A DNA stretch of 64,000 bases from an uncultured virus (IMG/VR IMGVR_UViG_3300014050_000019) (lineage: Duplodnaviria > Heunggongvirae > Uroviricota > Caudoviricetes). The stretch lies in IMG/VR virus record IMGVR_UViG_3300014050_000019. One strand, given 5' to 3'. A model generated the notes under the pieces. That model made no database searches, was not told where the DNA came from, and saw only the letters and a program-made list of their open reading frames with translations. Below are positions 1-64,000 of this stretch, one piece after another; positions within the stretch are counted from its first letter, which is position 1, and each line of letters begins with the position of its first letter. A program made the translations under genes and the position numbers.

Positions 1-152
1 ATGGTTAGGAACCATAGTGCTACAGAGGCTAGGGTTACATAGCCCACTACTGTTTTAGCGCTTCCCTCTAATACTACCCAGGCTACAAAAAACCCTAGGA
101 ACGTGAAGTTTTCGCTAAGTATAGCTATTGCTCTTTTTTTCAACCAGTTCAT
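1..152 (-). CDS. small membrane protein (runs off window edge)
   Basis: Manual translation MNWLKKRAIAILSENFTFLGFFVAWVVLEGSAKTVVGYVTLASVALWFLT..., two hydrophobic segments, starts 3 nt after the upstream stop. Not in ORF track. Confidence 0.7.
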   Translation of the reverse strand, partial: MNWLKKRAIAILSENFTFLGFFVAWVVLEGSAKTVVGYVTLASVALWFLT

Positions 153-155
153 AAT

Positions 156-2633
156 TTACCCCCTTATTCTTAAAATTGCGCTGCCAAGAATCACTTGACC
201 AACTAAAATTGCTGCTACTAAAACTTCCTTGGCTTTTTGTCTTTCTTGTGGACTCATATCTGCCCCAATATTTGCCAATGCCTTAAATACTTCACATTTT
301 TGCTCTTCGGTTAATCCTTCAATTGCTTCGTCTGGATTAAAACATCCCGCAATTGCATTTACTAATGCAGCAGGTGATTCTAATGTAAGTAATGCTGAAG
401 CAACTTCTGCTGTAATGACAACAGGATTTCCATTAATATCGGTTCTAACTTCTACTGGTATTTCGGGTGGAAGGTCACGATATTCAAGACCTGCCTCCGC
501 AATGGCTGATGCAGTTACTGGCTCACCATTTGAAGATTGAATTAATGCATCTGCAACTAATTCTTTTTCGGCAAGTGTAAACTTACCATCTGCTGTTAAT
601 GCTTCAGAAAGATTATTAACCTCAGAAGATGTTATTTCTCCGTCAGACATTAATGCATCTAATACTGCTTCTGCATCTGATGCTGTTAAATTTCCATCAC
701 TAATTAAATTTTCTACTACTGAAATAATTTCTTCTACAGTTAATGGTGTCTCTTCTGCAGGTGGCTCCACAGCAGGTGGCTCTTCTGCAGGTGGCTCTTC
801 TGCGGGTGGTTCCACAACTGGTGGTTCTTCTGCGGGTGGTTCCACAACTGGTGGTTCTTCTGCGGGTGGTTCCACAACTGGTGGCTCTTCTGCGGGTGGT
901 TCCACAACTGGTGGTTCTTCTGCGGGTGGTTGTACAACTGGTGGAAGATCTATTATAACTGGTGGTTGTGCAGGAGGATTAGCAATTAAATTTGAACTTT
1001 GAGTAGATGGTATAGAAACAATAGTTTCAGAATATTGACTTACTGGTCCAGACCAGTTAGCAATTCTTATTGAATATGTCGCTCCTTCTTCAAGTCCTGT
1101 GAGTTGTATAGACTCTGGGGCACCATCAGTATTTAATGTTTGTCCAGCATATGGGTTATCTGCATTTGGAGTAACTGCAACTACTTGATAAAACCAAGTG
1201 TTTGGTGTATATCCAGTTGGTAATTCTGGAGCAACTGTTACCGTAGTTCCCTGAACAATTGTTTCTGAAATAATTGGAGCAGGGGTAGGAATCTTATTAG
1301 ATATTGCAGTAGTTAATTCTTGAGAATTTGTGTTTAATTCTGTTTGTAAATTTGTTTTTGTATTAGAAATTGTATTTATTGAATTGTTTAAAGATGATAT
1401 ATTTGATGCAAGCGTGGCATTTGCAGCATTATTTATAGCATTTTGAGTAACTACTGGAGTTAAGCTTTGATTAAGTTGAGCAATAGTAGCATTTGCTGAG
1501 TCAACTGCGGCTTGAACAGATGATGTATTTGGATCAACATATGGAGTAAATGACGCACCTTGACTTATTTGTCCAGCAAATCCAGATCCAGGGTTATTGT
1601 CTGTAATTGGAATAACTGTCCCATTGTTTGTTTGTCTATAATTAAATCTTGCACCATTAGGAATTGGGCCAGTAGCACTGACATTTGCTATCCATGCACC
1701 ATCTGTTGGATTAACATCAGCATTAAATCTTATTTGAACCATCTGTGTAGAAGCATCCATTTGAGGATAAGGACGAACATCCCAAGCAATATCTAAACTT
1801 GTTCCAGTAGTTGCATATGTAATTCCTGTTCCAGTACTCCAGGTAGTCCAGTCCCAACCAGCAATAGAAACTGATGGTGCAGTCGGTGTCTGATAATAGA
1901 TCCACCCTTGGTCTACGCCAAAAGTTATTGTTGCATTTGATCCAACATATACGTTATTATATAAAGTTCCCCCCATTTGCATTCCAAATGGTAAATTCAT
2001 TCTTATTCCAGCATCATCTACTCCAGCCAATACGTTAGTGCTAGTTCCAATTGTTGCCTGTAAATTATTTACTGCTGTTTGAGCATTATCAATAGCAATA
2101 TTTGCTTGAGTTAATTCTGTTTGTGCTGTTGCTTGTGCTGCTACAGAAGCATTTCTTGCAACAACTACTTCTGATACTGCTGTTTGAACAGTTGATGTAT
2201 CTATATTATTTATTGCAGTTTGTGCTGTAGATACGGTTTGTTTAGCATCTTGAACTATTTGTGAATTTTGATCTACTGGAGTAACAGATAAATCTACTGC
2301 ATTAATTGTAGCTGTTGCTGTATCTACTGCAGCCACACTAGATTGAGCTGTACTAACTAATTGATTAACTTGGGATATAGCAGCAGAAGCTTCTACTCTT
2401 TCGGCCTGTGCAACAGATATTAAAGCTGTAGCAGTGTCTGTTGCTGCTATTGCTTGTTGAACTTCTGTTGTGGCGGTTGCAAGTGCCGTGTTAACAGCTT
2501 GTTGTGCAGGACTTACAACTACCTGTTCTGCTGGAGCTGGTGGCTCATCAGCATAAGAAGATGTTGGTCCAAAAATAAAAAGCCAGCCTACAACAATCAG
2601 GCTGGTTAGTAGGTATTTTGCCCTTCTAGTCAA
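156..2633 (-). CDS. secreted/membrane-anchored surface protein with Ala/Thr/Gln coiled coil, NIDO-like and FN3-like domains, and Pro-Glu repeats
   Basis: Signal-peptide-like N-terminus (..GPTSSYA|DE), NIDO-like DD..LPF....G..YN.VYVGSN segment, PPAEEPPVVE repeats, C-terminal hydrophobic helix plus RIRG. TTG start with AGGAG RBS. Confidence 0.65.
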   Translation of the reverse strand: MTRRAKYLLTSLIVVGWLFIFGPTSSYADEPPAPAEQVVVSPAQQAVNTALATATTEVQQAIAATDTATALISVAQAERVEASAAISQVNQLVSTAQSSVAAVDTATATINAVDLSVTPVDQNSQIVQDAKQTVSTAQTAINNIDTSTVQTAVSEVVVARNASVAAQATAQTELTQANIAIDNAQTAVNNLQATIGTSTNVLAGVDDAGIRMNLPFGMQMGGTLYNNVYVGSNATITFGVDQGWIYYQTPTAPSVSIAGWDWTTWSTGTGITYATTGTSLDIAWDVRPYPQMDASTQMVQIRFNADVNPTDGAWIANVSATGPIPNGARFNYRQTNNGTVIPITDNNPGSGFAGQISQGASFTPYVDPNTSSVQAAVDSANATIAQLNQSLTPVVTQNAINNAANATLASNISSLNNSINTISNTKTNLQTELNTNSQELTTAISNKIPTPAPIISETIVQGTTVTVAPELPTGYTPNTWFYQVVAVTPNADNPYAGQTLNTDGAPESIQLTGLEEGATYSIRIANWSGPVSQYSETIVSIPSTQSSNLIANPPAQPPVIIDLPPVVQPPAEEPPVVEPPAEEPPVVEPPAEEPPVVEPPAEEPPVVEPPAEEPPAEEPPAVEPPAEETPLTVEEIISVVENLISDGNLTASDAEAVLDALMSDGEITSSEVNNLSEALTADGKFTLAEKELVADALIQSSNGEPVTASAIAEAGLEYRDLPPEIPVEVRTDINGNPVVITAEVASALLTLESPAALVNAIAGCFNPDEAIEGLTEEQKCEVFKALANIGADMSPQERQKAKEVLVAAILVGQVILGSAILRIRG
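751..944. repeat. 30-bp tandem repeat encoding PPAEEPPVVE
   Basis: Five near-perfect copies of tcttctgcgggtggttccacaactggtggt at 796-944, plus degenerate copies at 751-795. Confidence 0.95.
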
Positions 2634-2676
2634 TTAGGTTTCTCCTAAGTAAAACAATACTTTTGTTTACTTAAGA

Positions 2677-2685
2677 ATTATAACA
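2677..2685 (-). promoter_or_regulatory. extended -10 promoter for surface protein gene
   Basis: TGtTATAAT in the intergenic gap. Confidence 0.6.
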
Positions 2686-2714
2686 CAATGATCTTATTAA
2701 ATTAAACTAGTTAA

Positions 2715-2900
2715 CTACTTTGGATTATCTGTTTTGTAAAAGCCACTGCCTTTAAACTGAATGCCAAATCCGCCATAGTGTCTTTGCAATCTCTTACCAC
2801 ATTCATTACACAAGTATGTTGGTTCTACAGAAGTTATTGATCTTTCTTTAGGGACTATACTATCTGGTGAACACTCACACTTATACTCGTAAATAGGCAT
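2715..2900 (-). CDS. FmdB-family zinc-ribbon protein
   Basis: MPIYEYKC..C...C..C and the FKGSGFYKTD signature. Confidence 0.85.
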   Translation of the reverse strand: MPIYEYKCECSPDSIVPKERSITSVEPTYLCNECGKRLQRHYGGFGIQFKGSGFYKTDNPK

Positions 2901-3307
2901 TACTTACCGCTCTTTTTTCTCTTTTCTGCTAAGGCTGCAAAATCTTTGACCTTAGTTTCTCCCATATATGACCATGCATAGCCATCTTCAATCATCTGTT
3001 CATTAACCGACTTTGTATTGCCATCAATATAGACCCAGCCAAGTATTCTTCCATACTTCTCTGAACTGTCTGGTTTTTCTGTCTTTACAACTATTTCTTT
3101 AGCATCTTTAAACTTATACTTCAAATAATCTTTTGCTTCAATTCCCAAACTTTTTTCAAACTTATCTGAGGTTCTAGATTCTGGAGTATCAATCCCAGCC
3201 AATCTTAATCTTTGAGAATAGGAGATGCTGAATCCAAGATCGATATCAACATCAATGGTGTCTCCGTCCACTATTTTTGTGACTTGCTTAACTCTGTATT
3301 CAAACAT
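2900..3307 (-). CDS. thermonuclease (SNase-like) family protein
   Basis: VDGDTIDV, RLRLAGIDTPES and KYGRILG motifs. Confidence 0.9.
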   Translation of the reverse strand: MFEYRVKQVTKIVDGDTIDVDIDLGFSISYSQRLRLAGIDTPESRTSDKFEKSLGIEAKDYLKYKFKDAKEIVVKTEKPDSSEKYGRILGWVYIDGNTKSVNEQMIEDGYAWSYMGETKVKDFAALAEKRKKSGK

Positions 3308-3326
3308 AATTCTCCTTAAATTTTAA

Positions 3327-3409
3327 TGAGCAGTTTCGGGACATGCTCAGGTCCATCCTTCGGGTAGCGACCCGAATAATCTGCGACTCCCCAGTGACGG
3401 GGTGCAGAT
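3327..3409 (-). ncRNA. structured leader RNA: two hairpins plus an H-type pseudoknot
   Basis: ATCTGC-a-CCCC/GGGG-agtc-GCAGAT hairpin, TTCGGGT/ACCCGAA hairpin, then crossed stems GGAC/GTCC and TGAGCA/TGCTCA. Lies downstream of TATAAT at 3414-3419. Confidence 0.6.
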
Positions 3410-3423
3410 CTTTATTATACTAT

Positions 3424-3849
3424 TTATTTGACCTTAATAGTCTTAGGCTTTTTCTCTTCTGGTAGAATGCGTACAATATCAATCTTAAGCATTCCATCCT
3501 TTAGTTCCGCAGCCTTTACTTCCATATACTCACCAAGGGCCCACTCACGAGTAAATTTACGGGCAGCAATTCCACGGTGGATAAACTTCGAATCGTTATC
3601 CTCTGTGTTTAATTCTCCCTTTACGGTAAGTTTGCCATCTGCTGTTGATACATCAATATCTGTTTTACTAAAACCAGCAACGGCTAATTCGACAACAAAA
3701 TTGTCTTCGTCTACCTTGATTACATTATATGGCGGATAGTTAGTTGCGCTAGATACATTTTGAACATGATTCCATGTATCTAAAGCCCTATCAAATCCAA
3801 TAAAAAATGGGTCCTTGAAAAGGTCCCATGCGAAATGTGTTGTTACCAT
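3424..3849 (-). CDS. hsp20: small heat shock protein, Hsp20/IbpA family
   Basis: NYPPYNV, ELAVAGF, HRGIAARKFTR and LKDGMLKI motifs. Confidence 0.95.
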   Translation of the reverse strand: MVTTHFAWDLFKDPFFIGFDRALDTWNHVQNVSSATNYPPYNVIKVDEDNFVVELAVAGFSKTDIDVSTADGKLTVKGELNTEDNDSKFIHRGIAARKFTREWALGEYMEVKAAELKDGMLKIDIVRILPEEKKPKTIKVK

Positions 3850-3850
3850 T

Positions 3851-3907
3851 TTATTCCTCCTTCAAGCGAATAAGTTAATTTGTGTGGGTCCCTGACGGCG
3901 ACCCACA
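3851..3907 (-). promoter_or_regulatory. ROSE-like RNA thermometer in hsp20 5' UTR
   Basis: UUAUUC-G-CUU-gaag-GAG-GAAUAA hairpin pairs UCGCU with the Shine-Dalgarno, preceded by a TGTGGGTC/GACCCACA hairpin. Confidence 0.65.
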
Positions 3908-3910
3908 TAT

Positions 3911-3939
3911 ATTATACCAAATTATATTTTGAATTACAA
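3911..3939 (-). promoter_or_regulatory. sigma70/SigA-type promoter for hsp20
   Basis: TTGTAA-17-TATAAT with TG extension. Confidence 0.7.
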
Positions 3940-4110
3940 AATTCTTTTTTGTTCTTTTGCCTTTTCTTCATTTGCTGTTGCGGCATATAAAGCTCTTTGG
4001 TGAGCGGCTGCCCTGCTTTTACTTGGGTGGCAACCCTTTAATTCACCTTTGTCATTCACTACTGCCCAACCTTTACATCCAGCAACATTTTGTTTTACAT
4101 TGTATGGCAT
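3934..4110 (-). CDS. small basic hypothetical protein (58 aa)
   Basis: Manual translation MPYNVKQNVAGCKGWAVVNDKGELKGCHPSKSRAAAHQRALYAA..., strong AGGAGG RBS. Not in ORF track. Confidence 0.75.
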   Translation of the reverse strand: MPYNVKQNVAGCKGWAVVNDKGELKGCHPSKSRAAAHQRALYAATANEEKAKEQKRIL

Positions 4111-4118
4111 ATATCCTC

Positions 4119-4568
4119 CTAATTAATTGTTTGCTTTAAGCTAGATCGTAACCACCAGCCCCAGAACTCGTGCTTATCTTGACGATCTGCCAAGAAATTT
4201 GCAAGGCCCTGCTCCTTTTGAAGAGTTGCTTCATCAAACATTACTTTGATATCAGAAATCATTTTATCATTCATTGTCAATAGTTGTCTTGTCATTGATA
4301 CTGGAGAATTAGAATCTAGCTGAACATCTCCATAATTATTATTAGAAATAAAATCTGTAAGAGTATAAGGAGCAACAACATCAAACTTTCTCAACCATTC
4401 TGAAATTGTATCAATTGTGTCATCAATATCTTCATAAATTTCTTTAAAAAATGCATGGTATTGTGTAAATAATGGACCCTCTACGTTCCAATGAAATCCA
4501 TGTGCTGTGCTTTTAAATACAACAGAATTTGCCTGCCATGTTTTAAGCATATTAATTAATCTATCCAT
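4119..4568 (-). CDS. dps: Dps-family ferritin-like protein
   Basis: HGFHWNVEGPLF...H.FF.E.Y......D...E ferroxidase pattern and C-terminal W.LRS. Confidence 0.9.
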   Translation of the reverse strand: MDRLINMLKTWQANSVVFKSTAHGFHWNVEGPLFTQYHAFFKEIYEDIDDTIDTISEWLRKFDVVAPYTLTDFISNNNYGDVQLDSNSPVSMTRQLLTMNDKMISDIKVMFDEATLQKEQGLANFLADRQDKHEFWGWWLRSSLKQTIN

Positions 4569-4576
4569 CTTGTCTC

Positions 4577-4897
4577 CTAATCGTTAGGGATATCCTTGTT
4601 TAAATCCATTTCAACAAGCCCTTTTTCTTTTGCCACTCTATGTCCTTCTGGCGTAAGATGAAGTGTGGCTTCTAAGTTTTCATCATACTCTACTTCAATA
4701 AAACCCTGTTCGTATAATTCCATTAATGATCTATCTACATATTCTGTATGAGATTGCCATAATTCTGGAGCTATGTCTTTAGCAAGGTCTGTTATGCTAT
4801 AAATAATTTCTCCGCTTTCATCTACTCCCTCAAAACTAACTGCACCAATTTCTAGGTAGTAAGCTAACTTTTCATCACTTTCATCTGGCTCTTGCAT
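4577..4897 (-). CDS. acidic hypothetical protein, possible winged helix
   Basis: L..L.E.GFIEV...LTPEG pattern; RBS present. Confidence 0.5.
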   Translation of the reverse strand: MQEPDESDEKLAYYLEIGAVSFEGVDESGEIIYSITDLAKDIAPELWQSHTEYVDRSLMELYEQGFIEVEYDENLEATLHLTPEGHRVAKEKGLVEMDLNKDIPND

Positions 4898-4909
4898 TAT
4901 TCTCCTTTG

Positions 4910-4983
4910 TGCAACAGGTAGGACTTGAACCTACGATAGCCGAATTATGAGTTCGGGGCCTTAACCAACTTGGCTACTGTTGC
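4910..4983 (-). tRNA. tRNA with CAT anticodon (Ile2/lysidine type or elongator Met); CCA not encoded
   Basis: Cloverleaf: acceptor GCAACAG/CTGTTGC, D arm GCC/GGC, anticodon arm CCGAA-CTCATAA-TTCGG, T arm GTAGG-TTCAAGT-CCTAC. Confidence 0.92.
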
Positions 4984-4990
4984 CAAGTAT

Positions 4991-5242
4991 CTATTGTAAC
5001 GTTCCGTCTTCATTTTTGTCAATGGTAGTCTCTACTATTTGCTGAACATATTCAGAAAAATGCTTTCTAATATTTCCAGCTGGCCTAGAACCCAAAGATT
5101 TCCATAACCTCTTATATTCTATCACATTTGCAAAACTTGTGGGACATAGCATTACGCCACCATATTCTTTAAGTGTTGTAGGAAGCGGAACATGCTTACC
5201 ACAACATTTACATTCCTTAGCTTTTTCTTGATATATACTCAT
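4991..5242 (-). CDS. hypothetical protein with Cys cluster
   Basis: CKCCG...LCPT; start overlaps terminase stop. Confidence 0.6.
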   Translation of the reverse strand: MSIYQEKAKECKCCGKHVPLPTTLKEYGGVMLCPTSFANVIEYKRLWKSLGSRPAGNIRKHFSEYVQQIVETTIDKNEDGTLQ

Positions 5243-7026
5243 ACTATTTCCATTCCGTCTAGTGCATTTGACAATGCTTGAGGCATCCTTGGAGGCCTTA
5301 TCATATTTGTCGATATAGTTTCTTCTTCTTCTCTATCCCACTTTAAAGAATCATAGGTATGTATATCTATTGTTTCATTGTTTTGTGGTTTGCTTCTGCT
5401 TATAGCATTATAAACAGATCCACAAACTGCATCAGCCAAGTCTTTTGAACCTTTTCTTGGGTGATCAACTCTATCTCTCATAATTTTTAATTGAAGTAAT
5501 TCGTCTATCAGAAGTTTTATAGCTGGACCACTTAATCTGTCTTCTGCTACAACCATTGCCATATCGTCATAATGTTTCTTAGAAACAGATAGCGTTTCTG
5601 TATTAATTCCATATTGTTTTAATTGCTGCATCATATCATGAGAGTTCCAGCGGTCAAAAGTACAGACACGTATTTTAAATCCTTTAGTTCTAAGAGAAAG
5701 AATATAGTCTTTAACTTCTGTAAAGTCTACGGATTTATCTGGAGTTGGGGTCCAGTATCTTACTACATCAACTTCTACAATTGGTGCTGGTTGAGAGTAT
5801 GTATCTGTAACTTTTACATTGACCCATTTTTGTACGTGAGACATTGCTACAGCACAATGGTCATGTTTTTGTGCTAAGTCTACGTGAATAAAATATTCTT
5901 TATCTGGATCTGGCGCAAACCAATCTTCAAATCTTCCAAAACTATCTACTGCTATGGCCATATTGCTAAAAGCTTTTTCAATCTTTTCTCGTGATTTAAA
6001 AAATGCGTCAATTGCTTCAGACGGCATACATGCAAATCTTCCCAGAGCATCTGGAGCATTTTTATAAAATGCCACTTTAAAATCATCAATAGATCTGGTT
6101 GGATTAATTTCCCAAGTAGGTCTTCTTAGTGCATACATTCTAGGATACTTGTAAGATAAAATATGATCTTCTTCCCACTCAATATCAAATTCATTTCCTT
6201 CTGTTCCATCTGGAAGATTTTCATCTAATTTAAAATGATGTGTTCTATTAATAACTTCTTTTTCTGCAACTACGTCATCATATCTTTGCTGAATATAATC
6301 ATTTTTATATCTAGGAAATGAGAGCAGAATTACCTTGCCATAATCTGGAAAACGAGAGTCTACTGAGGCACGATACATTTCATATATAAGGCTTCCAGTC
6401 TTTGCTTGCTCATGACCAGTTGTATTCTCTACGCTAAAACCAGAAATTTCATCAAGGATAACCACAATTACGTTATAGCCTTCCCATGCTTCACGCTCTG
6501 AGTGACCTGAATGCACCGTAATATTTTTATTAAATTTAATTTCAGAAGCTTTTTCTGTATACTTTCCAACAAACCAAGCACATTTATCTATGCGTGTTCT
6601 AAAACCTTTAAAGAATACGTTATTCGCCTGCTGTGCGTTGATAGCAATATTAATAATATCAATAGAGTCTCCAGGTGGTTTACCGTAATATGATGCTGGA
6701 TCCTTGAGGCACAATAGTAAATATACTATATAGGCTACTGATATGGTTGAACAATAATCTTTTCCAGATCCTTTACCTAATTGAGCAACAACCTCATTAG
6801 CCGTTTGCTTAAACATTCTTTTGCCTTCATCTTCACCAAATAGTTTTATAAGCGTAGACTCTTTATACACCTGTGAAGATTTTTCAATTAATGTATATTG
6901 ATATTCAGAAAGTGGTGGAAGCCCCAAGTACTCTGGGCTTGTAACAAAAGTTCTTAAGTCTACTGGGCGTTCATCAAACTCTTCGCCGTCTAGCATGTCA
7001 ATTAAATCATTAAAATTAAGATCCAT
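5239..7026 (-). CDS. terL: terminase large subunit
   Basis: Walker A GKGSGKD, Walker B VVILDE, nuclease HVDLA..D, FDRWNS and DHP..GSKDLADAV. Start moved to ATG 7026 (TAATG overlap). Confidence 0.92.
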   Translation of the reverse strand: MDLNFNDLIDMLDGEEFDERPVDLRTFVTSPEYLGLPPLSEYQYTLIEKSSQVYKESTLIKLFGEDEGKRMFKQTANEVVAQLGKGSGKDYCSTISVAYIVYLLLCLKDPASYYGKPPGDSIDIINIAINAQQANNVFFKGFRTRIDKCAWFVGKYTEKASEIKFNKNITVHSGHSEREAWEGYNVIVVILDEISGFSVENTTGHEQAKTGSLIYEMYRASVDSRFPDYGKVILLSFPRYKNDYIQQRYDDVVAEKEVINRTHHFKLDENLPDGTEGNEFDIEWEEDHILSYKYPRMYALRRPTWEINPTRSIDDFKVAFYKNAPDALGRFACMPSEAIDAFFKSREKIEKAFSNMAIAVDSFGRFEDWFAPDPDKEYFIHVDLAQKHDHCAVAMSHVQKWVNVKVTDTYSQPAPIVEVDVVRYWTPTPDKSVDFTEVKDYILSLRTKGFKIRVCTFDRWNSHDMMQQLKQYGINTETLSVSKKHYDDMAMVVAEDRLSGPAIKLLIDELLQLKIMRDRVDHPRKGSKDLADAVCGSVYNAISRSKPQNNETIDIHTYDSLKWDREEEETISTNMIRPPRMPQALSNALDGMEIV

Positions 7027-7181
7027 TATATAGACCACCAGCCCTGCGGAGTAGCTTTTCCACTATCAATCCATTCTTTGTGTACTTTTGCTACTTCTTT
7101 CCAGTCAATTCTATGTGTAGGCAGGCCACATTTTGGGCACAAATCTGTGTCCATTTCTTTATAAACATGCTCACAATACAT
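7026..7181 (-). CDS. small zinc-binding hypothetical protein (51 aa)
   Basis: Manual translation MYCEHVYKEMDTDLCPKCGLPTHRIDW...; fills the gap and overlaps both neighbours. Not in ORF track. Confidence 0.7.
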   Translation of the reverse strand: MYCEHVYKEMDTDLCPKCGLPTHRIDWKEVAKVHKEWIDSGKATPQGWWSI

Positions 7182-7713
7182 TAGCCTCTTCTTCGTTTAG
7201 TACAACTGGTTCAACAATACCAGTAATTTGAGAAAGTCTTTTTGCCACATCCATCTTACATTTTGGACATGCCGCTGTTACCTCTTTTAATATTTTTACA
7301 AGAATATCTTGTTTGCGTTCTGTCTCTGCAATTTGATTTGCTAGTTCGGCATTATCAAGTAAACCAACTTCTTGAAGCATACCAATTCTTTTGCCTTCAA
7401 TATCAGCAATTAGTTTAAGCGCTCCTGATTTAACACTTAGTTGTCCAGCCTGGTCTGCATCTTCTACCGTCTTCCACGCTTCTTTAATTAACATGGCGTA
7501 GTGTTGGTCTGCTCCTGAGATAGCCTCTTTAGCCCTCTCACGGGCCGCTGTGTCGTTGTGTACAACGCTCTTCCACTCATCTATCAACTCAACAACTTCG
7601 GCTCTCTTAAAGCCTGTGAGGGTAGAAATTTGGGTTGGGTTATTACCTTTTAGCAGTTCTGAGACCACTACATTCATGCGATCAAAATGATCAGCTAATT
7701 CTATTTCAGACAT
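7171..7713 (-). CDS. HTH DNA-binding protein, probable terminase small subunit
   Basis: N-terminal HTH (LLKGNNPTQISTLTG), long helices, CxxC; sits upstream of terL. Confidence 0.6.
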   Translation of the reverse strand: MSEIELADHFDRMNVVVSELLKGNNPTQISTLTGFKRAEVVELIDEWKSVVHNDTAARERAKEAISGADQHYAMLIKEAWKTVEDADQAGQLSVKSGALKLIADIEGKRIGMLQEVGLLDNAELANQIAETERKQDILVKILKEVTAACPKCKMDVAKRLSQITGIVEPVVLNEEEANVL

Positions 7714-7720
7714 ATCTTAG

Positions 7721-7749
7721 AGTATACTCTTAGTCGACTAAAAAATCAA
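7721..7749 (-). promoter_or_regulatory. leaderless promoter for packaging operon
   Basis: TTGATT-17-TATACT, ATG 7 nt downstream, no SD. Confidence 0.65.
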
Positions 7750-8069
7750 CTGGATTTAGCTATTTTATATAATACTAGGTATCCTATGAGATCATCTATA
7801 TCATTATCCCCTGCAAATCCCTGATTATTCTTTACCCTATTTAGTTTATCATCAATGCGAACTTTTAATTGTTCTGTTGCATCCGTAGTAGAAAATATTC
7901 TAATTGGGTTCAAGGCTGAGTCTCCGTATGATATATTCTTATCAATAAGCATATGGGCAATCTCATGGCATGCCGCCCAGATCTTTGACCCAGATGGAGC
8001 ACCTACTGAATGAAGGTATAGGTCTTCACACTTAAAATCTGGTGCATCTTGAAATACTGGTCTTAACAT
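7746..8069 (-). CDS. DUF1599/Nmad1-like alpha-helical nucleotide-modification-associated protein
   Basis: KN.SYGDS...VRIDDKL.R...D.IDDLIGY motif. Confidence 0.65.
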   Translation of the reverse strand: MLRPVFQDAPDFKCEDLYLHSVGAPSGSKIWAACHEIAHMLIDKNISYGDSALNPIRIFSTTDATEQLKVRIDDKLNRVKNNQGFAGDNDIDDLIGYLVLYKIAKSS

Positions 8070-8626
8070 TATCTAGTCCTCATTACTGCAATAAAGTGAT
8101 CGTCTATAGGATTATTTGGATCTGCTGTATGCTCTATGCTTTCCATTATAAAATATTTTTCTAGAATTGGCAATACCTTTGTTTCAGAATGATCAATCCA
8201 TGTTCTACTATGTATAACTATTTTATCAGTGATTGTAGAAATATCATTTAAATATTCATTTAGTTCGGAATCTTCTATGTGTTGAAATACTAAACTGGCA
8301 AGAACCAAATCAAATCTAAAGCTTTTAACCGTGCTCCAGTCTGACGTATACAATATACTATTTGATTTATTCTCATCTGGAACTAATGAGATCATGCTAG
8401 GCAAATCAAATCCTACAACTTTTTTATAATCTTTAGATAAAGCAATGGTATTTCTTCCCACTCCGCATCCAAAATCTAACGCATATTGGCTGCGACCTTC
8501 TGAGCTTTTGGTTAATGAAATAACCTCACCATATATTGGCATATCTTTAAACTCACCGTTATATCCAGTTAAAATTAAATCTCCAGCATTATCTGCCGTT
8601 GCATTTAGCCATACTTCTTTAGTCAT
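8069..8626 (-). CDS. class I SAM-dependent methyltransferase
   Basis: ALDFGCGVGR, VVGFD, FDLVLASLVFQHI. Confidence 0.88.
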   Translation of the reverse strand: MTKEVWLNATADNAGDLILTGYNGEFKDMPIYGEVISLTKSSEGRSQYALDFGCGVGRNTIALSKDYKKVVGFDLPSMISLVPDENKSNSILYTSDWSTVKSFRFDLVLASLVFQHIEDSELNEYLNDISTITDKIVIHSRTWIDHSETKVLPILEKYFIMESIEHTADPNNPIDDHFIAVMRTR

Positions 8627-8769
8627 CTTTTTTTAATTAGCCCAAACTTATCTAGGTATCTCTGTATGGTCATTGCAGAGACTTTACATTCATCAGCAAT
8701 CTCAGTTACTGTTTTCTTTTGTACTACATATCTTCGATATAGCCATGTCTGACTTTGATATAATTTCAT
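8623..8769 (-). CDS. small HTH DNA-binding protein (48 aa)
   Basis: Manual translation MKLYQSQTWLYRRYVVQKKTVTEIADECKVSAMTIQRYLDKFGLIKKR; ATGA overlaps at both ends. Not in ORF track. Confidence 0.8.
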   Translation of the reverse strand: MKLYQSQTWLYRRYVVQKKTVTEIADECKVSAMTIQRYLDKFGLIKKR

Positions 8770-9518
8770 TTTTTTCTCAAAACAATATTAATAAAATCTT
8801 CACCAATAACATTACCGACATTTGTTTTTACTCCAAATGTATTATATAAATTATAATTTCTAGTTATATAATTTAAAAATGATACAGGTTGATTTTTTCC
8901 AAGTTCAATAACTATGATAGGACAATTAAGAGTATTTTCTGAAAACCCTTCAAAAGCAAACTTTTCATATCCTTCTATATCTAGTTTTATAATGTCTGGA
9001 GTTTCATCATAAATATCTGAAAGCTTTTTTAGTTCTACCTGTTCTTTTGAATATGGTCCCCAAGCCTCTGGGTGCTCGTAGTTTTCAGTAATTGGAATGT
9101 ATGATCCACCAATATTGTGTGGAATAATACGTATCTCAGCAGACTTATTTTCATTAGAAAGCCCAAACGAGTTTACTGCTATTGGTGCACAATCTGAATA
9201 ATCATTTAGCTTCTTGCCCTCTTCATATAAGTCAACAAATCTTTTTAATGGCTCAAACGCAATTACAGATCCCGTTGGCCCAGCGCATCTTGCCATAACT
9301 TCTGTAAAATATCCATTATGCGAACCTATATCTAAACATTTCCAACCAGGTTTTACTGTTTCTATTAAGAAGCTGGTAAGGTCTGGCTCCCACATTCCAG
9401 AATTTCTTAAAGAATTTTGAATAATCCTATCTTCTTCATCTCCTGCATAAACATAAAATGAATCCAATGCTCTATAATATTTATCAATGTTATCTATATT
9501 TTCTGGATATAAAATCAT
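8766..9518 (-). CDS. FkbM-family methyltransferase
   Basis: LDIGSHNGYFT, VIAFEP, IIKLDIEGYE. Confidence 0.9.
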   Translation of the reverse strand: MILYPENIDNIDKYYRALDSFYVYAGDEEDRIIQNSLRNSGMWEPDLTSFLIETVKPGWKCLDIGSHNGYFTEVMARCAGPTGSVIAFEPLKRFVDLYEEGKKLNDYSDCAPIAVNSFGLSNENKSAEIRIIPHNIGGSYIPITENYEHPEAWGPYSKEQVELKKLSDIYDETPDIIKLDIEGYEKFAFEGFSENTLNCPIIVIELGKNQPVSFLNYITRNYNLYNTFGVKTNVGNVIGEDFINIVLRKK

Positions 9519-10081
9519 CTTTCTGTCAACACCTTGTTTGCATAATGAGCAATGCCGAATGCATCTGCTACGTCAAAATCTGTTAAGTTTATTCCGTACT
9601 TATTATTAAAATAATCTACGGTTCTTTGTTTACGCATGTTGCGTAATTGATTTTTATACCAAGAGTCTGCGTACCCTGGATTCTTTACTCTTATTGCTTG
9701 CTTTTCATCTTTAGTTGGATTTTTGTTTCCGATATAAGCCTGCCAAGAACTGGGTGATATGGTTATAACGCTAGATCCACTTGCCATAAGCTCAGCAATA
9801 ACAACACCGTACACATAAGATAATTTTATCACAGCATCAGGAGATCTGACAAGTATGGCGCCTTCTACGGCAATATAGTCTGATTTTAGTTCATCAATCA
9901 TTGCGTGAGTATTTACTTTAGCGTTATATATTTTTTCATATATATCTGATCCAACCAAGTTAATCTTACCCCATTTTAATGGTTTATCATTTTCCATGAG
10001 GCAGAAAGCAACAGAGTTTGTTGAAGCATCAATGCCCAATACTCTGTTTGCCTTAGTCTTTACAAGATCAGCTAATTTCAT
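9515..10081 (-). CDS. ruvC: RuvC-like Holliday junction resolvase
   Basis: VLGIDAS, IAVEG and D.ADAFGIA catalytic motifs. Confidence 0.85.
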   Translation of the reverse strand: MKLADLVKTKANRVLGIDASTNSVAFCLMENDKPLKWGKINLVGSDIYEKIYNAKVNTHAMIDELKSDYIAVEGAILVRSPDAVIKLSYVYGVVIAELMASGSSVITISPSSWQAYIGNKNPTKDEKQAIRVKNPGYADSWYKNQLRNMRKQRTVDYFNNKYGINLTDFDVADAFGIAHYANKVLTER

Positions 10082-10346
10082 CTAACATTCCTTTAATTTT
10101 AGTTCTTTTTGTTATATCTATTTTTTTCTGACATGAAGCGCATAAAGGAGTTTCATTGTATCTACTTAATTGAGAACCACATTTTTTGCAACCACGGGTG
10201 GCACCATTTCTTATAGCCTTTTTTTCATAATATTTTTCCATGATACGCCTGTTTGTAGCAACACGGCAACACTCATCTGTACAATACTTTTGATTATGAG
10301 TCTTTGGCTCAAAATCTTTAGCACATTCTTTATTAGCGCATATCAT
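10068..10346 (-). CDS. Cys-rich zinc-finger hypothetical protein
   Basis: Four CxxC/Cx3-4C pairs. Confidence 0.65.
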   Translation of the reverse strand: MICANKECAKDFEPKTHNQKYCTDECCRVATNRRIMEKYYEKKAIRNGATRGCKKCGSQLSRYNETPLCASCQKKIDITKRTKIKGMLDEIS

Positions 10347-11128
10347 AATTTTGGAACCTTATATGTTTCTATTTGAACCGTTCCTATTAATCCAGAGTAG
10401 CATTCCTTTTTGATTGGACAGTATGTGCATGGCATCTTAGACTTTGATGCCCCTTCTGGACGCATTGGAAGATCTCCTTCTTTAAAATTATCCCACACTT
10501 CACACATCCACAAAAATGCTTCTTCTATTATTTCAGTATTTTTTTCATTCATAGAAACTGGAATAACAATTAATTCTTGAGTATTTTTATTTTCATACAA
10601 GAAGAAACCTTCTTTAGCATTTTTTAATTTCATATAAGTAAGTAATTGTAGAAGGTGATTAGCTGTAGGCTTCATCTCGGATTGACGTGCATCCCAGACT
10701 TCTTGCTTAGCGGTTTTAATTTCACCAATTACGGTTTCATTATCATATTCCATAATTAAATCTATAAATCCACGAATAGGCGGATACTCATTAATAATTT
10801 CTTCTTCTTCTGCTCTAAATTCTGGCATTGTAGCAATTAGCTTTTGAAGTCTTTCATGTGCCTGTGTTCCCTGAGCCATATTAGCAACTGCTACGGCATC
10901 ATTGTCATCAATAAACATTGCACCACTAAAAGCCATATACCAATATCTAGGACATGTCCCATGCCCATAACCAAGGGAGCTGGGACTAAATGATTTCTTA
11001 GTCATTTCTCCATCTGCACGTTTTGTATTTCTGTATGACTCATCAAGCAATTGTGCAAATCTTTCTGGATCAAAGTGCTTGCCCGTGTGCTTCTTAAACT
11101 TGAGGTTTTTTACTATATCTCTACCCAT
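10343..11128 (-). CDS. Cas4-like PD-(D/E)XK exonuclease
   Basis: CPR, GT..H, GFID, EIKT, QL..Y and C-terminal C..CP...C Fe-S motif. Confidence 0.88.
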   Translation of the reverse strand: MGRDIVKNLKFKKHTGKHFDPERFAQLLDESYRNTKRADGEMTKKSFSPSSLGYGHGTCPRYWYMAFSGAMFIDDNDAVAVANMAQGTQAHERLQKLIATMPEFRAEEEEIINEYPPIRGFIDLIMEYDNETVIGEIKTAKQEVWDARQSEMKPTANHLLQLLTYMKLKNAKEGFFLYENKNTQELIVIPVSMNEKNTEIIEEAFLWMCEVWDNFKEGDLPMRPEGASKSKMPCTYCPIKKECYSGLIGTVQIETYKVPKL

Positions 11129-11466
11129 TATGAACTATACCTAACGACATACTTAAGTGCATCTACAAGTTTGTCTATGGACTCCTTCGCTGAATAATAA
11201 ATATTCTTTTTATTGTTATTTACTGTGCCTGCTTTATCTTTAGCAATTGTAGAATATACAGAAGCCATCATTGAAAACTTCGTAGACATTGCTTGCAATT
11301 CTATAATAAGATAAGGCGCTTTAGCAGAAGGAACATCTGGATTTAAAAGAAGCTTTACAACAATAGCCAAAGCCTTGTCCAGTTGTTCATCTTTCATGTA
11401 TTCATGAAGATCATTAAATTCTGTAATAGAACTAATTAACTCTAAAGTATTTTTATCGTCCGCCAT
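11128..11466 (-). CDS. hypothetical protein
   Basis: ORF track; translationally coupled. Confidence 0.6.
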   Translation of the reverse strand: MADDKNTLELISSITEFNDLHEYMKDEQLDKALAIVVKLLLNPDVPSAKAPYLIIELQAMSTKFSMMASVYSTIAKDKAGTVNNNKKNIYYSAKESIDKLVDALKYVVRYSS

Positions 11467-11563
11467 TTTTTGCTTTCTCTCTCTTATCTAATTTATCAAT
11501 AAATAAACCTAGTGGGTATCCTAGTGCGAAGCCAATCAGAATTCCTAAAATAAATAAATCCAT
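11453..11563 (-). CDS. single-TM micro-protein (36 aa)
   Basis: Manual translation MDLFILGILIGFALGYPLGLFIDKLDKREKAKNGGR; TAATG coupling. Not in ORF track. Confidence 0.6.
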   Translation of the reverse strand: MDLFILGILIGFALGYPLGLFIDKLDKREKAKNGGR

Positions 11564-11718
11564 TAGATAAACCTCTGAACAATTCCATAGCCTATCCAGA
11601 GCCCAACAATTCCCATCAATCCAGCAAATACTGGTGGTGCTGGAATGGGTAGTTTAAAAATACTAAATATTCCTCCTACTGCTGCTCCAGTTAATGTTGT
11701 ATACAATATTTCTTTCAT
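11563..11718 (-). CDS. XapX/DUF1427-family small membrane protein (51 aa)
   Basis: Manual translation MKEILYTTLTGAAVGGIFSIFKLPIPAPPVFAGLMGIVGLWIGY... with the P.PAPP signature. Not in ORF track. Confidence 0.8.
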   Translation of the reverse strand: MKEILYTTLTGAAVGGIFSIFKLPIPAPPVFAGLMGIVGLWIGYGIVQRFI

Positions 11719-11849
11719 TACTTAACCTTCTTATGATTAGCTTTGTAGGGGCCTAAATCGGCCTTTACGGTGCCATCTTTTCTAAGCCTGACGATTCTTC
11801 CATTTTTAATAACTGTCTTATTAAATGGTATTTTATTATTTGATCCCAT
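11718..11849 (-). CDS. small basic hypothetical protein (43 aa)
   Basis: Manual translation MGSNNKIPFNKTVIKNGRIVRLRKDGTVKADLGPYKANHKKVK; GGAGG RBS. Not in ORF track. Confidence 0.65.
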   Translation of the reverse strand: MGSNNKIPFNKTVIKNGRIVRLRKDGTVKADLGPYKANHKKVK

Positions 11850-12147
11850 TGTTATCCTCCCAGAACTGAATTAGTTCTTCTAATACTGCCCACTCAATAA
11901 TTCCAAGACGTACCTTAGAATCTGTTCCTATAATAATTTTTAATGCTGGATGCATATCTCTGCTTACTTTAAAAGTATCAGTACAGATCTTAGACCATAC
12001 TGGTTTATTTAAAGTAAACGATGCAGAGGCTTCTTTATAATCAACTACAAACTGTTTCCATTTAGCATCACCTTTTTGATAGTCTCCACGCCCACTGTTC
12101 TTTTGAGCTTTAGCACCATCACGTTTTACTTCAGATCTTTCAGACAT
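11836..12147 (-). CDS. PD-(D/E)XK nuclease, Hjc-like resolvase
   Basis: E...NSGRG...KGD......VDYK motif. Confidence 0.6.
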   Translation of the reverse strand: MSERSEVKRDGAKAQKNSGRGDYQKGDAKWKQFVVDYKEASASFTLNKPVWSKICTDTFKVSRDMHPALKIIIGTDSKVRLGIIEWAVLEELIQFWEDNNGIK

Positions 12148-12332
12148 TAATTTACCTTAAATGAATTTTTATGACCATCTGGACATTCCCAAGTCATGGT
12201 TAAAGATACTGCATTCCAAAAATATTCATCCGCATCTTTGTCACATTTAGCACACGGTTTCTTTCCGCCAAATCTTTCTAGCTCTGGTGGTTGAATCTTT
12301 TCTTTTGAAAAAAACTCATTAAGATTTGGCAC
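12147..12332 (-). CDS. zinc-ribbon hypothetical protein
   Basis: CAKC...CPDGH; start moved to GTG 12332 behind AGGAGG. Confidence 0.6.
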   Translation of the reverse strand: MPNLNEFFSKEKIQPPELERFGGKKPCAKCDKDADEYFWNAVSLTMTWECPDGHKNSFKVN

Positions 12333-13323
12333 GTATATCCTCCTGCAATTTTTCAACTACTTTTGGATTTTCACGAAGATATTGAACTGCTTTTGCTCTG
12401 CCCTGAAATCTTTCTCCATTAACTGTATACCAGGCTCCACCTTTTTCTACAATGCCACACATTTCTGCAACATCAAGGGTTTCTCCTATTGCATCTACTC
12501 CAAGCGTCTCGCCTTGATAATAGAAGTCATACTGTCCTGATAAGTTTGGTGGACCAACTTTATTATAATCAATAATCCAGTTTACTGGACGACCTACTCT
12601 TTGCTCAATAATCTTATCGCCAACCTTAATGCCAGCCTTGATAGCATTAGCTTCAGCCTCTGAAGACCATAATTTAATAACTGTAGAGGAGAAGAATTTA
12701 ACTGCCATCCCTCCCGTTGGGATATGACTTGCATGCATTGATCCGAATTGATTACGCTGTTGAGAGATAAGGACAAGAAGCGTATTCTTGTTCGCATAGT
12801 TAAGCATTTTAACCGCATGTGTCATATCCTTTGCTTCTGCACCGATTTGTTTTGTATCTTGCAAATCTTTTAAATCACTACCATCTTTTTCAAAGTAAAT
12901 TGCTGGAAGCAGTGCTGAAATTGAATCTACAACAATCATATCAACTTCTGCATCCATGAGTTTTGTCGCTACATCTACCATATCATTTACTGTTTTAGCT
13001 GGAGAATAAATTAGTTTTGTAGAATCTACTCCTAATTGTTCTGCCCATGCTGGATCATATGAATGTTCAGCATCAATCCAAGCACATGTTTTTCCTTCTT
13101 TTTGTGCTAACGCAATCATCTGTAAACAGAAAGAAGATTTGCCCGCAGATTTATTTCCCCAAACAAGAATCTGTCTTCCATATGCTAGGCCACCCTTAAG
13201 GGCAAGGTTTAATCCAATACTTGGAGTTGCCTGCTTATCTATGTTAACATCTACTGCTGATTGAACTCTTGCTCTTGTTTTTGGGTCTAACTTTGCTAAT
13301 ACATCATCTAGTACTAATTTCAT
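12319..13323 (-). CDS. recA: RecA/UvsX-like recombinase
   Basis: Walker A GNKSAGKS, WIDAEH, IVVDS, TGG.A.KF, KGGAWY. Confidence 0.93.
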   Translation of the reverse strand: MKLVLDDVLAKLDPKTRARVQSAVDVNIDKQATPSIGLNLALKGGLAYGRQILVWGNKSAGKSSFCLQMIALAQKEGKTCAWIDAEHSYDPAWAEQLGVDSTKLIYSPAKTVNDMVDVATKLMDAEVDMIVVDSISALLPAIYFEKDGSDLKDLQDTKQIGAEAKDMTHAVKMLNYANKNTLLVLISQQRNQFGSMHASHIPTGGMAVKFFSSTVIKLWSSEAEANAIKAGIKVGDKIIEQRVGRPVNWIIDYNKVGPPNLSGQYDFYYQGETLGVDAIGETLDVAEMCGIVEKGGAWYTVNGERFQGRAKAVQYLRENPKVVEKLQEDIRAKS

Positions 13324-13347
13324 TATTATTCTTTCTTCTCTCTGCTT

Positions 13348-13356
13348 ATTATATCA
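13348..13356 (-). promoter_or_regulatory. extended -10 promoter upstream of recA
   Basis: TGaTATAAT in the intergenic gap. Confidence 0.55.
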
Positions 13357-13704
13357 TTAAAATAGGTTGCCGTGAAGTCTTGGACGCTCTTTATTTTTAT
13401 TTACTTTTGCTTCCAAAATTTCATCTAAGCTATGCAATATCTGCTCTTCGTTTCTCATTGCAGCATAAACATCCAGAAGCCTAATAATAACATCAGCCAT
13501 TTCTTCTACAATATTTTCGCTACCCTTTGATTTTCTAATTGCCTCTAATACTTCAGTAACTTCTGAATGTACAAGGGCAAGCTTATTGCCAACTTTGTCA
13601 TGAGAATACTCTCCATCCCAAAACCCCTTTTCTTTTGCTGTTTCATGAAGCATTGCGGCCAATGCATCTAATCCGTACTCTGTTATAAGACTATTGCTGT
13701 TCAA
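13357..13704 (-). CDS. MazG-like NTP pyrophosphohydrolase
   Basis: LALVHSEVTEVLEA...EEMADVIIR..D. Confidence 0.85.
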   Translation of the reverse strand: MNSNSLITEYGLDALAAMLHETAKEKGFWDGEYSHDKVGNKLALVHSEVTEVLEAIRKSKGSENIVEEMADVIIRLLDVYAAMRNEEQILHSLDEILEAKVNKNKERPRLHGNLF

Positions 13705-13894
13705 CTGTATCCCTTAAACTAAATGTAAATGATGGAACATTCTCATCATAATCAATTACTAATTCTTTTCCTGTAGATCCTGCATCTAAAAATCTTAGAG
13801 TTGGTACAGTTAATTTTCCGTACTCTTCTAAAATGGCGATCAAGACCTGATTCATGCTTATAGAAGTAATTAAACCGTCTATGTTTTCTGTCAT
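13691..13894 (-). CDS. hypothetical protein
   Basis: ORF track; overlaps both neighbours. Confidence 0.55.
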   Translation of the reverse strand: MTENIDGLITSISMNQVLIAILEEYGKLTVPTLRFLDAGSTGKELVIDYDENVPSFTFSLRDTVEQQ

Positions 13895-16800
13895 TTTATT
13901 TCCTTAATCATCAGGGTGCCGTCATCCAATTTGGATAAAATTACCTGACACTTCATTCCCTCACGCATTTTTGCTAAGGCGATCTTATACATACTAGAGA
14001 AAACAATTGCTCTAGTTAAATTTTTATCTTTATCTGATAATACTATATGTGCCATAGTTTTACCAGCTTTTGTTTTATATGGAGTAAAATCTACTACAAT
14101 ATATTCTTTTTCATTTAAATCATATTCTTTTCTATATAAAAAGTCGACAAACGTATCTTTAGATTGAGGGTTAATGTCTTGAACCTTTACATACTTTGCA
14201 ATTCTATTATCTCCAACTAAAATAAAATACATCTGTCCAGTTTCTATAGTAGTTTGTTCATTATGAAATAAACCTATAGCGCCAGTTTCATCAACAAGTT
14301 CTACTCTGGCCCAACCAGTTCCTCTTTTAATTGACTTTACCATTCCAAACATAACGAATGCTCCTAAATCATCAAAGTCTGATATTGGACGTGCTTGAGA
14401 TTTAATTCTTGGAGGAAGATCTAAATTGAATGTAGGTATTCCTAAATATTCATAGTAGCTTTCTTTTTCTTTACCACTTCTAACATTGTCTTCAAATGCT
14501 GCTCCACCGATTGCGTTAAGTGCTGACACCGCTCTGCTATTAATACCGCTACCCTTGGCAGAAGCTTTTTGTATAAAATCGGCATAATCTAAATAAGGAC
14601 GTTTATCAATAATTTTATTTGCAATACTATCTGATATATATTTTACTTCTGCTAAACCAAATCTAATAGCATCTTTTTGTAAAGAAAAATATATATCCGA
14701 TTCATTAATATGTGGCAAAAGTACTTTTAGCCCAAGTCTTTTAGCTTCAATTAAATATTCCGTACGAACATCTTTATCATTTTCATTTTTAAGAATTGAA
14801 AACATAAACTCAAGAGGGTAATACTTTTTGAGCCAAGCCGTATAATAAGAGAGCATAGAATAAGCAACGGCGTGAGAGCGATTAAAAGAATAACCAGCAT
14901 GAGCTTCAAAATCATGCCAAAGGTGCTGGGCTTGCTTTTTACTAATATGCTTCTCAGCCCCTTCAATAAACTTATCTTTGAATTGATCGAATTCTTTTGC
15001 ATCTTTCTTCTTTCCAATAATTTTACGAACCTTGTCAGCCTCTGACCAAGTCATCCCGCCAAGGTGTACGCATGCTTGCATAACTTGTTCTTGATAAATA
15101 ATAACCCCGTATGTATTTTCTGTAAATGGTTTCATAATTGGGTGTACGTACTGAACCGCTTCCTGCCCATGCTTACGTTTAATATAAGAAGCTCCCACAG
15201 TATTCATTGCACCTGGACGAACTAGAGCATTTGATGCCGCTAAATCTTCAAATTTATCTACACCCATTTTAATAAGTAAATTTGTATAAGGCGTTGCTTC
15301 AGCCTGAAATATACCTTTTGTATATCCTTCGCTAAGAGTTTTATAAACTTCTTTATCATCTAGAGGTAATTCTGAAAGAACAATATCTTTGCCTGTGCGA
15401 TCTTTAATAGACTTTAAAGTGTCAGAAATAACAGAAAGAGTTTTAAGTCCGAGGGCGTCCAGTTTAATCAAACCAATATCAGCTACAGTATCCATGTCAT
15501 ATGCGACAACTGGAATTCTTCCAGATACTTGATCCTGAGCATCTTCACGAGATTCTACTGGTGCATACTTTCTAATATCATCTTTGGCTACAACAACGCC
15601 AGCAGCATGAACCCCAACGGATCGGATCTTGCCACGTAAACGTTCTGCTAACCATACAATTTCTGGATATTTAATCCTAAACTCTTTTGTATTTGGCGAC
15701 TCTATAAAATCTTCAAATGTGTCAATTGATTTCATTGCACGATTAACATCAGACAATGGAACCATAAACACACGAGCAGCATCTCTAATTACACCCTTAT
15801 CTTTAAAATAAGTGTAGGTAGAAATAGAAGCCACATGCTTAAACTTTTTCTTTAAATAATCTTTAACCTCTTTACGGCGGCGGTCTTCAAAGTCAGTATC
15901 AATATCAGGAAAGTCATTACGCTCAGGGTTAATAAAACGGAAGAACAATAAATCATATTCAATTGGGTCTACATCTGTAATTCCAAGGGAATAGCAGACT
16001 AGGGAGCCTGCAGCAGAACCACGACCAGGGCCAACCATAATATTGTTATCCTTAGCCCAATTAACCATATCTGCTACAACTAAGAAATATGAGGCAAATG
16101 ATTTATCTTTAATTATAGATAACTCTTCCTCAAGCCTGTCCATATAGACCTTATCTTTGTCCAGAGATAGGCGTTTAAGGCCTTCTAAGGCCATCTGAGC
16201 CAGTTTCTGGTCAGCATTGGTCTTCGGTACAGGGAGAAGATCTAGCCCACTGTTAAAATCGTATTCTCCAATTTTAGAGGCTATCTCCATAGTATTATCA
16301 AATATATCTGTTCTCTCTATGCCAGCTTTTTTAAAGTCCGCCTCTATTTCAGCTCTAGTCTGAATAAATAGGTTATAGTCTACAAATGATATTTTTCTGT
16401 CAGGATAAAGATAGTTAAATCTATCTAACATATCTTTCATTTGACGAGACATTTCAAAGTCTGCTTCTTTATCTGCTTTTGGGGATGTAGATAGAATAAG
16501 CATGGCCTCTTCTAATATACGATCTTCTTCTTTGGCAAAGTGAGCATCTCCTGTTGCCACCGCCTTAATTTTAAGTTCATCTGCTAGCGATAGCAATCCT
16601 TCATTTATTTCTTTTGGATTATGAGACTGGACCTCAATATAAAAATCTTCACCGAAGGTTTTCTTAAAATCTTTAAGAATAAGTTTGGCTTCAGAGAACT
16701 CATTCTTTTCAATACATTTAGAAATAAGACCGTTAAGGCATCCAGATAACACAATAATGCCTTCCGCATATTCTTTAAGAATTTCTCTGTCAATACGTGG

Positions 16801-17157
16801 CTTATGATAAAAGCCTTCGTTCCATGCCAACTCTTGTAGAATATTTATATTCTCAAGACCCTTTTTATTTTTAGCCAATAAAATAATATGATTATATGCT
16901 TGAATAGATTTATCTGTTTTAGAGGAGCGGTCAAATCTATCTGTTGGTGATATGTACGCTTCTACTCCTAGGATTGGCTTTATGCCCTGTTCTTTACATG
17001 CAATTTGCATTTCACGATGTGATGATAATGTACCATGATCTGTAACTGCCAACGATGTTTGACCAGCATCTTTAGCTGCTTTAACAAGTTCGGCAGGAGA
17101 ATTAAGGCCATCCATTAATGAATAGTATGAATGCACATGCAAATGTGTGAATGACAT
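13891..17157 (-). CDS. dnaE: DNA polymerase III alpha subunit (family C)
   Basis: PHP HLHVHS/TDHG, GPGRGSAAGS, catalytic FPDIDTDF, YSFNRSHAVAY. No intein visible. Confidence 0.97.
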   Translation of the reverse strand: MSFTHLHVHSYYSLMDGLNSPAELVKAAKDAGQTSLAVTDHGTLSSHREMQIACKEQGIKPILGVEAYISPTDRFDRSSKTDKSIQAYNHIILLAKNKKGLENINILQELAWNEGFYHKPRIDREILKEYAEGIIVLSGCLNGLISKCIEKNEFSEAKLILKDFKKTFGEDFYIEVQSHNPKEINEGLLSLADELKIKAVATGDAHFAKEEDRILEEAMLILSTSPKADKEADFEMSRQMKDMLDRFNYLYPDRKISFVDYNLFIQTRAEIEADFKKAGIERTDIFDNTMEIASKIGEYDFNSGLDLLPVPKTNADQKLAQMALEGLKRLSLDKDKVYMDRLEEELSIIKDKSFASYFLVVADMVNWAKDNNIMVGPGRGSAAGSLVCYSLGITDVDPIEYDLLFFRFINPERNDFPDIDTDFEDRRRKEVKDYLKKKFKHVASISTYTYFKDKGVIRDAARVFMVPLSDVNRAMKSIDTFEDFIESPNTKEFRIKYPEIVWLAERLRGKIRSVGVHAAGVVVAKDDIRKYAPVESREDAQDQVSGRIPVVAYDMDTVADIGLIKLDALGLKTLSVISDTLKSIKDRTGKDIVLSELPLDDKEVYKTLSEGYTKGIFQAEATPYTNLLIKMGVDKFEDLAASNALVRPGAMNTVGASYIKRKHGQEAVQYVHPIMKPFTENTYGVIIYQEQVMQACVHLGGMTWSEADKVRKIIGKKKDAKEFDQFKDKFIEGAEKHISKKQAQHLWHDFEAHAGYSFNRSHAVAYSMLSYYTAWLKKYYPLEFMFSILKNENDKDVRTEYLIEAKRLGLKVLLPHINESDIYFSLQKDAIRFGLAEVKYISDSIANKIIDKRPYLDYADFIQKASAKGSGINSRAVSALNAIGGAAFEDNVRSGKEKESYYEYLGIPTFNLDLPPRIKSQARPISDFDDLGAFVMFGMVKSIKRGTGWARVELVDETGAIGLFHNEQTTIETGQMYFILVGDNRIAKYVKVQDINPQSKDTFVDFLYRKEYDLNEKEYIVVDFTPYKTKAGKTMAHIVLSDKDKNLTRAIVFSSMYKIALAKMREGMKCQVILSKLDDGTLMIKEIK

Positions 17158-17181
17158 TAATTCTCCGCCTTTAACTTGATA

Positions 17182-17850
17182 TTACCAGTCTACGCTGCTA
17201 GATGTAGCAGAAGACTCATCAGCATTAGTTCCATCGCCCATATAAAAAGCTTCTTGCTCTGCATATGGAACATGTCGTACTGCTGTTTTTTCTAGGTCAA
17301 ACAATTCCAGACTAGAGAAGTCAAAAGGGGTTTCGTCTTTTGCTAGTGGAATGATTGTGTAGCTTGTATCTGTTTTAGAACCGTTACGCTTGATTCTCCA
17401 CATCAAATTTGTGATGCTTCCCATCTCGCCAGCGTACTCAATCAAGGTAGGGGTGATTGTTTTTCCGCTTGTACCTTGTGAAAGAATTGCAACGTATGGC
17501 TCTTCTTTACCATCGTCTACCAATACATTAATGTATAGGCGTGTTCTGGCCTTCCAGCCAGCCTTTGGATCTTTGCGATGCTGTTCATTTGCCCAGTCAC
17601 GACCCTCTGACTCCATTGTATCTAGAGCCTTACGACGGTAATCCTTTGGGTTGGTATGCTCTAGTGCGATAAATCCGCAACCAAGCTTATCATTATATGT
17701 TGGTGAATCTGGATCAAGCTCCTGCAGGAATCTAATCTTTACGCTTTCGCCATCTTCGATCTTTAGCCAGCGACCCTTATTTTCGTCGCCACTGTAAGTA
17801 GGCTTATCTAGTGCCTTGTTGAGGTCTTTTAGACCCTTTACTATACTCAT
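17182..17850 (-). CDS. single-stranded DNA-binding protein (gp32-like)
   Basis: WLKI.DGES..IRFL, acidic tail ending in DW, located between primase and polymerase. Confidence 0.75.
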   Translation of the reverse strand: MSIVKGLKDLNKALDKPTYSGDENKGRWLKIEDGESVKIRFLQELDPDSPTYNDKLGCGFIALEHTNPKDYRRKALDTMESEGRDWANEQHRKDPKAGWKARTRLYINVLVDDGKEEPYVAILSQGTSGKTITPTLIEYAGEMGSITNLMWRIKRNGSKTDTSYTIIPLAKDETPFDFSSLELFDLEKTAVRHVPYAEQEAFYMGDGTNADESSATSSSVDW

Positions 17851-17896
17851 TTATTTCTCCTCTGTAGTTGATGGTATATATCCATCTGTATTTTTT

Positions 17897-17905
17897 ATTA
17901 TATCA
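17897..17905 (-). promoter_or_regulatory. extended -10 promoter for ssb-dnaE
   Basis: TGaTATAAT, followed by a GATGG/CCATC hairpin and GAGGAG RBS. Confidence 0.6.
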
Positions 17906-18901
17906 CGAGTTCCAAGATCTGTATTCCATGTCGGATACAGAATTTTTAATGCAGGCTTTTATTTCTTGATCAGTCATATCCCCAGCATCTTTTGCATCAT
18001 GAGGATATATCTTACCATATTCATACGAAGCCCACAAGAGGTCTTTGAATTTTAATTTATTGGCTATACTATATCCTAATTCCCTACCTGCAAGGTCATT
18101 ATCTGTCATAATAGTTATTTTATTAAAATGTCTATTTAATAGATTGTGTTGTTCTGTTGACAAAAATCCTCCCAGTGTTGCCACAACATTTGGAAATCCA
18201 GCCTGATGTATACGTATTGCATCAAAGCTTGACTCAACAATTATAACGTGATCACCAATTTTTTTGGCACGATGTATATTAAATAATGTTTTGCTTTTAG
18301 GCAGATTAGTACTATTCTTAAATGCTTTACCTTCAATTGATCTACCTACAATTCCTATAGCAATCCCGTCTGGAGAATGAACTGGAACTGTAACCATATT
18401 CATATTTTCTGAATACCCTAACTCAAAGTGTTTTATTGATTCTAGATCTATGCCACGAGACTTAAAATACTCCTGAGCTTTATTGTTTGATATAAGTCCA
18501 GCATGAAGTTTATTTAGTGTATCAACAGAAAACTCTTCAAACACGGGTTTCTCTGCCATTGTTTCGGCTAACAGTTCATCAAAATTTTCTAGCGCTTCTG
18601 CTTCTTTAGATGATATAAAACGCATTGCCTCAAACTCTGTTTTACTCATTACACGTTTAACTAATTCCTGTAATGTTCCAGCTTCACCACATGCTGGGTT
18701 AAAACAAATAAAGGCACCCTTTTCACGACTTACGCTAAAACTTGAGGTGTGTCTATTAGAATGAAATGGACAGTAGCATAGAAAGTCGTTACTAGTCTCT
18801 CCAACAATATCAAGCCCTATTGATTTTAGGACTGACTTGATATGTGCTGGCGTGTAGTGCGTGGTATCGACTTCCCTTGTGTTATACCCTCTAATTGCCA
18901 T
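17903..18901 (-). CDS. DNA primase (DnaG-like: CHC2 zinc finger plus TOPRIM)
   Basis: CPFH...CFNPAC, VES.FD, DND.AG, KDAGD. Start likely ATG 18901. Confidence 0.92.
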   Translation of the reverse strand: MAIRGYNTREVDTTHYTPAHIKSVLKSIGLDIVGETSNDFLCYCPFHSNRHTSSFSVSREKGAFICFNPACGEAGTLQELVKRVMSKTEFEAMRFISSKEAEALENFDELLAETMAEKPVFEEFSVDTLNKLHAGLISNNKAQEYFKSRGIDLESIKHFELGYSENMNMVTVPVHSPDGIAIGIVGRSIEGKAFKNSTNLPKSKTLFNIHRAKKIGDHVIIVESSFDAIRIHQAGFPNVVATLGGFLSTEQHNLLNRHFNKITIMTDNDLAGRELGYSIANKLKFKDLLWASYEYGKIYPHDAKDAGDMTDQEIKACIKNSVSDMEYRSWNS

Positions 18902-19128
18902 GCCTTCTTCTTTCCCACATAAACACCATGGATGCTCATTAAGAACTTCCATGTCTCGCCTGTAAATTCTACCGAAAAAGCTGGATCTATGTCAAGTACT
19001 CTGACGTATCCCTTGCCCCTCATGTCTTGAATTAACAAATTTTCATACTGTGGCCTCAAGCTAATTAACTGAGAATTATCTTGAAACTGAACATCTATTT
19101 GAAATCTTTTAATTTTTCTGTGAGTCAT
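18826..19128 (-). CDS. hypothetical protein
   Basis: ORF track; start likely MTHRKIK at 19128. Confidence 0.6.
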   Translation of the reverse strand: MTHRKIKRFQIDVQFQDNSQLISLRPQYENLLIQDMRGKGYVRVLDIDPAFSVEFTGETWKFLMSIHGVYVGKKKAWQLEGITQGKSIPRTTRQHISSQS

Positions 19129-20359
19129 TATTAATATCTGGTAGGTTCTCATAAATCGGAGTAATGACACCACGATTAATATCCCAGTCAAGATAGAAAT
19201 CGAACTCATGTCCGTGTCTATTCTTTCTACTTACAACTTCAATCATATTGGTTCCTGGATATCTGTGGATAGCCATTGCCATATCAGCATCATATTCAAT
19301 TGCCTTTGACCAAGCTACTTGGCTCATCATTGGAGGATTTTCTTGATCTGAAATATCATCTGCAGTTGCAGCAGTAATATCTATTACTGGAATGTTATTT
19401 GACACCGCAAGAAGTTTAAACTCACGAGAAATATTACGGTTACGTTCTACTTCAGAGTTACTTCTTTTGTTATCATTAAATAGTTGATGGTAATCTAAAA
19501 TAACTAAGTCTGGTTTATGCTGGTCTATCTTACCTTGGATAGTTGCAGGAGTTACTTCTGCTGTTCCTTCATTTGATACAAGGATGAAAGAATTCTTTCC
19601 AGCAAACTTTTTCTGACCCCAAGCTTTAAACGTGTCAACATCTACATCTCCTTTTGAGAAATCAGAAGCCCTAAATAATCCAGAGCCCATCATTGTATAG
19701 ATACGATCACGCATATTCTCAGGAGACATTTCAAGAGAAACAATCATTGGCTTAAAGCCCTGCTCCCACGCCTTACATGCTAGATAAGAAGTAAACCATG
19801 TCTTACCTTTTCCTGGCCAACCAATAGCAACAATTAAATGTCCTGGAGCCATTCCCGTAGGATACGCCTTATCAATAGCTTCAAAGCCTGTTAGAATTCC
19901 TGGACTTCCGCCCATTACTGCGGAACGTTCTTTTACTGAAAGAAAATGATTTTCTGCTGCTTCTAAATCAGTAACATCAACGTCACGGACATGATTAGTA
20001 AACTTGGACAAAGAAGCTAATTTACTTTGCATCTCTGAAAGAACACGAGATGCGGCATCTTCTTTGAGTGCTGAGCCAGACTGAATTAAAATAGATTTCA
20101 GCTTACTAGAAAGATATTCATTCTTTAATTTATCTAAATAATATCCAGTTTCACCTTTAGTTGTTACTGGCTCAAAATCTTTAAATCTTTCTACCAAGAT
20201 ACCGACTTCTGGAACAGCCTTAAACTTATAGTAGTAAGATTTTAGTGAGTCCCATATGTCACGATGTGATGTAAAGATCTCATCTACATTATCGGCGAGG
20301 AGTGTACTGATATCCTTATTCTTGCACACTGCGGATATTAGTTCTGCTTCTGTATTCAT
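19109..20359 (-). CDS. dnaB: DnaB-like replicative helicase
   Basis: Walker A GWPGKGKT, SLEM, ILDY, IEYDAD, KNRHG. Confidence 0.95.
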   Translation of the reverse strand: MNTEAELISAVCKNKDISTLLADNVDEIFTSHRDIWDSLKSYYYKFKAVPEVGILVERFKDFEPVTTKGETGYYLDKLKNEYLSSKLKSILIQSGSALKEDAASRVLSEMQSKLASLSKFTNHVRDVDVTDLEAAENHFLSVKERSAVMGGSPGILTGFEAIDKAYPTGMAPGHLIVAIGWPGKGKTWFTSYLACKAWEQGFKPMIVSLEMSPENMRDRIYTMMGSGLFRASDFSKGDVDVDTFKAWGQKKFAGKNSFILVSNEGTAEVTPATIQGKIDQHKPDLVILDYHQLFNDNKRSNSEVERNRNISREFKLLAVSNNIPVIDITAATADDISDQENPPMMSQVAWSKAIEYDADMAMAIHRYPGTNMIEVVSRKNRHGHEFDFYLDWDINRGVITPIYENLPDINNDSQKN

Positions 20360-20676
20360 TCTTCTTCGCCCTCTACCATCTTCTTCGTCGCTTCCCTGAG
20401 AACACGACGGTTAGTAATATCTTTTTCAATCTCTGCTTTTAGATAATCAATCTTGTCAAAATTATAAAAGAAGAAATTGAGCGGATGCCCAGACTTACTA
20501 GTTTTAAAATAATATACAAGAAGCTCTACTGCACGATCATATCCTACACTATCTATTACGTCTTGCATAGCCCACTTCTCACGAAACTTATTAATGCGTG
20601 GTTTTCTGCCATACTTTTCTAAGTATAAAGATTCATACAGGCCAATTAAAACATATGGCTGCTTCTCATTTGCCAT
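20356..20676 (-). CDS. hypothetical protein upstream of helicase
   Basis: ORF track; coupled to dnaB. Confidence 0.6.
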   Translation of the reverse strand: MANEKQPYVLIGLYESLYLEKYGRKPRINKFREKWAMQDVIDSVGYDRAVELLVYYFKTSKSGHPLNFFFYNFDKIDYLKAEIEKDITNRRVLREATKKMVEGEEE

Positions 20677-20872
20677 TCTTTAATTCCTGCTCTACTTCAC
20701 GAGTTTTTTCAATAAGCTTATTCTCTACAAAGGTATAGACCCTCTCTGTGGCAGAATCTACGTTCTCGCCTTTTCTAACATCATCTTCAACGCCAATATT
20801 AATTCTTATGCTTTCATAGTTTCCTAGATTGCGTGTGAACGATAGATCCACCTTCACTCTTGTTTCTGCCAT
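20666..20872 (-). CDS. phage hypothetical protein
   Basis: TRNLGNYESIRI motif; start ATG 20872 overlaps the upstream stop. Confidence 0.65.
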   Translation of the reverse strand: MAETRVKVDLSFTRNLGNYESIRINIGVEDDVRKGENVDSATERVYTFVENKLIEKTREVEQELKNGK

Positions 20873-21354
20873 TACTCCGCCTTCCATACAGGTACAAATT
20901 TTCCATCTTCTGTCTTAGTATACAATATTAAATTATGTTTGAGAAGAGCCTTTAATTCTGATTTTGAGGGAAGATCCCTAATATGCCCAGCATCAATAAT
21001 AAATTGATGAATGTCCAATATGTCCGATTCAGACAACATGTACTTAGACCATTTACTATCTGGGTTACTAATTGGATACATTTTTTGAGGCTGTTTAATT
21101 TTGCCCTGCAAAATATATTCTTCTATAGTAACCCTGTGCCTTCCTAGAATTTTACTAACTTCTATTACGGTATAGGCTTTTTCCATATTCTTATCTACTT
21201 GAGAATAAGAATACATAACTCTTTTTTTATCTAGGTAGCACCATGCAATTAATTCGTCTTTTGCTCTTGATAGTTTAAGTACTTTGTGTAGCTTACCATT
21301 TAAGAAGAAATAGACGAATTTTTTGCGTAGTCCCTGTCTGTTTTTTCTAGCCAT
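20872..21354 (-). CDS. MerR/Xis-like HTH DNA-binding protein
   Basis: YTVIEVSKILGRHRVTIEEYILQGKI. Confidence 0.7.
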   Translation of the reverse strand: MARKNRQGLRKKFVYFFLNGKLHKVLKLSRAKDELIAWCYLDKKRVMYSYSQVDKNMEKAYTVIEVSKILGRHRVTIEEYILQGKIKQPQKMYPISNPDSKWSKYMLSESDILDIHQFIIDAGHIRDLPSKSELKALLKHNLILYTKTEDGKFVPVWKAE

Positions 21355-21488
21355 TTACCGAATGCATTCGTTTCTTTATTAATCATCCACCGCTTTCCGC
21401 AAAGGATGCAAAACAATTCTGTATGAAGTTTTTGAGAGAATACCCTATCGATAAATACTCTTCCATTACATCTTTGACACTTCATCAT
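21300..21488 (-). CDS. zinc-ribbon protein
   Basis: CQRC...CILCG. Confidence 0.65.
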   Translation of the reverse strand: MMKCQRCNGRVFIDRVFSQKLHTELFCILCGKRWMINKETNAFGKWLEKTDRDYAKNSSISS

Positions 21489-22285
21489 AGCGAGAATGTC
21501 TTCCCATCAACAACACATGAATAGTCTGGAGCAATATGGATCATCTGAATATGTGGATAGTCATTTACAATATGAGCAATAGCAAATCCCTTTTGCCAAT
21601 CATGGTGTTGACTATACTTCATTCCTGGCCCCTTTTCATCACACATGTGACCAATTTCATATCCACGAAGGGTTTCTCCTTCTCCGCCGTTTCTAAGTTC
21701 ATATGTTACCATATGTGAAGCGATTCTGTGTGAGTGACCTCTGATAAGAGATACCTGTAAATCTTCCATATCTTTACGAACTGAACCAGTTGCAGCAATG
21801 GAAATTCCGTGATGTACGTGAACGTCTCCAAATCGACGCTTAGGTAGTTCGTTATAATAGATATACTCATAACCAAGGGAGTCCAACGACCATAGTGTTT
21901 CTGGTGTTACTTCCTTCATATAGTCAGGAAGCTTGGCATCCATATAATTGAAAATACGAACATCGTGATTACCTAATGCTGAAAACAATTGAGCATCTGG
22001 CAACATCTCACGAGTCTTAGTATAAAAATCTCTTGCACCCTTAGCTTCATGTCTCATCATGGGAACAATTAAATCTTTACTATCTGTTTTATGTAAATTC
22101 AAGAATTCGGCTGAGCGACCTTCTGTGTATTTACTGTAGCAGGCTTGATCATCGGTATCCCCAAGATAATCTACTACGTCTGGTTTAAACCATTTCATGA
22201 CTTTAAACCATAGCGCAATCATCTTATCATCCTGATAAGGGAATTGCTGATCGGATGACAACATCCATTTTAAATCGTTTGTCAT
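21485..22285 (-). CDS. calcineurin-like metallophosphoesterase
   Basis: SD, LGD, GNHD, HHG and GHSHR motifs. Confidence 0.85.
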   Translation of the reverse strand: MTNDLKWMLSSDQQFPYQDDKMIALWFKVMKWFKPDVVDYLGDTDDQACYSKYTEGRSAEFLNLHKTDSKDLIVPMMRHEAKGARDFYTKTREMLPDAQLFSALGNHDVRIFNYMDAKLPDYMKEVTPETLWSLDSLGYEYIYYNELPKRRFGDVHVHHGISIAATGSVRKDMEDLQVSLIRGHSHRIASHMVTYELRNGGEGETLRGYEIGHMCDEKGPGMKYSQHHDWQKGFAIAHIVNDYPHIQMIHIAPDYSCVVDGKTFSL

Positions 22286-22300
22286 TTAACTTCCCTGCGT

Positions 22301-22325
22301 AAAAAAGGGTCACGGAGTCGTGACC
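22301..22325 (-). terminator. intrinsic terminator-like hairpin
   Basis: GGTCACG-actc-CGTGACC followed by cTTTTTT. Confidence 0.7.
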
Positions 22326-22339
22326 TTGGTATTATCTAA

Positions 22340-22367
22340 ATTGTAGCATATAAAATTGGCTTGTCAA
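22340..22367 (-). promoter_or_regulatory. strong sigma70/SigA-type promoter heading the replication block
   Basis: TTGACA-16-TACAAT with TG extension. Confidence 0.75.
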
Positions 22368-22373
22368 TAGGTA

Positions 22374-22796
22374 TTATGCAATTGCTATAAAATAAAATCT
22401 ACAGTTTCCGCCGTACTTTGCATCTCCGCCAACGCATCTAACCTTACACGATGCCGAAGATTCTGTTGCAGAAACTACTTGCGGCGAATAAATTAAAGCC
22501 TGATTTTTTCCTGAATAAGATTGAGTTAATATAATTGATTTAGGCTTAGACCCTAGGCCAGAATAATTAATTGTAAATGTGGACCATGTTCCTGTTTTTA
22601 ATTCAACAATGTCAGATAGTCCAGAAATAAATTTAGGTATTGTTAGATCTGCTGCAGTAGAGGGCTCAAGGTTAATTGTGGTACCTGCAGTAGTAGTCTT
22701 TGGAATACTAGCCTGAAGCTTAGCAACTTCCTGCGCTAAAGACTGTATTACTGATGCATCAATTGGATCGCCGTCATTAAATGTAGGTATTGCCAT
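22374..22796 (-). CDS. putative minor virion protein
   Basis: Short helical N-terminus plus beta-rich C-terminus ending FYFIAIA; end of tail module. Confidence 0.5.
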   Translation of the reverse strand: MAIPTFNDGDPIDASVIQSLAQEVAKLQASIPKTTTAGTTINLEPSTAADLTIPKFISGLSDIVELKTGTWSTFTINYSGLGSKPKSIILTQSYSGKNQALIYSPQVVSATESSASCKVRCVGGDAKYGGNCRFYFIAIA

Positions 22797-23200
22797 TATA
22801 AGTTTTCTCCTAAATCATGTGCCAAAATTTCTTTTTCTGACACCTCAACTAATTTTGACCTATCTAAACCATATCTAATAAAAGAATCTGGATCAACAAT
22901 GTGTCTTAGTTTATTTTGTGATACTAGATACATTTTACCATCGGAGACATTCTTGATCAAAGCGCCGTCTCGAAAGCCTAATTTACCTACTAATTTAATT
23001 CCTGATAAAGCTACCTCAGTTGCCAATACCGTAGTAAAGCACCAAGACTGGGCAGCCCTATCTGAAATCAATTTATATCTTTTGCCATCTTTTATCCAAT
23101 ATGTTGCTGATTCTGTTTTTACAGCAATTCCAGAAGGAAAATTAGTTGGCGATGTTATCAAGCTTTTCTGAATAGGCTTCTGCCGCTTCAAATTTAGCAT
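22796..23200 (-). CDS. hypothetical protein with two internal repeats
   Basis: G..VK....Y.I..GKR... unit occurs twice. Confidence 0.6.
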   Translation of the reverse strand: MLNLKRQKPIQKSLITSPTNFPSGIAVKTESATYWIKDGKRYKLISDRAAQSWCFTTVLATEVALSGIKLVGKLGFRDGALIKNVSDGKMYLVSQNKLRHIVDPDSFIRYGLDRSKLVEVSEKEILAHDLGENL

Positions 23201-23345
23201 CTTTTTCTTTCTCTTTTTGAGTTAGTTGTTCCATAGCATTAGTATAGTCTGCACGTAAAATTGCAATTTGAGTTTCATAGTTTGAAACTAATTCTCCAAT
23301 ACGTTGCTGTAATGCTGTAATTACTAAGTCGACTCTGTCGGCCAT
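23142..23345 (-). CDS. coiled-coil hypothetical protein
   Basis: ORF track; heptad pattern. Confidence 0.6.
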   Translation of the reverse strand: MADRVDLVITALQQRIGELVSNYETQIAILRADYTNAMEQLTQKEKEKDAKFEAAEAYSEKLDNIAN

Positions 23346-23351
23346 TGTTTC

Positions 23352-23582
23352 CTACTCTTCTGTAGTTGAAGTCAAGGAATCTCTTTCCGTGACAAGGGCT
23401 GCTCTTTTTGCATTTGCAGCAGCAATTCTAGTATTAATATTTGAAACCTGTGAAGCATCTGGATTTGAAGTAGAGTTTATCTCTAGCAAATCCAACTGCA
23501 GGCCATAAATTGAATAATCAACAGATTTAAGATGCTGACTTACAATGTTTAACTTTTCTTCATTTGTTAGTTCAATAGTCAT
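23352..23582 (-). CDS. coiled-coil hypothetical protein
   Basis: GGAGGAGG RBS and upstream TGgTATAAT (23600-23608). Confidence 0.65.
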   Translation of the reverse strand: MTIELTNEEKLNIVSQHLKSVDYSIYGLQLDLLEINSTSNPDASQVSNINTRIAAANAKRAALVTERDSLTSTTEE

Positions 23583-23600
23583 ATTAACCTCCTCCCATTA

Positions 23601-24506
23601 TTATACCACTTGGTAGACTTTTTTCAAAGCAAAATCTATCCCAGCAAATTGTTCGTATTCAGCCAAGGTCCTTGACGAGCCTAGAGCATACTCCCCAACA
23701 ATTTTATTTTCAATGATATTGGCTAATTCGTATTTTGATTTTTCATCTATATATTTAATCTCTTTAGGGAAATCTTCTCCAACCTGACGCCTTTGATTGT
23801 TTTCACCCCTAGTGCCATCATAATAAAGATGATATATATTTTGTTTTTTAGGAAGGAGTAAGTCATATCCATGAGTATACAATCTCATTGCTGTAAGTAT
23901 TTCTTCTGCCCAAAAATACATATCTTTATTTGGCTTGATGGCAGCAATACCTCCATCAGAAAATATAGAGCCCCCAGAAACTGATCTAGTAAAAATATTA
24001 TTATCAGGATTTGCTACTGCACGTTGATGAGGAATATAATCCCCATTTATAAAACTAAGATCTTGAATAAAATCTGTGTAAGATACATTTGTTTTATCGT
24101 TTAATATATTTAATCCATTTTCATTATATTCATAAGCTCCAGGATAGCAAGACAGTACGGGATTTAAGCCTATGTCTTTATAAAAATTATAGTTTTCAAT
24201 TAATGATTTATCCCAGCCTTCTTCAAATCTAGTGTGGGAATCAATTTGTAAATAATAATCTTCTCCATTATATAATTCATTAGCTATATGCCTAGACGTT
24301 CCCTGCCCTAGATTATTTGGGGCCTCACTTATTTCTATTTTTATATTATTAAGATTTGGAATATTGATATCATTATTTCTATAATATGAAAGATGTACCC
24401 CAAAGTTAATTTGATTTTCTCCAGAACTTTTATACATGGCGTCTCTTATTGTTCTTCCTAATTCATAGTCGTGATATGACGGTATTTGAACAAATACTGA
24501 AGACAT
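23601..24506 (-). CDS. GT60-like (GlcNAc-transferase family, GT-A fold) glycosyltransferase
   Basis: VFVQIPSYHD.E, EDYYLQIDSHTRFEEGWD, YF.AEEI...RLYTHGYD, YHLY and LGS.RTL.EYE.FAG motifs. Start ATG 24506. Confidence 0.85.
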   Translation of the reverse strand: MSSVFVQIPSYHDYELGRTIRDAMYKSSGENQINFGVHLSYYRNNDINIPNLNNIKIEISEAPNNLGQGTSRHIANELYNGEDYYLQIDSHTRFEEGWDKSLIENYNFYKDIGLNPVLSCYPGAYEYNENGLNILNDKTNVSYTDFIQDLSFINGDYIPHQRAVANPDNNIFTRSVSGGSIFSDGGIAAIKPNKDMYFWAEEILTAMRLYTHGYDLLLPKKQNIYHLYYDGTRGENNQRRQVGEDFPKEIKYIDEKSKYELANIIENKIVGEYALGSSRTLAEYEQFAGIDFALKKVYQVV

Positions 24507-24787
24507 TACCATTTACCTATAGGACAGGAAGCATGCTTAACTTTTGTTTTTAATGCCATAAAACAGCCACACTTTTTACACTGTTTTGTCATGTTAATTA
24601 ATTCTGGGCAAGACAGGCAGATTGAATATCTTTGATCAGCCACTTCTTCTTCAGCCCTCATACTTGGGTCTAGTAAATCCCAGGGCCTAGCGTCTCTGTC
24701 TTCTTGAGGTACAGGATTTTTTGCAGCCTCTTCTAGTTCACGTTGTTTTTTTTCTTTAAACAATTCCCATTTATTTTTTTCTGTCAT
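24506..24787 (-). CDS. DUF6171-like Cys-rich metal-binding protein
   Basis: R..IC.SCP......QCKKCGCFM..K......CPIGKW. Confidence 0.75.
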   Translation of the reverse strand: MTEKNKWELFKEKKQRELEEAAKNPVPQEDRDARPWDLLDPSMRAEEEVADQRYSICLSCPELINMTKQCKKCGCFMALKTKVKHASCPIGKW

Positions 24788-25176
24788 TCTAATTCTCCTG
24801 GCAATACGAACTCATTATTAATATATTTCCATCCTGGAGCAATATATTCAGCATACTTGTCTTTTTCAGTATACCCAACAACTTTAGCATCAGAAAGCAA
24901 TATAGAGTATATCATCTCATCGCATGCTAAAGTCTCAATTATTTCATTATCTTTAATTAAATCTACATAAAACTCTCCATTAATTTCTGGAATAGATCCT
25001 TCTTTAAATTCATCTATAGTTTCCATGAAATCCGCAAACCACCTATCTGTGGCCATAGTCAATACTACTTCCGAGTCAATAATAAAGGCCAGCGGCTTAC
25101 CGCCTTCAATATTATTTTCTATCCTATTTTGTTTTACTCCAGGAGTAGACCAATCTATTTCGCTATATCTAATCAT
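24784..25176 (-). CDS. hypothetical protein, possible fibre assembly factor
   Basis: Directly downstream of the fibre gene; weak internal duplication; C-terminal GWKY...F. Confidence 0.55.
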   Translation of the reverse strand: MIRYSEIDWSTPGVKQNRIENNIEGGKPLAFIIDSEVVLTMATDRWFADFMETIDEFKEGSIPEINGEFYVDLIKDNEIIETLACDEMIYSILLSDAKVVGYTEKDKYAEYIAPGWKYINNEFVLPGELE

Positions 25177-25182
25177 TTCAAT

Positions 25183-25211
25183 ATTGTATCATTTCTATAA
25201 GATTCTGTAAA
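25183..25211 (-). promoter_or_regulatory. leaderless promoter for the three-gene GT cassette
   Basis: TTTACA-17-TACAAT (TG extended), ATG 6 nt downstream. Confidence 0.65.
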
Positions 25212-25216
25212 GGGTA

Positions 25217-28200
25217 TTATACGTAGCATGTAGTTCTAGTTCCAGCGCTATTTGATGTAGCCGCACACTGTCCTATAGAAAAACATACAAAATAATTGGC
25301 GCTAGTGCTATTATTAACGTCAAATGAGTTGCAGTTCCATTTTTGAGTTTTATTTACGTTAGGGCAACATGCTCCACTTGTTGTACCACTTAAAGCTCCG
25401 CTTCTCGGAGATCCGCTAGGACAACATTGAGGTGCATAATAGTAGCTTCCCATATCTTGATATACACAGGTACAAGAGGTGGTGGTAGTGGTTGTAGTAG
25501 TGGTGGTAGTACAGGCTGGGGCTAATGGGGCCGATGGATAAGTACCAGTATTATTGTATGAACAAACAATATTATAACTTCCACAAGCATAGCCAGTATC
25601 ATCCTGATTACCAATATAATTTTCATCTGGAATCTGATTATTTGTATAATTAATTCTACAATACCATCTATATACTGGCGATGTATATCCGCATCTTCCA
25701 TCTGTATATTTATATTGACCATAAACGGTTGTTGGGGCACATGCAGATTCGCTATAATCATATGTACTTCCGTCCCAAACTCCGTCTACATAAACTTTTC
25801 TTTTATAATATGTAGTTGTATAATCTCTATTTTCTAGTCCCAAACATGAATAGCTAGATGATTCATACCAATATTCACATGCGCCATATGTTGTCTGAGA
25901 TAATGGCGGGGTATATGTTATTGTCTGGGTAGCCGATGTTCCAGTTTGATTTGCTCCAGAATATATAGTTAAAAGTATAGTTGCTGACGCACCAGAATAA
26001 ACCCTAAATAAGCTTCCAGAGTCTGCAGTATTAGAACTTGTTTGAGTTGTTCCAGTGTCATTATAGCTTGCAACACCTGTTTGAGTTACTGTTAAATTAT
26101 AAGATGCTTGATTTGTAGATGACCAGCTTACAGTAACAGTTACTAATTGTTGAGTTGCTGTTGTTGGAGCAGAACCAGTTAAATTTGTAATTGTAGGAGT
26201 AACGGCTGCAATTCTTGTTCCCTGTACGCCATTCCCAGCAGGATACCAATTACTAGTACCTGATGCATTTTTCCCTCTAACCCAATAATATCTAGTTGTA
26301 CTAGAGCTTATTGTTGTATCTAAATATGGGGAAGACACACCATAAAAATCTGGAGTAGTACTATTTGTTGGAGTGTTACCTATATTAGGATTCCAATATA
26401 CATCATAGCTAGTAGCATTACTTGACCCGCCAAATGTTAATTCGACTCCGTCTGTTCTATTTGTTGTTGCAGTAAGAAATGTTGGAGTAGAGGGCAAAGT
26501 TCCTATGGTAATAGATCTTTGATTTGTACCCCTAGATAGTCTTCCTTGTGGATTCCAATACAACTGAGCAGTATATGTTCCAGTATTATTATATGTATGT
26601 GTCCAGTTTGAATATGTTGGATTATTAGTTCCTGTTGGCCACGATACTACTTCTGCAGATCCGTCTCCAAAATTCATAATATAAGATCTTGGATATGAAG
26701 CGTACCCAGATGGATAAGATGTTGCAGAAACTCCAAATGTAACTGTGAGTGGCGATCCTCCAGATATTGGAGTAGCCGTTAAAGTTGGTAAAGTTGAAGG
26801 TGCAATTGGAATACTAGCTGCTGAACCATCAAATATATAAGCAATTCCCTGACCCATGTTTGTTACTATTCCAGAATAAAATCTTGTTGCTTTTCCTGGA
26901 GCGGTAGCACTAACTCTAAACTCAAAATAATACCTTGACTGCCCCCCACCAAAAGTTGGTCCGCTTGGCATAACAGTACTTCCATGAATTGGAATAGATG
27001 TTTGCCATTTTACAGTAGCTGTTGTTCCAGATGTAGTTACACTATCTGGAGATAAATCAGTTGGAAAAGAAGTGCTAGAAATTGATGCACCAGTAGTATA
27101 ATTTATATAAGTAATACTAGATGCTGTATCTGCATTATATATTCTCGGTTCAAAATTAAATGTAGTTCCAGATTCATAATCGGCAACTTGTGCCACTATT
27201 TCTATTAATCCATCAGAAATAATTCTTGGTGTTGATTGATTATCCATAACATATTCGCCATATCCCTCAACTCCTTTAATATCTAAACTTGTTATTGAAG
27301 GAACTGAACCAGTTGTTCCATAATAGCTTACTGGTGCCCCGTAGTGAGCCGTGTAAGAATTTTCTAAATACAATTGAGCAATTATATATTCTCCAGAAGA
27401 AAGAGGATTAGAGCCAACTGTGTAGTTACTATATATTGTTAAAACATTTGAAGTATTTGTATCAGATGTATAAGTGGAATCATACGAACCAGCTACATAA
27501 TCGTATCCAGTTTCTATATTAATTTCTTTTAATAGTGTACCGCCTGGAGACTTACTTGTATTTCTCCACCATCTTAAAACTGGAGTTCCTCCTAAATATC
27601 CTCCTGGCTTAATCCACCAACCCCAACGTATTTGAGCATTTACTTCAATTACATCAGCAACTCCAAATCCACTTGCACCAGTCAAAACTCCACCAGATTC
27701 AGAAAGAACTGTATAGCTGACTAATGCTGGCTTTCTTTTAATAACTTTAATTGGTTGGGAATAAGCATCTAATGGTCCATCTACGTTTGTAGCAAGTAAT
27801 TGATAAAATATGTAGTATCCTTCGGCAAGATCTCTGGTTGCTTGGCTTACTGTTGCAAAATCTATTGTGTCATTTCCAGTTAAACTAAATCTTTCTACCT
27901 GTCCATCAATATTATCTGAACATAGCATTCTTCTATTAGAAATAGTAATTGGAGTTGTTCCGTCGTATTGACCGTCATCTCCCCATAATTTTAAAAATGT
28001 TCCAGATGTTCCAGAATCCGTACTTGCAAATAATTGAGGACTTGTTGCTGCATACAATGGGGCTGTTCCGCTGTCTGTTCCGCTGTATCCTCCAATTCTT
28101 ATTCTAATTGGATCTGATAATCTTACTGATGGAGCATTTCCTGGCCACATTTTTACCCAGCCATTTATTGTTTTTCCAAAAACTGCTGTGGCTGCTACCC

Positions 28201-28288
28201 ACCCAGAGCTTACTTTAGCCCATACTTTTTTTGTAACTCTCCAGTCTGTTGAAGAACCAGTACTAGCAACTTTTGAAAAAAGACCCAT
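25217..28288 (-). CDS. tail fibre/receptor-binding-like protein with PKD and FN3 domains and a Cys-rich, poly-Thr C-terminus
   Basis: PKD NFGDG...HTY..TGTYT, FN3 YYWVRGKNASGTS, 18 Cys in the last ~225 aa, Thr11 run. Confidence 0.75.
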   Translation of the reverse strand: MGLFSKVASTGSSTDWRVTKKVWAKVSSGWVAATAVFGKTINGWVKMWPGNAPSVRLSDPIRIRIGGYSGTDSGTAPLYAATSPQLFASTDSGTSGTFLKLWGDDGQYDGTTPITISNRRMLCSDNIDGQVERFSLTGNDTIDFATVSQATRDLAEGYYIFYQLLATNVDGPLDAYSQPIKVIKRKPALVSYTVLSESGGVLTGASGFGVADVIEVNAQIRWGWWIKPGGYLGGTPVLRWWRNTSKSPGGTLLKEINIETGYDYVAGSYDSTYTSDTNTSNVLTIYSNYTVGSNPLSSGEYIIAQLYLENSYTAHYGAPVSYYGTTGSVPSITSLDIKGVEGYGEYVMDNQSTPRIISDGLIEIVAQVADYESGTTFNFEPRIYNADTASSITYINYTTGASISSTSFPTDLSPDSVTTSGTTATVKWQTSIPIHGSTVMPSGPTFGGGQSRYYFEFRVSATAPGKATRFYSGIVTNMGQGIAYIFDGSAASIPIAPSTLPTLTATPISGGSPLTVTFGVSATSYPSGYASYPRSYIMNFGDGSAEVVSWPTGTNNPTYSNWTHTYNNTGTYTAQLYWNPQGRLSRGTNQRSITIGTLPSTPTFLTATTNRTDGVELTFGGSSNATSYDVYWNPNIGNTPTNSTTPDFYGVSSPYLDTTISSSTTRYYWVRGKNASGTSNWYPAGNGVQGTRIAAVTPTITNLTGSAPTTATQQLVTVTVSWSSTNQASYNLTVTQTGVASYNDTGTTQTSSNTADSGSLFRVYSGASATILLTIYSGANQTGTSATQTITYTPPLSQTTYGACEYWYESSSYSCLGLENRDYTTTYYKRKVYVDGVWDGSTYDYSESACAPTTVYGQYKYTDGRCGYTSPVYRWYCRINYTNNQIPDENYIGNQDDTGYACGSYNIVCSYNNTGTYPSAPLAPACTTTTTTTTTTTSCTCVYQDMGSYYYAPQCCPSGSPRSGALSGTTSGACCPNVNKTQKWNCNSFDVNNSTSANYFVCFSIGQCAATSNSAGTRTTCYV

Positions 28289-28296
28289 TTATTTTC

Positions 28297-31206
28297 CTAA
28301 TACGTAATCATAATATCGCCGACATTACCTGTTGTAGATGATGGGTTGCTTGTTGTATTTTTAATATAAATGTTTCTAACATATGCACCTGAGCTTCCGC
28401 CTGGATAAAACAATGGTGCTCCTTTTCTTAATCTCAAGCTTGCGTCTATGCTTATCCAAGGTACTCTGGCTGTGTTTCCAATACCAGTAGCCTGAACAGC
28501 AGAAGTAGATGATTTAGATATGTCTCCAAGATACAGTCCTTCTGTAAATATTAATGAAGATTTAGTTCTAGAAAACATTGCAGACTGTGTTCCGCCAGCT
28601 AAAATTTCTGTATACCCAGATGTGCTAGTGCTTTCTAATCTGAGTATTTGATCTGATGAAAGTTTTCCATTAGCAAGCGTGAGTGTTGGAGTTAATGTCA
28701 AACTTCCGCTACTCGCATTTGATCCATCGGCATTAGCATCAGATGCATCTGAAAGACCTGAATCTGAATAAGCTGTTAAACCACTTGAGGTAATTTGATT
28801 TGAAACAGTAATAGTTGCTGCTCCAATGGTTCCGCCAGTAATAGAAGGTGCAGATAAAGATATATTTGAAAATACAGTTCCGTTAAAAAATGCATCTCCT
28901 CCAGATGTTAATCTAAAATTCTTTGCTGATATTCCTCCGCCAGTTAGATTAATTGCTGTTCCAGAAGTAGAAAAATCAGATCCGTCATTAGTGCCAGAAT
29001 GATTGTTGCTTTTTATAATACCTGTAGTTATCTTTCCGCCATCAATTGTAGTTACGTTGCTCATATCTGTTTTTGCCAGGCCTGCAATATCTGTTGCAGA
29101 TGCATATCCAGTTATAACTGCCGATTTCATTACTACAGTTCCATCGGCTCTCACATAAAAGTTAGAATTAGTATTCCTTGCTCCGCCTGCCCAAAATACA
29201 ATATCTGTTGCAGAGTTAGTATCTGGGGTAGCAATACCCGCAGTATAAGATGAGCTAGATACTCTTATTTGAGCATTAGATGAATCTAATGTAACTGTAC
29301 CAGAATTAGATGTTTTATTAACAGAACTTGATCCAACATTCCATCCACCAATATTTGCACTTGCTGTTGTAAATAATCCTGTAGCAGCATCTATTGTAGT
29401 TATACCATTTGTTGATGCTGAATTAAATGTAAGTCCAGAACTATTTAAAATATATCCAGCTCCGCTAAGTGCACCTAGTGGAGTTAATGTTCCTGAGTAT
29501 AAAGATCCTCCAGATATAATACTAACATTACCTCTAAATGTTCCTTGTCTTGCTGTGATATTTCCATCTACCGAAAATGTTGCACCGTCCCATGATAAAT
29601 AATTACTTGTATCTCCGCCAACCTTAAGTCTTGCGCTATTGGTAGCATTTATATACCAATAGTTACTTGCATCAAAATATAAACCTTTATTGGTTGAAAC
29701 TCCGCCTACTCCAACTCCAAATTGAAACGGCCCGCCACTAATATAATTTGTTACAGATGGAGTTCCAGTTACTGTTACATCTGGACCAGAAACATATGAT
29801 GTAGAAGTATTATTATATTCATCATATGTAGCAACTGCAATCTTGTATGTTGCTCCTATTGCTAAACCGCCAAGCCTATATGTAGTACCAGTACCTGGAG
29901 AATCTACATAAGAGAATGTTGTATTGTTATCATTACTAAATCTAATTCTGTATCCACGTATTCCTCCGCCAGTAACTGCTGGCCATGATATATCTGCGTA
30001 TGCATTAAAACCAAGATAGCCACTTGTATCTATTCCGCTAGATACAGTTACAGAAGAAACGTTACTTGGCCCAGTATTATCTACAACAACTGGACTTGTA
30101 GGTTCTACTTGAACAGCTGTTCCATATGCTGCAAAAGATCCTAAGTTGTCCATGAATCTTGCACGAACCCAGCGCTTGTTAGTGTTTGGAACAATTACTA
30201 TTGCTGGATTATTAGATCCAGAAAATACTTTTGAAAATCCAGTAGTAGGAGCAGTTGTATCAGAAGATTCAACTTCTTCTATTTCTATTTTATCAAATGT
30301 TGCATCAGATGGAGTAGTGTACGCTACGCTATATCCATTACTAATTGGTGTGGCTGTAATTGTTGCAGATGGAAGATTGTTAACATAAGCTGTTGCTGAA
30401 AATGGGACTTCAGTTCCTTCATTACCATAGATATTTACTACCTTAACAGAACCACTAAATGATGTTTGTAATACTCCAAAAGATGCTCTGTTTTGTGAAA
30501 GACTTAATGTAAATGATTGTGCTGAAGTTCCTAAAACCGCTTGTGTATCATAAACTTTTGATACTCCTCCAGCGGTTAATGTTATTTTATAGTAACTAAA
30601 AAATTCTTCTGCTGGATTATGAGTAAATGATACTTTAAAATCCGTTCCAACCCAAGATCCAGAAGCTGAAGTTGGAAGTGTATTTGGAATAAGTTTTGGA
30701 GTTTCAAATTGAGCAGTGCTAAACGGTGATTCTACTCCATCAACAGATACTACAGTTAGTTTAACGCTATGGGCTCTTGGGGGTACCGCTACTCTTATAG
30801 TTCCTGCAGATTTTAAAAATCCTACTAGCCTGTAAGGAGAGCCTATTAAAGTTTCATCTTTTATATAAACGTTAACTCTATCAAATGCTTTTGTATATGC
30901 TTGTCCATTTGCATCTTGACCGTTCCAAGTAATGATTAGCTGACCATTAAAATAACTTAAATCTGTATTTAAAAACTTAGGGGCTGCTAGTGATGGAATC
31001 TTAGCAGTTGTTAATCTAAATCCAGGAGACCATCCGCTTCTAGTTTCATCTTCATATATCCATTGAAATTGAAATGCATACGGAGTATCTAATAGCAATC
31101 CTGTAACTGGTACATCAAAATATAATTGATCAGTAGTTAATTGTGTTTTACCAGCCAAGTCTGGCTGTATTGCTCCGCCGCCACCTTCTTCTGCTTTAAA
31201 AACCAT
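28297..31206 (-). CDS. minor tail protein with FN3 repeats
   Basis: FN3 GLAIGATYKIAVATYD, IDGGKITTG and ANIGGW fibre motifs. Confidence 0.8.
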   Translation of the reverse strand: MVFKAEEGGGGAIQPDLAGKTQLTTDQLYFDVPVTGLLLDTPYAFQFQWIYEDETRSGWSPGFRLTTAKIPSLAAPKFLNTDLSYFNGQLIITWNGQDANGQAYTKAFDRVNVYIKDETLIGSPYRLVGFLKSAGTIRVAVPPRAHSVKLTVVSVDGVESPFSTAQFETPKLIPNTLPTSASGSWVGTDFKVSFTHNPAEEFFSYYKITLTAGGVSKVYDTQAVLGTSAQSFTLSLSQNRASFGVLQTSFSGSVKVVNIYGNEGTEVPFSATAYVNNLPSATITATPISNGYSVAYTTPSDATFDKIEIEEVESSDTTAPTTGFSKVFSGSNNPAIVIVPNTNKRWVRARFMDNLGSFAAYGTAVQVEPTSPVVVDNTGPSNVSSVTVSSGIDTSGYLGFNAYADISWPAVTGGGIRGYRIRFSNDNNTTFSYVDSPGTGTTYRLGGLAIGATYKIAVATYDEYNNTSTSYVSGPDVTVTGTPSVTNYISGGPFQFGVGVGGVSTNKGLYFDASNYWYINATNSARLKVGGDTSNYLSWDGATFSVDGNITARQGTFRGNVSIISGGSLYSGTLTPLGALSGAGYILNSSGLTFNSASTNGITTIDAATGLFTTASANIGGWNVGSSSVNKTSNSGTVTLDSSNAQIRVSSSSYTAGIATPDTNSATDIVFWAGGARNTNSNFYVRADGTVVMKSAVITGYASATDIAGLAKTDMSNVTTIDGGKITTGIIKSNNHSGTNDGSDFSTSGTAINLTGGGISAKNFRLTSGGDAFFNGTVFSNISLSAPSITGGTIGAATITVSNQITSSGLTAYSDSGLSDASDANADGSNASSGSLTLTPTLTLANGKLSSDQILRLESTSTSGYTEILAGGTQSAMFSRTKSSLIFTEGLYLGDISKSSTSAVQATGIGNTARVPWISIDASLRLRKGAPLFYPGGSSGAYVRNIYIKNTTSNPSSTTGNVGDIMITY

Positions 31207-32133
31207 TTAGAACTCCAACAATAACTTATATTCTATATCTACTGGTCTTCCAGGTTTTTTAATTAATGGTGTAGATAATAGTGATCTGCTAATAATTCCA
31301 TATGAAGGATCAAATGTATCTTCATCATTTAATCTAATTCCATCAAAATATACTGTGGTTGCTCCGCCAGTTGCTGTTACTTCAACTCCAATTTTAGTAA
31401 TTGAAGAAGGGTCTGGTAAATTAGGAGACGCAGTGTAATTTGCAAATAAATTACTTAAAGATAAATTTTGAATTTTGTCACCTGTTCCAGAAGAAGGTGT
31501 AAAATCTACATAATAATATGCTGAAGGTGAACTATAAAACTTAACACGAATTTTAGATAAATTATTATCTGCTTTTTTATAAGCAATTGAAATTGAATCG
31601 TTTACGCTATATCCAGATATGTCATAAGAAATTAATGAATTAGTATATTCTTTTGTAGATCCAGATGATGCATCTATTCTTACCATAGAATCACTAATTT
31701 TAGATAGAAATGTATAATTTCCAGATGAATCTTGAGTATTACTTTGAAGAACTGGATTACTTGTTCCATCAAACCAATTAAAATTATTTGTAAAAGAAGT
31801 TACAAATTGACTATCAAAATTATTTATTGATGATCTTCCACCAGGATATAATCCAATTTCTGATATTACTCCAGATATGTCTTGAGGTATTGTGGCTTTA
31901 TAAATAATTCCATAAGAAAATACTGGATCACCATCTACATCTACACCAGTTTGAGATATATCAATGCTTGACAATTCTACTGGAAGTCTATAAAATTCAA
32001 ACTCTAGTCGTGTATCATTTCCTTTAACGTTAGGAGATGTTGAGCCTATTCCAAAAGCTAGCTCCTTAGAAGAAATTAAACTGTTTCCAGCCAATGAATT
32101 TGTTAAAAATCTTTTTCCAAATTTAGTTATCAT
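31207..32133 (-). CDS. minor tail protein
   Basis: MITKFGK N-terminus and ISEIGLY motif typical of tail-collar/baseplate proteins; position in tail module. Confidence 0.65.
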   Translation of the reverse strand: MITKFGKRFLTNSLAGNSLISSKELAFGIGSTSPNVKGNDTRLEFEFYRLPVELSSIDISQTGVDVDGDPVFSYGIIYKATIPQDISGVISEIGLYPGGRSSINNFDSQFVTSFTNNFNWFDGTSNPVLQSNTQDSSGNYTFLSKISDSMVRIDASSGSTKEYTNSLISYDISGYSVNDSISIAYKKADNNLSKIRVKFYSSPSAYYYVDFTPSSGTGDKIQNLSLSNLFANYTASPNLPDPSSITKIGVEVTATGGATTVYFDGIRLNDEDTFDPSYGIISRSLLSTPLIKKPGRPVDIEYKLLLEF

Positions 32134-32522
32134 TGTTTCTGTCTCCTTACATCTACACCTTTAAGAATTCTACCGCTACTATTTGTAACCCTAAATACAA
32201 CCCTTACGCTAGGATTATTTGCTGCATCATACACTACTGTATTAGATAAAACTTTTATATCAGACAACAATGGAGTCGAATTGCCGCTGGACTCATCATC
32301 TGGATTGGTATCATCTGGATTAAATTCTGCTCCAGAAACTTCTTCTAAAACATTTAGTACGTTTTCCGCCTGTTGTCCAGAAAGTCTAGCCGCCGCCGCA
32401 TTTGCATTTAAGAATGCTAAATAATTGGCATTTGTTGTATTTGCAAGCAAGGAGTCTGCAACCGTTGCTAGCGGAGCTGCGGTTGGTTGAGAACTTGATG
32501 AGGTCTTTGATTGCTTTGCCAT
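32130..32522 (-). CDS. tail-module hypothetical protein
   Basis: Leaderless promoter TGgTATAAT at 32529-32537. Confidence 0.55.
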   Translation of the reverse strand: MAKQSKTSSSSQPTAAPLATVADSLLANTTNANYLAFLNANAAAARLSGQQAENVLNVLEEVSGAEFNPDDTNPDDESSGNSTPLLSDIKVLSNTVVYDAANNPSVRVVFRVTNSSGRILKGVDVRRQKQ

Positions 32523-32541
32523 TTTTTTATTATACCATTTA

Positions 32542-35500
32542 TTAACTATAAATAGATCTAGTAGTTATTCTGGTGTTTATCCCCCCATCAAAACTAGTGT
32601 CTACATTAGATACTATAAATTTTTGTGTTCCATCTAGTCCGTTAGAAGGATAACTAATTGTAACAAGATCTCCTACTGAAATCAAGGGGTTTGAGAATAT
32701 TTCTAACTCACATACCGATTGTTTTTTAGACCATTGATTTTTAATCCAATCAGATAACGATTTAGCATCATCTTCCGTTTGAATCCATGTTGACTCAAAT
32801 GTAACCTGTTCTGGACTAGTAAACTCATTAACTGTTTTATCTAAATATTCATTTTGTCCAGACTGAACTATTGTATTTCCAATAATACTAAATGAGGCAA
32901 ATTGAGAATCATCTAACGGAACAAAAGTTCCTGCATTATTTAAAACATAAACCTCTGCACCAAACGAGGTAAGTCTTGATCCTAGTACCTCTACATACTG
33001 ACTTAATCCAGTACTTGGAAATATTGGAAATCCAGGACGAGAATCATATTTAATATTTATTTTTCTTAATTCTCTAGCAACCGTTCCAAATTCATCTACC
33101 TTTCCACCTGGCAGTGTAGCTTTTTCAAAATTACTGGTAAGTTTTTCTCCATAAAGGAAGTTTAATGTTGTAGAACCAAATCTTCCATAATATTGATCCT
33201 GCATAATTCCATTTTTATATTGTTCTTCATTTAACGGAACAGCATATACGTAATCAAAAAATGCTGAACCAGTGCTTGAATAAATAGCTATGTTTGATGT
33301 TGGAGATATAATATCTGTTGTATCTAATGCTGATATCTTAAAGTTATTAATGAATACATCTATAAGAACTGCTCCTGCCGTTGAATCATAATTTACACGA
33401 ATATCTATTTTATAAGAGACTGAACCAGCAATATAATTAAGAGTTTTTTGTTTTTCATTTTGTGAGTCAGTAAGTGGAATTTTAACTCCATTTATAAGTT
33501 TAAATATGCCAAGAGATCTGTCTGATCCGCTATCTGCTAAATTACTTGTAGTTTCCATAGAAACATAATAGCCATTCATTCCGTTAGCGCTTGTAAAAAA
33601 TCCTATTCCTCCAGCCGCATCTACGTCTTTTACGGTACTCTTAAAAAACATACCTGTGCCAAATGTGTAGTACTGTCCAGTACTATCTACTTCTAAATTT
33701 TTTACTGCCACAGAATTTAAATTTTTATTTGTAGAATCACAAGTTATTTGAAATAAAGATTTTTGAATTTTTTTAACAGATGGGCTAGTGGTTTCTACTG
33801 GAGTAGATTCTAGGGTTGGGGGAGTAGCAATTGACCATGCAACATCTGATGCCGTACTACTAACAACAGTGGTATCTGTCGCTGCATTAGTTTTAAAAAT
33901 ATTATTATATCCATTCCATCCGACTGCCGCTCCAGATCCTGCAGCTGTATGAGCTGCTGGAGTTGTCCCAAATGCACCTCTTGATTTTATTCTAACCCTA
34001 CCAGTTTGTCCATAAGCTTTATTTGCTGGAATTAATAAAGAAACATCATTTGCAAACTTTTGCAAATCACTGTTCTTTTCTATAGGAATTTTTGTTACTG
34101 TTCCTAATTTATTTACATATTGATATTCAATAGCATCATACTCTATAATTTCAGAATCAATGACAAAGTATCCAGAATAGTTATATATAATTTGAGTAGT
34201 TTGTTGATTTACAGTAATTGGCGATAGACTTATCCACTCACCAGCTGCTGATGTAGCAGACAATGGTGTATTTAAAGAATATGCTCCTAAATATGATGTT
34301 CCCGATTTCCATAAAGGTTGGGCGCTCCCTAAAAATTCGCTAGCTGTTACTGGATTCCATAAAATTTTTACTTGATTAGATGCTGGTAAATCTCGTTTTT
34401 GTAAAGATAAAATATTTGGTAGAGTATTTCCATCTTGTGAATACTTAAAGTTCCAGTTAGGCGTTGTTTGAGAAAATAGGTAATCCCTAGTATAAAATTG
34501 TAAAACATTCTTTTCATCAAATGTGGCTACCATTTGAGAATCTCTACAAATTTCTTGTATACAATTCCAAACATTTTGAGAGTCATCTGTCCACCAATAT
34601 ATTGGACTTAGTATAGACTGATCTGTTATTGTGGTTCCAGAAGACTTATAGTTAATATTATAATTTGTAAATCCAACATTATCTAATAATTTTCTAATAA
34701 TTCCTATAGCAGAAGTGTCTTTACAAACCAATCCTGGAGAAACAATATCTTGCAAAATTTTAGCACCATCTAGTGCATCTAGGTTAATATCTCCAAATTC
34801 TGATGTGGTCCAATTGTTTACATAAAAAGTTCCTTGTTTTACCTTTTCATAACTTCCTTGACTATCAGATAGTGGTGCTCCAGAATAATAAACTTTTATA
34901 TAGGGATCTAATTGTACACTTTTATACATGTATAAATAAGAAGAATTAAATGCTGTTCCTTTTTCATATGAAATTATTTTTCTTGGAGACTCATATGACA
35001 CAAGGCTTGCTGACATTGAGTTTGCAGATACTTTTCCAACTGGAAGTATGTCGTCTGCACTAGTTGATGATTCTTGAGAAATAGAAAAGTCTACGAGGTG
35101 TGGTGTTATGTCTGCCACCCATCTTGGAGACAATTCAATTACACCTACATGTGCGTCTGTTACTGCAGAAGTTGAAAGAGATAATCCTGTAATTGAAATT
35201 GGAGTAGCTAGAGATGTTGGTTCTGTGGTACTCCAGGAGGTGCCATTATAATATAATACGAGTGTGCCCGCATCATAATTCTTAGATCCACCTGTTGTAA
35301 ATGGTTTTATATTAGCACTAGTTCCTGTTGCTAAAACTGTACCGCCTTCTTTTGATATAGTCCATGTTGCAGGAATAGAATGTGATATTTCAAATCTTAC
35401 AACAATTTTATTGGTTAGTATTGCTTGTGGATAAGTAATGCTTATGCTTGCCCCAGAACCCTTTTGGGATAACCAATATTTATAATAAGTATCTGAACCA

Positions 35501-35805
35501 GCATAATAAGTTCTATAATTTAATGGATAATCTATATTTTTAGGGTCTTTCCATGTATTTAAATCTACATCTCCAAAGACTCCGTACTTTACTCCAGCGC
35601 TAAGCGGTCTAAATGGCTTAACAACAGAAGATGCTGGAAATAATTTTTTATAAGGTTTTGTTCCATCTGGTCTAATATAATCTGATCCAGTTACAGAAAT
35701 ATTATCTACCATTGAATTCATATTATATTCAATAGTACAACCTATATTTGTTTTAACAGTTGTATTCTCTTCTATTAATGTTTTGACTGCTGGAGCAATA
35801 ATCAT
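32542..35805 (-). CDS. large minor tail protein (tail tip hub-like)
   Basis: Second gene after the TMP; C-terminal NPLISVGDLVTI OB-like hub motif. Confidence 0.75.
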   Translation of the reverse strand: MIIAPAVKTLIEENTTVKTNIGCTIEYNMNSMVDNISVTGSDYIRPDGTKPYKKLFPASSVVKPFRPLSAGVKYGVFGDVDLNTWKDPKNIDYPLNYRTYYAGSDTYYKYWLSQKGSGASISITYPQAILTNKIVVRFEISHSIPATWTISKEGGTVLATGTSANIKPFTTGGSKNYDAGTLVLYYNGTSWSTTEPTSLATPISITGLSLSTSAVTDAHVGVIELSPRWVADITPHLVDFSISQESSTSADDILPVGKVSANSMSASLVSYESPRKIISYEKGTAFNSSYLYMYKSVQLDPYIKVYYSGAPLSDSQGSYEKVKQGTFYVNNWTTSEFGDINLDALDGAKILQDIVSPGLVCKDTSAIGIIRKLLDNVGFTNYNINYKSSGTTITDQSILSPIYWWTDDSQNVWNCIQEICRDSQMVATFDEKNVLQFYTRDYLFSQTTPNWNFKYSQDGNTLPNILSLQKRDLPASNQVKILWNPVTASEFLGSAQPLWKSGTSYLGAYSLNTPLSATSAAGEWISLSPITVNQQTTQIIYNYSGYFVIDSEIIEYDAIEYQYVNKLGTVTKIPIEKNSDLQKFANDVSLLIPANKAYGQTGRVRIKSRGAFGTTPAAHTAAGSGAAVGWNGYNNIFKTNAATDTTVVSSTASDVAWSIATPPTLESTPVETTSPSVKKIQKSLFQITCDSTNKNLNSVAVKNLEVDSTGQYYTFGTGMFFKSTVKDVDAAGGIGFFTSANGMNGYYVSMETTSNLADSGSDRSLGIFKLINGVKIPLTDSQNEKQKTLNYIAGSVSYKIDIRVNYDSTAGAVLIDVFINNFKISALDTTDIISPTSNIAIYSSTGSAFFDYVYAVPLNEEQYKNGIMQDQYYGRFGSTTLNFLYGEKLTSNFEKATLPGGKVDEFGTVARELRKINIKYDSRPGFPIFPSTGLSQYVEVLGSRLTSFGAEVYVLNNAGTFVPLDDSQFASFSIIGNTIVQSGQNEYLDKTVNEFTSPEQVTFESTWIQTEDDAKSLSDWIKNQWSKKQSVCELEIFSNPLISVGDLVTISYPSNGLDGTQKFIVSNVDTSFDGGINTRITTRSIYS

Positions 35806-36275
35806 TATACTTCTTCCAACTCAATAGATACATTCCAGTGTGGCTGTAGGCCACGCTTAACAACTGAAAAATTACAGCCTCCAAATACTACATTATATTC
35901 TTCATATCCAGAAGATGTTTGATCAGTACCATTTTTAGCTAAATTAATTCTAATCTTAAATGACTGTTGACCTTCTTCGCTTAAATAAAAGGACCTAATA
36001 TCTTCTGCTCCCCATGCACCATCAACTGTTAATGTTCTATATGATGGCAGCATTGACCAAGATACTGAGAATCTTCTTTTATCAGTAGTATAATTTTTTC
36101 TAAGTGTTCCATTAGATGTTCTAACTGCTTTTTCAATTCTATCAACAGAAACACTTAAATCAGATCTATTATGCTCAGTAACCTTGTTCCAAATCTTAGT
36201 TGTGCCAGCGGGAGTGGCAAGAAGGTCTTTGGCTTCTATGCTTAAAATTGATCCTCTAGGTAAATACATTGCCAT
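35805..36275 (-). CDS. distal tail protein-like minor tail protein
   Basis: First gene after the TMP; RTSNGTLR and C-terminal W.VSIELEEV. Confidence 0.7.
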   Translation of the reverse strand: MAMYLPRGSILSIEAKDLLATPAGTTKIWNKVTEHNRSDLSVSVDRIEKAVRTSNGTLRKNYTTDKRRFSVSWSMLPSYRTLTVDGAWGAEDIRSFYLSEEGQQSFKIRINLAKNGTDQTSSGYEEYNVVFGGCNFSVVKRGLQPHWNVSIELEEV

Positions 36276-39200
36276 TATACTTGTCCTCCAACATATCGAC
36301 TAGGTCCTTCTTTGGCATTAATTAATGCTAGTTCTTGTTTAAATTTACGCATTACATCATCGGCAGTAACATTTGTTCCATTTAAGTTAATGTCTATATT
36401 ATACAGATTATTACTATTTGGGCTATTTGATATGTTAACTCCATTAAATTTTGTTTGGCTAGGTATATTAAATTTTGGCATAGTAGCAGCATTTGGATAA
36501 ACCATTCCAGCAGTATCAAACTTAATTCCTTCTACCTTACCACCATCATTTAGTGCATAAGGAACTCCTGGAACAACTCTTCCTCCAAGTGCTCTTCTGG
36601 CAGACATTTGTGATGGAATTACTCCTTCAAATTTTTGAGCAACCGCCTGTTTTCCAAATCCAAATTTACCCTTTTCAACTTTATATTTTCTTCCATAAGT
36701 GTCAGTAAATTGATCTCCAACCTCTAAACCATCTGCAGCAATTATTGCGCCTTTAGCATCATTTGTTAAAATTCCACCTGAGTAAGCTTTGTTAACATCA
36801 CCACTTTGTCCACCCTTTACAAGGGCGGCTGAAAACGCTGCAGCATTATTAGTATAGTCTGCAAACTTCCCTTGTGAAACTTTCTCTGCCAGAATTGTTA
36901 CTTCTTTTACATTATTTAATCCATTTTTAAGAGCTTGAACTATGTCTTCAGGCTTTGAAGTAATTCCTAAAGAAGTTCCAAGTTTACCAAGTGCCGCTAA
37001 TGTATTTTGATATTCTGGGGTCTTATCAAACTGCGGAATTGTTTTTAAATTAAAAAGAAGGGTTTGAAGCTGAGAAGTATAACTTGTCATTGAAGTATTA
37101 TATTCGGCAGCTCTTGTTTTTAGATTAGATAAACTTTCTCCAGCTATAGAAGCCTTATCAGCAAGGTCCTGGTTCTTTTTGCTTAACTTATCAATCTGAT
37201 CCTGTAAAGGTTTAATATCTAGCTCAGCTTTTGCTACAATTGCTTCTTCTGCTGCTGCACGATTCTTTTCATTCAAAAGTTGTTCTATGCTTAATTGTTC
37301 TTCAGCATAAGAAGTCATATTTCCAGTAGCCAAAGCTTGTTGAGCCCTTAACTGAGCTTTTTGAATTTCTAACTGAGCATTTTCTGCATCAGTTTGTTTA
37401 CGAATTCCATCAACTTTTTCTTTGGCTTCTTTTCTAATAGCTTCGATTCTCTTATTTAATCCTTCAACAACTTTTCTAGAATCTATTTGTGATTTAGCAG
37501 ATTGTCCTTTAGCAGCTGTCTCTAAAGCTTTTATCTTATCTGTCATTCCAGTATAAGTTTTATTAATCTTTACTACTTCATTATTTTGTTGAATTTGACT
37601 TGCAATTATTGAATTAAGAGATACCGCTGCAATTGCCGCTTCTCCACTAAGAGACTTAACATTTAATGCTACACCAGCTACTACTAGTTGATATTTTGCC
37701 CATGCAGATGTTAAGCTGTCTGTATTATTTAATACATTAGCTAGTTCATGATCAGTTTTACCAATTTCATTAATAATATCTTTTGTTAATTTAGATTGAG
37801 TTGTATAAGAACCATTCATCTTATCAATTGTTTCTTTTATAGCAGCCCCAGTAGTTTCAGCAGATTTTGCAGAAGAATCACCAACCTGTGAATTCTTTTT
37901 AATAATCTCTGCTAAAGTTCCATCCATTGCTTGGAATGCATCATGAAGAGCTCTAGCCTTAGATTCTGCATCTCCAGTTTGCATTGCAGATTCAAATGTT
38001 TTAGCAGTTTGTTTTGCAGCATCTTCTAAAGTTTGAATAGACTGGAAAGCCTTTGTGCCAATTGCTCCTCCTGCAAGGTTTGCTTTTTCTGACATTTTAA
38101 TCATAGTAAATATTTTTGCTGTTGCTTCTTCTGCAGTATCTCCAGCAGCCATGAATTGTGCCTTCAACTGTATTGCAACGCTTTTAACATCTCTACGTTC
38201 TATTTGATTAAATAAATCAACATAGCTACCCATTGTTTTTTTAACTTCTTCTTTAAGCTTTTTATACTGTTCAATAGTCATATTCATAGGAACATTAGCC
38301 TTTGTCATGCTTTCATAAATCATAAGATTTCTTTCCTTAAGATCTTGTGCATTTGTAATAGCCTGTTTCATTTTATCGTTATAACTAGTATATTTTAAAC
38401 CAGCCTTTTCTGCAGCATCAGCATCCATGCCAAATGCTAATCTTCCAGTTTCTAATGCTTTTGCCTTAGCTTTTTGAATATCTATAAAAATTTTAGTTCC
38501 AATAGTAAGTGCAGTTAAAGCAGCACCTAATGGTGTTGCCATTCTTAGTATGCCCGCAAATCCTCTTATTAGTGGTCCTATTGCTTTTGTTATTCCAGTT
38601 AATCCACCAGAAAATGCTCTTAATTTTGTAGCTGCTTTTTCAAATGGGCCAAAGGTCGTTGTGGCACTCTTTGCAAGGTCCTGTACGCCCTGTGGCAGCT
38701 TACTAGCCATTCTTACACCCATTCCAGGCTTTCCGCCACCTAAGCCTCCAAAACCTACCATAGAGCTTAATATAGATGATCCCATGGATATTGCTGAGCC
38801 TAAACCGCCACCTATCTGATTTCCAAGCATCTGTCCGCCACCATAAATTGCTGCACTGCCAAGTAGTCCTTTTATAAATCCGCCACGATTATATCCTCTA
38901 ACCATTCCACCTGTATTATATTTTTGTCCATTTTGAGATGGGATCATTCCGCCATTGCTGTAACCCTTAACCATTCCCCCACGATTATATCCTCTAACCA
39001 TTCCACCTGTATTATATCCAGCAGAACTTAATGTTGAACTTAAAGGTTCTGGCATTGCTGCATGAAAAAATGTTTCTTCAGAACCAGCTTCTCCACGCAA
39101 TCTATCAAACGATAGCTCTGTTCCATCTGATAATGTTAATGAATCTAAAAATGAACTTGAGCCTCTTGAAGATTTATCTGCTAACATTCCTGGGGTTGAT

Positions 39201-42200
39201 GAAAATTTTGTCCATGCTTCTCTTATAGAGGCAGATTCTCTTGATAGAACCCTATTTGTAACCGCATAAATAGGATTGTTTGAATCATTAATTAAATCAA
39301 ATTTTGTTAATTCTTGAGCGTATTCTTCAAAAATTTTATCTGAAAGTTTAGATGCTTGATCTGGAGTAATTTTTCCAGCTTTTACTAAAGACTGCAATAA
39401 AACATCTGCTGAAGTTCTATGTCTACCAGTTCCGCTCATCATTGAAAGAAGTAAAGCGTCTGGAGGTACTCCAGGCCCATACTTCATTTCAGCATTTATT
39501 TTTTGTCTACTTATTGTATTTCCTGCAATAGGTTTTCTTCCTCTAGCAGACAACATCTTGTTATATGCTTTTGCAACTAATGGATTTGTAAATGATGAAC
39601 CAAATACTCCCTGTGTTCCCTTTACTTCATATTCTGTTTTAGATAAACCTGGTTTAAAACGACCTTGAAATAATGATTTTAATACACCAGTTGGAACGAT
39701 TCTTCTTGCTGCAGCAGCAATTACTCCACCAGTTCCATATCTCGGACCATTATTTCCACTTCCTCCATTTATTGCACTAAGTAGTGGAAGGTTTGCTTGT
39801 GCAGCTTCTCTATTTACTACAAACTCTCCTGGGGTTAGCATTGCTGGTACAACATCTGCATTTACATTTGGGCCAGGAACCACATTTCCTTGATTTGCAG
39901 TAAATACATATCCACCATTATTAAACTTTTTAGGAATAGTTGTTTCAATATTATATCCTGCGCCAGATGTTCTTACGCCAAGAACTCCAGCAATTTTATT
40001 AATAAAATCTTTTGTTTTACCTTTTTTGAAAAGTTCACGCATATTTGATTTACCAGTTGCGTCAACTACTGGTTGATTTAATGTAGGAACCATTGTTGGA
40101 TTAATTGTTCTTCCCATTGAAGCCGCAGTAGCAGAAACAGAAGAAGCAATCATTTGTTCAGTTTGTAGATTAAGGGCTACAATCTTTGCTCTAGCAGCTT
40201 CAACTGTTAATTTACCTGCACGAAGCTCTGCTACAATCATTGCAGACTCTCTTGCTGCGTTATCTGTAAGATTTGAAACAACTGGTAGAATATCATCAAA
40301 CTGCATCATAAATTCTTTGCTTACAGTTCCAGTTGCAGCAATTGTTTTCTTTAGCATCTCAATTTCTGCTTTTGATTGCATGCCAAGGGTTGCCATCATT
40401 GCATGCCATCTAGCTGCTTCGCCAGAAACAATACCTGTTGATACACCCTTAACTGTTGTTAGTCCAGGTACATTTGGCAAAGGCTCGTTCATATAAATTT
40501 GTGGGTTTTGACCAATTGCTGCGTTTACTGGAATTGCTCCTGGAACCATTCCAAACATTGTTTGAGATGCTGGATCTCTTCCAACCCTTGAAACCATATG
40601 AGAGCTAGCTCTTGTTCCGTAATCTCCAACTAATGGATGATCTTTGTTAACAACTCTTTGTCCGCCTACACCCATTACTAAATTGCCAGCCATTGTACTA
40701 ACTGCTGGATTTACTGCCATTGCTCCTGATTTTGCTTTTGCCTCTAGCATTGCAAATTCATCAAGTAGGTTCCTTAAAGCTTGCTGTAGTACAGCCGCTG
40801 CTTTAGCATCACTATAGAATGATTGTTCAACTAATTTACCAGCTTTTTCTGCAGCCAACATTTCTGGAGTTAGATATTTCCATCCTTCTCCACCTTTAAA
40901 GAATGCCTTCATATGAGCAGCACCCTTTAGTAAATATCCAAAGAAGTTTGCAAGCACACCCGTGAGCATAATTACTGGACCAATAACTGCCGTTAGTCCT
41001 CCAACAAGTGCCAGTATTTGTTTAACTGGCTTTGGTAGATTATTAGCAAATTGAACTACCTTATCTACAACTTGAATTAAAGCAGTATTTAAAGTTAAAA
41101 ATTGTTCACCTATACCAGCTAAGTCTGCCTTTAATGATTCAAGTGCTCTTCTATATTTACCTGATGCTGATTCTGTAACCTGACTTAATTCTCGACCAGC
41201 GACATTTGCTAAGTCCTGAGAAGATGTTTTCATTAAATCTAATACTTTAAGAGTCTGACTGCCCTGTTTACCTAAATTTTCAAATAATGCATTTAGTCTT
41301 GAAAATTGAAACTTTCCAAATAATTGTTCAATTGCTTGTTGTTTTTGAAGGGGATCTAAGTTATCTAGGGCCCCTTGTAATGCTAACAAGGTACCAGTTA
41401 AATTACCAGCATTATTGTTTACAATTCCTAAAAGGTCTATACCTAAATCTTTAAATTTTCCAACAGCAACATCTGTTGGGTTAATTAAAGATGCAAGAGC
41501 AGATTTGAGTGCATTTGCACCTTCTGCTGCATTAATTCCGCCTTCTTTCATTGCCGTAAGATAAAGCGCTAAATCTTGAATACTTCCACCCAATCCTTGA
41601 ACTACGGGACCAGCTTTTGGAATTGCTTCTATAAGGTCGCCCAGGCTTGTTGAAGTTTGGTTTTCAACTGCGTTAAGAAAGTTAATTGATTCTGCTAGTT
41701 GAGTAGTATTTTGTTTAAATGCGGATTGAATTGCAAGTGTTGCTTTCATTGCATCTTGTCTATCAACTTCTCCAAGTACTGCTAGTCTTGTTGTTTCTTT
41801 TACTGATCCCAACAATTCATTGCCAGTTTTTCCAGTTGCTGCAATATCTGCTGCTAAGCCAATTGTTTCTTTAAAATTAACACCTAAAGCAGAAGATAAT
41901 TCTTTTGCTGTAGCAGAAACTTCAGATCTAACTCTACCCAATTCTGCTGCAGAAGTTCCCGAAACATCTCCATAAACTTTTGTAAGACGAACTAATTCTT
42001 GATCTGCTTCTCTAAATGCTTTAGCAGCTTGTGCTCCAAATGCTGCAAGTGGAACTGTTAAACCTACTGTTAACTGACGACCTGCCCACTGAGTATTTTT
42101 ACCCCAGTTAATAAGTTGTCCCGCACCATCTTGAAGAACTTTGTTCATTATTTGAAGTTCTTGTCTTGCTAGTGCTGCTTTATTTTTTACCTCATCCAGA

Positions 42201-42628
42201 CCTCTTGGAACATGCACGTTGAACTGCATGAGTCCCTGTGCATTTCTGCCTAGCGGTTGTAATATTGAGTTCTGTAGAGCTACTTGCTGTTTTGCTAAAT
42301 CTCTAATAAGTCCGCCAGATGTTTGTGCATGCTGTCTAAAAGTATTAAAATATTGATTTAGTTTTAATTTTCCGCCATCTAAATTTTTACCAAACTTTTC
42401 TACATCTGATTGTAGGCTTACAAAGTGTGTTGAGAACTGTCCAGTACTTCTGAGAGTATCTGAAAACGATCTATTCATGACAGCAATTTGATTTGCCATC
42501 ATCTTATTGGAGTTAGCTAATTGTTCCTGTAATTTTGATAGGCTGGCAGTAACCTTATGCACATCTGCAATAAGGGCTGAAAAGTCGGCATTAGCGACTA
42601 TCTTGGTACTGATTGTTTCGTCAGCCAT
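36275..42628 (-). CDS. tail tape measure protein
   Basis: 2117 aa, Ala/Gly-rich helical, TP901-type core region, MLTPGEFVVN motif, follows the tail chaperones. Confidence 0.95.
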   Translation of the reverse strand: MADETISTKIVANADFSALIADVHKVTASLSKLQEQLANSNKMMANQIAVMNRSFSDTLRSTGQFSTHFVSLQSDVEKFGKNLDGGKLKLNQYFNTFRQHAQTSGGLIRDLAKQQVALQNSILQPLGRNAQGLMQFNVHVPRGLDEVKNKAALARQELQIMNKVLQDGAGQLINWGKNTQWAGRQLTVGLTVPLAAFGAQAAKAFREADQELVRLTKVYGDVSGTSAAELGRVRSEVSATAKELSSALGVNFKETIGLAADIAATGKTGNELLGSVKETTRLAVLGEVDRQDAMKATLAIQSAFKQNTTQLAESINFLNAVENQTSTSLGDLIEAIPKAGPVVQGLGGSIQDLALYLTAMKEGGINAAEGANALKSALASLINPTDVAVGKFKDLGIDLLGIVNNNAGNLTGTLLALQGALDNLDPLQKQQAIEQLFGKFQFSRLNALFENLGKQGSQTLKVLDLMKTSSQDLANVAGRELSQVTESASGKYRRALESLKADLAGIGEQFLTLNTALIQVVDKVVQFANNLPKPVKQILALVGGLTAVIGPVIMLTGVLANFFGYLLKGAAHMKAFFKGGEGWKYLTPEMLAAEKAGKLVEQSFYSDAKAAAVLQQALRNLLDEFAMLEAKAKSGAMAVNPAVSTMAGNLVMGVGGQRVVNKDHPLVGDYGTRASSHMVSRVGRDPASQTMFGMVPGAIPVNAAIGQNPQIYMNEPLPNVPGLTTVKGVSTGIVSGEAARWHAMMATLGMQSKAEIEMLKKTIAATGTVSKEFMMQFDDILPVVSNLTDNAARESAMIVAELRAGKLTVEAARAKIVALNLQTEQMIASSVSATAASMGRTINPTMVPTLNQPVVDATGKSNMRELFKKGKTKDFINKIAGVLGVRTSGAGYNIETTIPKKFNNGGYVFTANQGNVVPGPNVNADVVPAMLTPGEFVVNREAAQANLPLLSAINGGSGNNGPRYGTGGVIAAAARRIVPTGVLKSLFQGRFKPGLSKTEYEVKGTQGVFGSSFTNPLVAKAYNKMLSARGRKPIAGNTISRQKINAEMKYGPGVPPDALLLSMMSGTGRHRTSADVLLQSLVKAGKITPDQASKLSDKIFEEYAQELTKFDLINDSNNPIYAVTNRVLSRESASIREAWTKFSSTPGMLADKSSRGSSSFLDSLTLSDGTELSFDRLRGEAGSEETFFHAAMPEPLSSTLSSAGYNTGGMVRGYNRGGMVKGYSNGGMIPSQNGQKYNTGGMVRGYNRGGFIKGLLGSAAIYGGGQMLGNQIGGGLGSAISMGSSILSSMVGFGGLGGGKPGMGVRMASKLPQGVQDLAKSATTTFGPFEKAATKLRAFSGGLTGITKAIGPLIRGFAGILRMATPLGAALTALTIGTKIFIDIQKAKAKALETGRLAFGMDADAAEKAGLKYTSYNDKMKQAITNAQDLKERNLMIYESMTKANVPMNMTIEQYKKLKEEVKKTMGSYVDLFNQIERRDVKSVAIQLKAQFMAAGDTAEEATAKIFTMIKMSEKANLAGGAIGTKAFQSIQTLEDAAKQTAKTFESAMQTGDAESKARALHDAFQAMDGTLAEIIKKNSQVGDSSAKSAETTGAAIKETIDKMNGSYTTQSKLTKDIINEIGKTDHELANVLNNTDSLTSAWAKYQLVVAGVALNVKSLSGEAAIAAVSLNSIIASQIQQNNEVVKINKTYTGMTDKIKALETAAKGQSAKSQIDSRKVVEGLNKRIEAIRKEAKEKVDGIRKQTDAENAQLEIQKAQLRAQQALATGNMTSYAEEQLSIEQLLNEKNRAAAEEAIVAKAELDIKPLQDQIDKLSKKNQDLADKASIAGESLSNLKTRAAEYNTSMTSYTSQLQTLLFNLKTIPQFDKTPEYQNTLAALGKLGTSLGITSKPEDIVQALKNGLNNVKEVTILAEKVSQGKFADYTNNAAAFSAALVKGGQSGDVNKAYSGGILTNDAKGAIIAADGLEVGDQFTDTYGRKYKVEKGKFGFGKQAVAQKFEGVIPSQMSARRALGGRVVPGVPYALNDGGKVEGIKFDTAGMVYPNAATMPKFNIPSQTKFNGVNISNSPNSNNLYNIDINLNGTNVTADDVMRKFKQELALINAKEGPSRYVGGQV
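38883..39017. repeat. exact 39-bp direct repeat within TMP
   Basis: ccacgattatatcctctaaccattccacctgtattatat at 38883-38921 and 38979-39017 (YNTGGMVRGYNRG). Confidence 0.9.
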
Positions 42629-42638
42629 GTATATTAAA

Positions 42639-43303
42639 CTACTCCCTGAAGTATCCTAATCCCGCTCCAATTCCAAATCCAGCTTGCGCTGCGAAATTTC
42701 CTTGTAGCGAAACAACATCGTTGCTAGTTGCATTTATTCCTGCTGCTCTCAAACGAATGTCTTCGAAACTAGGGCCTCCTTTTTTATCATCTTCGTACTC
42801 ACCTATTTCTACTCCCTTTAAAGACGCAAAGAATTTTTTATCTTCATGATCTTTTTTCTTTAAAGCTTTTAAAGTATTAATAAGTTCTGGCATTGATAAA
42901 TTTTCTTCAAGTTCATCGTAATTTTTCCAATGTCCTAAAAGAAAAACTTCTCCTTCTAAAGCGGCTAAGTCTAGTTCTGACCAGCCAGAACCGCTGCCGC
43001 TAGTAGGTTTGGGGCGTCAAGTTTAATTCCTCCGCAAACTTCTAGAATGCGGTTCATTGTTGGAACATCAATAGCATCTTCAAATGCTTCTCTGTCTGCT
43101 ACTAGGTCTGGTAGCTGTTTTTCTAGTGCAATTGCACATGCATCAATTAAGATGTTTAGTGTATCATCTTCTGTTTGTGACTCTGCTGTCTTTTTAATAG
43201 CTACCATGAACTTACGAAGTTCCTTGATTGATAGTGGTTTTAGCTTTACGGTCTGCCCGTTTTGTAGCTGTACCTCTTCTACGTCATATACTGTTGTTGC
43301 CAA
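42639..43303 (-). CDS. tail assembly chaperone, long form via -1 frameshift (gpGT-like)
   Basis: C CCA AAC slippery site at 43013-43007; the -1 frame is open from there into the 42639..42893 ORF. Confidence 0.8.
42971..43303 (-). CDS. tail assembly chaperone, short form (gpG-like)
   Basis: Between major tail and TMP; TTG start with AGGAGG. Confidence 0.85.
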   Translation of the reverse strand: MATTVYDVEEVQLQNGQTVKLKPLSIKELRKFMVAIKKTAESQTEDDTLNILIDACAIALEKQLPDLVADREAFEDAIDVPTMNRILEVCGGIKLDAPNLLAAAVLAGQN

Positions 43304-43332
43304 TTTAATCCTCCTAGGATCTAGTCATAATC

Positions 43333-43361
43333 ATTATACTAAAAGAAATATACTAATACAA
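43333..43361 (-). promoter_or_regulatory. promoter for chaperone-TMP operon
   Basis: TTGTAT-17-TATAAT. Confidence 0.6.
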
Positions 43362-43364
43362 CCA

Positions 43365-43390
43365 CAAAGGCCCCCAATTTCTTGGGGGCC
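43365..43390 (-). terminator. intrinsic terminator after major tail gene
   Basis: GGCCCCCAA-gaaa-TTGGGGGCC then TTTG. Confidence 0.8.
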
Positions 43391-43411
43391 CTGTAGATAA
43401 TTATTTAATTA

Positions 43412-44134
43412 TTATACAACCAATACACGGTCAATAATCTTACCGTACTCTTGTCCTTCGTAGCCGCTCATAGCGGTTGGAAGTAGACGGAATGTTACTG
43501 GGAATGTAGTTGGGGCTGATCTTGCCAATGTGAAAGCTGATTGCTGCACTGACAAAACACGACGTGCATAGTATACACGCTCTGTCTGAGAACCTGATGT
43601 TGTTGGTGCTTCACCAATTGCAATAAGCTGACGCTCTGTTGGTGCAATACCAAGAGCACCTGCTGCGATACCTAGGGTATCTTTCTTTGATGTACCAGTT
43701 CCTGAAGAAATAATTGTATTATTCTGAGAAATTGCGGTATTGTTAGTTGGGTCATCTGGCTGTCCGAAAATAACTAGAACGTTTTCTAGTGTACCTTCTG
43801 ATAGTTCAGTTGCAATCATAACCTCCATCGCTGACTTGAACAGCTTAGCTGTATCAAGAAGCTGATCCACTGTTACTGAATCATATGTTGGGTTATAAGT
43901 AATCTGCAAACCATTGTTTGTGAAACCTACGTTTCTGTAGTAGAATGTTCCAGAATCTTTTGCGTTAAGGGTATCTCTATAAGATACTCCTGTAGCAAAT
44001 GCTGAAGCATTTGTTGTTCCTGGCTCTGAATTCTCATATGTTGCATATCCTGCTGCTGTTGAATCAATGTTTGAAATGAACAACGGGGACGCACCGACGA
44101 GAATATTTTTAGCATTACCTGCGTTTTGTGCCAT
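43412..44134 (-). CDS. major tail protein
   Basis: NILVGA, VGFTNNGLQITY, VDQLLD and FPVTFRLLP; position; own promoter and terminator. Confidence 0.88.
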   Translation of the reverse strand: MAQNAGNAKNILVGASPLFISNIDSTAAGYATYENSEPGTTNASAFATGVSYRDTLNAKDSGTFYYRNVGFTNNGLQITYNPTYDSVTVDQLLDTAKLFKSAMEVMIATELSEGTLENVLVIFGQPDDPTNNTAISQNNTIISSGTGTSKKDTLGIAAGALGIAPTERQLIAIGEAPTTSGSQTERVYYARRVLSVQQSAFTLARSAPTTFPVTFRLLPTAMSGYEGQEYGKIIDRVLVV

Positions 44135-44220
44135 GTGTTTCTTACCTCCTATATTTCAATATATATATATTTTTTAAAATCTTAAATTAAAGCTGGCTAG
44201 GCTTCTTTCCTCTTAGGATA

Positions 44221-44249
44221 AGTTTATTCCATTATGGGTAAAAAGGCAA
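44221..44249 (-). promoter_or_regulatory. promoter for major tail gene
   Basis: TTGCCT-17-TAAACT. Confidence 0.6.
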
Positions 44250-44252
44250 ACC

Positions 44253-44765
44253 TCAGAGGAACCTGCCCTGACCATCAGTAATTCTAGAATACTTGATTTC
44301 TAGTATAACTTCGGCTGAAAAGAATCCTTGAAGCTCTTCTGAAGGCGCTGTAGGGGATATATCGGCTATATGGACTGTATGAAACTTGAATTTATTTGAT
44401 AGACCAGACCATTTATTTATGCTTTTTGCTGATTCATCAACACGCCTAAACTCATCTGTCATATAGTTTCTTATCTCATTTATTTCTGAAAGATCAGTTG
44501 AGTATATTGTAAATAATATCTGTTCACAGCAAATTAGCCAATTGTCCTCATAAGACATTCCTATCTTATCGTAGACTATATGCTTTTTACCACTAAGGAA
44601 TTGATTCATTTCTGCAGACTGTTGAACTGGAATAATTGGAACTATATTTTCATTTAGATTATCACTCCAATAATCTGTTTCATCAAATATTTCCCTAGAG
44701 TATAATTCTTTCCATAAATATTTTCTTAGCTCTAGCATTGCGTCTAGTTTATAATTTGCTGTCAC
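44253..44765 (-). CDS. probable tail terminator protein
   Basis: Size and position immediately upstream of the major tail gene. Confidence 0.6.
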   Translation of the reverse strand: MTANYKLDAMLELRKYLWKELYSREIFDETDYWSDNLNENIVPIIPVQQSAEMNQFLSGKKHIVYDKIGMSYEDNWLICCEQILFTIYSTDLSEINEIRNYMTDEFRRVDESAKSINKWSGLSNKFKFHTVHIADISPTAPSEELQGFFSAEVILEIKYSRITDGQGRFL

Positions 44766-45544
44766 ATTACACCTCCAAATGCTGATGCTAAAGCTGCGTC
44801 TGCCTGAGACCTTATAGTATTGGCGGAAAATGAATACTGAACCTTTTTAATATCAGAAGGAACTTTTAATGCTTTAGTCATACTGGAATTAAATATTTTT
44901 TGAAACCCAGATCTTTTAATAGATTCATTTACAAGCCTTCCACTAAAAAATCTTGAATGGGCCAAGGTAAACTGATTACGTGCTGCCGATCCGCCAGGTC
45001 TTTTAATATTTACAGGTTTTCCTTTAGGCATAAAAACTGTTTCTCCATCAACTTCAAAAACTAATCTTTCAGAATTTTTTGGCCTAATAACTAATGGATT
45101 TCCCTCTTCCATTATCATTGCCTTGTTTACAAACACATGTCGTCTTTTACCTTTATTGCCTGGAACCATTGATTTAGATGGCAGCAGCTCATAGTTTACT
45201 CTAAAAGATAATCCCTGATCTGAAATCTTATTTAACTTAAAAAGTCTTGCTGTTTTATTTCCAGCTTTTTTCCATTCATAAACATGATGAAGTGATTTAG
45301 GCTTAGATCTAGCTAATGCATCAATATAGTTTCCAAAATCTAAATTTATCTGATCAAACATTATTTTTGTAAATGCATTTTGAAATTGTTTATTTGTAGT
45401 TAGCTTGGATATTACAGATGCTTCATAATATACATATGCAGATATTTGTGCAACAGTACTATCTTTAAGAGGTCCGTTTTGATTAGCAAACATCATTCTT
45501 TCAAGTCCGCTTGAAGCCTGAACTAGCAATGCACTATTGTCCAA
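44762..45544 (-). CDS. neck/tail completion-region protein
   Basis: Basic protein between head closure and tail terminator positions. Confidence 0.5.
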   Translation of the reverse strand: MDNSALLVQASSGLERMMFANQNGPLKDSTVAQISAYVYYEASVISKLTTNKQFQNAFTKIMFDQINLDFGNYIDALARSKPKSLHHVYEWKKAGNKTARLFKLNKISDQGLSFRVNYELLPSKSMVPGNKGKRRHVFVNKAMIMEEGNPLVIRPKNSERLVFEVDGETVFMPKGKPVNIKRPGGSAARNQFTLAHSRFFSGRLVNESIKRSGFQKIFNSSMTKALKVPSDIKKVQYSFSANTIRSQADAALASAFGGVM

Positions 45545-45962
45545 TTTGCTGATTCTCCGATCTCTTCATTGATGAATTGTATCCAAGGACTCTTCCAAAA
45601 GGGTCTGTGATTGGAGTTGTTCCCATTACTTCAAATACAGTTGGTGTCTCGTTTGGAAAATTTATTTCTGTCCAAATTGTATTTCCGTGTTGGTCACGGA
45701 TATTTGTTATCTTTTCTCTAGATATTAACCTATCAGATGTTCTTACCTGAATAATTTGATCATTAATATATTTATTACTAAATACTTGCTTATCGCTTGA
45801 TCTGGTTGTAGCAGAGTTACTTATAACTCCTTTAGCATGACAATTAATTGTTTTATAATAATGCCACTCTCTTTTAATTGCACCCGTATCTGGATCTTGC
45901 ATATCTGATTGACGATAAACGTCTAATTTCATTGAAAGGACTGAGTCTACTAATTCATTCAT
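45534..45962 (-). CDS. probable head-to-tail stopper
   Basis: Position and beta-rich ~140-aa pattern. Confidence 0.65.
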   Translation of the reverse strand: MNELVDSVLSMKLDVYRQSDMQDPDTGAIKREWHYYKTINCHAKGVISNSATTRSSDKQVFSNKYINDQIIQVRTSDRLISREKITNIRDQHGNTIWTEINFPNETPTVFEVMGTTPITDPFGRVLGYNSSMKRSENQQIGQ

Positions 45963-46939
45963 TATAACAACATGATCTGAGAAATTACGTAATTAGATAG
46001 TAGTTGGTCTACATATAAATTACCAGTTCCAGAAGATGCTCCTCCAGAGTATTCAAAGTCCCAGTCAAATGTTGAAATCTTTTTAATATATTTATTTCTC
46101 CAAGCAAAGTCTTTTGAAAAATAATCTTTCATTAATTCTATACATGCTAGCTCTACTTCATCTGGAACTTCTTCGTAGCCAAATCTTCCGTAAACCTGAT
46201 ATCTATCGCCCTGTTTAAAAAAATCTGCAGATTCATGAATACTAGGCGGAATCATTCCATTAGATGTATATACGGTATTGTCTAAGCCAGACGTTCTATC
46301 AATTCTTATTCCAAACCCGCTCTCAGTAACATTTACTGACTTTGACCAGTTATTAATTTTTGGATTGGATAATGAGTCTATTAAAAGATAATCGTTCATA
46401 TACATTCTATGTATTTGAATTATTTTAGTATTAAGTATTAATGTATCTGAATCATTTCCGTATAATAGGTGAGTTTCATCATATGGATAAAAAGTTTGAC
46501 CAGTATAATTTTCAATTATTTTACGTGCATATCTTTCAGCTAATACCAGCTCTGCGTATGATTTATAATTTGGATCAGATCTATCCGCACCATAGCCAAG
46601 CTCCTCACGAGTCTGTTCCAAATCAGTATATGATTTCACAACATATAAATTATGTTCTCTTGTTTGAGCTGTTCCCATTACGTTATAGGCCCAACGTAAT
46701 TTTAATGTTCTGGATCTTGAAACTACATTTTGAGGAAGAAATACCTGATAGATACCAGCATCTTCTTCAACTTTTTCTGCAGTCAGGGTTGCTTGAATTG
46801 TAGTAGGAGAAACTGGATTAAGTGGATCGTTTGTTATGTCATACACCAATACTGTTGGAAGGTTGTCAGAGTCTTGCTCTTCACCCCTCCAATAAACTTT
46901 ATGCTTTACTGGTGCTGTAGATCCTACGTAAATCTCCAT
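45962..46939 (-). CDS. head-to-tail adaptor
   Basis: A...IENYTGQTF, G...VPDEVELAC, TGNLYVDQLL..Y. Confidence 0.75.
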   Translation of the reverse strand: MEIYVGSTAPVKHKVYWRGEEQDSDNLPTVLVYDITNDPLNPVSPTTIQATLTAEKVEEDAGIYQVFLPQNVVSRSRTLKLRWAYNVMGTAQTREHNLYVVKSYTDLEQTREELGYGADRSDPNYKSYAELVLAERYARKIIENYTGQTFYPYDETHLLYGNDSDTLILNTKIIQIHRMYMNDYLLIDSLSNPKINNWSKSVNVTESGFGIRIDRTSGLDNTVYTSNGMIPPSIHESADFFKQGDRYQVYGRFGYEEVPDEVELACIELMKDYFSKDFAWRNKYIKKISTFDWDFEYSGGASSGTGNLYVDQLLSNYVISQIMLL

Positions 46940-46952
46940 AGTGTAGGCTTAG

Positions 46953-47354
46953 TTAGTTGTAATACTCCTGGACTTCCTTTGGAGTTGCTAATCTAAAGCC
47001 GTCCTCCTTATCAAAAATTTCTTGAGCGTATTCTTTGCTCATTGCAATAAATGGGTGTTCTTTTGTGAACGTAAATCCCATAATATCATATCTAAAATTA
47101 TCTCTAGTCATTCTTACTAAAACTGTGTTTTCTGGCTGATCTGCTTTAGGATCAAATTTTGGTAGTACTTCTGTTGCCATATCTTCAGAATCTTCTTTCA
47201 TGTTTTCAATGGTCTTGTTATATACAGACCAAGTTACGCCTTCTTCTGCAAGGGCCGCAATAATGTCAGCTTTATTTTTTAAGCCTTCTGTTTCAACTGC
47301 AAAATCTTCTGCGATTTGCTTTAGCTCTGATACTTTTAATGTCTCAAATGACAT
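46953..47354 (-). CDS. hypothetical protein with Rho-N/HeH-like N-terminus
   Basis: LKVSELKQIA..F.V....KNKADIIAAL; promoter TGcTATAAT at 47382-47390. Confidence 0.6.
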   Translation of the reverse strand: MSFETLKVSELKQIAEDFAVETEGLKNKADIIAALAEEGVTWSVYNKTIENMKEDSEDMATEVLPKFDPKADQPENTVLVRMTRDNFRYDIMGFTFTKEHPFIAMSKEYAQEIFDKEDGFRLATPKEVQEYYN

Positions 47355-47404
47355 ATAAATCTCCTATTTCTACTTATAACAATTATAGCATTATTAAATT
47401 AAAA

Positions 47405-47436
47405 TGAAAAGCCCCCTAAAAATTAATTTAGGGGGC
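47405..47436 (-). terminator. intrinsic terminator after major capsid gene
   Basis: GCCCCCTAAA-6-TTTAGGGGGC then TTTTC. Confidence 0.8.
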
Positions 47437-47461
47437 ATTTCTGAGATCTAAATCCTAATAA

Positions 47462-48505
47462 TTAGGAAGCGACCTTAACGTTCTTTACAACGACCCAAGC
47501 GTCTGCCTGCTCGATTTGGCATCCTACACGAGTATACATTGTGTACTCGATAGAATCCTTACGTGGCCAGAAGAATCGGTAAACGGTTACATCACGCTTG
47601 ATACCAATAACTACGTTATTTGGGAATGTCAAGTGGATATCTCCGTGTGATCCTGTTGGGTTGGAATAATCACCAGTCTGTGTTTCTGGAAGAAGTGGTA
47701 CTTCAACGATTGGAATACCAAATGCAAATGGAGCTACATAGCCAGCTGGACCACCTAGTGGTTCAGTTCCTCCACGGATAATGCTTGATGCAATATCTTG
47801 TGGAATTGTCTGGTTTGTTCCAATGCTGTTCTTGTACAGGAAGTCCTGAATCAAGTTTGATCCTGCTAGGAAGCGAAGATCTCCACGGCGTTGCTTGTAC
47901 TTACGTGGCATTGCCTTAAGAGCCTTGTTAAATGCTTCACGGCTGATTTCTGCGCCGCCGTTATCAACGACACGTCCGTTAGCCTTTGACTTTGCAACTA
48001 CACCCTGGAATGCTGAAAGCAATCCTGTGCCAGTTCCTGTACCGTTAAGGATTACATCCTCAATATCGTTACCTGCCTGTGTTGCCATCAAACGTGCAAT
48101 GTGATCTTCAAGATCTGCACCTTCAATATTGTCTTCTAGAGATTCTGTTGAAAGCTCCCAATCCATGCGGAGTTTCTTTGTTGTTAGAGAGATCTTTGAG
48201 AAAGTAACAGCGGCGTTTGTGCCAGTGTTATCTCCTTCAGCTGCGACAGTCATAAGTCTTTCGCCAACTGACATACGATCAATCTCAGTGGTATCTGCTC
48301 TCATTCGGACAGTACGTGCAACTTTACCAATTACGGTAGCGTCGAACATGTAGTCTAGGAAGCGAGCTGATTGTTCTGGGTTAAGCAATCCACCGTTTCC
48401 GTTTTCGGAAGCACGGTGTACACCTGTTCCACCTGTAGTGGAAGCGAATGTACCTGTAGCTGTTGTATTAGCTGCAATTGCTTTTTCTAATGTTTCATTA
48501 CTCAT
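47462..48505 (-). CDS. major capsid protein (HK97 fold)
   Basis: GGLLNPEQS.RF, ELSTESLEDNIEG, NG.G; follows protease; start likely ATG 48505 behind AGGT RBS. Confidence 0.92.
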   Translation of the reverse strand: MSNETLEKAIAANTTATGTFASTTGGTGVHRASENGNGGLLNPEQSARFLDYMFDATVIGKVARTVRMRADTTEIDRMSVGERLMTVAAEGDNTGTNAAVTFSKISLTTKKLRMDWELSTESLEDNIEGADLEDHIARLMATQAGNDIEDVILNGTGTGTGLLSAFQGVVAKSKANGRVVDNGGAEISREAFNKALKAMPRKYKQRRGDLRFLAGSNLIQDFLYKNSIGTNQTIPQDIASSIIRGGTEPLGGPAGYVAPFAFGIPIVEVPLLPETQTGDYSNPTGSHGDIHLTFPNNVVIGIKRDVTVYRFFWPRKDSIEYTMYTRVGCQIEQADAWVVVKNVKVAS

Positions 48506-48526
48506 TTTATATTTCACCTACCTTTT

Positions 48527-49855
48527 TTAGTTAAAAATTTCGTTCACGGAACCGAGGAAAGAACCGTTCCACTTTGATTTTTTGATTGTTACCTCCTGAG
48601 ACCCGCCAAGGTCTGAGGACTTCTTAATTGCAGTCTCTGATTCTACTGCATCGACACGCTTTTCTACACCATCAATCGTGTTCTTGATGTTTTCTACAGC
48701 CTTTGAAAGGGCTGCGTGTTGTTCTGCCAACTCTGAAATTCGACCATCTACGCTCTTGCTAAATGTTTCAACTGTATCTTTGATAGCTGAAACCTGTGCT
48801 GCATTTGCTTCTGAAGCCTTGTTCAATGTCTCTGAGAAAAATCCCTTAAGATCGCCAAGCATCTTTGCAAAATCAGGTTCATCAACCATAACTTCTGATA
48901 CGTCGGCTGCTTTTTCTAGAGTTTCGGCAGAAGCGTCTGCTACTGCATCTGCAGGAGCTTCTTCAACAGCTGGTGCTTCCTCTACGGGAGCAACTACTGC
49001 TGTGTCTTCTACGGTTGCTTCTGGTGCTACTGCATCTTCAACAACTACGTTTTCTGTATTTTCTGACACTTCTTTACCTCCTTCTATGTCTGCCTGTTTT
49101 GCAATTTGTGTTTCAGGCATTGACAATCTTGATTTTTTATGTAAATCAAGAATCTTATCTATCTCTTTTGCTTTGTTAACATCGTTTGACTCTACCCATC
49201 CGATTAGTGTTGCAGGTTTTCCTGTAACAGGGGAATCATAAGATGTTTCTGTTGAAATGAATACTGAATCAGAATCTACACAATAAAAAATATTTTCTGT
49301 TGAGATTTCTGTTGCCATTCCTTTAAATACTAGCTGACCATTCATTTTAGATATTGATAGAATATTGCAAAGCTCGTTAGCTGGTGAATCTACAATTGAC
49401 AATTCCATTAAAGAATAGTCCTTAATAAATCTTACAGTCTTACCTGTTGCTTTGTTAACTTCATTATCTGATTCAATAATTTTTCCGCCAATAGAAAAAC
49501 CCGCTAGGGTTCCGTCTAAAACTTTTTCCCACGTATCTTGTGCACCTTTAGAAATATATGCATCTACATATACTCCATTAAAAAACTCTTTTGTTGTTGG
49601 ATCATAATATGTTTCTGGCTTAAAAGAAACTACTTTACCAACTGCAACTGGTTGATGCATTTCACGAAGATTGCCACGAAAATTTTCAAACGCCTTGATG
49701 CTTGCTTCAGCAGTGACAACGTCACCAGTCTGGTCAACATTGTCTAATGTCGCAAATCCTGAGACTGTTCTTTTTTCACGGTTAACTTTGGTAAATGGCA
49801 CGGATAACGTAATGTTGTCGCCATGCGAAGACCAAAGAGATTTCTCAATATTCAT
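48527..49855 (-). CDS. prohead maturation protease fused to scaffold
   Basis: VSGFA...DQTGD, REMH, GFSIGG, ELSIVDSPAN; acidic linker and coiled-coil C-terminus. Confidence 0.9.
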   Translation of the reverse strand: MNIEKSLWSSHGDNITLSVPFTKVNREKRTVSGFATLDNVDQTGDVVTAEASIKAFENFRGNLREMHQPVAVGKVVSFKPETYYDPTTKEFFNGVYVDAYISKGAQDTWEKVLDGTLAGFSIGGKIIESDNEVNKATGKTVRFIKDYSLMELSIVDSPANELCNILSISKMNGQLVFKGMATEISTENIFYCVDSDSVFISTETSYDSPVTGKPATLIGWVESNDVNKAKEIDKILDLHKKSRLSMPETQIAKQADIEGGKEVSENTENVVVEDAVAPEATVEDTAVVAPVEEAPAVEEAPADAVADASAETLEKAADVSEVMVDEPDFAKMLGDLKGFFSETLNKASEANAAQVSAIKDTVETFSKSVDGRISELAEQHAALSKAVENIKNTIDGVEKRVDAVESETAIKKSSDLGGSQEVTIKKSKWNGSFLGSVNEIFN

Positions 49856-49862
49856 ATGCTTA

Positions 49863-49891
49863 ATTTTATAACGTTATTGTATATAAGGCAA
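49863..49891 (-). promoter_or_regulatory. leaderless promoter for protease-capsid operon
   Basis: TTGCCT-17-TAAAAT, ATG 7 nt downstream. Confidence 0.65.
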
Positions 49892-49908
49892 ATAATGGTT
49901 GAGTAGGG

Positions 49909-51489
49909 TCAGTCGACTTGTCTTCCATCTCCCTGAGTATTTCGACCTTCTCCAGAAATATCGGGTGAATTTGCAGACCTTTCGGAATCTCTATTTCTAG
50001 TTTTTCCAGCCTGTGCTCTAACTTCTGCCTGTTGCTGTGGCTTTAATTGTACTACTTGATCCCCGCCATCAAGAGGAACCATGCCCATTCTAATTCTAAC
50101 TTCATTAGGGGTAATTACCTGCATTCTCAAATATCTCTCATCAATTTTAGACTGAGTATCTTCATCGGTAAGAGTAAGCTCATTAAATTTAAGAAGTAGA
50201 GCATCTGTCATTTCTTCAACAATTTTATTTAATTTCTTTTCTAAATTCATTTGAGCTGGACGGCAAACTTGCTCTCTAAATGTCTTATCGGCATCTCGTG
50301 CTACTGCTAAATTAACTCCTTCTGGAGTTCCAATTTTATTAATTGGAACACGATGAGATAATAGAATTTCATCTCTATTAGATTTACGATATACGTTAAA
50401 TGAAGACTCTTGAGTACCCGCCTCAACTGGCTCCATCTTAAATTCAACCTTAGCGTCTGGAGTATCTGCTGGAAGAGGGATATATAAAGATCTATGGTTT
50501 TTGCCTCTTAGCCCAACCTGGAAAAATTCAAGTAGCTTACGCTCTGACTCTGGAGAAAGTTTTGCTCCCTTTACGGTAATAATATATCTTGGGACAGCCT
50601 TGTTTTCAAAGTAGTCCAAGTTATACTTGCCAGCAAACTCGTTTCCAGCCATAGCATTTGATGAAGCCACAATGTCTGGAATACCATAATAGTTATTTGT
50701 TGGTGTATATTTCTTTAAATGAATAATTTCATTAGGTCTATCTAGTCCGCCTGCAATTGGATTCTCTGTATCTTGATCTCCAAAATTGCGGAAGAATACA
50801 GCCTTGCCATAAAGCAATTGAATGAAGCCATCACGAAGTCTGCGTACACGCATAGTCTTTGCTGGAATATGTCCTATATATCCTATTTTTCCAGAAGATG
50901 TTCTACCAATTTCAATATAGCCATTACCAGTTGCTTCAACATCTGTATATACTTTGATTAAAGTTTCTGTAAATGTTTCTTCTTCATTACAATCTTCTAG
51001 CCAATCATATAGATCTTGACGAAGTCTATTTAGTTTTCTACGTGCTCTTTCTAAAGACTTTTCATCAGTAATATTATCAAAGGCTTCTTGAGTTTTTCTT
51101 GTTTCAATAAAGTCATGTCCAAGACCTACAATGTTAGAAACCTTAGCATTAATTGCTGCATAATTGTATGGTGAAATTTCATAAACAGTTGAAAGATAAT
51201 CTAAATTGTATGGTGGTTCAATAAGATCAAACATTGCATAGCCTGTGATGGCTTGTGCAAGTAGGTTCTGTTGTGTCTGTGTACCGTCAACTCCTTGAAA
51301 TCTTTTTTGAAGTTCACGATTCATTTTTCTTCTAAATGATGGTCCTAGACCAGAAATCTTTGTTAATTCTTCGCCTTCAATTTTAAACAAATCAGTGCTT
51401 GTAGCTTGTGTTGGGGTATTAAATTTCATCCAGTCGGCTACATTAGAGATAGCAATCTCGTTAGAATTTTCGTCTTCAATTTCAATCAT
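49909..51489 (-). CDS. portal protein
   Basis: TGNGYIE, EIIH.K, YYGIP, HRVP, ITPNEVR..G..P..GGD. Confidence 0.93.
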   Translation of the reverse strand: MIEIEDENSNEIAISNVADWMKFNTPTQATSTDLFKIEGEELTKISGLGPSFRRKMNRELQKRFQGVDGTQTQQNLLAQAITGYAMFDLIEPPYNLDYLSTVYEISPYNYAAINAKVSNIVGLGHDFIETRKTQEAFDNITDEKSLERARRKLNRLRQDLYDWLEDCNEEETFTETLIKVYTDVEATGNGYIEIGRTSSGKIGYIGHIPAKTMRVRRLRDGFIQLLYGKAVFFRNFGDQDTENPIAGGLDRPNEIIHLKKYTPTNNYYGIPDIVASSNAMAGNEFAGKYNLDYFENKAVPRYIITVKGAKLSPESERKLLEFFQVGLRGKNHRSLYIPLPADTPDAKVEFKMEPVEAGTQESSFNVYRKSNRDEILLSHRVPINKIGTPEGVNLAVARDADKTFREQVCRPAQMNLEKKLNKIVEEMTDALLLKFNELTLTDEDTQSKIDERYLRMQVITPNEVRIRMGMVPLDGGDQVVQLKPQQQAEVRAQAGKTRNRDSERSANSPDISGEGRNTQGDGRQVD

Positions 51490-51824
51490 CTTAAACCACC
51501 CAATTTTTTCATTTCATCTTTATAGCTTCCAATATCCAAAGGATCTGGAACTAGTCCCCACTTAAGTCTTTGTTGCTGCTCTTCGTATTCTTCGTCGTTA
51601 ATCTTTCGTCGTGCTGAAAGAAATTTAGGCCCGCCCTCATATATACCAAATGAGCGAACTTCTCTAGCCAAAGCATCGATTCTGGATCTATTTCCTTTTC
51701 TGGACGTGACCGAAAGAAAGTTCCCATCGTCATCCCCAATCCAACGTCCATCTGGCATTTCCCAGACATAGATTCCCAAAGTAGACTCTTCTACCTCTGT
51801 CTGTCGGACATTTTTAATATTCAT
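51486..51824 (-). CDS. hypothetical protein coupled to portal
   Basis: ATGA overlap with portal; leaderless promoter TGGACT-17-TAAAAT at 51833-51861. Confidence 0.65.
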   Translation of the reverse strand: MNIKNVRQTEVEESTLGIYVWEMPDGRWIGDDDGNFLSVTSRKGNRSRIDALAREVRSFGIYEGGPKFLSARRKINDEEYEEQQQRLKWGLVPDPLDIGSYKDEMKKLGGLR

Positions 51825-51887
51825 AGAAGTTTATTTTACCATTACTTACTGTCTAAGTCCAGCTTTTTGTCATGCAATGTGACAAAA

Positions 51888-53633
51888 TTAAAGGCTTTGT
51901 AGCACAACCCAGTCATTATCATAGTACTCTGAAGCTAATTCTGTAATTTGAATGGCTGGATCAGATACTGATGCTGAAGGTCTGCCACAATATAAATTAA
52001 AATGGGTTAAAGCCTCTGAAGACGTAATAGATCTATTATATATTGCTATATTATTATATAAATTATCTGGGCCACCAGAGACCTGATAATTAAATTGAAG
52101 TATTCCAGTTACTGGTGAACTAAATACTAGGACTATATGATGTGGCTCTCCTGCTACTAAGAAATTGCTTATATTGGTCTGTGAGGTCTTATCTACCCCA
52201 TTGACGTAAACTTTGCTTATAGAGGCCTTAGAGACCGTTCCTGACCCATTCCAGGCATACTTTGTGCCAGTAGTAGATTCAAAGAATAATGTGTTTGCCC
52301 CTGTTGTTTTAGGAGTAAAAAATAACTCTACTGTATTTATGTTTAATCCAGTATTGATATTAAATCCATATCCTGATGCTGGCCTAATTCCATTTGTATA
52401 ATGTCTAATAAGTGGAGAGTAATTTACAGACCCCACGCTAAAAGGATTAGATGAGTTAATATAGTTATTTGAATTATCTGAATATACTAAAGACTCTCTA
52501 TAAAATTTAATGGCAAAGAAAGATAGCCTTGGAAGAAATTTGCTGGCATCTGTTGTAGACATGGTAATTCTTGTATATAGAATACCGCTTGAATTAAATG
52601 ATCCCGCCTTATATTGAGGTATAGAATCTCCATTAACACATGGCAAATATGTAGCTCCGTCCACGCTTGTTTCAACCGTAATACCTAAATCATTGCGCCA
52701 TTCAATTTTAGAATTAGTCAATCCACTCTCTGTTGGAATAAATATAAAATCATTAATTATAAGAGTTCTGGGGGTTGATGTTTCTGTTGGAATAAAAGAT
52801 ATATATTTATTTTGTTCATCATAGTATGTATTTGAGTCTAGTAACTCTTTCCAGTTTCTAGATATTCCATAAATATATTCAAAGTCGATTCTGTTGTTTG
52901 CATCTGAGCAGGAGAAGAGTTGACCTTGTTCTGGATGAACTACGTGTATAGGTTGTATATAAAAGTTAGCGTCATTATAGTGTCTAGCAATTGATGTTGT
53001 TGGAAGACCATATCTGTATACCGCAGGAGCATCTACTATAAAGGAATCTCCAGCATCTGATGTTGGACCAATTTGAAGGTCTAAAGCAGTGTTTGTAAAT
53101 TTAAAATTTGAATCTATAGACTTTACTGCAACTTGCTTGCCATCGATAAAAAGCTTAATTGAATCTACTGAATATACTCCAGCAATATGTAGAGCTTTCT
53201 TTGAATATGAAAGTGCCCATCGTACCTGCTCTGTATTGGAAACCTTAAATATAATATCTCCCTTTTCCCAATATAAACCAATGTTATCTGTTGGGTCGGC
53301 AAATAGAGTTGTAAGATTTGTAGATTGAATTGATGGGCTTATCCAAAGTTCTACTGTAAAGTCATTATCTGATGAGTACTTATTTCCAAGTCCGTTTGAA
53401 ACAGATGAGCCATAAAAGTCTTTTGATGTTGGTACTGTTATATAAGCAGTATTGGTTATTTTAGTTCCTGATACCCCGCCTGGAATTAAAGGTAACATAT
53501 TGCTAGCAGGTGCTCCTACATATGTAGCATTATTTCCACATCCAGAAATGTCTGTTGCGGTTGTACCTGAAGATTCATCTAGTGGCCAAAAGCCAATCGG
53601 ATAATCTTTTATTACTTTTAGTTGATAGCTCAT
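51888..53633 (-). CDS. LamG/concanavalin-like domain virion protein
   Basis: GFWPLDE.SGT.A.D.SG, FTVELWI, LFIDG; second LamG-like unit at C-terminus; leaderless TATAAT at 53640-53645. Confidence 0.8.
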   Translation of the reverse strand: MSYQLKVIKDYPIGFWPLDESSGTTATDISGCGNNATYVGAPASNMLPLIPGGVSGTKITNTAYITVPTSKDFYGSSVSNGLGNKYSSDNDFTVELWISPSIQSTNLTTLFADPTDNIGLYWEKGDIIFKVSNTEQVRWALSYSKKALHIAGVYSVDSIKLFIDGKQVAVKSIDSNFKFTNTALDLQIGPTSDAGDSFIVDAPAVYRYGLPTTSIARHYNDANFYIQPIHVVHPEQGQLFSCSDANNRIDFEYIYGISRNWKELLDSNTYYDEQNKYISFIPTETSTPRTLIINDFIFIPTESGLTNSKIEWRNDLGITVETSVDGATYLPCVNGDSIPQYKAGSFNSSGILYTRITMSTTDASKFLPRLSFFAIKFYRESLVYSDNSNNYINSSNPFSVGSVNYSPLIRHYTNGIRPASGYGFNINTGLNINTVELFFTPKTTGANTLFFESTTGTKYAWNGSGTVSKASISKVYVNGVDKTSQTNISNFLVAGEPHHIVLVFSSPVTGILQFNYQVSGGPDNLYNNIAIYNRSITSSEALTHFNLYCGRPSASVSDPAIQITELASEYYDNDWVVLQSL

Positions 53634-53648
53634 AATTTTATTATACTA

Positions 53649-55229
53649 TTAAAATGTAATTGTGCCAGTTCCAGCTGTAAAGCGATATACACGATATCCT
53701 GAACGAGTTGGTTGATCATATGTTAGACCAGCAGATATTGTTGCAGGAACAACAGTATTTGGATAAGCAATAATTATTACGCCATCACTGCCTGTGCCAC
53801 CAATATAGGAAGGGTTATTGCCGTCTCCGCCGCCGCCTCCACCGCCTGAACCTCGATTAGCTGGACTTGCATTATTTCCATTTCCAGATCCAACTGTTCC
53901 ATTTCCACCTATGCCACTTCCTCCAATTCCAGCAGTATAGCCACCACGTACTCCAGCCCCTCCACCTGCGGCATAATACAATGAGGTTCCAGTAATTGAG
54001 TTTGCTGTTCCAGCTCCTCCATTACCACCATAACCTGTTGCTGGTTGACTACCAGCTGCTGCTGATCCTCCTCCACCGCCGCCGCCAAAAGAAACGGAAG
54101 TGCCACCTGATGCTTCTGGATTTCCACCAGAATTACCTTGCCCAGATATTCCAGTTCCAGGTGATACCGTGTAGTTTCCTCCTCCGCCTGAAGCACCATC
54201 TGCATCACTTAATTTTCCACCAGATTGATTGCTTACTCCACCGCCTCCACCAAATGCGGTAACCGTTGTGAATCCACTACCTGATATTACAGAGTTTCCA
54301 CCTTTGCTTCCAGAGCTTGGAGTACTAGTTGATTGCTGACGACCTGTTCCACCTGTACCTATGGATAACGTATATACCGTACCAGGTGTAAATGATGTTG
54401 AAGAATTATATAAGTATCCACCTGCTCCTCCACCGCCTCCTCCAGTTGTATTACCATTAGATCCTCCGCCACCACCGCCACCAATTACTAAGACTTCTGC
54501 TGTTGATATAGGCAATAATGCGGCTGAAGTAATACTAAAAGATCTTGGAATTGTATTAACTCCATCCGAAGCATTAATTGTAAATGTATATGTTGTATTT
54601 GATGCTATGTCTGGAAGTGTTCCTGAAATTAATCCTGTTGAAGAATTTAATGTTATACCAGAAGGAAGAGAGGAGCCATTTGCTAAAGAATAAGCAATTG
54701 TAGAATCTGAATCTGTTGCTGTTGCTGATAAAGAAATAGAAACTTGTTCAATAAAAGAACCTAATGATCCACTTGCTGTTTGCCATACTGGGCTTGCATT
54801 TACATATAATGCATCTGGAAGTAGTCCAAAAAGATTAGATGGGTTAGTTACTTTAATGTCATATGGTTCTAATGTGTTTGATAAACCAGTAAATGTTGCT
54901 GTTACTTGCACTAAAGAATTGAATATAGTTGATGTTGCTTGAACTTCAACACCATTGGATCCAACTGCTGAAGCAATTGCTCCAGAAACAAAATTTGTTC
55001 CCTGAATTGTAATAATTCCTGAATTTGTTGCCTCTGAATAATTTCCTGTAATTGAAGCTACTCCAGGAACTTCTTGTACAATGTTTTCCCAACTATTACC
55101 TGATGTAAATAGCTCTAGTCTGGCTGTTTCACCATTAAAATATGGTTGTCCAGTATTTGGATTTGCGGGACGACCTGCAGTATTACCAAAGGGTATTCCT
55201 CCTAATGAAGAAGATCTAATTGGTGCCAT
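53649..55229 (-). CDS. virion accessory protein with Ig-like domains and glycine-rich C-terminal domain
   Basis: ITIQGTNF (IPT-like), SLPSGITLNSSTGLISGT (He_PIG-like), poly-Gly domain ending GSDGVIIIAY...YRFTAG. Confidence 0.8.
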   Translation of the reverse strand: MAPIRSSSLGGIPFGNTAGRPANPNTGQPYFNGETARLELFTSGNSWENIVQEVPGVASITGNYSEATNSGIITIQGTNFVSGAIASAVGSNGVEVQATSTIFNSLVQVTATFTGLSNTLEPYDIKVTNPSNLFGLLPDALYVNASPVWQTASGSLGSFIEQVSISLSATATDSDSTIAYSLANGSSLPSGITLNSSTGLISGTLPDIASNTTYTFTINASDGVNTIPRSFSITSAALLPISTAEVLVIGGGGGGGSNGNTTGGGGGGAGGYLYNSSTSFTPGTVYTLSIGTGGTGRQQSTSTPSSGSKGGNSVISGSGFTTVTAFGGGGGVSNQSGGKLSDADGASGGGGNYTVSPGTGISGQGNSGGNPEASGGTSVSFGGGGGGGSAAAGSQPATGYGGNGGAGTANSITGTSLYYAAGGGAGVRGGYTAGIGGSGIGGNGTVGSGNGNNASPANRGSGGGGGGGDGNNPSYIGGTGSDGVIIIAYPNTVVPATISAGLTYDQPTRSGYRVYRFTAGTGTITF

Positions 55230-58200
55230 TATCCTGCCCTCCAGCCATATGTTGAACCTGTATAAATTAATACCATTGCTCCGCCATTAACATCTACAAT
55301 AGCATCTTGAACACTACCATTAATTTTACCACCATTTGAACTGATTGTCACATTGTTTGTTCCCGCCAAATTGGATGCGTCAAATACTTGAATTTCATCG
55401 CCTAATGATGGGGAAGCTGGAAGAGTAAGAGTTCTAACTGCACTTGTATTTACAAAATATTTAGAATTAGAAGATAATGCTGTATTAGAAGAAATAGAGA
55501 ATGGTGTTAATCCTCCGCCAGATATAGGAGATCCATTTACAGTAATTGCTGTAGCATCAAGTGCTCCTGTTGAGGTAATTTTAGCTAATACTGTTCCACT
55601 ACTATTTTGCCATTCAGTAAGGTTGGCAGTTTGTGAGGCTGCACCTTTGATTTTAAGGGGTATATGCCCAGCATCTCGGTTAACAAGTTGAAAACCTTCG
55701 TTGTTGCCTGTGTATAAATAAGTACCTAAACTGGATAAAGAATCCAAATATGAAACATGCATATTTCCATTAACTTGCATATTAGCAATTACCGCACCTG
55801 TTGAATCCTGCCACTCTTGTAGATTTGCAGTTTGACCTGATGCGCCACGAACAACTACGGGAACAACCGTAGCATTTCCACCACTACCAAAGGCAGTTAA
55901 TACGCTTGAAATTGTTCCAATACCAAAACCGTTTGAGTTGCCACCAATTTGACGATAGGCACTGCCATTTACAAATCCAGCACTATCAACATTTGCAAGT
56001 ACAGTCCCAGCACTGTTCTGCCATTCCTGAAGATTAGCAGTTTGTGAAGAAGCGCCCTTTGCCACAAGTGGAACAATTGTGCTATTGAGTGCAACAACGC
56101 CAAGTGTCGTTGAAGATAAATTAGAAAGAGTTCCAAATGAACCAGCCCAAGATGTATTAAATGCGCCTGTTGATTGAATTTTAGCCAGTACATTACCACT
56201 ACTGTCCCGCCATTGTTGTAAATCTGCTGTCTGGGAGGTAACTCCATCAACGTATAAAACAACACTTGCTGCTGAGTTTGTTGTTATGTAACCGCCTGCT
56301 AATGCTCTTGTCACACCATATTGATTAACTGCTAATTGCGTTGAGCCGCTTGAGTTTTGAACTTCAAAAACATTAGCAGTTTGGGAGGCTATTGCCTTTA
56401 CAATTAATCCAATAGTACCAGTAGCCTGAGAAGTAATGGTTGCATTACCAGCAAAAGTCAATGTCTTAGCAGAAAAATCTCCACCGATAAGTGGGGTAGT
56501 TGTATTAGTATTTGCTATGTAAAGTTTGTTAGAACCTGTTTCATAATATCCTGATTCAGTTCCTAAGAAAATATTACCAGAACCAGTTGAATTTGAATAT
56601 CCAGAATTACTTCCTATTACTACGTTGTTACCGCCCGAAATATTTGATTGTAAACTTGCAATTCCAACTGCTGTGTTGCCACTACCAGAAACATTAGATA
56701 TCATCGCTGCAGTACCAATTGCAGTATTACTATATGCATAATTATTGTTTTGTAATGCACCTTGACCAAATGCGGTATTATACCAACCAGTTCTATTGTT
56801 ATATAATGCATTTTGACCAAATGCAGTATTTTGAGTTCCAGATGTATTAAGTTGAAGAGATTGATTTCCAAATGCAGTATTGTAAGTACCAGTGGTGTTT
56901 GAAACAAGTGAATTAAGTCCAACAGATGTATTACTTGAAACCGAGCCAGCACCCATACCAATAACAACACCATTAATGCTTGCATCAACTGCAGAGGTTA
57001 ATTTACCTGTTGGGGATATGGATGCAAGCACCGTTCCAGCAGAGTTCTGCCACTCCTGCAAGTTGGCAGTTTGGGAGGCATGGCCTTTAATAACAGCGCC
57101 AATATCGGTAGCGCCTTGCGATTGAACAAATAGGTATGTCGGAGTTCCTGTAAGATTTCTATTTGTTCCTAATGAAAGAGTTCCAAATTGATCTACTATA
57201 AATTTAGTTGCACCATTAAACCCACCAGCGGTAAAACTTCCATCAAAAGCCACTCTTGCCATTAAAGTACCACTACTATTTTTCCATTCAGTAATATTTG
57301 CAGTTTGACCTGAATTAGACTGTATAGTAAGAGTTGTTCCTCCATAAACGCTGTTAATTACTGTACCGTTAGGACTTAATATTAAAAGAGCTCCGCCAAC
57401 TCTTTGAATCTTCCATTCTCCATTACTTACAATTCCGCCATAAGCCCCTAGTAGTTTTAATACTCCATTTGTTGATGCACCTGTAGTTGTTGCAGACATT
57501 GAAGCAACTGTTGTTGAATCTGGTAGTTGCCATTGTTGTAAGTCTGCCGTTTGCGATGTAGCACCCTTAATTGTCAATCCAACTACTGATGGAAGACTTG
57601 ATGTAATTACATCTCCGCCTGCCTTTGAAACCTTATTGCCAATTGATGTAGCTGTTGTCGTTGCAAAATTTGCATCATTGCCTAGTGCCGTGGCTAATTC
57701 ATTTAATGTATCTAATGTATTTGGGGCAGAGTTAACTAAGTTATTTACTGCTGTTGTAATATCTGAAGTTAGGGCAAGTGTACCTGTGGCATTTGGAAGG
57801 GTTACTGTTATATCGGATGTTACATCTGGTGCTTGAATAGTTAATTCGTTTGCATCCGCCGTTGCGCCTTCAATAATAATTTTGTTCTCTGGAACTATTA
57901 GATTTCCGTCTGCATCTAATGCGGCTGGGCCAGAAGGCTGTCCCAATACATTCAATGGGATATAGTCTCCTAGACTATTTTGTAAATCTCCTGCTAATAC
58001 AAAGTCATTTGATAAATCGTAGTTTTTCCATAGCTCTGTAGTTGAGTCGTATACTAAGGCATTTTTATTCTGTACTTGATTAATTGCAACATTGTGTAAC
58101 TCGTGTAACTCAAAGCCATTCTGAATAGATACAAATATTGATCCTGTATTCTGTTGTCCGCCTCTTACTACAACTCCAAGATATACTAGGTGTGCTGGTG

Positions 58201-58726
58201 CCGATGGCTTATTAACAAGACCAAATATCTTAGCCCCATTTACTCCAAGCCATACTGGATCTCCGTCTACCGATCCAGTTGTATCTACGTTTTCAAGTAA
58301 TCCATTTGTAACTACCTGACCATTTGAATTATTTGATATTGTAGAACTTACTAGCCCAAATGTTTTTGATGAGCCCGATTCAGTAGCATTTGTAGCAGAT
58401 GCAATTAATAGTTTGCCTGATGCTCCGTCAGAGCCTGTTACTCTTACAGGAGTTCCTTTAGTTAAGGATGCCCCGCTCTGATTTCTTACGTCTTGATAAA
58501 TTAATTTTGTGCCAGAAACGCCAGCAGTAATTGCTGCTTCTAATTGGGCAATTTTATAGTCATGAGAAGTTGTTACGGTTGAGCTATTAACTCCAACCTT
58601 AGCCTGCAACTGCTCAATAGCGTCATTTGCGTTTGCATGTTGTGCGGCATGTGAAGGGCTACTTAACTGATCTGTTATTGCGGGATTAGTTAATGAGTCT
58701 AATGAATTTGGAAAATTAGTAGCCAT
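55229..58726 (-). CDS. mosaic fibre/adhesin-like virion protein
   Basis: 8 SQTANLQEWQ-type repeats, YadA-head-like NTAFG repeats, LDTLNELATAL motif, T4 gp34-like C-terminal TLTLPASPSLGD domain; leaderless TGgTATAAT at 58735-58743. Confidence 0.8.
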   Translation of the reverse strand: MATNFPNSLDSLTNPAITDQLSSPSHAAQHANANDAIEQLQAKVGVNSSTVTTSHDYKIAQLEAAITAGVSGTKLIYQDVRNQSGASLTKGTPVRVTGSDGASGKLLIASATNATESGSSKTFGLVSSTISNNSNGQVVTNGLLENVDTTGSVDGDPVWLGVNGAKIFGLVNKPSAPAHLVYLGVVVRGGQQNTGSIFVSIQNGFELHELHNVAINQVQNKNALVYDSTTELWKNYDLSNDFVLAGDLQNSLGDYIPLNVLGQPSGPAALDADGNLIVPENKIIIEGATADANELTIQAPDVTSDITVTLPNATGTLALTSDITTAVNNLVNSAPNTLDTLNELATALGNDANFATTTATSIGNKVSKAGGDVITSSLPSVVGLTIKGATSQTADLQQWQLPDSTTVASMSATTTGASTNGVLKLLGAYGGIVSNGEWKIQRVGGALLILSPNGTVINSVYGGTTLTIQSNSGQTANITEWKNSSGTLMARVAFDGSFTAGGFNGATKFIVDQFGTLSLGTNRNLTGTPTYLFVQSQGATDIGAVIKGHASQTANLQEWQNSAGTVLASISPTGKLTSAVDASINGVVIGMGAGSVSSNTSVGLNSLVSNTTGTYNTAFGNQSLQLNTSGTQNTAFGQNALYNNRTGWYNTAFGQGALQNNNYAYSNTAIGTAAMISNVSGSGNTAVGIASLQSNISGGNNVVIGSNSGYSNSTGSGNIFLGTESGYYETGSNKLYIANTNTTTPLIGGDFSAKTLTFAGNATITSQATGTIGLIVKAIASQTANVFEVQNSSGSTQLAVNQYGVTRALAGGYITTNSAASVVLYVDGVTSQTADLQQWRDSSGNVLAKIQSTGAFNTSWAGSFGTLSNLSSTTLGVVALNSTIVPLVAKGASSQTANLQEWQNSAGTVLANVDSAGFVNGSAYRQIGGNSNGFGIGTISSVLTAFGSGGNATVVPVVVRGASGQTANLQEWQDSTGAVIANMQVNGNMHVSYLDSLSSLGTYLYTGNNEGFQLVNRDAGHIPLKIKGAASQTANLTEWQNSSGTVLAKITSTGALDATAITVNGSPISGGGLTPFSISSNTALSSNSKYFVNTSAVRTLTLPASPSLGDEIQVFDASNLAGTNNVTISSNGGKINGSVQDAIVDVNGGAMVLIYTGSTYGWRAG

Positions 58727-58755
58727 ATATTAGTATTATACCAGCCTTGTCATTA

Positions 58756-58784
58756 AGAAACAGGCCCTAGATTTCTCTAGGGCC
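58756..58784 (-). terminator. intrinsic terminator
   Basis: GGCCCTAGA-gaaa-TCTAGGGCC then TGTTTC. Confidence 0.75.
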
Positions 58785-58804
58785 CGCTTCTTTATTAATT
58801 TTTA

Positions 58805-59077
58805 TTATCCTTCTACTGATGCTGGATTTGGTTTGATATCACCGTTAGAAAGCGCATCTACAAAAGATGTTCCAAATGCTTCTGCGTTCTCTCTAGTGTC
58901 AAACGGACCAGATCTATCTACAACTCTTCCGTCACCATATGTGATGACTACGAGATCTTCGGAGATCTCTTGAGTATATTCAGTAAAAGAGAGTGTAACC
59001 TCTTCAACTGGGAGTGGCTCAGATGATGCAACAAATTCCTCAACTCCAGTTTCTAGTACTTCTGTCTCTTCTGTCAT
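58805..59077 (-). CDS. small acidic hypothetical protein
   Basis: AAGGAG RBS; follows the beta-propeller gene. Confidence 0.6.
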   Translation of the reverse strand: MTEETEVLETGVEEFVASSEPLPVEEVTLSFTEYTQEISEDLVVITYGDGRVVDRSGPFDTRENAEAFGTSFVDALSNGDIKPNPASVEG

Positions 59078-59090
59078 TTTATTATCTCCT

Positions 59091-61604
59091 TTAGATCTTT
59101 GTTAAGTCTACTGCTGGAACTTCATAAATTCCAAAGTATCCTGCGTTTGATGTGTATGGCTGAGTACCCTGATCTTGATCACAGTATCCAATTGCCATAA
59201 ATACGTTTCCAGCTTGTACAAACTTAGAGACTGGGTATGCTCTAAGTGTTTGACGAGTAAAGTATCCTCTTGCCATTGGCAAGTTCATACCGTTTCTCCA
59301 CTGAACGTATCCATGTGATCCTCCACCGTAGCTGTTGCCGTCAGTACCCTGTGAGTTATCTCCACGACGTGCAGTTCTACCAATGAATGCCATTGGAATA
59401 TCTCCAAATACCTGTACTACTGGAACCTGTGCATTGTTAAATGCATGCTGTCTTTCACCAGGAATTGTACCAAAGTTAGCATTTTCTGAACGACCAAGTA
59501 ATGACTGGAACTGATCGTTAGTAGATACAACAGTTTCTACAGTGTTATATAAGAAACCGCTGTTGGTCCTGTCATAAGTTCTTCCATTCATGCCGTAGTG
59601 ATGTGACCATGACTGTAAGTTATTAGAAATTGTTAAGTTAACCACTGCGTTAGATGAGTTTGTTCCATTACCCATGGATGCAATAGCAACTCCGTTGTTG
59701 TAATCGAAGATAAAATCGTCTCCCATTTGTGTGGATGTTGATGTAAAGGTATATGTTGAGTTACCCCATACTACTCCTCTATCACCAATTACTGACATGT
59801 AATCTGGTGGGTTTCCATCGACGGATCTCCAGTATACGCCATTATCTGATGAGTGATACAAATTTTGAGTTCTTGTCCAACCTCCTACCCACTTCTCTCC
59901 TACCCACTTAATAAACTTAGGTGAGTAATCTTGAGAGTTAGGGTTAGCAGATCCTGGAACACCGTTTGAGTTCCATGAAATTTGTGTCCATGTAGTTGTC
60001 TGTCCAGCTGTTTTATTTGGCTTACCAGCTGTTCTATAGAAGTTACGATTATCTGTTGAAATAGCAACATAAACGTCATTTCCATATTCTACTGTAATTG
60101 GAATATGTGAACCTACGTTAAACTCCGATAGCCATGTTTCTCCGTCAAGTGACGTATAAACAGTACCATTAGATGCTCCCAGGAACCATACTCCGTTAAT
60201 AATTTTTAAGAATGCAATCTGCATCTTTGTTCCAGTTCCAGATGATGGACCTGAACCAATTCCAAGGTTTGCACCTGTTCCTGTTGGGTCTACGTTAAAT
60301 CTTGCAGAGAACCAAGTCTTACCGTTATCAAGAGATTCCATAAAGTGGAATCCACCAAATAGTCTTCTCTGTGATAAGAATGCTAGGATTTTATTTGTAC
60401 CCTTTGCAATCATTTCAAGGTTTCCGTAACCTACAGGCAATGCTGTCATCTGCCATGAATCTGGATTAGATGCGTCATCCTGTCTAATTTTACCAAAGTT
60501 TACAACTCTTGAGTTTAGGTTTGTAAATGATGTTGATGTTGTGTACTGAAGAATTTGATCTCCAGAGTTATAAGTCATAATTGCTACCTTTGTTTGACCA
60601 TCTGTTGCAATTGGTAATGTCTGATTCTGAGAGTTATTCATATCTGTACCATTTGAACCAAAGTAGTTGGTTGCATATGTTATCGATGTAGCGTTAAATG
60701 TGCTTCCTGTTGCTGACCAGTATGTGCTTGCGTTACCAGCTCCAGCTGCAATCCACTGTGATGTTGATGCTGCCCAAACTACTCTGTGTAGTTCTGGGGC
60801 ACCAGAAACCTGTGTCTTTGCGTCCCAAAAAATTCCATCTGGTGATGTAGAAAATCTTCCATTTCCACCAACTGATAGAATGATTGTTCCATTAAAGGCC
60901 ATATCATATACGTTTGAGTTGGAATCAAGTGTTGTGTGAGTTCCAAATCCTGTAGTTACTGCTGTCCACGCAAGAGGTGTGTTGCTGGTTGAATAGGCCA
61001 TACGACCATTTGTTCCAGCCATGACCCATCTATTTGCAGATCCTGCAGCATATGTTAATGCGTAGATATCATGAATTGATGAGAAAGCTGCGTTATTAGA
61101 AAGAGTCCATGTAATTGCATCTGTTGAATATGCAAACTTTCCATTATTAGCAACAGCTACATAATAGCCATTTCCAAAACGAACTTTATTAATATATGTT
61201 CCACCGAATGGTGATGTTCTTTCAGTCCATGTGTGCTGATTTGTTCCAGTAAAAATACGTCCTAGACGTGTTACTGCAACCCATTGTCCATTTGCATAAA
61301 TAGCATCTGAGACATAATCCATGTAATATTTAGACTGGTTGATAGGCAGCGGGCCTTTTCCAGAAAACCATTCAGTTCCATTGTGTGACCATGCATGAGC
61401 ACCTTTGGTGCCAAACATAATCCAAATATCGTTACCGTAAGCAATTGTAGTTGCATTGCGTCCAGCATAGTTAGATGTACCTGTACCAGATGCACTAATG
61501 CCACCTTGAGCAAAAGATACTTCTGTAATATATCCAAGACCTGCTGGAACTGCGGTTGTTAAACCTGTTGCAGAGCTGGTTGAAGATAATCTAGTAATCG
61601 CCAT
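59091..61604 (-). CDS. BNR/Asp-box beta-propeller virion protein
   Basis: Repeated S.DG..W / S.DNG.TW and YGN..YVA motifs. Confidence 0.8.
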   Translation of the reverse strand: MAITRLSSTSSATGLTTAVPAGLGYITEVSFAQGGISASGTGTSNYAGRNATTIAYGNDIWIMFGTKGAHAWSHNGTEWFSGKGPLPINQSKYYMDYVSDAIYANGQWVAVTRLGRIFTGTNQHTWTERTSPFGGTYINKVRFGNGYYVAVANNGKFAYSTDAITWTLSNNAAFSSIHDIYALTYAAGSANRWVMAGTNGRMAYSTSNTPLAWTAVTTGFGTHTTLDSNSNVYDMAFNGTIILSVGGNGRFSTSPDGIFWDAKTQVSGAPELHRVVWAASTSQWIAAGAGNASTYWSATGSTFNATSITYATNYFGSNGTDMNNSQNQTLPIATDGQTKVAIMTYNSGDQILQYTTSTSFTNLNSRVVNFGKIRQDDASNPDSWQMTALPVGYGNLEMIAKGTNKILAFLSQRRLFGGFHFMESLDNGKTWFSARFNVDPTGTGANLGIGSGPSSGTGTKMQIAFLKIINGVWFLGASNGTVYTSLDGETWLSEFNVGSHIPITVEYGNDVYVAISTDNRNFYRTAGKPNKTAGQTTTWTQISWNSNGVPGSANPNSQDYSPKFIKWVGEKWVGGWTRTQNLYHSSDNGVYWRSVDGNPPDYMSVIGDRGVVWGNSTYTFTSTSTQMGDDFIFDYNNGVAIASMGNGTNSSNAVVNLTISNNLQSWSHHYGMNGRTYDRTNSGFLYNTVETVVSTNDQFQSLLGRSENANFGTIPGERQHAFNNAQVPVVQVFGDIPMAFIGRTARRGDNSQGTDGNSYGGGSHGYVQWRNGMNLPMARGYFTRQTLRAYPVSKFVQAGNVFMAIGYCDQDQGTQPYTSNAGYFGIYEVPAVDLTKI

Positions 61605-61606
61605 TT

Positions 61607-61957
61607 TTAGTTAATCTCCGTTCCAAACAATGTAATTGAAACTCCACCAGTGTTTGAATAAACTGTTACAACATCTCCTGTTGCCAGTGATGCTGTTGCA
61701 TTTCGTAGTGTTGCTCCTAACGTAATTGCAATTGAATCATTTGCACCTAATGTTGCGTCGTATGCGATGTAGTGCTTTGAAGCCAATGACTCCGCTGCTG
61801 GTCTAATTGCAATACGATATGTTGCTGATGCAGATGTTGTATTTGATACTGAAATTGTTGACACAATTGATTGTGTGCTTGCTGGCACCTGATACACGTC
61901 GGTATTAGTTGCTACTGCTGGGGCTACTTGCCCTAAAACTTTATATATTGTTGGCAT
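61607..61957 (-). CDS. small phage structural protein
   Basis: YKVLGQ..P...T.VY.VP...FG.EI pattern seen in phage virion gene clusters. Confidence 0.65.
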   Translation of the reverse strand: MPTIYKVLGQVAPAVATNTDVYQVPASTQSIVSTISVSNTTSASATYRIAIRPAAESLASKHYIAYDATLGANDSIAITLGATLRNATASLATGDVVTVYSNTGGVSITLFGTEIN

Positions 61958-61961
61958 TTCC

Positions 61962-62258
61962 TTATACTCCTATTAATAGCATTGGGTTAAACGCAATTCT
62001 GCTTTGAATATCAGAAATTGCGGTTGTCGCTGCTGAATTTACTAGATTAACGTTTGTTGTTCCAGCTGAATTAATTGCAGAAACTCGGTCAGCTGTTGCT
62101 GCGACAATATCATTGACGCCCAACATATTACCTAAAGTTTCTAGTGCTTTTGCAATAAAAACTAAATCTTGTGCGCCGTATTGCGTTGCCGCTAAACTTT
62201 GATCGATTTCTGTCTTTACTGCATTTATTTGTGTTGATAAAGTACTGTAATCTGGCAT
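61962..62258 (-). CDS. helical hypothetical protein
   Basis: ORF track; DLVFIAKALE motif. Confidence 0.6.
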   Translation of the reverse strand: MPDYSTLSTQINAVKTEIDQSLAATQYGAQDLVFIAKALETLGNMLGVNDIVAATADRVSAINSAGTTNVNLVNSAATTAISDIQSRIAFNPMLLIGV

Positions 62259-62259
62259 T

Positions 62260-63354
62260 TTATACCTTTCCTCCTACAAAATTAATTCCTGTGATATCTT
62301 GCATATATCTCAACAATCCGAAACCAGTGATGTTTCCAGAATTAATACTAACATTTGTCCTGTTATTTAGCAAGTCATCGGTGACGGTTGCCCCTATGAA
62401 ATTTAGAACAGGTCTTTTTAGCAATGTCGTACCATTAGAGGCTATTACCCCATTAGACTGAGTCTGCCAAGAAGATGATGTTCCGTCTGTGTACAAGAAC
62501 TTGTCGGCATTTCCAGTTTGAGATGGAATAGTTCCTGCAATAGTCAGGGTTCCACCCAATGACACTGGGGCCCCGTTAATAGTAATTGAACTATTAGTCA
62601 GGGCGCTGTTTGGAATATTTGTAAGTGTATTTGATGATCCAGAAATTGTTTTATTTGTTAAAACTTCTGACCCCGTAAGCGATGCTTTTGAGGACAGAGA
62701 TGTTGCTATTGTTGATGCAAAACTTGCATCGTTATTTAATGCTGTTGCCAATTCTTTAAGTGTATTTAAAGCACTTGGTGCTGCATCAATTACTGCGCTT
62801 ACTGCTGTAGATACAGAATTTGTAACATAGGCAGTTGTTGCAATTTGTGTTGTATTTGTCCCAGCTGGCGCTGTTGGCGCTGTTGGAATTCCAGTTAATG
62901 CTGCGTTTGCTAAAATACCAGATGATGCATTTTGAATATCTGTAAGTGTTTGACTAGCAATTGCACTAATTTGATTATATTGATAATTTCCTTCAGAAAC
63001 AACTCTTCCAAGACTTAGGTTTGTTGTTGCTGTTTCAAGGGCCTTCATCTGAAGAAGAAGTTCTTTTGTATCTACATTTACTACTGCAACTCCTACTGCT
63101 CCAGTTACTGCCGTTCCAGTTGCTGGATTAGTTACAGTAAACTGTTGTGTTGTGGCTGAAGCAATTGTGACATTTGCTAAGTTAAACGCTGATGTTGATA
63201 GTCCAGTAATTGTTACTATCTGACCAGCAGAAAATCTGTTACTAGCTGTATAAGTTACCGTTGTACCATTTGAAGATGCGGCGGTAACTGTTGCCGTCAG
63301 TCCTTCAATCTTTGATTTAATTACTGACTCTAGATTTGTATAGTTAAGTGTCAT
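62260..63354 (-). CDS. tail fibre-like protein
   Basis: LTGIPTAPTA..GTNTTQIATTAYV fibre repeat, LNTLKELATAL, LTNKTI, FLYTDG...W. Confidence 0.75.
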   Translation of the reverse strand: MTLNYTNLESVIKSKIEGLTATVTAASSNGTTVTYTASNRFSAGQIVTITGLSTSAFNLANVTIASATTQQFTVTNPATGTAVTGAVGVAVVNVDTKELLLQMKALETATTNLSLGRVVSEGNYQYNQISAIASQTLTDIQNASSGILANAALTGIPTAPTAPAGTNTTQIATTAYVTNSVSTAVSAVIDAAPSALNTLKELATALNNDASFASTIATSLSSKASLTGSEVLTNKTISGSSNTLTNIPNSALTNSSITINGAPVSLGGTLTIAGTIPSQTGNADKFLYTDGTSSSWQTQSNGVIASNGTTLLKRPVLNFIGATVTDDLLNNRTNVSINSGNITGFGLLRYMQDITGINFVGGKV

Positions 63355-63362
63355 GATTCTCC

Positions 63363-64000
63363 TTATAGTCCAGCCAACGCTAAGACTTCAACATCTGATA
63401 ATTGACTAGATGTAGCAAATCCCGCTGTATTAAATGCAGTTGTTTGAATTGTATTATCTGGAAATTTAATTCCTGCTCCTGCTGGAGAAGTTGGAATTAA
63501 TACATTTCCATTTGAATCAGTCTTGGCAACTCCATCTGCAAAACCAACTACTGATAGAGGAACATAGTCACCTATGCTATTTCCAATATTATTTAATTGA
63601 TTTTGAACATTAGAGTCTAAGCCAGATAGATAATTTATCTCAGATGAAGTAACTGTAACTCCATCTAGAATATTAAGTTCTGCGGCAGATGCTGTTACAT
63701 CTGTTATATTTGAAAGCGTATGAGTGTGTCCTGTAGAAGCTTTACTATTAATTTGTGATTGAATTCCTGATGTTACTCCATCAAGGTATCCGATTTCAGT
63801 ATCTGAAACACCTGATACACGAGTTTGAATTGTAGAAGTATTTACAGAAATGGATCCTGTATTATCATTATAAGAAAGTCCAGTACCAACATTATTTCCC
63901 ACTGCATCTTGAGCTGCTTCATCAAAATCTGTTATATTTGAAGAAGTGTGGGTATGACCTGTTGCAGATTTACCTGCAAGAAGTGTGTCTACCTCTGATT
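63363..64000 (-). CDS. tail fibre-like protein, 5' end outside window
   Basis: Frame is open to the window edge; two K..TGHTHT..NITD repeats, EIGYLDGVTS repeats, IKFPDNTIQTTA. Confidence 0.75.
   Translation of the reverse strand, partial: SEVDTLLAGKSATGHTHTSSNITDFDEAAQDAVGNNVGTGLSYNDNTGSISVNTSTIQTRVSGVSDTEIGYLDGVTSGIQSQINSKASTGHTHTLSNITDVTASAAELNILDGVTVTSSEINYLSGLDSNVQNQLNNIGNSIGDYVPLSVVGFADGVAKTDSNGNVLIPTSPAGAGIKFPDNTIQTTAFNTAGFATSSQLSDVEVLALAGL

Follow-up and report, generated by a model that had tools for sequence, protein, structure and literature searches.

The hsp20 gene of a siphovirus-like freshwater (lake) phage is preceded by a leader that folds into two hairpins, the second of which hides the Shine–Dalgarno (SD) sequence. 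This leader is real and conserved and not a product of chance. Among known families, it comes closest to the short ROSE-like thermometer with two hairpins that precedes Pseudomonas ibpA (Rfam ROSE_3), and by analogy with Pseudomonas the leader probably acts as an RNA thermometer.

The phage hsp20 gene and its leader

The window, i.e., the whole stretch of 64,000 nucleotides analyzed here, is phage DNA. It encodes a terminase, a portal protein, a head protease, a major head protein, a tape measure protein and tail proteins, as well as a DNA polymerase, a primase, and a helicase. All 45 ORFs of at least 120 amino acids lie on the minus strand except two, which are nested within longer minus-strand ORFs. 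The product of the hsp20 gene matches Pfam HSP20 (PF00011, 1.5e-19) and PHROG 432 "Hsp20 heat shock protein" (1.2e-41). It is of the IbpA type with an NYPPYN motif, in which Y38, P39, P40, Y41, and N42 are invariant in the alignment and N37 is found in at least 90% of the sequences. The leader has the location of ROSE-like elements, namely the 5′ leader directly upstream of a small heat-shock (Hsp20/IbpA) gene. The stretch is also present in four runs of one freshwater metatranscriptome study; because it occurs there as contigs only, these runs are uninformative on transcription and its start, the strand, and the 5′ end. The features of the region are as follows:

3939..3934, minus strand: −35-like hexamer TTGTAA (promoter scan)
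3919..3911, minus strand: extended −10 element TG-n-TATAAT, with TG at 3919..3918 and TATAAT at 3916..3911 (promoter scan)
3907..3883, minus strand: hairpin 1, GC-rich (folds, covariation)
3882..3874, minus strand: A/U-rich single-stranded spacer of 9 nt (folds, structural table)
3873..3851, minus strand: hairpin 2, proposed thermosensor (sequence, RNAfold, comparison)
3849..3847, minus strand: hsp20 start codon
3849..3424, minus strand: hsp20 gene, 141 amino acids, Hsp20/IbpA-like (ORF list, Pfam, PHROG, alignment)

Structure and predicted stability of the hairpins

RNAfold folded the leader into exactly this two-hairpin structure with a minimum free energy (MFE) of −22.5 kcal/mol. Shuffled leaders averaged −11.8 ± 2.5 kcal/mol (z −4.2), and none of the 200 shuffles folded as well. 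Hairpin 1 consists of an 8-bp lower stem, the bulged G3899, a CC/GG upper stem (8 + 2 bp), and the loop GUCA. Its predicted stability is −16.6 kcal/mol at 37°C, and it would form the 5′ end of the transcript. Inspection by eye yielded no convincing pairing of hairpin 1 with the SD or the anti-SD sequence.

Hairpin 2 is built of UUAUUC, the bulged G3867, CUU, the loop GAAG (3863..3860), GAG, and GAAUAA. The SD sequence GGAGG is located at 3860..3856, its first G (3860) within the loop. The U(U/C)GCU motif, present as UCGCU (3869..3865), is imperfectly paired to AGGA (3858..3855): A3858-G-G-A3855 pairs with the anti-SD U3869-C-(G)-C-U3865, and in the MFE as well as the centroid structure G3867 is predicted to be unpaired, with a pair on either side. 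The A/U lower stem comprises 6 bp, and a single A separates hairpin 2 from the AUG. This is exactly the fold with which the sequence-only reading had hidden the SD directly before the start codon, and the stable GC-rich hairpin that it had seen upstream is the covarying hairpin 1. The range 3851..3916, in which it had placed the element, extends on the minus strand from the −10 box through hairpin 2.

According to the nearest-neighbor model, hairpin 2 of the window has a free energy of −8.3 kcal/mol at 15°C, −6.6 kcal/mol at 25°C, −4.6 kcal/mol at 37°C, and −1.2 kcal/mol at 60°C, and 1–5% of the SD core is unpaired between 15 and 50°C (>95% paired up to 45°C, approximately 95% at 50°C); such energies neither prove nor exclude a switch in the ecological temperature range, because the model simplifies the bulge and ribosome binding shifts the equilibrium. 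Among the hairpins computed at 37°C, that of the window is the most stable (−4.6 kcal/mol vs. −0.7 to −2.9 kcal/mol in six relatives). The corresponding values are −1.8 kcal/mol for HTVC115P, −1.6 kcal/mol for a SAR11 gene, and −0.7 kcal/mol for the freshwater variant L041. If the leader is a thermometer, the set point in the window may thus lie above lake temperatures, or hairpin 2 may be only a graded damper. Deletion of the bulged G in silico led to a fully closed SD. The cost of opening the ribosome-binding site (RBS) of hsp20 ranks 16–18 among the 80 window ORFs, which is above the median but not extreme, so that the case rests on conservation and not on exceptional energy. This ranking replaced the mean unpaired probability over positions −14..−6, a measure ill-suited here because the hairpin loop lies inside that range.

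Conservation among phage and cellular leaders

A first scan of viral contigs provided the best 80 of 100 relatives (84–99% protein identity) with 41 unique leaders. A second scan was queried with Hsp20 from HTVC115P, a cultured Pelagibacter phage; the best 80 of at least 593 relatives (99–42% identity) were retained, which gave 64 unique leaders. A further viral scan using the L048 query listed 270 matches, almost only contigs already in the set. In a scan of one genome per prokaryotic species, the best 80 cellular homologues (loci L243–L322) showed 39–58% identity to the window Hsp20. The homologues listed stem mostly from SAR11 single-cell genomes and metagenome-assembled genomes (MAGs); SAR86, PS1, Rhodobiaceae, Woeseiaceae, Methylococcaceae, and GC-rich alphaproteobacteria are represented, too. 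The closest "cellular" match among these best 80, L243 (58% identity), is located on a 3.8-kb MAG contig, has a phage-type promoter, and looks like phage DNA.

The U(U/C)GCU motif in the bulged-G register to the SD was found in all 41 unique leaders of the close relatives. In the set retrieved with HTVC115P, 59 of the 64 unique leaders contain the motif at −40..−8 and 58 the bulged-G register. Altogether, motif and register are present in 99/105 unique phage leaders and 55/74 cellular leaders, and both UCGCU and UUGCU occur, as in the ROSE consensus. Two of the exceptions in the HTVC115P set are L135 and L144, in which the leader lies approximately 250 nt further upstream, before a small ORF preceding hsp20. 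As chance controls, the 80 minus-strand ORF starts of the window gave a single hit, hsp20 itself, and the 2383 window ATGs on both strands gave 11. The bulged-G register also appears in the 37°C MFE structure of 68 out of 91 unique phage leaders. In the remaining 23, the G is either paired (17 leaders, mostly to the C following GGAG) or the leader folds otherwise (6 leaders).

The genes upstream of the window-like leaders vary (tRNA genes and several unrelated ORFs), and the module is kept from the extended −10 element onward. Within it, the sequence of hairpin 1 varies while its shape is kept, and hairpin 2 is nearly invariant. In hairpin 1, a C directly after a bulged G was detected in 142/165 unique leaders. 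Where both hairpins were detected (142 unique leaders), the spacer between them has a median length of 9 nt (range 1–37). The two bulged Gs are mostly 27–34 nt apart. The lower stem of hairpin 2 differs by lineage (UUAUUC/GAAUAA, UAACUU/GAGUUA, or AUAAC/GUUAU). It measures 6 bp in the window lineage in contrast to 3 bp in most marine relatives; the extension is lineage-specific, not universal.

The A/T-rich marine cellular leaders share with the window the two bulged-G hairpins, their spacing, and a CUUGCUU...AAGGAG core, but they are preceded by sigma-32-type promoters, and the encoded proteins are only 39–58% identical to that of the window. The GC-rich cellular homologues display the classical ROSE form (...CAACGCUU..AGGAGGUUG...).

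Covariation and covariance models

A covariance model (R2) was built from 20 phage and cellular leaders. At E ≤ 0.01, it recovered the leader in 78/92 unique phage loci and 50/73 unique cellular loci. Every match was located upstream of hsp20 on the strand of the gene, and the 64-kb window contained a single match. An alternative model from nine near-identical leaders (R1) was too narrow, finding at E ≤ 0.01 the window, 32 close relatives, and 3 others; an extra match of R1 at 15265..15308 (E 0.014) lies inside the DNA polymerase ORF and was taken as chance.

For the covariation analysis, 74 distinct phage leaders were aligned by R2. Fitting to a model favors its structure, and the resulting 95.0% of paired cells are to be read against 74.3% in shuffled leaders, of which 0/500 reached 95.0%. 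The covariation score amounted to 0.557, compared to 0.202 for the shuffles and 0.04–0.13 for slid partners. The slid controls and an anchor-based tally agree with the covariation in the R2 alignment. In hairpin 1, both partners are altered in eight out of nine pairs, positions show up to six types of pair, and 95.2% of the cells are paired. Directly below the SD core of hairpin 2, 33 rows have a C-G and 30 rows a U-A pair, and the SD core itself varies on one side only (U-A to U-G). Because the pairs of the SD core cannot covary, hairpin 2 draws its support from its flanks and from the conservation of the motif. RNAalifold predicted no pairs (0) on a plain MAFFT alignment (A2), since MAFFT had shifted the 3′ arms; the model-guided alignment was used instead. 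Another alignment (A7) was misaligned and dropped.

The ROSE-type architecture that the sequence-only reading had recognized before a small heat shock gene has been retained with compensatory changes in phage as well as cellular homologues. The two comparisons it had pointed to, covariation in the leaders of phage hsp20 homologues and retention of the UCGCU/SD pairing among them, both came out in its favor.

Promoters of phage and cellular hsp20 genes

The promoter scan identified TTGTAA, 17 nt, and TG-n-TATAAT (3939..3911), with 10/12 consensus matches plus the TG, upstream of hsp20. The −35-like hexamer overlaps the TAA stop codon (3936..3934) of an upstream ORF of 58 amino acids and varies among the relatives, whose upstream context differs. 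The extended −10 element (TGnTAnAAT) is found in 41/41 unique leaders of the window-like phages despite the different upstream genes. The hsp20 promoter of HTVC115P is TTGACA-17-TATAAT. Judged from the spacing to the −10 box, the predicted start of hsp20 transcription is around 3905..3903, which lies within the base of hairpin 1.

In the cellular homologues, sigma-32-type promoters (CTTGAA-N-CCCCAyAT) precede the leader; this is the sigma-32 consensus given in PMC3669281 (CTTGAA-N13-18-CNCCATAT). A strict version of this pattern was present in 23/74 cellular leaders compared to 0/105 phage leaders (0/41 and 0/64 in the two sets), and consensus matching gave no sigma-32 (RpoH) promoter in the window. 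By eye, L134 and L155 display a hybrid promoter resembling TTGACA...CCCCATAT, which the strict sigma-32 pattern missed. The window promoter reads as a sigma-70 promoter with an extended −10 element and the cellular ones as sigma-32-type. The housekeeping-type promoter proposed from the window alone thus agrees with consensus matching in the window and in 41/41 close relatives.

Relation to ROSE elements and other RNA thermometers

ROSE elements are defined by a conserved U(U/C)GCU sequence imperfectly paired to the SD, as stated in PMC11342760 and PMC3669281. The Rfam models did not endorse the assignment to ROSE made by the sequence-only reading: ROSE (RF00435), ROSE_2 (RF01832), and ROSE_3 (RF02523) gave no window match at E ≤ 10, either with the 85-nt leader or with 1 kb around it. 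No match at E ≤ 5 was obtained in 15 loci (14 window-like loci and the HTVC115P locus L081), nor did ROSE_3, the only model searched there, match a virus record 92% alike (G001). The gathering scores are 43 bits for ROSE_3, 45 bits for ROSE, and 65 bits for ROSE_2; the window reaches none of them, and neither did any of the 35 phage loci scanned. A weak "freshwater-2" match (12.2 bits vs. 49.9 bits) as well as L20-leader and miRNA matches were regarded as noise. Of 20 phage loci at greater distance, six had ROSE_3 as the best RNA family at the leader (39.9, 27.6, 25.4, 22.8, 21.5, and 20.5 bits); the highest of these scores, in L145, has an E value of 5e-05 and falls short of the cut-off of 43 bits. 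Among the cellular loci, ROSE_3 was found below threshold in 3/20 (29.9, 26.8, and 23.5 bits), and a GC-rich locus reached 28.5 bits with ROSE and a further locus 23.5 bits with ROSE_2, both sub-threshold as well. The ROSE_3 consensus combines an 8 + 3 bp hairpin I, in which the bulged G precedes CC, with a spacer and a hairpin II of the form ACUCGCU...AGGAG, and the window shows this architecture. Because the window lacks an Rfam match while its relatives score below threshold with the same architecture, we class it as a divergent representative of the short ROSE-like type and not as a member by Rfam score.

The ibpA leader of Pseudomonas is 61–62 nt long and forms two hairpins (Krajewski et al., 2013, PMC3669281). 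According to that paper, hairpin II, with a melting range of 25–42°C, suffices for thermoregulation, hairpin I is closed up to 50°C and was proposed to serve as a folding aid and as a 5′-terminal stabilizer of the mRNA, and deletion of the G plus U38C locks the helix and the repression. In the crystal structure of another ROSE-like stem, the G is bulged out and the stacking weakened (PMC11342760). The window resembles the Pseudomonas system in its leader of approximately 60 nt before an IbpA-type small heat-shock gene, a hairpin I that is stable, GC-rich, and bulged at a G ahead of CC, the A/U spacer, the U(U/C)GCU imperfectly paired to the SD in hairpin II, and the AUG outside this hairpin. 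It differs in that hairpin II is A/U-rich, has a lower stem measuring 6 bp, and lacks flanking G-C pairs, that ROSE_3 does not match, that the promoter is of the sigma-70 extended −10 type instead of sigma-32, and that the gene is phage-borne.

Classical ROSE elements of the rhizobial type (RF00435) have in common with the window a U(U/C)GCU or CGCUU anti-SD, a bulged G opposite the SD, and a position upstream of hsp20-family genes. They are 70–120 nt long, and their last hairpin contains the AUG, in contrast to the two hairpins within approximately 60 nt in the window. The number of hairpins in classical ROSE is given as three to four in PMC3669281.

A phage-borne case for comparison is the lambda cIII thermometer (Rfam Lambda_thermo), an RNA structure around the RBS with a temperature-dependent conformation. 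It adopts two alternative structures and is translated at physiological temperature and repressed when hot. This logic is opposite to the one proposed here, the element has no sequence or structural similarity to the window leader, and Lambda_thermo gave no match in the Rfam scans of that leader (85 nt; 1 kb). The hsp17 thermometer of Synechocystis is not known to contain a U(U/C)GCU motif or a bulged G. It is also a short leader belonging to a small heat-shock gene and masking the SD, but it consists of a single hairpin (mentioned in PMC3669281).

Proposed mechanism and alternative explanations

In the mechanism that we propose, the mRNA would begin at or just inside the stable hairpin 1, with the weaker hairpin 2 downstream. 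At low temperature, hairpin 2 would block the access of the 30S subunit to the RBS, as in the analogous Pseudomonas ibpA leader. Upon warming, it would open gradually and allow more Hsp20 synthesis. Hairpin 1 would not melt but help folding and shield the 5′ end from decay. Temperature sensing, melting in the temperature range of the host, and the effect on translation are all inferred from this analogy. Since the phage gene lies behind a sigma-70-type and not a sigma-32 promoter, the RNA leader might be the only heat-sensing layer left in the phage, a view that fits the sequence as far as consensus matches tell. The phage lineage most likely acquired the leader together with the gene. A tentative extension, which we consider possible but doubtful as a whole, is that phages infecting abundant proteobacteria of fresh and sea water captured the host ibpA gene with its thermometer and exchanged the sigma-32 promoter for a housekeeping one, so that the RNA alone gates translation. 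Every infection would then yield the mRNA, and translation of the chaperone would depend on temperature through the leader alone. Lineages would tune such a protein-free viral heat sensor through how long the lower stem is, with 3 bp in marine phages of the HTVC115P type and 6 bp in the lake phage. In all short ROSE leaders, the bulged-G module of hairpin 1 would moreover be functional in its own right, beyond the role of a stabilizing stem.

The inherited leader might instead be a constitutive translational damper and 5′ mRNA stabilizer, resulting in a low, steady Hsp20 level and a long-lived mRNA with no sensing in the temperature range of the host. The predicted pairing of at least 95% of the window SD up to 50°C would agree with this, as would the lower stem, lengthened to 6 bp compared to 3 bp in most marine relatives, and the placement of hairpin 1, which is that of a 5′-terminal stabilizing stem-loop, a role suggested in PMC3669281. 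However, any RBS hairpin of −8 to −4 kcal/mol shifts its occupancy with temperature, and the helix-weakening bulged G and the U-G pairs, needless for a simple damper, are kept in nearly all lineages. Together with the fact that the close structural counterparts characterized in PMC3669281 are proven thermometers, this makes the damper unlikely. A trans-acting factor, be it a small RNA or an RNA-binding protein of host or phage origin, could gate translation or decay in place of temperature itself and recognize the bulged-G modules of both hairpins. Both share a stem, the bulged G, a C, and a short upper stem; the G-C is nearly invariant even in hairpin 1, which contains no SD (142/165 unique leaders), and the distance between the bulged Gs clusters at 27–34 nt. 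Yet no candidate for such a factor was found, and ROSE elements are said, in work by Chowdhury and colleagues from 2006, to function in vitro without accessory factors. In Pseudomonas, moreover, hairpin II alone is sufficient according to PMC3669281, and we regard a trans-acting factor as improbable.

Hairpin 1 could alternatively be a DNA operator, i.e., a CIRCE-like inverted repeat with a 9-nt spacer bound by a host repressor such as HrcA, which would make the control transcriptional. It is situated between the −10 box and the RBS, the usual position of CIRCE, and the window stem has 7-nt arms around a 9-nt center. In the related contigs L041 and L045, hairpin 1 matches TTAGCACTC-N9-GAGTGCTAA at 16/18 positions, the sole such matches in 660 kb of fetched loci. 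The window arms, in contrast, agree with the consensus at about 6/18 positions by eye, and a script found no window site with five or fewer mismatches. Across lineages, the arms are free to change while their pairing is kept, which is the signature of an RNA stem and not of a protein operator; an operator is thus very improbable. That the hairpin arose by chance, from an A/T-rich leader and a strong SD, might be considered in view of the short helix and of anti-SD-like pentamers that are not rare (the register occurs at 11/2383 window ATGs). The comparative data already contradict this explanation and leave it with hardly any probability: the register recurs in 99/105 unique phage and 55/74 cellular leaders, the covariation is far above the controls, and the fold has a z of −4.2.

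Significance of the phage hsp20 leader

A full-text search of papers outside subscription journals returned none that describes a ROSE-like element for SAR11 or for any phage gene. Within the same scope, no published description of the marine ibpA-type leaders of SAR11, SAR86, and PS1 was found either. The passages on hsp20 in PMC12361551 and PMC9004378 list it as an auxiliary gene of pelagiphages without mention of thermometers. New in this study are the direct comparison of phage and host promoters and the siphovirus-type freshwater lineage with a lengthened hairpin 2. The Rfam ROSE models miss a large A/U-rich branch, comprising SAR11, SAR86, and their phages, which a broader model such as R2 would annotate.

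The hsp20 gene is among the commonest auxiliary genes of aquatic phages, and its control is undiscussed in the searchable papers. The promoter swap represents a natural experiment that splits transcriptional from translational heat-shock control. The leader is testable because its carriers include the cultured pelagiphage HTVC115P. If it works as in Pseudomonas, viruses infecting some of the most abundant bacteria on Earth, would carry a simple, protein-free temperature switch.

Hairpin 1 and its variants

Hairpin 1 of the hsp20 leader (3883-3907 in the window) has its own bulged G, G3899, with a C directly after it. This bulged G and C are present in 142 of 165 unique leaders, from phage as well as cellular loci, and the spacing between the bulged Gs of hairpin 1 and hairpin 2 is mostly 27-34 nt. 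The hairpin 1 bulge is also found in the consensus of the Rfam family ROSE_3. It is not mentioned in the searched part of the text of PMC3669281, which deals with these leaders and in which neither 'bulged' nor 'conserved G' occurs.

Contigs from one freshwater RNA-library study end within the leader (around 3852-3881 of the window). One of the RNA-library contigs runs past 3881 and displays an alternative hairpin 1 of the GGAUGCCC...GGGGUCC type; because a contig with this other hairpin 1 variant is present, leader variants occur together in one sample.

In a freshwater sister lineage, represented by the phage loci L041 and L045 (the same contigs as L169 and L170), hairpin 1 can be read as an inverted repeat resembling CIRCE, the operator of the heat-shock repressor HrcA:

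1447-1473 (L041 and L045): CIRCE-like repeat, preceded by the TGATATAAT box and followed by the ROSE-like SD hairpin

Of the 18 positions in the consensus of the HrcA operator, the repeat agrees with 16, and matches of this grade were detected exclusively in these two loci when 660 kb of fetched loci were scanned. In the adjoining lineage (L048 and others), 13 of the 18 consensus positions are present. Because hairpin 1 is CIRCE-like in L041 and L045, the phage hsp20 of this lineage may be additionally controlled by the HrcA of the host.

Leaders ahead of a small open reading frame

The two-hairpin leader is not located immediately upstream of hsp20 in three loci (L144:279-554, L135:288-587, and L244:76-133). 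In L144 and L135, it is followed by an ORF of 71-79 amino acids and then by hsp20, and the products of the two small ORFs resemble each other. Given this gene order, the leader would control a two-gene operon. In L244, the covariance model matched far upstream of hsp20.

Gene context of hsp20

The terminase gene in the window adjoins a small cluster of stress-related and auxiliary genes, in which hsp20 lies between two others:

4119-4568 (-): Dps/ferritin-like gene (Pfam Ferritin, 2.4e-13)
2900-3307 (-): staphylococcal-nuclease-like gene (SNase, 4.2e-17)

Two further features of the window are:

156-2633 (-): ORF of 825 aa that is hydrophobic at its N-terminus and contains consecutive repeats of the PPVVEPPAEE type; no PHROG match
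4909-4983 (-): tRNA-Met (CAT) gene near hsp20

The nearest 'cellular' Hsp20 among the matches listed (58% identity) is encoded on L243, a contig of 3.8 kb from a MAG that carries the label Methylococcus. L243 comprises a tRNA 3' end, a TGATATAAT box, and a phage-type leader; it is probably phage DNA binned into the MAG.

In several relatives (L011, L015, and L043), one to four tRNA genes lie upstream and end right at the hsp20 promoter; the unit of promoter, leader, and hsp20 is therefore found in varied contexts. Judged from these surroundings, it appears as if the unit moved as a cassette.
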